Positions 1 through 30,865 of a DNA stretch of 30,865 nucleotides are shown one piece after another; position 1 is the stretch's first letter, and each line of letters opens with the position of its first letter. Position numbers and translations under genes: made by a program. The notes beneath the pieces are model-generated. The model ran no database searches, was not told where the DNA came from, and saw only the letters and a list, made by a program, of their open reading frames with translations. Location of the stretch: assembly GCA_016840855.1 (NCBI GenBank), contig JAEORO010000057.1, positions 1-30,865 on the forward strand, read 5' to 3'. The stretch is from Candidatus Thorarchaeota archaeon. Its GTDB lineage: Archaea; Asgardarchaeota; Thorarchaeia; Thorarchaeales; Thorarchaeaceae.

Positions 1-2
1 AG

Positions 3-173
3 GATGACCTGCGACGAAAAGACTTCGAACCTTGGGACTCGATGGCTCATTTAGTTATTGTGAGTGAGATTGAGAATGAGTTTGAGATATTTTTCGATGA
101 TGAGGAAGTCGTTGATCTCTGGACTGTGGGTGACATCAAGAAGACACTCGGAAGTAAACTAAGTCCTAAGTAA
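3..173 (+). CDS. Acyl carrier protein (phosphopantetheine-binding), 5'-truncated by the window edge
   Basis: Not in the ORF track. Manual translation from nt 3: DDLRRKDFEPWDSMAHLVIVSEIENEFEIFFDDEEVVDLWTVGDIKKTLGSKLSPK*. It has the WDS motif (Ppant-attachment Ser), E-x-E-F-x-I helix II and a TVGD helix IV start, all typical of ACPs. Confidence 0.88.
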   Translation, partial: DDLRRKDFEPWDSMAHLVIVSEIENEFEIFFDDEEVVDLWTVGDIKKTLGSKLSPK

Positions 174-229
174 TTCTTGCAATCAGTTCTGGTATCCTAA
201 ATGATTGCAATAAAACTCAACTCGTTTCA

Positions 230-1717
230 TCAAGAGATTGGAAACCTGGCTTTAGCTTTGAGCTCAGAAACCCAATCAGCGAGGTATCTCACCCCAGGGT
301 CCTCTGCAAGCCGGCTGACCTTGAAGAGCAGCTCTTCGGCTTCTTCCTTTCTCCCTTGGATTAGACGGAGCTTTGCTTTCAGTAACAGTAGTCGACCCTC
401 AATTCCAGGGATGTCCTTCTCAGCAACTTCCTGCTCAAGTCGTTTCATCCAAGGTCCAGAATACTCATCTTTCTGAGGTGAGGTATAAAGAGCAATCTCA
501 CACTCAGTCAATGCACAAAGCGTGTCGTTCATTCGCCTTTGTCGTTCAATTCTCTCAGCGATTTCAAAAGCTCTCTCAAGGCTTTCCATCGCCTCGAGAG
601 GTCGTCCCTCCACCATTTCTAATAAGCCCCAGTTGAAATACTCAACTAGAAGATGAAACTCATCACCCGTCTTCAACAGTATCTTCCTTGCTTCATTCAG
701 ATATGTCTTAGCTTCATCTAGACGCCCTAGGTTCAGGAGAGATCTTGCAACATCAAAATATGCTAGGGGAAAAGCCCATGGGGTACTCATTGTTTTAATA
801 GCCATCTTTCCCCATTCCAATGCCTCTTCATATTCACGGATCTCATTAAGATTAACTGCCATGCTGTGAGGTATTTCACCCATTGTCGGTTCTCCAGCTT
901 TTTCCGCAAGGTCAATTAATCCTTGATAACAATCCAGAACCGCACTATACTCACCCCGCGCACTGTGAATTTGTCCTCTGATTCTGAGTGAATGAAAAAT
1001 CGATGAGGCCAAACCAAGTTTGTTAGCCAACTCATCAGCCTTTGAAACAAGCTGAAATACTCTGGTCGGTTCATGGCTTCTCAGAAGGAGAGCAATTAAA
1101 TTCAGCGCGTTGGACGCACTTACTTGGTCATCAAACTGAAGGGCACATTCATAACTCTCTGTCATGATTCGGGCTGCTTCTTGGCTGTCAACACGGACAT
1201 ATTGAAACGCTTGGACCTCCAGATAGAAAGTATTGAAACAAGCGAGTGCTTCACAATTCTCCATGAGTTGCTTCATCTTGTCTAGAGCATCAATATAGTA
1301 AGGATGGAAACGTCCCAGAATATCTCCGATTTCTGCAGCAAGATGATGCATATGTAATGCAATCCAATCATCAGGATTCGAACTGAGAACCAAATCAATG
1401 GCTGATTTAGCTTCATCATATAAACTAGGCATCTCACCATATTTCGCGTCCCTGAATAACAAATAGGGACGAGCCAATAGTGATTGGTAATGCTTTTCCC
1501 TCAAGCGTTCATAAATTCTAAAATTTTCGAGTAAGGTAGTGTGTATCGCAGCAAGATGGATTAGGTTATCTGTTGATTTCTCAGTACAAACCCGTTCAAC
1601 CAGTCGATCTGTAAAATCATAGTAGTTATACGCTGAATCCATGATGGACTCCAGTATCCTTCTAGTTTCATCATCAACGAATGAGAAGTACTTGGTTATA
1701 GTGCCTAGAGACTTCAT
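230..1717 (-). CDS. Large tetratricopeptide-repeat (TPR-like) helical protein
   Basis: 495 aa, all-helical, with TPR-like patterns (RGQIHSARGEYSAVLDCY, LNEIREYEEALEWGKMA, LLNLGRLDEAKTYLNEA, GRPLEAMESLERA). The N-terminus GTITKYFSFVDDETRR resembles, from recollection, an expanded Thorarchaeota family. Confidence 0.8.
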   Translation of the reverse strand: MKSLGTITKYFSFVDDETRRILESIMDSAYNYYDFTDRLVERVCTEKSTDNLIHLAAIHTTLLENFRIYERLREKHYQSLLARPYLLFRDAKYGEMPSLYDEAKSAIDLVLSSNPDDWIALHMHHLAAEIGDILGRFHPYYIDALDKMKQLMENCEALACFNTFYLEVQAFQYVRVDSQEAARIMTESYECALQFDDQVSASNALNLIALLLRSHEPTRVFQLVSKADELANKLGLASSIFHSLRIRGQIHSARGEYSAVLDCYQGLIDLAEKAGEPTMGEIPHSMAVNLNEIREYEEALEWGKMAIKTMSTPWAFPLAYFDVARSLLNLGRLDEAKTYLNEARKILLKTGDEFHLLVEYFNWGLLEMVEGRPLEAMESLERAFEIAERIERQRRMNDTLCALTECEIALYTSPQKDEYSGPWMKRLEQEVAEKDIPGIEGRLLLLKAKLRLIQGRKEEAEELLFKVSRLAEDPGVRYLADWVSELKAKARFPIS

Positions 1718-1760
1718 GGAAATTCAATTAATAGATATTATCGCCTCTCTGGTATAAATC

Positions 1761-1829
1761 GTTCCAATTTCGGAAATCACTGGTGATCTCAGAAGATAAG
1801 ACTTCGAACCATAGGACTTGATGAATCAA
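1761..1829 (+). pseudogene. Decayed fragment of an ACP gene, homologous to nt 3-50
   Basis: Translates as VPISEITGDLRR*DFEP*DLMNQ versus DDLRRKDFEPWDSMAH in the intact ACP. 36/48 nt are identical without gaps (1782-1829 vs 3-50, manual count). Two in-frame stops, and the catalytic Ser codon TCG is now TTG. Confidence 0.75.
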
Positions 1830-2269
1830 TTCTTTGGTTCAAGCTTCTGTACAGCACGTGCTGGATTTCCAGCGACGAGTGTCAGTGGTGGGACATCCTT
1901 ATTCACTACTGCACCTGCGGCAACAATAGCTCCCTCTCCTACAGTGACACCAGGAAGAACAATGGCTCCTGCCGCGAGCCAGGCTCCCTTTCCAATAACA
2001 ACTTTCTTTGGTCCCTCGTGAAAGATACGTCTTCTCTGGTGATACGGACTTGCACCTGAATGAGCCATAATCTTTGCACCTGGACCAATGCTGGCCCAAT
2101 CTTGAATCTCAATATATTCTGGATATTCACCATCAATCATGACCAAGAATCCCATGTAAACACCTCTCCCGACTTTCACACCACATCTCCTGTAGACACT
2201 TGCACGAAACTGGTATGACGGTGCAATCCAGGCTAGTATACGGAGGAATCTCCCAAGCAGTTTTCCCAT
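1826..2269 (-). CDS. Hexapeptide-repeat (left-handed beta-helix) O-acyltransferase, maltose/galactoside acetyltransferase-like
   Basis: VVIGKGAWLAAGAIVLPGVTVGEGAIVAAGAVVNKDVPP...VAGNPAR signature. Confidence 0.9.
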   Translation of the reverse strand: MGKLLGRFLRILAWIAPSYQFRASVYRRCGVKVGRGVYMGFLVMIDGEYPEYIEIQDWASIGPGAKIMAHSGASPYHQRRRIFHEGPKKVVIGKGAWLAAGAIVLPGVTVGEGAIVAAGAVVNKDVPPLTLVAGNPARAVQKLEPKN

Positions 2270-2275
2270 CTCAAA

Positions 2276-3193
2276 TCACCTAACTCCTCTTCTCCATAAG
2301 ACTCTTCTCAAATAATCTGAGAAGACCCAATTATCAATATCACCAGTTAGGAGAAGACAGAATTTGCTATCACTTTTCCATTTCTTATGAGAATTCCAGT
2401 ATTTCACTGCCTCTGTTGGAGTTGTACACCATGCCTCGAGGCTCTGTGCATGTTCAAACAGAGTCTCAAGACATCCAAGGTACTTCTTTTGCCCGATCCT
2501 GATTGGATGAAGATCGAACATGATTACTCCTCCAGTGGGTGCTACTTTTACAATCTCCCTCTTCAATACTCTGGACACGCTATCGGGGTCCATCCGCTTT
2601 CGATCAATCATAACATCATCACTCCAGACATTAAGTGGGATATAAGTAACACTTGACATCCGACCATGAACTTCCATTTGGAAGAAATGAGTCATCTCTC
2701 TATACTGGGGTCGGAATCCAAACCCTCCATCCCAAACAAGACCCGCATGTTCCAATAATACAGGCATATCGTCAGTGTAATTGTCATAGGGTGCCCTGAA
2801 CCCAGTTATTTGAACTCCTAGTTTTCTGAAAACCTGAAGACTTAGTAGCAAGTCTGTCTGTCTTGCTTGAGCGCTTATTGTAGGATATCTTATATGGTTA
2901 TACCCATGGCTTGCTACCTCATGGCCTTCCTCTTCGATTTGTTTGATTAGATCTGGATTCATTTTTGCTATTGCAGCAACTGTGGGAAAAGCAAAACGTG
3001 CATTGAATTCATCCAGAACGCTAAACATGTTGTTCAGAATTGTATTGAAAGAGGTCCGGTGGAGCTTAAGCATACGATAAAACTGCCTTGGGGCTTGTAA
3101 TCCCCATTTCTTACCAAGTTGTCCAATATAGCTCGAATCTGACAATATTTCCACCGTTGTTAAGTTGCATTTTAGCTTGGAGGAGTCTTTCAA
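2276..3193 (-). CDS. Polysaccharide deacetylase (CE4/NodB-like), apparently circularly permuted
   Basis: GHEVASHGYNH metal motif, GFRAPY, and IMFDLHP. A motif-1-like LLLTGDID lies at the C-terminus. Confidence 0.85.
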   Translation of the reverse strand: MKDSSKLKCNLTTVEILSDSSYIGQLGKKWGLQAPRQFYRMLKLHRTSFNTILNNMFSVLDEFNARFAFPTVAAIAKMNPDLIKQIEEEGHEVASHGYNHIRYPTISAQARQTDLLLSLQVFRKLGVQITGFRAPYDNYTDDMPVLLEHAGLVWDGGFGFRPQYREMTHFFQMEVHGRMSSVTYIPLNVWSDDVMIDRKRMDPDSVSRVLKREIVKVAPTGGVIMFDLHPIRIGQKKYLGCLETLFEHAQSLEAWCTTPTEAVKYWNSHKKWKSDSKFCLLLTGDIDNWVFSDYLRRVLWRRGVR

Positions 3194-3276
3194 AAGGATT
3201 ACGACAAGAAGCTTCTTGTTGTAATTTATGGTAACACTTATGCGAGAACAATAAGAACTATCGCTAAGGTGAGTCT

Positions 3277-3681
3277 ATGAAACTCAGTCATATAGGTATC
3301 ATCGTGAAGGATATCGAAGAGGGTATTAGGAATCACGAAGCGCTCTTTGGATACAAGCAGCTTAGCCCAATCGTGGATGATCATACTCAGAAAGTCCGAG
3401 TTGTCTTATTGGGTCACTCAGAGGACGCTCCTGTTAAGATTGAATTGATATCTCCTCTCACTGACGACTCCCCTGTTTCAGACCTGCTTAGGAAACGACA
3501 GGCACTGTATCATTTATGCTATTCAGTGCCAGATATTGAGGACGCAAAATCGAAAGCACGCCAGAGTGGCGCTACTGTAATTGCAAAACCAGTTGAGGCA
3601 TCACTCTTTAACAACCGAAAGATCTGTTTTCTATTCACTAAGGATCATTATGTGATTGAACTTGTTGAAGATGAACATTGA
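3277..3681 (+). CDS. VOC/glyoxalase family protein (methylmalonyl-CoA epimerase-like)
   Basis: LSHIGIIVKDIE...IELISP...LYHLCYSVPDIE...IELVE, giving the His/Glu/His/Glu VOC ligand set. Confidence 0.88.
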   Translation: MKLSHIGIIVKDIEEGIRNHEALFGYKQLSPIVDDHTQKVRVVLLGHSEDAPVKIELISPLTDDSPVSDLLRKRQALYHLCYSVPDIEDAKSKARQSGATVIAKPVEASLFNNRKICFLFTKDHYVIELVEDEH

Positions 3682-3689
3682 TCTTCTCT

Positions 3690-4601
3690 TTATTTTTGAG
3701 CAACGAATACCTTCGAGAAGAGATCGAAAAGGGGTTCAACGTATGTGGTGTTAATATCCGAATAGATATAATTACACATTTCAATGAACCGAGTTGCGCG
3801 CTCGTCAGCAAACTCGTCAATCCCTATGATTTTCCTCGCTCTCTTTGTAATGTCCTTCACTAGTCCTTTTGCGCTCTTGTCTTCTTCAAAGATGTCTGTT
3901 GTATCTTGTTCAATTCTTTTTAACTGGCTCTTGACACGAATGTCCGAAACATCATCAGCCCCAAAGCTCTTCACCACATCCATGAGAACATCTAGAATAC
4001 CATTATGTAGACCAGCGACCAGAGCTTCAATTTCATATGCAGTGAACCGAACCGTAGTACTCTCCCCACTAAGTTGCCATTTCAGGTCACTGCTCCTACT
4101 AACTGTTATTTGCCTTTGACCCACACTAATGATTTCATCGAAGAATCTTGATTCAATACTGCTCTTGATTGAAGTCTTTAGAATGGCGGCTTCGGGAAGT
4201 CTTAGCTGTATTGAGTTTCCTCCATTTGTGACAACAAGACACATCCCATCAGAAGGTGTTATCTTCTTGACATAATCGGAGGGTGGTGCAACCTCAACTG
4301 GTGGTAGATGTTTCAAACGTTCAGCTAATTGTCGAATTTCAGGTTCAGTACAAATGTAGGTTTGCCGGTCTCCTGAAATCGAAATCGTTCCATCATCAGC
4401 TCGTTCAAATGTGATTTTGTTTCCTCCACCGACATCTGTGGTCTTCAGATATTCCTGTTTATAGCTGCGTGCAGTCTGTGCAAGTTTATCCAAAGCTGCG
4501 GCAACCATATGGGCTTCTCCATAACCCAATGTGATTTCTGCAGTCCCCTCGGTTCCGCGGCCCAAACCAAGGGCACCATCTTTCCGTATCTTTATGTACA
4601 C
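3690..4601 (-). CDS. Hypothetical protein with four beta-rich/helix repeats (possibly PC4/Whirly/PUR-like) and a helical C-terminal domain
   Basis: Long ORF; likely GTG start at 4601 after a GGTGG RBS-like site. Recurrent motif: ITLGYGEAHMVAAAL / YICTEPEIRQLAERL / IQLRLPEAAILKTSI / VRFTAYEIEALVAGL. Confidence 0.7.
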   Translation of the reverse strand: MYIKIRKDGALGLGRGTEGTAEITLGYGEAHMVAAALDKLAQTARSYKQEYLKTTDVGGGNKITFERADDGTISISGDRQTYICTEPEIRQLAERLKHLPPVEVAPPSDYVKKITPSDGMCLVVTNGGNSIQLRLPEAAILKTSIKSSIESRFFDEIISVGQRQITVSRSSDLKWQLSGESTTVRFTAYEIEALVAGLHNGILDVLMDVVKSFGADDVSDIRVKSQLKRIEQDTTDIFEEDKSAKGLVKDITKRARKIIGIDEFADERATRFIEMCNYIYSDINTTYVEPLFDLFSKVFVAQK

Positions 4602-4710
4602 GACCGTCCACCATTTGAAACTAGGTTTTGCTTGCTGAAAACTATTGTGGCGATTTCGGTCCACAACAGAATGGTCATTAGAAGTCTAATTGATGAGGTC
4701 ACCTGGTGCT

Positions 4711-4890
4711 ATGACAGAAGAATCAACTCCTGAAAACATTATAGATGTCCCTGAAGCTAATCATGAAGTAATGGTCTGCCCCTTTACGAAAGGTAGGTGG
4801 AAGAAGGCTAGTGATGCTCTTATGTTTTTCATGATTTTTATAGCGCCAATTCTATTTCTGGTGTCTCTAATCATAACTAACCTGAACTAA
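4711..4890 (+). CDS. Small single-pass membrane protein
   Basis: 59 aa from ATG 4711, acidic N-terminus, C-terminal TM helix ALMFFMIFIAPILFLVSLII. Confidence 0.55.
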   Translation: MTEESTPENIIDVPEANHEVMVCPFTKGRWKKASDALMFFMIFIAPILFLVSLIITNLN

Positions 4891-4907
4891 TCAGCTAAGA
4901 AGTCGTG

Positions 4908-4932
4908 TGCAGAAGGCGTTTTACCTTCTGCA
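4908..4932. terminator. Hairpin between convergent genes (possible bidirectional terminator)
   Basis: TGCAGAAGG-cgtttta-CCTTCTGCA, a perfect 9-bp inverted repeat. Confidence 0.55.
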
Positions 4933-4942
4933 GTTATTGATA

Positions 4943-5302
4943 CTAAATTGAGTCTTTGACATCAAAAGCGAGAGTACCTGCTTCCTTTGTCTTGAGTGAA
5001 ATATCTATTGTATGCTCGCCTTCAGGAAGAGCATCTCCCGTGATGTGTATCTCTATTTCCACACCTACTTTGATTGGGAATGAGTTTTCCTCACTAATTT
5101 CAGATCCTTTGACTTCTCCATCTATTGATCTGATAATTGTTGAGTCAAGCGGGTACTCATTACCGTTCACCTTGATTGGTGCTACTGCAGTAGTAGTTCC
5201 TGGTGATAATGAATTTTTGAGTTTAAAGGAGAAACCATCCTCGACATTCTCGAGGCTTCCTTTGATGTATAGCTTCCTTAGGAGGAAAGCTGGGATTTGC
5301 AT
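4943..5302 (-). CDS. Conserved hypothetical beta-sandwich protein
   Basis: ATG 5302 with GGAGG RBS. IPAFLLRKLYIKGSLEN...GFSFKLKN...LPEGEHTIDI pattern suggests an Ig-like fold; function unknown. Confidence 0.7.
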   Translation of the reverse strand: MQIPAFLLRKLYIKGSLENVEDGFSFKLKNSLSPGTTTAVAPIKVNGNEYPLDSTIIRSIDGEVKGSEISEENSFPIKVGVEIEIHITGDALPEGEHTIDISLKTKEAGTLAFDVKDSI

Positions 5303-5461
5303 TTGTATTATAGCCTCCAACTATTTCTGTTTACGCCAACACTTTAAGCCAGCTTTTATAATTTCCGAAGTCACCTCGCACTAAATTTCTGTGTGTTTTC
5401 TCTACTTAAAACACTGCGGCCTTTCTAACAAAAGTAATAAGCCCTCAAGCATCGGCTGTAA

Positions 5462-5860
5462 TTGAAACACCACCTTCAAGGAGAGATATGGTCGCTGTTC
5501 GACTTCTTCAGTATATTCGATAATTTTTTCGGATCATTCACGTTATTGTTTACTTTCATCATGGTTTTTGTCATCGTTATAGTGATTGTTGTTGTTGTCT
5601 TTGCATGCAAAGCAGGTTCGGGCATTGCATCAAGTGTGGCACGCGGTTTTAAAATCGAAGCCCCGTCATTTGTCATTCCTGAGAGGTATCGAGGTGAAAG
5701 GCGTTCTGACGGGTCTGAAATACGAACTGTACGGCTCCCGGATCGGTGCCCTTCATGTGGAGCTGCAACAAGCCATGAAGGTATTGACTGGACAGGCCCT
5801 CTCGAGGCAAAGTGCAACTACTGTGGTGGAACTCTGAAGGCAACATTTGAACGAGTTTAG
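5462..5860 (+). CDS. Membrane-anchored zinc-ribbon protein
   Basis: N-terminal TM helix; C-terminal CPSCG...CNYCG. Start codon uncertain. Confidence 0.7.
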   Translation: MKHHLQGEIWSLFDFFSIFDNFFGSFTLLFTFIMVFVIVIVIVVVVFACKAGSGIASSVARGFKIEAPSFVIPERYRGERRSDGSEIRTVRLPDRCPSCGAATSHEGIDWTGPLEAKCNYCGGTLKATFERV

Positions 5861-6027
5861 AAAAATCCACTCCACCACCAATCAGACACATGTTTATCAT
5901 TTTTAATGATAGATAATGATGAGGACATCAGAGTGTAATATATATCCAAATATGAGGAAGCTTTTTCACTTGCCTGTCACGTCACATTAATCGAACCAGC
6001 GCCGCCGACTCGTACGAGGATAACCCA

Positions 6028-6303
6028 ATGGTCAATGCACTCGAAATGCAAGAGGATGGTACATCACTCTCTGTAGATATCAATAGAGAGAGCTTGTTAC
6101 CAGATCGAGTCTTTTGCATTGTAGATGACACAAACAAGAATGTGTACATCTGGTTGGGAAAAGAAGCTAATGTTCGAAAGCGATTCGTTGGAGCGCAAAC
6201 AGCAAGTAAAATACGTGGAGAATTAAGTACTGGTTTTAGGGTTCGTTCATTGGACCAAGGAGACGAGACCGCGGATTTTTTCAACTCATTGACGCGTGAT
6301 TGA
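6028..6303 (+). CDS. Single-domain gelsolin/villin-family protein (Asgard eukaryotic signature protein)
   Basis: LLPDRVFCIVDD...VYIWLGKEANVRKRFVG...DQGDETADFFNSL matches the gelsolin core (D-x-F-x-L-D, IYxWxG, QGxE-x-x-x-F). Confidence 0.88.
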   Translation: MVNALEMQEDGTSLSVDINRESLLPDRVFCIVDDTNKNVYIWLGKEANVRKRFVGAQTASKIRGELSTGFRVRSLDQGDETADFFNSLTRD

Positions 6304-6377
6304 CACAATACTAGGTCTCTAGTCACAGCCACAAGATTCTATAGAGCATCAGATATCAGACGTTAGAGGTCGCAACT

Positions 6378-7421
6378 TTGAGAGGACTAATGAAGACCGC
6401 CCGTGGTGTTGGAAATTTAGAGCTTTGGGAACTTGAAGTTCCAAAACCCAAAAGAGATGAGGTCTTGATTGAGGTGGCAGCAGCTGGTCTATGTGGCACT
6501 GATATTCATATTAAACATGACCAAGCATTCTACACTCCTCCTGTCGTTCTGGGCCATGAATATTCAGGGACTGTCATTGAAGTTGGGTCAGATGTGACAT
6601 CTGTGAATGTTGGAGCTCCAGTAGTATCTCCTGCAACAGCATACTGTGGCAAATGCTATCAATGTAAAACTGGTCACATGAATCGGTGTACTGCTGAAGA
6701 CAAAAGAATCCTTGGCACATCACGGGCAAATGGTGCATTCGCAAAATACCTTGTTGTACCAGATTATATTGTTCATCAAGTCCCTAAAGGAGTATCCATG
6801 GAAGAAGCTGCACTGGCTGAACCATTGGCTTGTGTGGTTCATTCTGTGATTGATACAACTCCAATTTGCCCAGGTGATGTTGTCGTTGTTCAGGGTCCCG
6901 GTACTATGGGTCTTATGGCAACTCAGGTGGCAAAGGCAATGGGTGCCGGAAAAGTAATAGTAACTGGTATGACCAGTGACCAATGGCGCTTTGATATAGC
7001 AAAGAGAATTGGCGCAGATATGACAATTGATGTTCAGGGACAAGAAGACCCAATTGATATAATTAAAGCTGAAACTGATGGTCGTGGAGCTGATGCTGTC
7101 ATCGAAGCATCTGGCGCTTGCATAGCTTGTACACAAGCCCTAGACTTCGTGAAGGTTGCTGGACATGTAACACTCCTAGGTGTACGTGGGCGTCCAGCTA
7201 CTATAGATCTGGATCCTATTGTCATAAAGGAACTCACAATGTCAGGAACTTGGGGCACTCTTCCTGCTACATGGGTCACTACACTTCGATTGATGTCGTC
7301 TCGAAAAGTGGATGTATCGCCGCTTATCACACATAGAATCTCACTCTCAGAATGGCAGGACGGCTTTGAGCTAATGGAAAGCCAAAAAGCAATCAAGGTC
7401 CTCTTCACAAAGTTTGAGTGA
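6378..7421 (+). CDS. Zinc-dependent medium-chain dehydrogenase (threonine/sorbitol dehydrogenase-like)
   Basis: GLCGTDIH, LGHEYSG, structural-Zn CGKCYQC...C, GPGTMG nucleotide-binding motif. Confidence 0.92.
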   Translation: MRGLMKTARGVGNLELWELEVPKPKRDEVLIEVAAAGLCGTDIHIKHDQAFYTPPVVLGHEYSGTVIEVGSDVTSVNVGAPVVSPATAYCGKCYQCKTGHMNRCTAEDKRILGTSRANGAFAKYLVVPDYIVHQVPKGVSMEEAALAEPLACVVHSVIDTTPICPGDVVVVQGPGTMGLMATQVAKAMGAGKVIVTGMTSDQWRFDIAKRIGADMTIDVQGQEDPIDIIKAETDGRGADAVIEASGACIACTQALDFVKVAGHVTLLGVRGRPATIDLDPIVIKELTMSGTWGTLPATWVTTLRLMSSRKVDVSPLITHRISLSEWQDGFELMESQKAIKVLFTKFE

Positions 7422-7438
7422 AGATGGAAGGTGTGTAA

Positions 7439-7789
7439 ATGTATCTAACAAAGGATTCTAACCCTGAAGAATACGAGGTCTATGATGCTTCTGGAGTGAA
7501 AGGTGTCCGACGAAAGCAATTTCTCAACTCTGAAAACTCATCAAAGAAATTCGCGATGCGTGCTTACCTTATTGAGCCCAGAGGTCACACAGCTTATGAT
7601 GTCCATTCGCATGAACATGGAGTTTACATACTAAGTGGAAAAGTAACTGTTAAGATAGGAGCTAAGGAACTACTTCTATGTCCCGGGGATGTCCTTCATA
7701 TCAGTGGGAATGAACCTCACCAGTTCTTCAACAATCACTCGGAACCTGTGAAATTCCTGTGTGTTCGAGATTTCACTTCTTCTCCCTAG
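7439..7789 (+). CDS. Cupin domain protein
   Basis: HSHEHGVYILSG...PGDVLHISGNEPHQFFN. Confidence 0.88.
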   Translation: MYLTKDSNPEEYEVYDASGVKGVRRKQFLNSENSSKKFAMRAYLIEPRGHTAYDVHSHEHGVYILSGKVTVKIGAKELLLCPGDVLHISGNEPHQFFNNHSEPVKFLCVRDFTSSP

Positions 7790-8126
7790 GTGCCCAAACA
7801 TCAAGACAGTCTTGCACAGTAGCTACGTGTGATGCCGCTGGTCCTCCACCCATGACTATTGCAACCGAACACGCTTCCATAATCTCATCTCTCGTCGCCC
7901 CAAGTGTTAATGCCTGCTTAGTATGATACACCATACACTCTTCACAAGGCGCGAGTACGGAAGCCACAATGCAGATTATCTCTTTGAACTTGGCTGAAAG
8001 GGCACCATCTTTATGAACTGCCTTCTGGAGGTCTGTGAATGCATTTCTTGTATCAGGAATATCTCGGTTAAGTGCACCAAAGTGTTTCATGAAACTTTTC
8101 AGCGTCTTTTCTACATCTTCTGTCAT
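7773..8126 (-). CDS. Carboxymuconolactone decarboxylase/AhpD-like protein
   Basis: GALSAKFKEII...PCEECMVYH...GATRDEIMEA...MGGGPA. Start reassigned to ATG 8126 (MTEDVEK) so that it does not overlap lplA. Confidence 0.88.
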   Translation of the reverse strand: MTEDVEKTLKSFMKHFGALNRDIPDTRNAFTDLQKAVHKDGALSAKFKEIICIVASVLAPCEECMVYHTKQALTLGATRDEIMEACSVAIVMGGGPAASHVATVQDCLDVWAPREKK

Positions 8127-8145
8127 TGAACTATCCTCAAATTCA

Positions 8146-8952
8146 TTATGCTGGTTTTCCCAGATTCCACTCGGACTCGGAATAGCGGCTTTGATATAAA
8201 GCCTGTGCAGTGTCCTTCTCTTCTTTCGAATAAGCTCCTCTTTCGATTGACCGTCCAGAAACTTTCTCAAGACTCTCTGTTATTACATTTTTAATCGTGC
8301 CATCTGAGGGGCATTCCCTAACATGGTCTGCTATATTGGTCACATCATCGCGTTTACTCTTCATGCATCGGACTCTAGTCCGATCACGTAGAAATACTGA
8401 CTGTCCTGAGGGTGGTGAAAGACTCTGTCGAAGCATCAGAAGATTTGCATTGATTAACAGAGTACCATGCAGAAAAGCAACCCCTCTCTTGAGCCAACCA
8501 GCTGTTCCTGTGATTTTCAGGTCATTTATTCTGATACATGAATGGCTAGGGTCATATTTTGTTGGAACGCCAACTGATTGAAGAGCGCTCGAGATAGCAC
8601 CAATGAATAACTCATAGATTTCATTCAATTTCTTTGGTACATAATCTTCACTTCGATTTGCACAGATTGAGAAGTTAAGGTTCCCGAGGTCGTGATACAC
8701 AGCTCCCCCTCCTGTGAATCTTCGAGCAATCGAAATCTCATTATCTAAGCAATAAGAAAGATTCACCTCTTTGTGAACACATTGAAATCTACCAATAACC
8801 ACTGCTTTGTCAGAACGCCAGAACCGAATTGTACTTTGTTTATCCTCTTGACTCGCGGCTACTCTAGCTATTGCTTCATCAAATGCGAGGTTCCAATAGA
8901 CATTTGTATTATCCTCAGTAATTAGCCGCCATTCCATGAGCATATCACTCAA
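8146..8952 (-). CDS. lplA: Lipoate-protein ligase A family (catalytic domain only)
   Basis: NLAFDEA, VVIGRFQ, RRFTGGGAVYHDLGNLNFS, KITGTA, HGTLL, terminal EWNLG. Confidence 0.9.
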   Translation of the reverse strand: MSDMLMEWRLITEDNTNVYWNLAFDEAIARVAASQEDKQSTIRFWRSDKAVVIGRFQCVHKEVNLSYCLDNEISIARRFTGGGAVYHDLGNLNFSICANRSEDYVPKKLNEIYELFIGAISSALQSVGVPTKYDPSHSCIRINDLKITGTAGWLKRGVAFLHGTLLINANLLMLRQSLSPPSGQSVFLRDRTRVRCMKSKRDDVTNIADHVRECPSDGTIKNVITESLEKVSGRSIERGAYSKEEKDTAQALYQSRYSESEWNLGKPA

Positions 8953-9022
8953 TTCTATTATGTCATCTGTTTCATGTATATGTCACTGATTAGCTTGTTG
9001 CATGAGCAAAATAAATTGGTTA

Positions 9023-9143
9023 GCCGGTGGTCAAAGAAGGTTGCTCACCACCGGCGGGAGGCCTCAGAGCAACATTTGAGGCTTGGAGCAGATGTCGTAT
9101 TCGAGGCTGACACGATTAACGCGTGTCAGTAATCCATCTGCTC
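9023..9143. ncRNA. Candidate structured RNA or cis-element: three stem-loops with complementary loops
   Basis: Stems 9023-31/9047-55 (9 bp), 9061-66/9077-82 (6 bp), 9086-94/9135-43 (9 bp) enclosing 9107-14/9122-29 (8 bp). Loops GTTGCTC (9040-46) and GAGCAAC (9067-73) are complementary. Confidence 0.55.
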
Positions 9144-9194
9144 TGTAGAATATAAGGTCACCAACTTTCTAACTGACGAAAATACATCATAAAA

Positions 9195-9533
9195 CTATGA
9201 TAGTATGTTACCACACTCATGGCAGGTCAGGGACCCAGGGCGGAGCTGAGTACCACAATACGGGCAGATTCTTCCCTTTGGAGGTGACTCGATATATGGT
9301 TCTGAATATGATTGTTGTGCGCCAAGTACGAATCTGCCTGATGTTCTAATATTTCGAAGACCAATTTGATCAGCATAGAACTCAGTATAACCACAATCTG
9401 CGCAAGTGAAGGACTCCAATGTTGCGGTAGATAATCCTGGTAGGTCAATCCTGACATAATGTTGGCCTGCCACCTTATGAGGTCCTGCTATCCTGTTGCT
9501 TCCGCACTTTGGACAAGTACTAGTATGAATCAT
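9195..9533 (-). CDS. Double zinc-ribbon protein
   Basis: CPKCG...CADCGYTEFY and CPYCG...CHECG. Confidence 0.8.
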   Translation of the reverse strand: MIHTSTCPKCGSNRIAGPHKVAGQHYVRIDLPGLSTATLESFTCADCGYTEFYADQIGLRNIRTSGRFVLGAQQSYSEPYIESPPKGRICPYCGTQLRPGSLTCHECGNILS

Positions 9534-9586
9534 CCCAATTTCAAGTGATACTCCAATTTGAAGACTGATAATGCTTTGGCATTACG

Positions 9587-10348
9587 CTAGTTATTACTGG
9601 TCTTCAATAGATAATATCCATTGAGAATCGTCAATAGAATACCAATGCCTATGGGTATAAACAAGCCACTCCATACTGAAAATCCAGTCCAAAATGCAAG
9701 ACTTATGAAAAGACTACTTGACACCTCGATTGGGATTTCTTGTTGCACATCATTGATTCTTTGTATTGTCTGATGAAGGATTAATGATGCAATGAATGCG
9801 GTAAGAAACCATCCTGTATAATTGGTTAATGGAATGCCATAATAAGGACCGGGAGTCAACCAGACCCAAATGCTCAGTACTACCGCAGCAGGATCTAGTA
9901 CCATATCAACAAGAACCAAGATTATTGCACTCAATACTAATTGCAGCTTCCAATCCGGAATTAATTTTGCAGAGATTGACAGACTACCAAATATCAGAGG
10001 TGCGAAAGCAAATGCTACACTCCATGGAACTAGTCCAAAAATCTTGACACCCATCCAGTCACTATAATAGAATTCACCATATGGCAGCCCTGTGGTGATT
10101 CCAATTGCTTCTACAATTATTGGAAAGATACCAAAGAAAACAATCAAGATGACTCCCCATCTAAAACCAATCCAGCGGATAAGAAAATAGTACGAGGGAA
10201 GTGAAAGAATCACGATGAAAAGCGCAGAAACCCATGTCACAGATTCCCCAATTGGTACATTTGCCACCAACCAACTAGCCAGAAAGAAAGCTATAGCACA
10301 TATGATGAGTATCAGTTTAAGTGGCTCAATACCTGATTTTGATGACAT
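9587..10348 (-). CDS. cruF: Carotenoid 1,2-hydratase (bisanhydrobacterioruberin hydratase, CruF family)
   Basis: Multi-TM protein with EAIGITTGLPYGEFYY, FGLVPW, DMVLDPAAV, W...YYGIPLTNYTGW; directly downstream of lyeJ. Confidence 0.85.
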   Translation of the reverse strand: MSSKSGIEPLKLILIICAIAFFLASWLVANVPIGESVTWVSALFIVILSLPSYYFLIRWIGFRWGVILIVFFGIFPIIVEAIGITTGLPYGEFYYSDWMGVKIFGLVPWSVAFAFAPLIFGSLSISAKLIPDWKLQLVLSAIILVLVDMVLDPAAVVLSIWVWLTPGPYYGIPLTNYTGWFLTAFIASLILHQTIQRINDVQQEIPIEVSSSLFISLAFWTGFSVWSGLFIPIGIGILLTILNGYYLLKTSNN

Positions 10349-10364
10349 TACTGACTCTCTCCAT

Positions 10365-11237
10365 TCATAAAAGCACGATTGGCAGTCCTATACTAAAGAA
10401 TAGTACAAGTCCGAAAAATCCTGTGTAGTAAGGGAAGTACCAGTAAGTTCGACTGATGTCCGCCTCAGGTCTGATAAGGAGATAAAGAGGTATCCCTGGG
10501 TAGACTATCATGAGTAGATTCCACGGGTAATTCCAGGGATACAAAACTATCAGTATGAATGCAAAAAGAAACCAAAATGCCAGACATAAGATTAGTGAGA
10601 TCTTCTTTCCAGCAATAACTGCAGTAGTCTTGATGTTGGCCATCCTATCTGCATCAATATCTGGAATTGCTGAGAAAAGCTGCATTGCAGATGTCCACAT
10701 GAAAGCAGCAAAAACCGGTAGGATTGGTGGAACCACTCCTGTTAACTGGTAGTATGAGAGAAGAGCTGGTATCACATACAAGAAATTAGAAGAAAAATCA
10801 AGAATGGGTACTGCTTTGAACCTGAGGGGTTTTACACTATAGAAGAAGGACAGCAACATCCATGATGTAAAGAATGTAACCGCAACCAAATCTGACAACT
10901 GGAATAGAATAAGAACGACTCCATATATGAATGATAATCTAACTAACAGATACAGGTTTCTCCTGTCTTTTTCAGCAGCCCGATACTCCTTCTCATCTTT
11001 CTTCGGATTGAACATGTCTGTGTCTTTATCAGAGATGTCGTTTACACCGTAGAGAAAAATATTCGCTGGTATCATAAAATAAAACAGATGAACTAGAAAC
11101 CAAGGATCTAGTAATTGAAATAAATTATAGCTCCCTGCGCTCATTCCAATTATGTAGCCAATAAGATAAGTTCCACCCAGATAAAGCCAGAATCTAACTC
11201 TTGACACCTTGAAAGCGAGATATAGAATATTCGTCAT
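10365..11237 (-). CDS. lyeJ: UbiA-family prenyltransferase, lycopene elongase/1,2-hydratase (LyeJ/CrtEb)
   Basis: SRVRFWLYLGG, YFMIPANIFLYGVNDISDKDTD..NPKK, YSVKPLRFK..P.LD..SN, LFSAIPDIDADR.ANIKTTA. Confidence 0.87.
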   Translation of the reverse strand: MTNILYLAFKVSRVRFWLYLGGTYLIGYIIGMSAGSYNLFQLLDPWFLVHLFYFMIPANIFLYGVNDISDKDTDMFNPKKDEKEYRAAEKDRRNLYLLVRLSFIYGVVLILFQLSDLVAVTFFTSWMLLSFFYSVKPLRFKAVPILDFSSNFLYVIPALLSYYQLTGVVPPILPVFAAFMWTSAMQLFSAIPDIDADRMANIKTTAVIAGKKISLILCLAFWFLFAFILIVLYPWNYPWNLLMIVYPGIPLYLLIRPEADISRTYWYFPYYTGFFGLVLFFSIGLPIVLL

Positions 11238-11266
11238 ATCACAGCCTCCCCTAGATTCTCACACTC

Positions 11267-12739
11267 TTAGTCATTAGTTTCGTATTCCTTGTTGATGAGA
11301 TTTGTGACTATCTCTGATGCAATGAGGACCATTGGAACACCAATTCCTGGATGAGTGTATTGTCCTGTATAGAACAGATTCTTCACTTTCTTGCTTCTGT
11401 GTCTTGGTCTGAAGAACGCAGACTGACTAAATGTATGAGTTAAACCTACAGCTGTTCCTTTGTACGCATTATAGTCCTGTGAAAAATCATTCAGCGAGAA
11501 GATTCTCTTTACTACAATTGAATCCTGTATGCTTGTTTCAGTCACTTTCTCCATATGCTTGATTATCTTGTCAAAATAAGCCTCACGAATCTCGGGAGTG
11601 TCCTCTATACCCGGTGAAATTGGTATCGTGACGAATATGTTCTCACCATCGGGTGGTGCTACAGTATCATCCATCTTTGATGGACAACACAGATAGTACG
11701 CAGGCTCATCTGGCCATGAGGGCTCTTCAAAAATCTGTTCAAAATGCCTGACCCAATCGTAATCCAAGATTACATTGTGGTGTGTAAGACTCTGAATCTT
11801 CTTGTTCAATCCAAGATACAGGACAAAGGCTGAAGGAGCAATCGTTTTTTTCTCCCAGTAGCTCCTCGGGTATGTTTGGAACTCCATGTCAAGAAGGTCC
11901 ATTTCGGAGTGAGGATAATCTGCGTTACTCACAACAATGTCAGCTTCAAACTCACCCTCAGTTGTGATGACTTTTGTGACCTTCTTGTTTTCAACCACAA
12001 TCTTGGTCACTTCAGTTTCAAATCGAATGTCAGCTCCATACTCGACTGCTAACTTTTTTGTTGCTTCAACAATCTTCCCAAGTCCACCATAAGGATACCA
12101 CACTCCAAGGTTGAAATCAATATGAGATATCATAGAATAGAGTGCTGGTGTATTCTTTGGGTTACCTCCTAGAAAGACTATCGAATACTGGAGTATCTTC
12201 TTTGCTCTCTCTGTCGAAAAGTACTTGCTAATCAGCTTCTCCATATTAGAAAGAATACTCAATTTCCATCCTGCAGCCATTAGTTTAGGACTGAACATTG
12301 CCCGTATTCCAGCCAAATCTTGGTACATTAGACCTTTCAAGAGATATTCGTACTTGGTCTGAGCTTGTTTGAGGTATTCCTCAAGCTTCCTTGCTCCATC
12401 CTCCTCAAGTTTCTCAAATAGGACTTTATTTTCCTCCAAGTTGGCTGAAATATCAATCACATCATCTGAGAAAAAGATCCTATATGATGGGTTTAATCGT
12501 ATCAGTTTATAGAAATCTTCTACTTTCCTCCCAAAAATCTCAAAGAAATGTTCGAATATCTCAGGCATCAAATACCATGAGGGTCCCATATCAAACACAA
12601 ACCCATCTTTCTCCCACACCCGTGCTCTACCTCCCGGCATTGTAGTTTTTTCTAGCACAGTCACCTTGTGACCCGATTTGGCAAGCAGAGCTGCAGCAGC
12701 TAATCCTCCAACACCTGCACCTATCACTATGATTTTCAT
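11267..12739 (-). CDS. crtD: Phytoene desaturase family protein; probable carotenoid 3,4-desaturase (haloarchaeal CrtD-like)
   Basis: GAGVGG Rossmann motif, FDMGPSWYLMP, GTAVGLTHT..QSAFFRP, HPGIGVPMVL; first gene of a crtD-lyeJ-cruF order. CrtD versus CrtI rests on synteny. Confidence 0.75.
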   Translation of the reverse strand: MKIIVIGAGVGGLAAAALLAKSGHKVTVLEKTTMPGGRARVWEKDGFVFDMGPSWYLMPEIFEHFFEIFGRKVEDFYKLIRLNPSYRIFFSDDVIDISANLEENKVLFEKLEEDGARKLEEYLKQAQTKYEYLLKGLMYQDLAGIRAMFSPKLMAAGWKLSILSNMEKLISKYFSTERAKKILQYSIVFLGGNPKNTPALYSMISHIDFNLGVWYPYGGLGKIVEATKKLAVEYGADIRFETEVTKIVVENKKVTKVITTEGEFEADIVVSNADYPHSEMDLLDMEFQTYPRSYWEKKTIAPSAFVLYLGLNKKIQSLTHHNVILDYDWVRHFEQIFEEPSWPDEPAYYLCCPSKMDDTVAPPDGENIFVTIPISPGIEDTPEIREAYFDKIIKHMEKVTETSIQDSIVVKRIFSLNDFSQDYNAYKGTAVGLTHTFSQSAFFRPRHRSKKVKNLFYTGQYTHPGIGVPMVLIASEIVTNLINKEYETND

Positions 12740-12849
12740 GTTCTACACCAGCTCTCAGGAACGATATTTTGTGGATTTCACGAAATGTCTTTTTTTTCCT
12801 ATCGTAATAATTTTAAAGGATATCTATTGAAACAACCAAAAAAAAACGC

Positions 12850-13905
12850 ATGACTCGAAAGCGAAGTTGGAGAGGATTGATAAGATTGTTCTTTAAAAGC
12901 GAATTCACAGAAACGTACGCTACATGTGAATATGATTCTCACTTGTCTGTTCTTCCTTCAAATGTCATCCCGCAGTTGGATCCTACTGCTCTCGACCTAG
13001 AAGCTAGTTATAATTGTTGCATGAGTCTGTTCAAAGTCCATGCGCGATCATTTTACTTCGCATCAAGATACCTCGACGAGAACGATCGACAGTCTTTTGC
13101 TGCTTTGTATGCATTCTGCAGATTGGCTGATGATTTTGCTGACGAAATAGATATTCCTGCAGAAAAAATAGAGGAAGAGCTCGATGCTCTCAAAGATATC
13201 GTGAAACGAATGAATGAAGGAGAAATTTTTGATCATCCTGTTTTACGTGCCTTTGGAGATACAATGGGGAAATACAAAATTCCCCTCAAATACTTGAACG
13301 AGCTCATTGAAGGAGTTCGGATGGATATCAATCTGAAAGAAATCAAAACCATTCAAGAGCTTGAAAAGTACTGTTACCAAGTAGCCTCAACAGTTGGTGT
13401 CATGTTATGTTACATAATGGGCGCAACTGATACCAAAACCATTGAACGGGCAATCGATTTGGGCCAGGCTCTCCAACTCACAAATATCCTCCGTGATATC
13501 GATGAAGATTTCAAAAATGGTCGGATATACATCCCTCTCGAAACAAGACGACAATTTAGAGTGACGAGAGATGATTTTGCAGAGGAAGAGGTAAGTCCGA
13601 ATTTCAGATGGTTAATTAAACACATGATAGCACTAGCAAACTCGTATTATGCCAAAGCTGAAATTGGCATACAGGACTTACCACCAGCGGCTGCGTTCAC
13701 AGTCAAAGTCGCAAGTAGAGTCTATGCAGAGATTTTGAATGAAATTAAAAAGATGGATTATCAAGTCTTCAAGCAGAGAGCAATAGTGCCAAAATGGAAG
13801 AAACTCTGGATTGCCTATAAACTTCGGAGAGAGTACTATAGAGAAAAGAAAGTGTACGAAGCATCTAACGATAGGAAGACAGTTGAAAAATCCGTTATTA
13901 CATAG
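12850..13905 (+). CDS. crtB: Phytoene synthase
   Basis: HARSFYFAS, LYAFCRLADDFAD, YCYQVASTVG, LGQALQLTNILRDIDEDFKNGRIYIP. Confidence 0.93.
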   Translation: MTRKRSWRGLIRLFFKSEFTETYATCEYDSHLSVLPSNVIPQLDPTALDLEASYNCCMSLFKVHARSFYFASRYLDENDRQSFAALYAFCRLADDFADEIDIPAEKIEEELDALKDIVKRMNEGEIFDHPVLRAFGDTMGKYKIPLKYLNELIEGVRMDINLKEIKTIQELEKYCYQVASTVGVMLCYIMGATDTKTIERAIDLGQALQLTNILRDIDEDFKNGRIYIPLETRRQFRVTRDDFAEEEVSPNFRWLIKHMIALANSYYAKAEIGIQDLPPAAAFTVKVASRVYAEILNEIKKMDYQVFKQRAIVPKWKKLWIAYKLRREYYREKKVYEASNDRKTVEKSVIT

Positions 13906-13929
13906 CAATCTGATTCAGGAGGTAGCAAA

Positions 13930-15435
13930 TTGAGTGAACACGATGAAAAACAGGTAATAGTAATTGGCGGTGGTCTAGGAGGTTTAGCAGCGGCCATCCG
14001 AATGCAGAGCGCAGGGCATTCGGTCATTCTCCTCGAGAAACGTAAACAATTGGGTGGACGTGCTGGTGTGTTTACTGAGAAGGGATATACATTCGATACT
14101 GGCCCAACAATAATCACACCTCCATTTCTAATCAATGAACTCTTTGAATTTGCTGGGAAGGATGTGGCTAACTATGTTGAGCTTGTAAGGGTGTCCCCCA
14201 AATATCGCCTCTATTTCTCAGATGGAACTTCCATGGACTATGGCAGCTATAATGATAATATTGGACAAATCGAGAAATTCAACCAGGAAGATGTCAAGGG
14301 ATATGAAAAGTTTCTCAAAGCCATCAAACCAATCTATGAGCTAGGGTTTGAGAAGCTTGGTTCAATGCCTTTCGAAACAATTTGGAGTATGGCTAAGTTG
14401 GCTCCTGCGGGTATCCGTTACAGGGCATATCGAAGTGTCTATGGGATGGTTTCTGCATATTTGAAGGACCACCGTTTACGAATAGCATTGTCATTCAATC
14501 CGCTTTTCATAGGTGGGAACCCATTCACAGCAACTTCAATCTATACATTGATTACCTATATCGAGGAAAAGCATGGAGTCTGGTGGGCACGAGGAGGAAC
14601 CCACAAATTAGTTGAAGCTATGGAGCGTTTGTTCGTTGAGCTGGGTGGAGAGTACCATCTAGACTCGGAAGTCGATCAAATTGCTGTGTCGGATTCTAAT
14701 AGGGTAAAAAGTGTTTCAACTGTTGATGATAGGTCCTATGATGCAAACATCGTGATATCAAATGCAGATGTTGCAAACACGTACATGAAGCTCGTTGATA
14801 AGAAAGTTTTCAGAAAGAAAAATGGAGATGGTCTCTACAGGAGAGCAAAATACTCGATGAGTCTATTCATGACATATTTTGGAGTAGAAAAGCAGTACCC
14901 AGATATGGCTCATCATAGTATTGTCTTTGGGCCCAGATACAAGGAACTACTTGATGACATTTTCAAGAAGAAAGTTGTACCTGATGACTTCTCAACATAC
15001 TTACATATCCCGACAAGGACTGACCCTGAACTGGCCCCACCTGGTTGTGAAACAATGTATGCATGTACACCTGTGGCTAACCTTGATTCTGGCACTGACT
15101 GGGAATCAAAGAAAGAGGAATTCAGTAATCATATCTTGAACACTTTGGACAAGAGGGTGCTACCTGGACTTGTTGACAATTTGGCCGTAAAGAAAACATT
15201 CACTCCGGCAGACTATGAAACCAAACTAAATTCATACAAAGGAGCAGGATTCCAACTGCAACCGATATTGATGCAATCTGGATTCTTCAGGCCTCATAAC
15301 CGGTCTCAGGATGTAAAAGGTCTTTATCTAGTTGGGGCTGGAACTCACCCTGGAGCAGGAGTTCCTAGTGTGATAATGAGCGCAGATTTGACTACTCAGA
15401 TGATTTTCGATGATATTGAGAAAGGAGTTCTCTAA
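13930..15435 (+). CDS. crtI: Phytoene desaturase
   Basis: GGGLGG, FDTGPTIITPP, GGNPF..TSIY.LI, QSGFFRPHN, LYLVGAGTHPGAGVP. Confidence 0.92.
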   Translation: MSEHDEKQVIVIGGGLGGLAAAIRMQSAGHSVILLEKRKQLGGRAGVFTEKGYTFDTGPTIITPPFLINELFEFAGKDVANYVELVRVSPKYRLYFSDGTSMDYGSYNDNIGQIEKFNQEDVKGYEKFLKAIKPIYELGFEKLGSMPFETIWSMAKLAPAGIRYRAYRSVYGMVSAYLKDHRLRIALSFNPLFIGGNPFTATSIYTLITYIEEKHGVWWARGGTHKLVEAMERLFVELGGEYHLDSEVDQIAVSDSNRVKSVSTVDDRSYDANIVISNADVANTYMKLVDKKVFRKKNGDGLYRRAKYSMSLFMTYFGVEKQYPDMAHHSIVFGPRYKELLDDIFKKKVVPDDFSTYLHIPTRTDPELAPPGCETMYACTPVANLDSGTDWESKKEEFSNHILNTLDKRVLPGLVDNLAVKKTFTPADYETKLNSYKGAGFQLQPILMQSGFFRPHNRSQDVKGLYLVGAGTHPGAGVPSVIMSADLTTQMIFDDIEKGVL

Positions 15436-15481
15436 AAGGGAAGAACTGTAAAAGTGGTCTATATTGAGCTGAAAAGAAACA

Positions 15482-16726
15482 CTAGATTTTCATCATGAAT
15501 GGATTTTCAAGGGTTTCCTTCAGGGCGGCAAGAAATTGTCCTGCTGGTGCACCATCTAACACTCTATGATCCACAGCGCAGCTAGCCATCATCATTGATC
15601 TAATCACGATCTTGTCATCAATTACAACCGGTTTCTTATTGATTTGTCCGAGAGCTAGGATTGCAGTTTCTGGAGGGTTGATTACCGGAATGAAAAGATC
15701 GACATTGAATGGTCCAAGGTTCGATACAGTGAAGGTGCTTCCTGAGAGTTCTTCAGGTTTCAGTTCATTTGTCTTTGCCCGTTTCCCAAAGTCCTTAGTT
15801 TCCAAAGCGATTTCGGTGATTGATTTTCTGTTTGCCCCTTTAATGGTTGGTACAATAAGGCCATCGTCAGTCGCCATAGCAACACCGATGTTCACCTCAT
15901 CGAACATGACCAAATCATTTCCCATAAGGGTCGCGTTGAATTTCGGAAATCGGTCGAGCGTGTCTGCCACGGCCTTAACGATGATATCATTGAATGAAAC
16001 TCTAATCCCGTACTTCTTCTCAACTTGCTCATTAATTTCAGTACGCAGCTCCACAACTTCCGTCATGTCAATCTCAGTAATCATAGTTATATGTGGGTTC
16101 TGAGCGCTCTGAGTCATCCTTCGTGCAATAGTTCTCCGCAAGGGTGCTAATGGTGCTACCTGCTTCACTTTGCGTTCATCAGAAACTGCAACTTGAGGTA
16201 CAGTTTCTGCTGCAAGGACATCTTTTTCGACAATTCTTCCTTCAGGACCAGTACCAACAATAAACGAGAGGTCGACTCCCATCTCTTTTGCTTTCTTTTT
16301 GGCTCGTGGTGAGGCTTTGATTTTTCCTCCTGGTAGTCGAGTTTCAACGCTTGGTACAGTGGTTCTAGCTGCAACCTTTGTTGCAGGGATTGAAACACTG
16401 GGAGTGATGGTTGCAGCAGCAGTAGTAGTGACAGCATCTTTGTTGAGCTTTATTGGCATCGCATCAGGCACTTTCTCGCCTTTCTCACCTATGTAAGCAA
16501 TCGGCTCACTGATTGGAATCTCATCATCCACCTCACATAGAATTTTGAGTAACACCCCATCAGCTGGTGCTTCCAATTCGAATTCATTCTTTTCACCAAA
16601 GATCTCAACGATTGGTTCACCCTGTTTTACAATGTCCCCCTCTTTTTTCAGCCATTTGAGTATCACACCGTATTCCATGGCTACACTCATTCGTTGCATG
16701 ATCATGGTTGTTACCATCGACTTCAC
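15482..16726 (-). CDS. pdhC: 2-oxoacid dehydrogenase complex E2, dihydrolipoamide acyltransferase
   Basis: Lipoyl domain (EIFGEKNEFELEAPADG), subunit-binding domain ASPRAKK...GTGPEGRI, catalytic DHRVLDGA. Confidence 0.9.
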   Translation of the reverse strand: MKSMVTTMIMQRMSVAMEYGVILKWLKKEGDIVKQGEPIVEIFGEKNEFELEAPADGVLLKILCEVDDEIPISEPIAYIGEKGEKVPDAMPIKLNKDAVTTTAAATITPSVSIPATKVAARTTVPSVETRLPGGKIKASPRAKKKAKEMGVDLSFIVGTGPEGRIVEKDVLAAETVPQVAVSDERKVKQVAPLAPLRRTIARRMTQSAQNPHITMITEIDMTEVVELRTEINEQVEKKYGIRVSFNDIIVKAVADTLDRFPKFNATLMGNDLVMFDEVNIGVAMATDDGLIVPTIKGANRKSITEIALETKDFGKRAKTNELKPEELSGSTFTVSNLGPFNVDLFIPVINPPETAILALGQINKKPVVIDDKIVIRSMMMASCAVDHRVLDGAPAGQFLAALKETLENPFMMKI

Positions 16727-17701
16727 CTACACAATATCCCTAATCGCTTGGGCGATTCTCTTGTTATTGGGAATGAAATAATCTTCAAGCGGTGGACTAA
16801 ATGGAACCGGTGTATCTGGTGCATTGACCCTCTTTATTGGTGCATCCAGCCAGTCAAATGCATCCTCTTGAACAATCGCCGCGACTTCTGCTGTAGATGC
16901 TCCTGTCTTGGTCTCTTCAGTTACAAGTACAAGCCGTCCGGTCTTTTTCACTGAATCAGTCAAGGTCTTGACATCTAGAGGAGCAAGAGTCCTAGGATCG
17001 ATTACTTCTACACTGATACCCTCTTTCTCAAGCTCATCAGCCACCTCAATGGCTCTGTGAAGCATAAAGAAAGTTCCCCATACTGTAACATCCGCCCCTT
17101 CTCTTCTGATTCTTGCCTGTCCGAATGGGATCGTATAGTCCTCATCCGGCACTTCTTCTTTCTTATCATAGACAAGCTTATGCTCAAAGAACATGACTGG
17201 GTCAGGATCTCTTATGGCCGTCTTGATGAGACCTTTCACATCATAAGCAAATGCTGGGACTGCGATCTTAAGGCCTGGCGTGTGCATGAACCAAGACTCA
17301 AGGCTCTGCGAGTGGTGTGATGCAATGTTCTTACCACCTCCGAACACGCTTCGAAGTACCAATGGTACTGAAGTCTGTCCACCAAACATGTATCGCATCT
17401 TGGCTGCTTGATTGCAGACTTGATCCATAGCGAGTGTGATGAGGTCCCCAAACATGATTTCAGCTACAGGAATCAGTCCTGTGATGGCTGCTCCCACAGC
17501 AGCGCCTGCAATAGTGTTCTCTGATATGGGTGTGTCTCGGACTCTATCTTCACCAAACTCCTCAGCTAATCCCTTTGTTACCTTGAAAGCTCCGCCCCAT
17601 CGAAGCCCAACATCTTCCCCCATAATGAACACACGTTCATCGCGTAGCATCTCCTCACGAAGTCCAGCTTTTAGAGCATCTCTGTATGTCATCTCTGGCA
17701 T
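16727..17701 (-). CDS. pdhB: 2-oxoacid/acetoin dehydrogenase E1 beta subunit
   Basis: GEDVG, DTPISE, EIMFGD, HHSQSLESWF, DPVMFFEHK. Confidence 0.92.
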   Translation of the reverse strand: MPEMTYRDALKAGLREEMLRDERVFIMGEDVGLRWGGAFKVTKGLAEEFGEDRVRDTPISENTIAGAAVGAAITGLIPVAEIMFGDLITLAMDQVCNQAAKMRYMFGGQTSVPLVLRSVFGGGKNIASHHSQSLESWFMHTPGLKIAVPAFAYDVKGLIKTAIRDPDPVMFFEHKLVYDKKEEVPDEDYTIPFGQARIRREGADVTVWGTFFMLHRAIEVADELEKEGISVEVIDPRTLAPLDVKTLTDSVKKTGRLVLVTEETKTGASTAEVAAIVQEDAFDWLDAPIKRVNAPDTPVPFSPPLEDYFIPNNKRIAQAIRDIV

Positions 17702-18676
17702 TTAGAACACCTCCGCATAGACATCGTCTAGAGTTTCCTCTGGCTTGGGATAATCAGAGTTTTTCGCAAACTCAGCCGCTTTTTCAACATCCTTTGAAAT
17801 TTTGGCTTCAATCTTTTCAGCTTCTTTCTCAGTCAATGCTCCCTGTTCCATAGCAATCTCTCTAATAATACGAACAGCATCCCGTTCCTCACTGAGCCAG
17901 TACTTAGCCTCATCCTCTGGTCTGTACTTTGCAGCATCGAATCGTGAGTGTCCCTTCATCCTATATGTCTGACATTCGATAAGTGTAGGACCTCCTCCTT
18001 CTCTAGCTCTTTTCACTGCTTCAACAGCAGCCTCATACACTGCAAGCGCGTTGTTACCATCCACAACAACATTCGGGATGCAATAACCATCAGCTCTCTG
18101 CGCGATTGTTGCACTCGGACACATCATCTTGATGGGTGTTCCCATAGCATACAAGTTATTCTCAACAACCCAAATCAGCGGAAGTTTCCATATGGCTGAC
18201 ATGTTGAGAGATTCGCCAAATGTGCCATTGTTGGATGCTCCATCTCCGAAGAAACAAGCTACGACATCATCTGTATCTCTCATTTGACATGACAAAGCTG
18301 CACCAACTGCAATTGGGAGGCCTGATGCAACTACTCCTGTAGCTCCAAGCACTCCTACATCAAATTGAGTGATATGCATGGAACCTCCCTTTCCCTTACA
18401 TGAGCCAGTGGCTTTCCCAAGCAGCTCTGCAAGAGCAGCGTTCATGTCCGCTCCCTTGGCTATAACATGTCCATGCCCTCTATGAGTACTCTGTATCCAG
18501 TCAGTCTTCTTGAGTGCTGTCGTCACTCCAGCTGCTACAGCTTCTTGGCCTAGGTAAAGATGTAAGGTTCCAGGTACAATATTTTCTCCAAAAAGATCCC
18601 AGACCTTTTCTTCAAATCTACGAACTTTCAGTGTACTAGTATAGAGTTCTTTCAAAGTCTTCTTATCAACAGTCAT
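17702..18676 (-). CDS. pdhA: 2-oxoacid/acetoin dehydrogenase E1 alpha subunit (TPP-dependent)
   Basis: HLYLGQEA, THRGHGH, GKGGSMH, GDGA...ENN TPP motif, YRMKGHS. Start set at ATG 18676. Substrate (pyruvate, acetoin or branched-chain) not resolvable. Confidence 0.9.
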   Translation of the reverse strand: MTVDKKTLKELYTSTLKVRRFEEKVWDLFGENIVPGTLHLYLGQEAVAAGVTTALKKTDWIQSTHRGHGHVIAKGADMNAALAELLGKATGSCKGKGGSMHITQFDVGVLGATGVVASGLPIAVGAALSCQMRDTDDVVACFFGDGASNNGTFGESLNMSAIWKLPLIWVVENNLYAMGTPIKMMCPSATIAQRADGYCIPNVVVDGNNALAVYEAAVEAVKRAREGGGPTLIECQTYRMKGHSRFDAAKYRPEDEAKYWLSEERDAVRIIREIAMEQGALTEKEAEKIEAKISKDVEKAAEFAKNSDYPKPEETLDDVYAEVF

Positions 18677-18785
18677 AATACTAATCAACTACCTTGTTTT
18701 GACAGAGAGCACTCTTGGCGCCCTCCCTGTAACTTGTCTGATAAAGCCTTCGAAGTGGTAGATGTAATATGCAGATATGACAAAA

Positions 18786-18856
18786 AGGTGTTAAATTTCA
18801 CCTCAATTCTTTGCACTTTCAATAAAATCATGGTGTATTTGAATACACATTAATGT
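18786..18856. promoter_or_regulatory. Cluster of palindromes in the divergent pdh/fwd intergenic region
   Basis: AGGTG-N8-CACCT (18786-18803), GTGTATT-tg-AATACAC (18833-18848), ACATTAATGT (18847-18856). Confidence 0.4.
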
Positions 18857-19047
18857 AAATAATCGGGTTGTACACGCAAGAGTTGTAGGGATGTGGAGCA
18901 AAAAATAGTTGCGCTATGGATGACAATCTGAATGGATTGAAAACACTCCTCGTCCCTACTTCATCTTGTTTTTAAGGGAGGGTGTTTCCCCAAGGATTCT
19001 TATTGCTGTTTGAATTGCCAATTAGTACAATTCCGGAGATGTCATGG

Positions 19048-19449
19048 ATGAGTCATGTAGGAGTCGAAGCTACACTAACTTCAGGTCGAACTCTAAAACA
19101 AGGTCGCGCTATGGAGCTAGGGAAACTTGGTCCAGAATATCTCAAAGAAGTATCTTTCTGCGAGATGGACAAGATCACTCTTGACGCTCTAGGATTGGAA
19201 GAAGGAGATCCTGTCCGCATTGAAACACTCCATGGTAGTGTCGTAGTGTCATGTAAGCTAGATAGAAGGGCTGAACCTGGTGTAGTATTCATACCATGCG
19301 GACCCTACGCAAATGCTGTGGTCGGACCTGATACAGAGAGCACAGGAATGCCTGATTTCAAGGGAGTTTCTGCAAAACTCTTTGCAGCAAAGGGTGAGAA
19401 AGTGCTTGATGTGAAGAGTCTCTTGAAACAAATGCTGGAGGGTGCATAA
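19048..19449 (+). CDS. fwdD: Formylmethanofuran dehydrogenase subunit D
   Basis: LTSGRTLKQG...K...Y, GVVFIPCGPYAN, TGMPDFKG; ATG 19048 follows GGAG. Confidence 0.9.
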   Translation: MSHVGVEATLTSGRTLKQGRAMELGKLGPEYLKEVSFCEMDKITLDALGLEEGDPVRIETLHGSVVVSCKLDRRAEPGVVFIPCGPYANAVVGPDTESTGMPDFKGVSAKLFAAKGEKVLDVKSLLKQMLEGA

Positions 19450-20726
19450 TGACTGAGACTGGCGGAATCAAAGAACATATTGTATGCCCGTTCTGTGGCT
19501 GCCTTTGTGATGATATTGCACTTACTGTAGCTGGAAATAAGATTACTGAAAATAAGAATGGTTGTTCAATCAGTCAAGCGAAGTTTCTGAATCATCACGA
19601 TGACCGACTTGAAATGGAACAATCTCTAGAAGATTTGGTCAAGAAAGCAGCAGAAATACTTGTGAATTCAAAGCGTCTACTAGTGTATGGTTTAAGTTCA
19701 ACAGAAAACGACGCTCATAGAGAAGCTTACAAGATTGCTGAAGAAGTAGGTGGCGTAGTTGATAATACCTCCTCAGTGTGTCATGGACCTACTGTATTGG
19801 GATCGCAAGAATCTGGTGAAGCAATAGCAGCTCTTGCTGAAGTCCGTCATCGAGCAGATCTTGTTCTTTATTGGGGCTCTAATCCCCAGTTTGCCCATCC
19901 AAGACATATGAGCCGCTATACCAGAGCAGATGGACTATATATTAAGGATGGCAAGAAAGATCGTAAGATATGGGTATTTGATGTTCGAAAAACTATCAGT
20001 GCAGGAGTCGCTGACAGATTCATCAAAATTAATCCTGGCTCTGATTTGGAGGTCATTTCTGCCCTCCGTGCACTTGCACGGGGTAAAATCCTCGACGTTG
20101 CAGAGGTTGGTGGGGTTTCAGTTAGCGAACTCTCAGAACTCGTTGAAATAATGAAGGCTACGAAGTATGGTGTCCTCTTCTTTGGCCTTGGTCTAACACA
20201 GTCCAAAGGCCGGCACAGAAACATCGATGCAGCAATTAGACTGATTCAGGACCTTAATCATTACACAAAATGGAGCATGATGCCGATGCGAGGACACTAC
20301 AACGTGGCTGGTGCAAATAAGACCTCAACTTGGCAGACTGGCTATCCCTATGCTGTAGATTACGCTCGTGGCTATCCTCGATACCAACCAGGCGAATATA
20401 CTGCAGTTGACATGCTAGTGAGAGGTGAGCCAGACGCAGTTCTCAATATAGCAGCAGATCCTGCTGCCCATTTTCCAAAAGAAGCTGTAAGACACCTGTC
20501 AAAGATTCCAGTCATCAATATTGATCCTAAACGGAATATGACTTCGCTTCTGGCAAAGGTCAATATACAGAGTGCAATTGCTGGAATCGAGTGTGATGGT
20601 GCAGCTACAAGAATGGATGGACTTCCATTATATCTCAAGAAGGTTGTCAACCCTCAACAAGGGGTACTTCCAGACAGGGATGTGTTGAGAATGATCTATG
20701 ATGAAGTAAGGAGGCTGAAGAAATGA
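19449..20726 (+). CDS. fwdB: Formylmethanofuran dehydrogenase subunit B (Mo/W-pterin; Cys ligand)
   Basis: CPFCGCLCDD, SSVCHGP, WGSNP..AHPRHMSRY, MRGHYNVAG, GYPYAVD, RMDG. Confidence 0.94.
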   Translation: MTETGGIKEHIVCPFCGCLCDDIALTVAGNKITENKNGCSISQAKFLNHHDDRLEMEQSLEDLVKKAAEILVNSKRLLVYGLSSTENDAHREAYKIAEEVGGVVDNTSSVCHGPTVLGSQESGEAIAALAEVRHRADLVLYWGSNPQFAHPRHMSRYTRADGLYIKDGKKDRKIWVFDVRKTISAGVADRFIKINPGSDLEVISALRALARGKILDVAEVGGVSVSELSELVEIMKATKYGVLFFGLGLTQSKGRHRNIDAAIRLIQDLNHYTKWSMMPMRGHYNVAGANKTSTWQTGYPYAVDYARGYPRYQPGEYTAVDMLVRGEPDAVLNIAADPAAHFPKEAVRHLSKIPVINIDPKRNMTSLLAKVNIQSAIAGIECDGAATRMDGLPLYLKKVVNPQQGVLPDRDVLRMIYDEVRRLKK

Positions 20727-22465
20727 GTAAGCAGACGATTCTCACTAATGGCTGTATCTACGATCCAATGAATGGTATAGATGGTGAAATCAAAGATATT
20801 TGCATATCTGATGGAAAGATTGTAGAACGCGTTGATGGGTCTGCCAAGACTATTGACCTCAAAGGACGTCTAGTGATGGCTGGAGGGGTTGATATGCACT
20901 CACACATTGTTGGTAGTAAAGTGGGCGTTGGTCGGGCTATGTGTCCGGAAGATCATCGAAAAGACCCTGTTCCAAAGACAAGGTACACTCGCGCTGGTGT
21001 TGGTTATACGATGCCTAATTCCTATGTCATTGGGTATAGATATTCTGCTATGGGTTATACTACAGTAATTGAACCAGCACTTCCAGCACTGAAGGCTCTT
21101 GGGTCCTGGGAGGAAATGGAAGATCTGCACAATTTAGACTCTGGATTGCTGCCATTGTTTTGCAATAGTATGCTTACATTTCATTATGTGAAAGAAGGAG
21201 ACCTTAGTGGACTTGCGGCATACCTTGCATGGATAATCCAAAAAGTGGGTGGATTAGGTTGCAAGGTTGTCAATCCCGGAGGAACATATGCATGGGCCCA
21301 TGGTGTTGACCTTAGAGACCCTGATGGTGAGGTTCCAGGATGGGGCATAACGCCTCGTGAAATAACTCGAGGCCTCTGCAAAGCTGTTGAGGCATTGGGA
21401 CTTCCTCACATGATGCACTTCCACCCGAACAATCTTGGTCGAGTAGGTAACATTGAAACAACGATCAGACAACTCGAGTCTATTCGTGATATCAAGGGTC
21501 ATGGCGGTCGTAAACATATCTGTCACCTAACTCACATGTCCTTTGAAACACTCGGTAACGTTGAAGGTGCAGGGACCGAATGGAAAGACATTGCTTCAGG
21601 TGGTTTAGAGTTTGCTAAGTATTTCAATAAGAATAAACACTTTACAGCTGATATGGGGCAGATTACATTTGGACCAGCCACCACTATGACAGGTGACGGA
21701 CCCTTCGAGTTTTATCTCTATCAACTTACTGGTGGAAAGTGGACTAACATTGCAGTGGATGTCGAACTCCCCGGTGGTGCTGGAATAGTTCCCTACACAT
21801 ATTCGCCAAAAGCTGCAGGAAACTCGGTTCAATGGGCAATTCCACTTGAGTTTGCGCTCAGTGTTGATGATGTTTGGCGTTGCATCATGAGTACCGACCA
21901 TCCTAATGCAGGTCCCTTCACAAAATATCCACTCGTGATGTCTTGGTTGATGAGTAAGAAACAACGAGACAAATGGATGGAAGACATGCACAAATTTGCT
22001 CATGAGAGATCAATATTACCAACTATTGAGCGAGAGTGGACTCTTTACGAGCTTGCCATCTCTACTCGAGCTGCTCCAGCAAAGATACTAGGTATTGATT
22101 CAACAAAAGGCCACCTAGGAGTAGGTGCGGATGCTGACATCGCTGTATATGATGCTGATCCCGAAAAAGTCGACTTTGCCAAGGATCCAGATCGTATCAT
22201 CAAGACCTTTTCAACTTCATATCTTACCTTTTTACGAGGCCAACAGGTATCCAAGAAAGGTGTTGTGAAAATGGCTGACGAGAGAAAGGTCTGGTCGTTT
22301 CATCCAGAACTGAATGAATCACTCTGGGAACGTATCAATAAAGAGCTTGAAGTTATGATGAATGACTGGTATTCTCATTCCTTCTACAATTATCCTGTTC
22401 CTGCTAGATATCGTTCACACCTAGAGCAGAAAGTTCATGTAGATTCAACAGCTGTACCTGCCTAG
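20723..22465 (+). CDS. fwdA: Formylmethanofuran dehydrogenase subunit A (amidohydrolase)
   Basis: DMHSH, PEDH, KVVNPGG, HPNNLG, TTMTGDGP, STDHPNAGPF, GHLGVGADADIAVY. Confidence 0.94.
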   Translation: MSKQTILTNGCIYDPMNGIDGEIKDICISDGKIVERVDGSAKTIDLKGRLVMAGGVDMHSHIVGSKVGVGRAMCPEDHRKDPVPKTRYTRAGVGYTMPNSYVIGYRYSAMGYTTVIEPALPALKALGSWEEMEDLHNLDSGLLPLFCNSMLTFHYVKEGDLSGLAAYLAWIIQKVGGLGCKVVNPGGTYAWAHGVDLRDPDGEVPGWGITPREITRGLCKAVEALGLPHMMHFHPNNLGRVGNIETTIRQLESIRDIKGHGGRKHICHLTHMSFETLGNVEGAGTEWKDIASGGLEFAKYFNKNKHFTADMGQITFGPATTMTGDGPFEFYLYQLTGGKWTNIAVDVELPGGAGIVPYTYSPKAAGNSVQWAIPLEFALSVDDVWRCIMSTDHPNAGPFTKYPLVMSWLMSKKQRDKWMEDMHKFAHERSILPTIEREWTLYELAISTRAAPAKILGIDSTKGHLGVGADADIAVYDADPEKVDFAKDPDRIIKTFSTSYLTFLRGQQVSKKGVVKMADERKVWSFHPELNESLWERINKELEVMMNDWYSHSFYNYPVPARYRSHLEQKVHVDSTAVPA

Positions 22466-22478
22466 TGGTGGGTGCAGC

Positions 22479-23252
22479 ATGGCTGCTAAGAATTCACTAG
22501 ATGAGTTAGAATCTGGATACGAGGGAGTAGGCGAATACTACGACCTTTTTGCCGACAACTCAGACATCCCATTTTTTATCGAATACGCCAATAAAATGGG
22601 TTCTCCAATACTTGATTTAGCCGCTGGAACAGGTAGAGTGACCTTTGCACTTGCCAACGCAGGCTTTGAGGTCGTAGCTTTAGAGAAGTCCAAATCAATG
22701 CTGTCTGTTGCAAGAAGAAAGTTGGAACAATCCCCCATTGAAGTCGCCCTCCGTGTCAAGTTAATTGAAGGCAGTATGAAGAATTTTGCACTTAACAGAA
22801 AGTTTTCACTCATAATAGTTCCAAATTCTTTTAGTCATCTACTCACGAGTGACGACCAACTCTTGGCGCTTTGGTGTATAAAGAATCATCTCAAAGATGA
22901 TGGCATTTTTATTCTTGACCTTTACTCAGGTGCTCATCAATACGAGCAAGCCACATTTGAAGACTCTCCACGAAAACTACCTGATGGCAGCATAGTTAGG
23001 CGAATAGGAGAGATCACATCAAATCTTGCCCAACAGCTAATGCGCGTAGACCTCTGCTACATCAGACAGGACGCTGAAGGGAAGGTGCTTGGAGAAACTA
23101 AGGTAGTTTCGGGAGCTGCTCTCATCTTTAATCGAGAGGTTGATCTTCTCATTCGAATCTCTGGTTTGAATGTTGAAGAAGAGTTTGGCGATTTTGAGAA
23201 ACATCCATACACACATGACTCAGGACGTAGGATATTCATTCTTAGAAAATAG
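22479..23252 (+). CDS. Class I SAM-dependent methyltransferase
   Basis: ILDLAAGTGRV, motif-II acidic residue, HLKDDGIFILD. Confidence 0.9.
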   Translation: MAAKNSLDELESGYEGVGEYYDLFADNSDIPFFIEYANKMGSPILDLAAGTGRVTFALANAGFEVVALEKSKSMLSVARRKLEQSPIEVALRVKLIEGSMKNFALNRKFSLIIVPNSFSHLLTSDDQLLALWCIKNHLKDDGIFILDLYSGAHQYEQATFEDSPRKLPDGSIVRRIGEITSNLAQQLMRVDLCYIRQDAEGKVLGETKVVSGAALIFNREVDLLIRISGLNVEEEFGDFEKHPYTHDSGRRIFILRK

Positions 23253-23281
23253 CTATAGAGAGAGGCTATAGCAAGAGCCTC
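23252..23281. terminator. Overlapping short inverted repeats between convergent genes
   Basis: GCTATAG-N7-CTATAGC and GAGGCT-N8-AGCCTC. Confidence 0.35.
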
Positions 23282-23318
23282 CCTTAGATGTGAGATAAAG
23301 GTGAAAGCACGTCGATTG

Positions 23319-24560
23319 CTAACTGACTTGTTCAGGAGGTGGTAATTGATCTACTTTTCTGGGTTCTTCTCTGAATGTTACGCCATCCTCTGCTTCTAAG
23401 CTGTCTGTGAATAGGACTTCGCCTTCCACATATGCATCTCTCTCAATATAGATGGTCTTTCCATAAAGACTTCCAACACGCGCACGCTCTTCGATTCTGA
23501 TATCATTACCGTAGAGTGAGTCTGTTCTTGCACGTTCACGGATTAGAATCTCATTTGACTCTACAAATCCTCTGACTTCAGACCTCTTACCAATCCGGAA
23601 GCCATCCGTGGCTCTGATATACTCTGCACGAATTTCGCCACCTACAATTATTCTGAAAGTGTCAATTCGACCTTCCGCTCGTACTGTACCGCCAACCTTA
23701 ATTTTTCCATCACTCTTTAAGTTTCCACCAATTGCGGCTGTTCCACCCACATTGAGTCCTTCGGACACCTCTAGGTTTCCATCGGTCTTTACAGTTCCAC
23801 CCACATCAATCAAACGACCAGTGGCATTACCCATGATTTTTACAGTTCCTCCTACATTGATCTCATCAAATGTGAAATCGCCCTCAGCTTTGAAGGTTCC
23901 ACCTATGTCAACTGTGCTGACCTTGGATCCTGGACCAACTTTGGCTGCTCCACCAACATCAAGATCTTCAATCTCAATCGCATCTTCAGCTTTGAAGCTC
24001 CCACCAACTGAAACCTTCTTTATGAACCCTCTCACAGTCTTGCCTGAACCACCTGCATCGAATTCCTCAGCTTGGATTTTCCCATAGATGCCAACCGAAC
24101 CGCCACCAGAGACCCTCTCAACATCAACATTTCCTTCAATTTTGACTGAAGCACCTCCAGTGAGTCTCTGTGCTTTAGCATCGCCAGTGACTTTAATTGA
24201 TGCACCCGCTTTTGCTGAAACGCAATCAAGGTTTCCCTCAACCAAAAAAGAAGCTCCAACTTCAATGTCCCGTGCCTTGGCGTCACCATAAACAGCGAGA
24301 CTGCCCCTTGGGATGCTAGCTGCTTTCTCAACTATTAGGTTTCCATTAACGGTTATCTGATCCCTACTCTTGGACTCAAGTCTGCCACACTGCAATGAAC
24401 CATGTATTTCAAGTTCATCAACAATAAATAAAGTACCAGTAATTACTATTGATTCACCTTCTTCTGGTACAAGCGTTCTGCAATTTCGAATCTCAACATC
24501 GCCCTCAACATTTCCGAGTTCGACAGTATCTTGGTTTTTATATAATAATCTTTCAGCCAT
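23319..24560 (-). CDS. Polymer-forming cytoskeletal (bactofilin-like) beta-helix repeat protein
   Basis: Many ~16-18 aa repeats with a V/I-G-G-T/S core; likely ATG start at 24560 (MAERLL). Confidence 0.75.
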   Translation of the reverse strand: MAERLLYKNQDTVELGNVEGDVEIRNCRTLVPEEGESIVITGTLFIVDELEIHGSLQCGRLESKSRDQITVNGNLIVEKAASIPRGSLAVYGDAKARDIEVGASFLVEGNLDCVSAKAGASIKVTGDAKAQRLTGGASVKIEGNVDVERVSGGGSVGIYGKIQAEEFDAGGSGKTVRGFIKKVSVGGSFKAEDAIEIEDLDVGGAAKVGPGSKVSTVDIGGTFKAEGDFTFDEINVGGTVKIMGNATGRLIDVGGTVKTDGNLEVSEGLNVGGTAAIGGNLKSDGKIKVGGTVRAEGRIDTFRIIVGGEIRAEYIRATDGFRIGKRSEVRGFVESNEILIRERARTDSLYGNDIRIEERARVGSLYGKTIYIERDAYVEGEVLFTDSLEAEDGVTFREEPRKVDQLPPPEQVS

Positions 24561-24675
24561 CTTGGCCTTCACCTTGTGTAATTCTAATTTATATCCCTCA
24601 AATTTAGTATATAAAGCACGGCCACAAATTAGGGTCACAATTTGTGACTATCTTCAGTACCTCCTTGCAGAGTAC

Positions 24676-25002
24676 TCACATCCCTATGATGGGTTCAGGG
24701 ATTGGTATACCTACAAGCCCTGCGAGTCGCTTATACAACTCGAGATATTGATGGCCTCTCACAGTGACTTTGAAAACTTTCATCCCATCATCATCTTCTT
24801 CCTCGAGTAGCCCTCTGTCTACTAGTTCAGTAATCGACTCTTTCGCTCTATCTACAGGCATGTTCGTTGAGCGAGCTGCACGGGTTAAGGGGCAGTAACC
24901 CCAAATATACACGACTCGAAGCAACTCAGCATAGATGTCATAGCGAGTCCTCTTCTGAAGTTCCCGTTTCTTTCTCTTCTTCTTAGTCGATTCGTCTGAC
25001 AT
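24676..25002 (-). CDS. Winged helix-turn-helix DNA-binding protein
   Basis: KRTRYDIYAELL...LTRAARSTNM...LVDRGLLE...FKVTVRGHQYLE. Confidence 0.85.
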   Translation of the reverse strand: MSDESTKKKRKKRELQKRTRYDIYAELLRVVYIWGYCPLTRAARSTNMPVDRAKESITELVDRGLLEEEDDDGMKVFKVTVRGHQYLELYKRLAGLVGIPIPEPIIGM

Positions 25003-25137
25003 CCATGTAGTCCTCTAATGAACCAGAGCGTATGAAGATATGAATGTAGTGTCCCAAGCGAAGTTATTTCACTACATTAGAACTAGCAATCCTTATGACT
25101 TGGTACGCATGAGATGAGTATCCGAGTCGGTGCCACG

Positions 25138-25875
25138 ATGATTCGTTGCGTATATATTGTCACGAACGATGGAAAACCCATCTATGGACGTTCATTTGAA
25201 GATGATGAGGGTTTTGACATTAATACCATACCAAGATATGTGCGTAACTCCGTAGTGATGATGCAATCTAGCTCAAGCACATCTTCTAATAGAGTATATA
25301 CTCTAGAGGTTAATGACGATGTGTGGGCATACTCCTTCTTTCATTCCTTTGTACTGATATCATTAGCATCCAATGACCAATCATTTTCCCAACTAAAGAA
25401 TAAAATGTCGTCTCTCGGACGAGCGATTGCTCACAAGTTTGGAGAGATAATCGAATCATGGAGTGGTAGCATGAGCGACATTGTTGATGTGAACTCTCTC
25501 ATCGATAACTACATGAATCTTGATCTTGGACGTCCATCTAGTAAAATATTGAAAGTGATTGATGGCCTAGTTAACAAAGCACTAAAACAACCCGAGATTG
25601 CTTTTGTTGGCATTTTCGACTCTGAGGGAGAGATGATTAGTGGAACTGTCCCTGATCTGTACTTGTTTCGTATTCAGGTTGAAATTTCACAAGGTGTGGT
25701 TAAACCGGTAATGGATGTTGTTCCATCAGCAATCAACGCTGGAGACCATACTCTACAGATGTTCAGTGTCAACTCCCTTACCATTGTAGTTGCATCTCAA
25801 CCTGGAGAGAGTAACTTGTATGCAGTCAGTACCGCTGGTGAGATTGCACATGCTATAAACGAGAAGCTGGCGTAG
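25138..25875 (+). CDS. Longin-like + roadblock/LAMTOR-like two-domain protein
   Basis: N-terminus MIRCVYIVTNDGKPIYGRSF (longin beta-hairpin). C-terminus LVNKALKQPEIAFVGIFDSEGEMI...LTIVVAS...GEIAHAINEKL (roadblock-like). Confidence 0.65.
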   Translation: MIRCVYIVTNDGKPIYGRSFEDDEGFDINTIPRYVRNSVVMMQSSSSTSSNRVYTLEVNDDVWAYSFFHSFVLISLASNDQSFSQLKNKMSSLGRAIAHKFGEIIESWSGSMSDIVDVNSLIDNYMNLDLGRPSSKILKVIDGLVNKALKQPEIAFVGIFDSEGEMISGTVPDLYLFRIQVEISQGVVKPVMDVVPSAINAGDHTLQMFSVNSLTIVVASQPGESNLYAVSTAGEIAHAINEKLA

Positions 25876-25916
25876 CAGTTTTATCCAATTCCTATGTATT
25901 CAAAAATCGGGTGTGA

Positions 25917-26606
25917 TTGTCTTTGGTTAGTCCTGAAAGAGCAATCTTTGATGCTGAAGAGTTGATAAACCAAGCAATATGGAGGGGCACCCGAGATCAG
26001 GATTTTAAAAGTGAGCTTACTCTCTGTTCTGAGGCAAAGATAATCTTAGAAGGACTTTCGAATCTTGACCCGATATTGGAGAAACATCGACGGAGAGCGC
26101 TCTCTCAATGTTTGCTTAGAATTGATCACGCATACGTAGGACTTGGGGATTATGAATGGAGCATAGATAGGGCATCTGAAGCCCTAACACTCGCTGAAAC
26201 CTCTGGTAGTCCTGTGCAGACTGCTAGAGCATTATTGTCTTTAGGAAATGCTTTCCTAAATGCTGGAGACGTTGCTAGTGCTGAACATCAATGGATAAGA
26301 CTCCTTCTACTTGCAGAGGAGTATCCTGATGATAAAGAGATACAGAATGTTGTTGGGCTGACCTTAATTGTTAGGGGTCAGGTACTGAATGAAAAGAGTC
26401 TCTATGAACAAGCAGCACGCGTTCTAGAAGATGCATATGCAACCTTAGTGAATGTAGGAGATTATTTTGGGTGTGCTTCAGCGTGTGACCTTCTAGCTGA
26501 GATATATTTGAAACTAGATGCTCCTGAGAAGGCAGAAACATACAAATCCAAGGCTGAAGAGTGCAAAACTAGACTAAGAAACCAACCAAATCCATATGAC
26601 CCATGA
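25917..26606 (+). CDS. TPR-like protein
   Basis: ARALLSLGNAFLNAGDVASA, RGQVLNEKSLYEQA, LAEIYLKLDAPEKA. Confidence 0.8.
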   Translation: MSLVSPERAIFDAEELINQAIWRGTRDQDFKSELTLCSEAKIILEGLSNLDPILEKHRRRALSQCLLRIDHAYVGLGDYEWSIDRASEALTLAETSGSPVQTARALLSLGNAFLNAGDVASAEHQWIRLLLLAEEYPDDKEIQNVVGLTLIVRGQVLNEKSLYEQAARVLEDAYATLVNVGDYFGCASACDLLAEIYLKLDAPEKAETYKSKAEECKTRLRNQPNPYDP

Positions 26607-26670
26607 AATGACGAAAGACACAAGTATCGCACATGCTGGGTCGCTCTATATAAGATATAGAGGATTCACT

Positions 26671-27285
26671 ATGTTGATTGTTGGTATCTGTGGTTCTCCC
26701 AAAAAAGAACATTCGAACACAAGATCTCTTCTTGAGAAAGCACTCAAAGCAGTTCCCAATGGCCAAACAATGCTACTAAATATCGCTGATTACAATATTC
26801 AGCATTGCACAGGTTGTGATTCTTGCGTTAGAAAAAAGCCATGTCCTCAGAGCGCTGAAGATGATATGCCAAAAATTGAGAAGATACTAGTAGATGCCGA
26901 TGCTATCATTATTGCAGCACCATCGTATTTCACGTCAGTCCCAGGAGTTCTAAAGGACTTCATTGATAGGTCTCGAGCCATGAAGATGAACAACCATCAA
27001 TTGAAAGACAAGGTCTTTGGCGCAATTACTTATGCAGGTCTCAGATATGGGGGTCAAGAGCATGTAGTTGATGTACTCAACCGTTATGCACTTGGTCAGG
27101 GTATGATAGTAGTAGGAAGTGTTGGTAGCCCTGTAAAACATGGTACTTTTGGTTCTGGTAGTCTTCAAACAGATACTGGGTCTTGGAGATCTTCAGAAGA
27201 GGATGAACTAGCAGTAAAGGGATGTGAACTCCTCGGACAAAGAGTTGCTGATGTTGCTTTTCGTTTACGAAGTATAGGTGAGTAG
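26671..27285 (+). CDS. Iron-sulfur flavoprotein / multimeric flavodoxin (WrbA/Isf family)
   Basis: GSPKK..SNT, CTGCDSC.....C, ADAIIIAAPSYF, LKDFIDR; start at ATG 26671. Confidence 0.9.
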   Translation: MLIVGICGSPKKEHSNTRSLLEKALKAVPNGQTMLLNIADYNIQHCTGCDSCVRKKPCPQSAEDDMPKIEKILVDADAIIIAAPSYFTSVPGVLKDFIDRSRAMKMNNHQLKDKVFGAITYAGLRYGGQEHVVDVLNRYALGQGMIVVGSVGSPVKHGTFGSGSLQTDTGSWRSSEEDELAVKGCELLGQRVADVAFRLRSIGE

Positions 27286-27287
27286 TG

Positions 27288-27839
27288 ATGACTTCTGGGC
27301 TTGTTCAGATATACACAGGTAATGGTAAAGGAAAAACCACTTGCGCGCTGGGAGCTGGACTTCGAGCTGCAGGACATGGTCTTGAAGTCCTAATGATTTC
27401 ATTTATGAAATCCAAGTTGGCGGTAAGAAACAGAGGCGAGGACATCAACTATGGCGAATTCAGAAGCACCGACTTGATACCGAATTTCACAATTATCCCG
27501 GTAGGGCGAGAAACATTTGTTGATAAAGAGAATCCAGACCCGATTGACATTAAAATGGCTCAAGATGGACTGCATCTTGCGCAAGACGCTGAAAAAGAGA
27601 AAAAATATGATGTTTTAATTCTAGATGAGATTAACGTCGCTGTTGAGTGGAACCTAATCTCACTTGATGATCAACTTGAACTGATTAAGTCTAAACCCCT
27701 CAAAATGGAACTAATAATGACTGGACGCTATGCTCGACAAGAAATTTTGGATGCTGCAGATCTCGTGACTGAAATGAATAATGTAAAACATTACTATGAT
27801 AGTCAGAAAATTCCAGCTCGCAGAGGATTTGAATTCTAG
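27288..27839 (+). CDS. cobO: ATP:cob(I)alamin adenosyltransferase (CobA/CobO/BtuR)
   Basis: YTGNGKGKTT.ALG..LRAAGHG, ILDEIN, ELIMTGR, ADLVTEM..KH, G.EF. Confidence 0.93.
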   Translation: MTSGLVQIYTGNGKGKTTCALGAGLRAAGHGLEVLMISFMKSKLAVRNRGEDINYGEFRSTDLIPNFTIIPVGRETFVDKENPDPIDIKMAQDGLHLAQDAEKEKKYDVLILDEINVAVEWNLISLDDQLELIKSKPLKMELIMTGRYARQEILDAADLVTEMNNVKHYYDSQKIPARRGFEF

Positions 27840-27913
27840 CATCTTCACTAAACGAATGTTTAATATTCTGTGCTTTTTTGGGACACATATCCGATGATTT
27901 GGAGGAGTTCTTG

Positions 27914-29593
27914 ATGGTTGACGATACATCAAAGAAGATTACTGCAGCCAAGAAAAGTTGGGAAAAGAATACGCTAACTTCACATCAGGCTGAATATCCT
28001 GACCGTAGGAAGGAGTTTGTCACGACCTCCAGCAAACCTGTTAGAGTTCTCTACACTCCTCTTGATGTCCCAAACTTTGATTATATGAAAGACTTGGGAT
28101 TTCCAAGCGAATATCCTTTCACTCGTGGAGTTCAACCTACCATGTATCGTGGACGACTTTGGACTATGAGGCAGTTCGCTGGAATGGGTTCAGCAGAGGA
28201 AACAAATGAACGGTTCAAGTTCCTTTTAGCTAATGGCCAAACTGGACTCAGTGTTGCTTTTCACTTACCAACAATCTTTGCTAGAGATTCAGACCATCCA
28301 TTTTCTCACGGAGAGGTAGGGAAACTCGGAGTAGCTGTCGATACTTTGAAAGATATGGAAATACTATTTGACGGAATTCCTCTAAATCAAGTTACTACAT
28401 CTATGACTATTAACGCCCCTGCATCAATACTTCTCGCGATGTATATGGTTGCAGCTGAAAAGCAGGGAGTCGCCTCTCACCAGATTGGGGGTACTATTCA
28501 GAATGACCTGCTCAAGGAGTATATGGCCCAGAAGTCTTGGATTCTTGCTCCTGCTCCTTCTCTAAGGATTGTTGGTGACATCATGGAGTATGCAACCAAG
28601 AACATACCACGCTGGAATACAATATCAATATCTGGATACCATATTCGAGAAGCTGGATCAACTGCAGTTCAAGAGTTGGCTTTCACATTACTCAATGGGA
28701 TGGAGTATGTGAAGCTTGGAATTAATCATGGACTAGATGTTGATTCCTTCGCGCCACGACTTTCATTCTTCTTTAATGCTCATAATGACATCTTTGAGGA
28801 GGTAGCAAAATACAGAGCTGCTCGACGCATCTGGGCTCGCGAGATGAAAGAAACATTTGAGGCAAAGGAAGACAGATCCTTATGGATGCGATTCCATACC
28901 CAGACTGCTGGCTGTTCTCTTACTGCGCAACAACCAATGGTCAATGTGGTTAGGACAGCATATCAAGCACTTGCTGCAGTGCTCGGAGGAACTCAGTCAT
29001 TACATACAAACTCAATGGATGAGGCGTTATGTCTTCCAACTGAAGAAGCTGTGCGAGTTGCATTAAGGACCCAACAAATTCTCGCCTATGAAAGTGGTGC
29101 AGCCAATACAATAGATCCACTGGCAGGGTCCTACTATATAGAAGCGCTCACAAATGAGATGGAAGAAGAAGCCTACAAGTACTTTGATAAAGTCAAAGCA
29201 CTCGGTGGGGTGGTTCAAGCAATCGAAAAAGGATTTTTCCAGAAGGAGATAGCAGAAGCCTCCTATCGCTATCAAAAGGAGATTGAAAGCGGAAATCGGA
29301 CTATTGTGGGCGTCAATGATTTCATTCTTGAAGGAGAAAAAATTTCAATCCCTGTCTTGAAGATTGATCCAGAAGTGGAACGCCGCCAAGTTGAACGAAC
29401 ACAGAAAATTAGGAAAGATCGTAACAACTCCAAAGTCGAGAAGGCTCTAGATGGACTTCGGAACGCATCTGAAGGTGAAGAGAATATCATGCCTCATGTG
29501 GTGAATGCGGTAAGAGAATATGCGACAATCGGAGAGATTTTCGAGGTCTGGCGTGAACTCTGGGGAGAATGGGATGAACCTAAAATCTTCTAA
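27914..29593 (+). CDS. icmA: Acyl-CoA mutase large subunit with isobutyryl-CoA mutase-type active-site residues
   Basis: YPFTRG, WTMRQFAG, GTIQNDLLKEYMAQK, SISGYHIREAG, QSLHTNS.DEA; no B12-binding domain; GGAGG RBS at 27901. Confidence 0.85.
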   Translation: MVDDTSKKITAAKKSWEKNTLTSHQAEYPDRRKEFVTTSSKPVRVLYTPLDVPNFDYMKDLGFPSEYPFTRGVQPTMYRGRLWTMRQFAGMGSAEETNERFKFLLANGQTGLSVAFHLPTIFARDSDHPFSHGEVGKLGVAVDTLKDMEILFDGIPLNQVTTSMTINAPASILLAMYMVAAEKQGVASHQIGGTIQNDLLKEYMAQKSWILAPAPSLRIVGDIMEYATKNIPRWNTISISGYHIREAGSTAVQELAFTLLNGMEYVKLGINHGLDVDSFAPRLSFFFNAHNDIFEEVAKYRAARRIWAREMKETFEAKEDRSLWMRFHTQTAGCSLTAQQPMVNVVRTAYQALAAVLGGTQSLHTNSMDEALCLPTEEAVRVALRTQQILAYESGAANTIDPLAGSYYIEALTNEMEEEAYKYFDKVKALGGVVQAIEKGFFQKEIAEASYRYQKEIESGNRTIVGVNDFILEGEKISIPVLKIDPEVERRQVERTQKIRKDRNNSKVEKALDGLRNASEGEENIMPHVVNAVREYATIGEIFEVWRELWGEWDEPKIF

Positions 29594-29605
29594 TCCTCTA
29601 TTTCG

Positions 29606-30865
29606 CTAGGTTGTTCCTCTTCTTCTTGTTATATATGTGACAATCACGACCACAAAAGCTCCACTTACCAGCGCAATCGCAATTATGGTGATATTTGGCC
29701 TACTTATTGTGAAGACAGAGTCAGATACATCATCTGACATGAACCCAACTCCATTTGAAGCCACAACTCGTACGAGGTATTGATTTCCATCGGGGATTCC
29801 ACTTATATCCCAGACAAATGTAGTATCTTCAAGATACTGAACTAGCTCATTCCATGTATCACCAGCATCTTGAGAATAATACACACTATATGTGACCGGA
29901 AGTCCCCACGATTCCACAGCATCACTCCACGTTATGGTATTGGTGCCAGAAATTGTTTCTCCTCCATTTGGTGTGAGTATGGTCGGAACTGATAACGTGT
30001 GACTTTTGACCTCGTATTCAGCACCAGTAGTATAATGTGAAATCAAACCTTCAGTACATTGAGCAACAATCTTGAATCTATATTGGTCACTCTCCGGGGA
30101 CTCTGAAGAAACCCAATCTAGTCTTGTATCACTGAGGTTGTGAGCAATCTGAATCCACTGGGATCCCCCATCAGGTGAAATTGACACATTGTAGGTCGCA
30201 CCATGACCAAATGTGTCACTAGAAACACTCCAGATAAGCGGAGTAGGTCCCCAGAATTTTTCTCCAGCTAATGTTTCGTTCGGATAGATCAATCTGGGTT
30301 TTGTGAGGATATGCATTAAATCAGTTTGGAACACAAGAACATGAGGTTCATCATCACTTAGTTCAGCACTATATGGATATGACCTATCAACAATATCATC
30401 AGCATTTTCATCCGGCCACGTCCACTGATCGTAATAGTTACCAATGATGTCATTATTTATGCCCGAATCAACAAGATATGAAGCGCTCTCAGAAAACAAG
30501 ATGTTGTTCTCAATGAAGTTATTCTGAGTAATATTGTTACTATCTGATTGACAACGCAAACCTTGCATCTGGCTTCTATAGAATGTATTAGCAACTACAT
30601 CAGAGGAATCTCCGGTCAGATCCAATGAATATGTCCCACTTTCATAAAAGACATTATCTTGAATAATGCTACGGGCTGAAGCTTCTATTGAAATGCCATC
30701 TGAAAGGCTGAAACTTACGAGATTCCACTCTATCCTACAATCATGGGAATTGCCTAGTTTTATTCCACTCATATTACTGTGGATGACTTCATTGTGAGTT
30801 ATATTATTCTTAGAAGAGTCACGTAAACGAATACCATCAAATGCAGACCCACTCACAAAATTGAC
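29606..30865 (-). CDS. Cell-surface protein: right-handed parallel beta-helix (NosD-like) + two FN3/Ig-like domains + C-terminal TM anchor; 5'-truncated
   Basis: Asn-rich beta-helix repeats, two repeated modules (PNxxE...I.WS...Y.V..S.D.G..W), C-terminal TM followed by RRR; frame is open to the window edge. Confidence 0.8.
   Translation of the reverse strand, partial: VNFVSGSAFDGIRLRDSSKNNITHNEVIHSNMSGIKLGNSHDCRIEWNLVSFSLSDGISIEASARSIIQDNVFYESGTYSLDLTGDSSDVVANTFYRSQMQGLRCQSDSNNITQNNFIENNILFSESASYLVDSGINNDIIGNYYDQWTWPDENADDIVDRSYPYSAELSDDEPHVLVFQTDLMHILTKPRLIYPNETLAGEKFWGPTPLIWSVSSDTFGHGATYNVSISPDGGSQWIQIAHNLSDTRLDWVSSESPESDQYRFKIVAQCTEGLISHYTTGAEYEVKSHTLSVPTILTPNGGETISGTNTITWSDAVESWGLPVTYSVYYSQDAGDTWNELVQYLEDTTFVWDISGIPDGNQYLVRVVASNGVGFMSDDVSDSVFTISRPNITIIAIALVSGAFVVVIVTYITRRRGTT

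Follow-up and report, generated by a model that had tools for sequence, protein, structure and literature searches.

A hairpin-rich element upstream of lplA

The window, that is, the whole stretch of 30,865 nt that was analysed, comes from a Thorarchaeota genome, in agreement with the Asgard origin supposed in the preliminary description, which had been made from the letters alone. It contains a gene for a lipoate-protein ligase and, just before it, a non-coding element rich in hairpins. The features of the locus, in the orientation that we propose below, are the following:

8146..8937, minus strand: lplA, the next gene, encoding a lipoate-protein ligase catalytic domain (Pfam LplA-B_cat, E 1.4e-41)
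8986..9000, minus strand: CAACAAGCTAATCAG, read by eye, probably the weaker promoter of lplA itself
9008..9022, minus strand: 3' tail UAACCAAUUUAUUUU, a likely terminator
9023..9055, minus strand: hairpin Hc (GCCGGUGGU, 15-nt loop, ACCACCGGC), with the loop word GAGCAAC at 9046-9040
9061..9082, minus strand: hairpin Hb (GCCUCA, loop AAUGUUGCUC, UGAGGC), with the loop word GUUGCUC at 9073-9067
9083..9108, minus strand: unpaired core AGCCUCGAAUACGACAUCUGCUCCAA, almost invariant
9109..9127, minus strand: hairpin Ha (GACACG, loop CGUUAAU, CGUGUC), at the predicted 5' end
9128..9148, minus strand: promoter spacer of 21 nt, predicted to be untranscribed, which includes the outer-helix arm 9135-9143
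9149..9156, minus strand: archaeal TATA box CTTATATT (CCTTATATT or CCTTAAATT in relatives), the putative promoter of the small RNA
9195..9533, minus strand: gene of a 112-aa double zinc-ribbon protein (Pfam zinc-ribbon matches), which ends 38 nt before the TATA box

The start of lplA was placed at ATG 8937 (M-E-W-R) because the proteins of relatives begin M-x-W-R.

The preliminary description had drawn the element as four perfect helices with complementary loop words, and a string check found all of them in the window:

9023-9031 / 9047-9055: helix GCCGGTGGT/ACCACCGGC
9061-9066 / 9077-9082: helix GCCTCA/TGAGGC
9086-9094 / 9135-9143: outer helix GAGCAGATG/CATCTGCTC
9107-9114 / 9122-9129: helix CTGACACG/CGTGTCAG

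The words GTTGCTC (9040-9046) and GAGCAAC (9067-9073) are exact complements, and the additional GATTA/TAATC pairing and both G-T extensions are present as well. By hand arithmetic, two loops of 10 and 15 nt would share such a perfect 7-nt Watson-Crick match by chance with a probability of about 36 x 4^-7 = 0.002. For the 136-nt stretch, the folding energy is -61.7 kcal/mol on the plus strand (shuffle mean -39.9, z -5.7) and -52.3 kcal/mol on the minus strand (z -5.4), and on either strand 0 of 200 shuffles were as good. Its GC content is 0.52-0.53, against about 0.34-0.45 in the flanks. The hairpin-rich observation is confirmed: it is real and non-random. What does not hold up in the earlier reading is which of the features belong to the conserved RNA, and the strand.

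A single-copy family confined to one lineage

Homologues are found in 26 of the 27 same-genus species genomes (E <= 4.5e-13), at 78-91% identity over about 140 nt; across those same genomes the identity of the flanking LplA protein goes down to 55%. A first model, R1, identified one full copy per genome in 65 of the 86 genomes of the Thorarchaeota family, distributed over 10 of its 16 genera. A second model, R2, found the element in 20 of the 27 family genomes sampled and gave one marginal match (E 0.0026) among 124 genomes of 26 other Asgard families. About 66 species genomes carry the RNA family, and we class it as a small RNA gene confined to one family of Thorarchaeota, within the Asgard archaea.

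The genome of the window has one full copy plus two chance matches of 14-15 nt, and relatives also have one full copy each, at the same locus. The preliminary description had considered that the element could be a dispersed MITE-like repeat. This is ruled out, since the element is single-copy and keeps its place in relatives. The broader reading as a relic of a mobile element, either a MITE or the omega RNA tail of a TnpB-type transposon, starts from two observations. The 112-aa protein matches the Cas12f1/TnpB zinc-ribbon marginally (27.1 bits for a cut-off of 26.3, with no single stretch passing it), and in one genome (G013) a TnpB-like ORF ends 12 nt before a fragment of the RNA. However, the 112-aa ORF lacks a nuclease domain, the zinc-ribbon gene is not beside the RNA in several genera, and the RNA has its own putative promoter and occurs once per genome, in a chromosomal position shared by 11 genera and behind varied upstream genes. 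What G013 shows is an insertion into the RNA gene and not how this gene arose. Copy number and synteny largely refute this reading and leave it an almost negligible probability. The zinc-ribbon gene is a neighbour of the RNA and not a part of it: it lies upstream in most loci of the genera g1, g3, and g4, and other genes take this place elsewhere.

Three covarying hairpins around a near-invariant unpaired block

MAFFT alignment of the distant homologues misaligned the hairpins, and we therefore used model-guided alignments. Among 50 sequences, the three hairpins pair in 97.7% of the cells and show compensatory changes in 18 of 21 pairs. None of these measures was reached in any of 500 shuffles, and slid controls pair in 31-46% of the cells. 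The same three helices, Ha among them, were returned by RNAalifold on an independent MAFFT alignment. Compensatory changes affect 5 of the 6 pairs of Ha (94% of cells paired), all 6 pairs of Hb (98.8%), and 7 of the 9 pairs of Hc (99.3%). The stems change completely in sequence between genera and keep their complementarity, with G-U intermediates on one strand only. The collection of homologues, suggested as a check in the preliminary description, thus revealed strong covariation in these three hairpins.

These changes also bear on the idea that the inverted repeats serve as operators in the DNA, bound by a transcription factor that controls lplA, and not as RNA. The element does have four GAGCA-type half-sites, in both orientations, and forms a block between two promoters. 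Yet stems that vary while staying complementary through one-strand G-U intermediates are expected for RNA and not for DNA recognised by a protein, and the core, which is the part conserved best, is not palindromic. We regard the operators as extremely unlikely.

The universal architecture begins with a 5' hairpin and a near-invariant unpaired block (CCUCGAA..GACAUCUGCUC); one or two GC-rich hairpins follow, and then a pyrimidine- or U-rich tail. The words CCUCGA and GACAUCUGCUC do not vary among 33 aligned sequences of several genera and are kept, with few substitutions, in 50 of 50 family members; the core is unchanged across the depth at which the stems change completely. The loops differ in sequence between genera, and Hb is wholly absent in g10, g36, g5, g6, and one g3 genome. 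The GCCUC of the core duplicates the 5' arm of Hb, so that two pairings compete for GAGGC, and the single-sequence fold takes the alternative one. Most genera have a pyrimidine- or U-rich tract after Hc, where transcription would terminate. In some same-genus genomes a clear U run is missing between Hc and the promoter-like box of lplA, which makes read-through into lplA possible. A protein-coding reading was rejected: the longest ATG-started frame has a median of 6 aa in the sense of the RNA, and on the opposite strand, where the median is 26 aa, the alignment has 1-nt indels.

Strand and promoter

The preliminary description had favoured the plus strand, on account of the G-U extensions. The three conserved hairpins and the TATA box point to the minus strand. 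The hairpins pair in 598 of 632 cells on the minus strand (44 of them G-U), against 568 of 632 on the plus strand (14 G-U). Several stems are fully paired only with the wobbles of the minus strand, and Hc has wobble pairs in this reading only. The TATA-like word that had also been reported on the minus strand corresponds to CTTATATT at 9156-9149. It is near-invariant in the 28 same-genus sequences. In 21 of 22 loci of other genera, a TATA box precedes the first hairpin by 21-23 nt (none is visible in the remaining one, L107), and the window's genus has the same spacing. The spacer is conserved in length and not in sequence. In 28 genomes of the Thorarchaeota family, an unrelated gene has a CTTAAATA-type box 22-24 nt ahead of its ATG, which calibrates the distance from TATA box to start and matches the spacing of the small RNA. 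Given this spacing, transcription probably starts near G9127, at the base of the first hairpin. On the plus side there is no conserved promoter, and conservation ends sharply at 9019-9022.

The alternative is a plus-strand RNA with four helices, the long outer one among them, and a kissing loop. It has the more stable single-sequence fold (-61.7 vs -52.3 kcal/mol), and within the genus the outer helix pairs better on the plus strand (191 of 252 cells, 50 of them G-U) than on the minus strand (147 of 252, or 58%). However, this helix is not conserved: it disappears in more remote members of the genus and in other genera, and its arm 9135-9143 falls between the TATA box and the predicted start. 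Together with hairpins that prefer the minus strand and a conserved TATA box that faces the other way, this makes the plus-strand RNA very unlikely. The kissing loop fares no better as a conserved feature. Its two words are invariant in 28 of 28 same-genus sequences, which leaves no covariation to test in the kissing pair, and both words are missing from the other genera examined. The two downstream loops would have gained their 7-nt complementarity within the window's genus, where it may fold the RNA more tightly. The features that catch the eye in a single sequence (the longest helix, the plus-strand G-U pairs, and the kissing loop) are unsupported as family features by the comparative data, which calls for caution in such readings.

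In summary, the element is very probably a genuine minus-strand RNA gene. It would encode a small non-coding RNA of about 105-120 nt, from about 9127 down to about 9008, transcribed from its own TATA-box promoter. We infer from the sequences where this transcript begins and ends, which strand it is read from, and that it is independent; the 20 sequencing runs found in the search for expression data are all DNA metagenomes.

Comparison with catalogued RNA classes

The Infernal search suggested in the preliminary description gave 0 Rfam 15 matches at the gathering score in the whole window, and 0 at E<=10 in 8900-9250 with permissive filters. ARAGORN found 0 tRNA or tmRNA genes in the window. 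Two classes of guide RNA were rejected. The RUGAUGA of the C box is present in 0 of 50 family sequences, which excludes a C/D-box guide. An H/ACA guide does not fit continuous stems without internal loop, nor the variation of the three bases that follow the last stem (UAA, AAC, AUU, ACU, and ACC in alignments read by eye). A full-text search of the literature, which covered result listings and the beginnings of abstracts, returned nothing on this RNA or on lipoate-linked RNA elements.

The element had been proposed as a novel non-coding RNA, riboswitch, or ribozyme. The first of these stood, as a conserved and structured non-coding RNA without Rfam match, and the riboswitch did not. For a self-cleaving ribozyme, no Rfam ribozyme model matches the window. 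The aptamer-type core, with conserved junctions and loops and all helices kept, is not what the family shows: only a linear unpaired block is invariant. Nor does the RNA always lie 5' of a gene it could control, as a leader would: the exceptions are the g10 loci and the genome G068. The RNA persists in all 4 genomes of g10, a genus without lplA ortholog.

Linkage to lplA and the leader hypothesis

Of 66 carriers, 57 (in 11 genera) have an lplA ortholog in the same orientation at most 700 nt downstream of the RNA, whereas the gene upstream varies. In three loci of two genera, this upstream gene encodes a lipoyl-domain E2 acyltransferase. The near-constant place upstream of lplA, in some genera after an E2 gene, suggests that the RNA may have a job tied to protein lipoylation.

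Could the RNA be a cis-acting 5' leader of the lplA-CMD operon, i.e., a riboswitch, an attenuator, or a protein-binding leader? Transcripts from the strong upstream TATA box would then either stop at the U-rich tract or read into lplA in response to a signal such as lipoate status. In 11 genera the RNA is tightly linked to lplA in the same orientation, as one would sooner expect of a leader than of a free-standing RNA; some genomes have no U run before lplA, and the competition of core and Hb for GAGGC is switch-like. Against this, the RNA is kept away from an lplA ortholog in g10 and in G068. The four g10 genomes have the RNA with covarying stems, and their best matches to LplA reach only 24-31% identity. 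Of the g10 loci, three were examined; all have a convergent gene next to the RNA, and a clear TATA box is seen in two. In G068, the RNA and lplA are on different contigs. In g5, the RNA lies 270-470 nt from lplA. Moreover, the family can do without a whole hairpin, and its loops differ from genus to genus, unlike in aptamers, whose conserved parts are the junctions and loops.

The gene lplA also appears to have a TATA-like promoter box of its own, 24-45 nt before its start. A conserved motif, ACAACA..TAATCAG, follows Hc at a distance that varies; in one sub-clade it stands 24 nt before the ATG of lplA. Similar GTTTAAT/GTTAAG words, read by eye, precede lplA in g3 and g4. Taken together, we consider a leader unlikely. 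We think it probable, with a fair margin for doubt, that the RNA is independently transcribed and acts in trans. The uncatalogued small RNA gene, usually placed just before the gene of the lipoate ligase, is very probably real.

Possible modes of action

In C-rich small RNAs of bacteria, pyrimidine-rich stretches pair with purine-rich, Shine-Dalgarno-like sites of mRNAs. By analogy, the trans-acting RNA might present its unpaired pyrimidine-rich block (..CCUC..CAUCUGCUCC) to such sites, and in most genera the loops bearing CCUC or CUCC would likewise meet them. These motifs occur 40 times in the 1014 nt of loops and tails of 22 representatives, compared with 0.0072 per nt in the genome; the loops of the window's genus are without them. 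The genome does use GGAGGTGA-type Shine-Dalgarno sites, at about 8 nt from the AUG. The complement of the core would place GGAG only 3 nt from the AUG, as opposed to about 8 nt at the real sites.

The search for targets of the core gave no conserved antisense partner, whether by BLAST, by inspection of ORF starts, by RNAduplex, or by comparison of orthologs. Pairing of the core with the start region of lplA has a mean of -14.4 kcal/mol, against -14.3 in control windows, and is better in 14 of 31 loci. Genome-wide BLAST with the complement of the core gave nothing above chance level: its matches were 11-17 nt long and all fell within coding regions. The starts of long ORFs resembling GGAGCAG-ATG yielded 361 loose matches without pattern. 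With RNAduplex, the best of 19,361 candidate start regions was that of an M3 peptidase (-28.6 kcal/mol). This match was rejected as chance, because the site is not kept in 27 orthologs (-7.2 to -19.1 kcal/mol) and the gene is missing from the RNA-carrying genera g3, g5, g6, g10, and g36. We put forward action specifically by anti-Shine-Dalgarno-type pairing as a tentative proposal, whose odds we place below even.

The same minus-strand RNA gene might instead work by binding or sequestering a protein, through the unpaired block and the loop motifs. Candidates are an Sm-like protein on the U-rich tail, a binder of pyrimidine motifs, or LplA, which is a ligase resembling aminoacyl-tRNA synthetases. 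A core that stays invariant while the stems change completely would fit this mode, as would the outcome of the target search. Also, the loop motifs recur, with CUGCUC in Hb of g3 and CUCUCC/CCUCC in g4, g7, g8, g10, and g36, a pattern that resembles that of protein-titrating RNAs. However, no candidate protein co-occurs consistently with the RNA: the zinc-ribbon neighbour is absent in several genera, and the lplA ortholog in g10. We find protein binding unlikely.

A more specific idea is that of a riboregulator of lipoylation. The core would bind lipoate, lipoyl-AMP, LplA, or the E2 lipoyl protein, so that the supply of lipoate ligase and the synthesis of 2-oxoacid dehydrogenase would be coupled. 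The adjacency to lplA in 11 genera, the order E2-RNA-lplA in two of them, and the alternative pairing of the core with Hb leave room for it, and we rate it as quite improbable. If this is true, an RNA would for the first time be known to sense or control protein lipoylation, and this in Asgard archaea.

Relation to known systems

Asgard archaea are the closest prokaryotic relatives of eukaryotes, and to our knowledge almost nothing is known about their regulatory RNAs. The family described here is well supported: it is present in about 66 species genomes, covaries strongly, and has a defined promoter and an invariant unpaired block of 25 nt. Its linkage to lplA, and in some genera to E2, leads to a testable hypothesis, namely that an RNA may control lipoylation or central carbon metabolism.

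Purine riboswitches and guanidine-II riboswitches also have two neighbouring hairpins with complementary loops upstream of a metabolic gene. In contrast to them, the Thorarchaeota RNA has no enclosing helix or conserved junction, its loop complement is found in one genus only, one of the two hairpins is dispensable, and one genus lacks the downstream gene.

The trans-encoded intergenic small RNAs of cultured archaea (Methanosarcina, Haloferax, Sulfolobus) were found by transcriptomics, and some have verified targets. Our RNA resembles them in its size, its free-standing gene with a putative promoter of its own, its richness in structure, and its narrow lineage. It differs from them by having no homology and by being known only from the comparative genomics of uncultured genomes.

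The RsaE/RoxS-type RNAs of Firmicutes are C-rich, act by base-pairing, and have a run of C as motif. The Thorarchaeota RNA is archaeal, with a putative TATA-box promoter and the motif CCUC/CUCC/CUGCUCC instead of a C run, and has no similarity in sequence or model (0 Rfam matches); in the window's genus its loops carry a mutually complementary pair in place of the motif. The two nevertheless share the plan of a short RNA with several hairpins, its own promoter (a putative one in the Thorarchaeota RNA), and a terminator-like 3' hairpin followed by a U-rich or pyrimidine-rich tail. They also share pyrimidine-rich motifs repeated in an unpaired stretch and in apical loops, and the Thorarchaeota genome uses Shine-Dalgarno sites that such motifs could cover.

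A structured, single-copy element upstream of lplA

A hairpin-rich element, whose GC content rises to about 0.52-0.53, lies in the gap that separates a zinc-ribbon gene, ending at 9195, from lplA, the lipoate-protein ligase gene, which starts at 8937 on the minus strand. A preliminary description had read it as a candidate four-helix RNA, favoured on the plus strand, with a potential 7-bp kissing loop, and all four perfect inverted repeats and both complementary loop words were found where it had placed them. The structure is real and non-random: for a 136-nt stretch the folding energy is -61.7 kcal/mol (z -5.7) when read as plus strand and -52.3 kcal/mol (z -5.4) as minus strand, and on each strand none of 200 dinucleotide shuffles equalled it.

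The element is not a known RNA family, a tRNA or a MITE. As the preliminary description had supposed, it matches no known family, with no Rfam 15 match at the gathering score in the window and none at E ≤ 10 in 8900-9250. ARAGORN found no tRNA gene in the window. In the assembly that the window comes from (3.36 Mb, 259 contigs, 92% complete) the element occurs once, beside two chance 14-15-mers, and we found no related repeats elsewhere in the window, which excludes a dispersed repeat. The features of the locus, in minus-strand order, are:

Further upstream of the zinc-ribbon gene, minus: carotenoid genes
9533-9195, minus: zinc-ribbon protein gene
9157-9149, minus: TATA box CCTTATATT
9127-9109, minus: hairpin Ha
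9108-9083, minus: unpaired core
9082-9061, minus: hairpin Hb
9055-9023, minus: hairpin Hc
8952-8146, minus: lplA ORF (LplA-B_cat domain, E 1.4e-41)
8270-7773, minus: CMD/AhpD-like ORF

The product of the zinc-ribbon gene has 112 aa and two CxxC...CxxC zinc ribbons, and matches the Cas12f1/TnpB TNB domain marginally (27.1 bits, cut-off 26.3). The gene is kept beside the RNA in three genera, with two tandem paralogs in some genomes (L024, L026, L027). The CMD/AhpD-like ORF as listed overlaps the lplA end by 125 nt. Since its match in relatives breaks into two frames around residue 45-50, its true start probably lies further downstream, and the overlap is probably an ORF-calling artefact.

Covariation supports three helices on the minus strand

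BLAST of 9000-9160 against 60 relatives found the element in 26 of the 27 other genomes of same-genus species (E ≤ 4.5e-13, 78-91% identity); the 27th, 71% complete, gave a match at E 0.05 only, and beyond the genus there were weak fragments only. The conserved block has a sharp boundary at 9019-9022 and extends to 9159-9162. LplA protein identity falls to 55% across the same genomes, so the element is more constrained than its coding flanks.

In the 28-sequence same-genus alignment, the proportion of paired cells is 99.6% for Hc (four compensatory pairs), 98.8% for Hb (three) and 100% for the 5-bp core of Ha (two). Of the 632 cells in these pairs, 598 are paired when read on the minus strand (44 as G-U) and 568 when read on the plus strand (14 as G-U), and several stems, such as GCUGGCGGC/GCCGCUGGC and GCCGGUGGC/GCUGCCGGC, are complete only with minus-strand wobbles. 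A model-guided alignment of 50 sequences, whose fitting biases it towards the helices of the model, has 97.7% of cells paired and compensatory changes in 18 of 21 pairs. There, none of 500 shuffles matched any of five measures, and sliding the partners by 1-3 columns lowered pairing to 31-46%. The same three helices were recovered by RNAalifold from a plain MAFFT alignment, and the raw sequences contain stems of wholly different sequence, e.g. GGGAGUGCG/CGCACUCCC replacing Hc.

The outer helix of the preliminary description (GAGCAGATG, 9086-9094, with CATCTGCTC, 9135-9143) falls outside the conserved RNA: one arm lies inside the TATA-to-start spacer, 58% of cells are paired on the minus strand within the genus (76% on the plus), and it is missing in more distant sequences. 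The loop words GUUGCUC and GAGCAAC are invariant in 28/28 same-genus sequences, but this leaves no covariation to draw on, and the words are absent from the other genera examined. Their invariance while adjacent loop positions vary implies some constraint on both words, for which a loop-loop contact in the window's genus would be the simplest reading. By our own estimate from the geometry, rather than a calculation, a simple coaxial kissing complex is disfavoured because the 5-nt linker is too short for a stacked 6-bp stem, 7-bp loop helix and 9-bp stem.

Promoter and predicted start

The minus-strand TATA box is near-invariant (CCTTAAATT, GCTTAAATT or ACTTTAAATC elsewhere). It lies 21-23 nt ahead of the first base of Ha in 21 of 22 other-genus loci, with the same spacing in the window's genus, and the sequence of the spacer varies freely. 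In 28 family genomes an unrelated peptidase gene has the same type of box 22-24 nt ahead of its ATG; calibrated by this distance, the RNA is predicted to start at about G9127. These M3 peptidase promoters (loci L146-L175) carry a very regular CTTAAATA box, which suggests that leaderless or near-leaderless mRNAs may be common in the family beside genes led by Shine-Dalgarno sites (GGAGGTGA peak at -14 to -5).

A small-RNA family of Thorarchaeota

When 185,579 species genomes were scanned for the core pattern, 62 loci came up. The whole element is present in 33, from records titled Candidatus Thorarchaeota, Promethearchaeota or uncultured archaeon; the 29 without it are GC-rich bacterial sequences. 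The preliminary description had correctly supposed that the DNA was of Asgard origin. A covariance model built on the genus alignment (R1) found one full copy in 65 of the 86 genomes of the family, in 10 of its 16 genera. Its extra matches are two partial copies, one each in genomes G013 and G016, and one further full copy in G020. The latter lies on another short contig that also bears lplA and probably reflects redundant strains within the bin.

A second model (R2), made from the 50 sequences, detected the RNA in 20 of a sample of 27 genomes from the family. In 124 genomes representing 26 other families of the phylum it gave a single match (E 0.0026). Run unfiltered on 12 regions upstream of lplA from genomes previously scored negative, it added two genomes of genus g6 (E 9e-9 and 4e-8) and, as a weak candidate, g9 (E 0.0014); the best matches in the other nine had E 0.35 or worse.

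Across genera the parts follow one order: TATA box, Ha, unpaired core, optional Hb, Hc and a pyrimidine- or U-rich tail. The part bounded by Ha and Hc is 71-119 nt long (median 105). Ha varies in sequence among genera, Hc is GC-rich with 9-10 bp, and Hb is missing from g5, g6, g10, g36 and one g3 genome. Strong sequence conservation is confined to the core, R-CCUCGAA-N2-6-GACAUCUGCUC, which has invariant columns. The 5' arm and loop of Hb resemble a partial duplicate of it (GCCUC..UGCUC), so GAGGC has two possible partners; when the predicted transcript is folded as a single sequence (-39.5 kcal/mol, z -4.2), the alternative pairing is the one formed. Loops and tails outside the window's genus contain 40 CCUC/CUCC in 1014 nt, against 0.0072 per nt genome-wide.

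Linkage to lplA

Pooling coordinates from the R1, R2 and lplA-ortholog searches, we found an lplA ortholog (49-85% identity) at most 700 nt downstream on the same strand in 57 of 66 RNA-bearing genomes. Such linkage brings up the main rival reading, a cis-acting leader of lplA, which we consider unlikely. A second, weaker TATA-like box, CAACAAGCTAATCAG (9000-8986), lies between the RNA and lplA, so that lplA seems to have its own promoter; in one sub-clade this type of box stands 24 nt ahead of the lplA ATG. Four of the nine exceptions are the g10 genomes, all of which lack an lplA ortholog (best matches 24-31% identity); at the three g10 loci examined (L106, L107, L037) the RNA is followed by a convergent gene. 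In G011, 1.66 kb is inserted between RNA and lplA, in G068 and G033 the two lie on separate contigs, and in two incomplete genomes lplA was not found.

The insert in G011 (about 1.66 kb; L041/L016) begins within the lplA promoter-like motif. Genus g10 has kept the RNA with no ortholog of the lplA-CMD pair, and the product of its convergent gene starts gelsolin-like, as judged by eye.

The upstream neighbour varies. In g1, g3 and g4 it is the zinc-ribbon gene, and in g7 and g8 a carotenoid gene. Two loci of g5 and one of g7 have instead the gene of a 2-oxoacid dehydrogenase E2 acyltransferase with a lipoyl domain. In these three (L115 and L116; L110, from G033) the E2, with lipoyl and E3-binding domains, lies on the same strand directly upstream, which places the RNA between the genes of a lipoylated protein and of a lipoate ligase. 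The tie to lipoylation is suggestive.

An insertion in the RNA gene

In G013 an insertion of about 6.5 kb divides the RNA gene (L097, G013:C21:42300-50300; segments 564-631, 632-7022, 7024-7046 and 7092-7233). Beside the zinc-ribbon gene there remain the native promoter, the first hairpin and the beginning of the core. Next comes an ORF of 447 aa that encodes a Cas12f1/TnpB-type zinc-ribbon domain (E 5.9e-15), and 12 nt past its stop lies a 20-nt core fragment. Beyond this, and ahead of lplA, the RNA gene is present intact, but its promoter and first hairpin differ from the native ones. TACGAC recurs at both junctions. G016 (L031) has the same replaced 5' part, its displaced fragment being on another contig. 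It looks as if a mobile element had inserted in the RNA gene, which was then restored, much as mobile elements land in tRNA genes and the target gene is restored.

Possible mode of action

Neither the lplA start region, searched for antisense to the core, nor the genome-wide search for the complement of the core yielded a conserved target, and the site of the best start-region duplex is not conserved. Shine-Dalgarno sites of the GGAGGTGA type are used in this genome, with their centre some 8-12 nt ahead of the start codon, so the unpaired pyrimidine-rich segments could plausibly mask them. However, an exact complement of the core would set GGAG 3 nt from AUG, an unusual spacing that counts against masking. 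Judged by those defining features that sequence comparison can address, the RNA fails as a riboswitch, a MITE, an omega RNA and a C/D or H/ACA guide RNA.

The RNA is a genuine, uncatalogued small-RNA family of Thorarchaeota; the part of the literature covered by our search held no published account of it. The reading that we favour is a small RNA that is transcribed independently and acts in trans. If so, it would act somewhat more probably by base pairing, through the unpaired pyrimidine block, than by binding a protein. In mode of action, such an RNA might be likened to the C-rich base-pairing small RNAs of Firmicutes, of which it is not a member.
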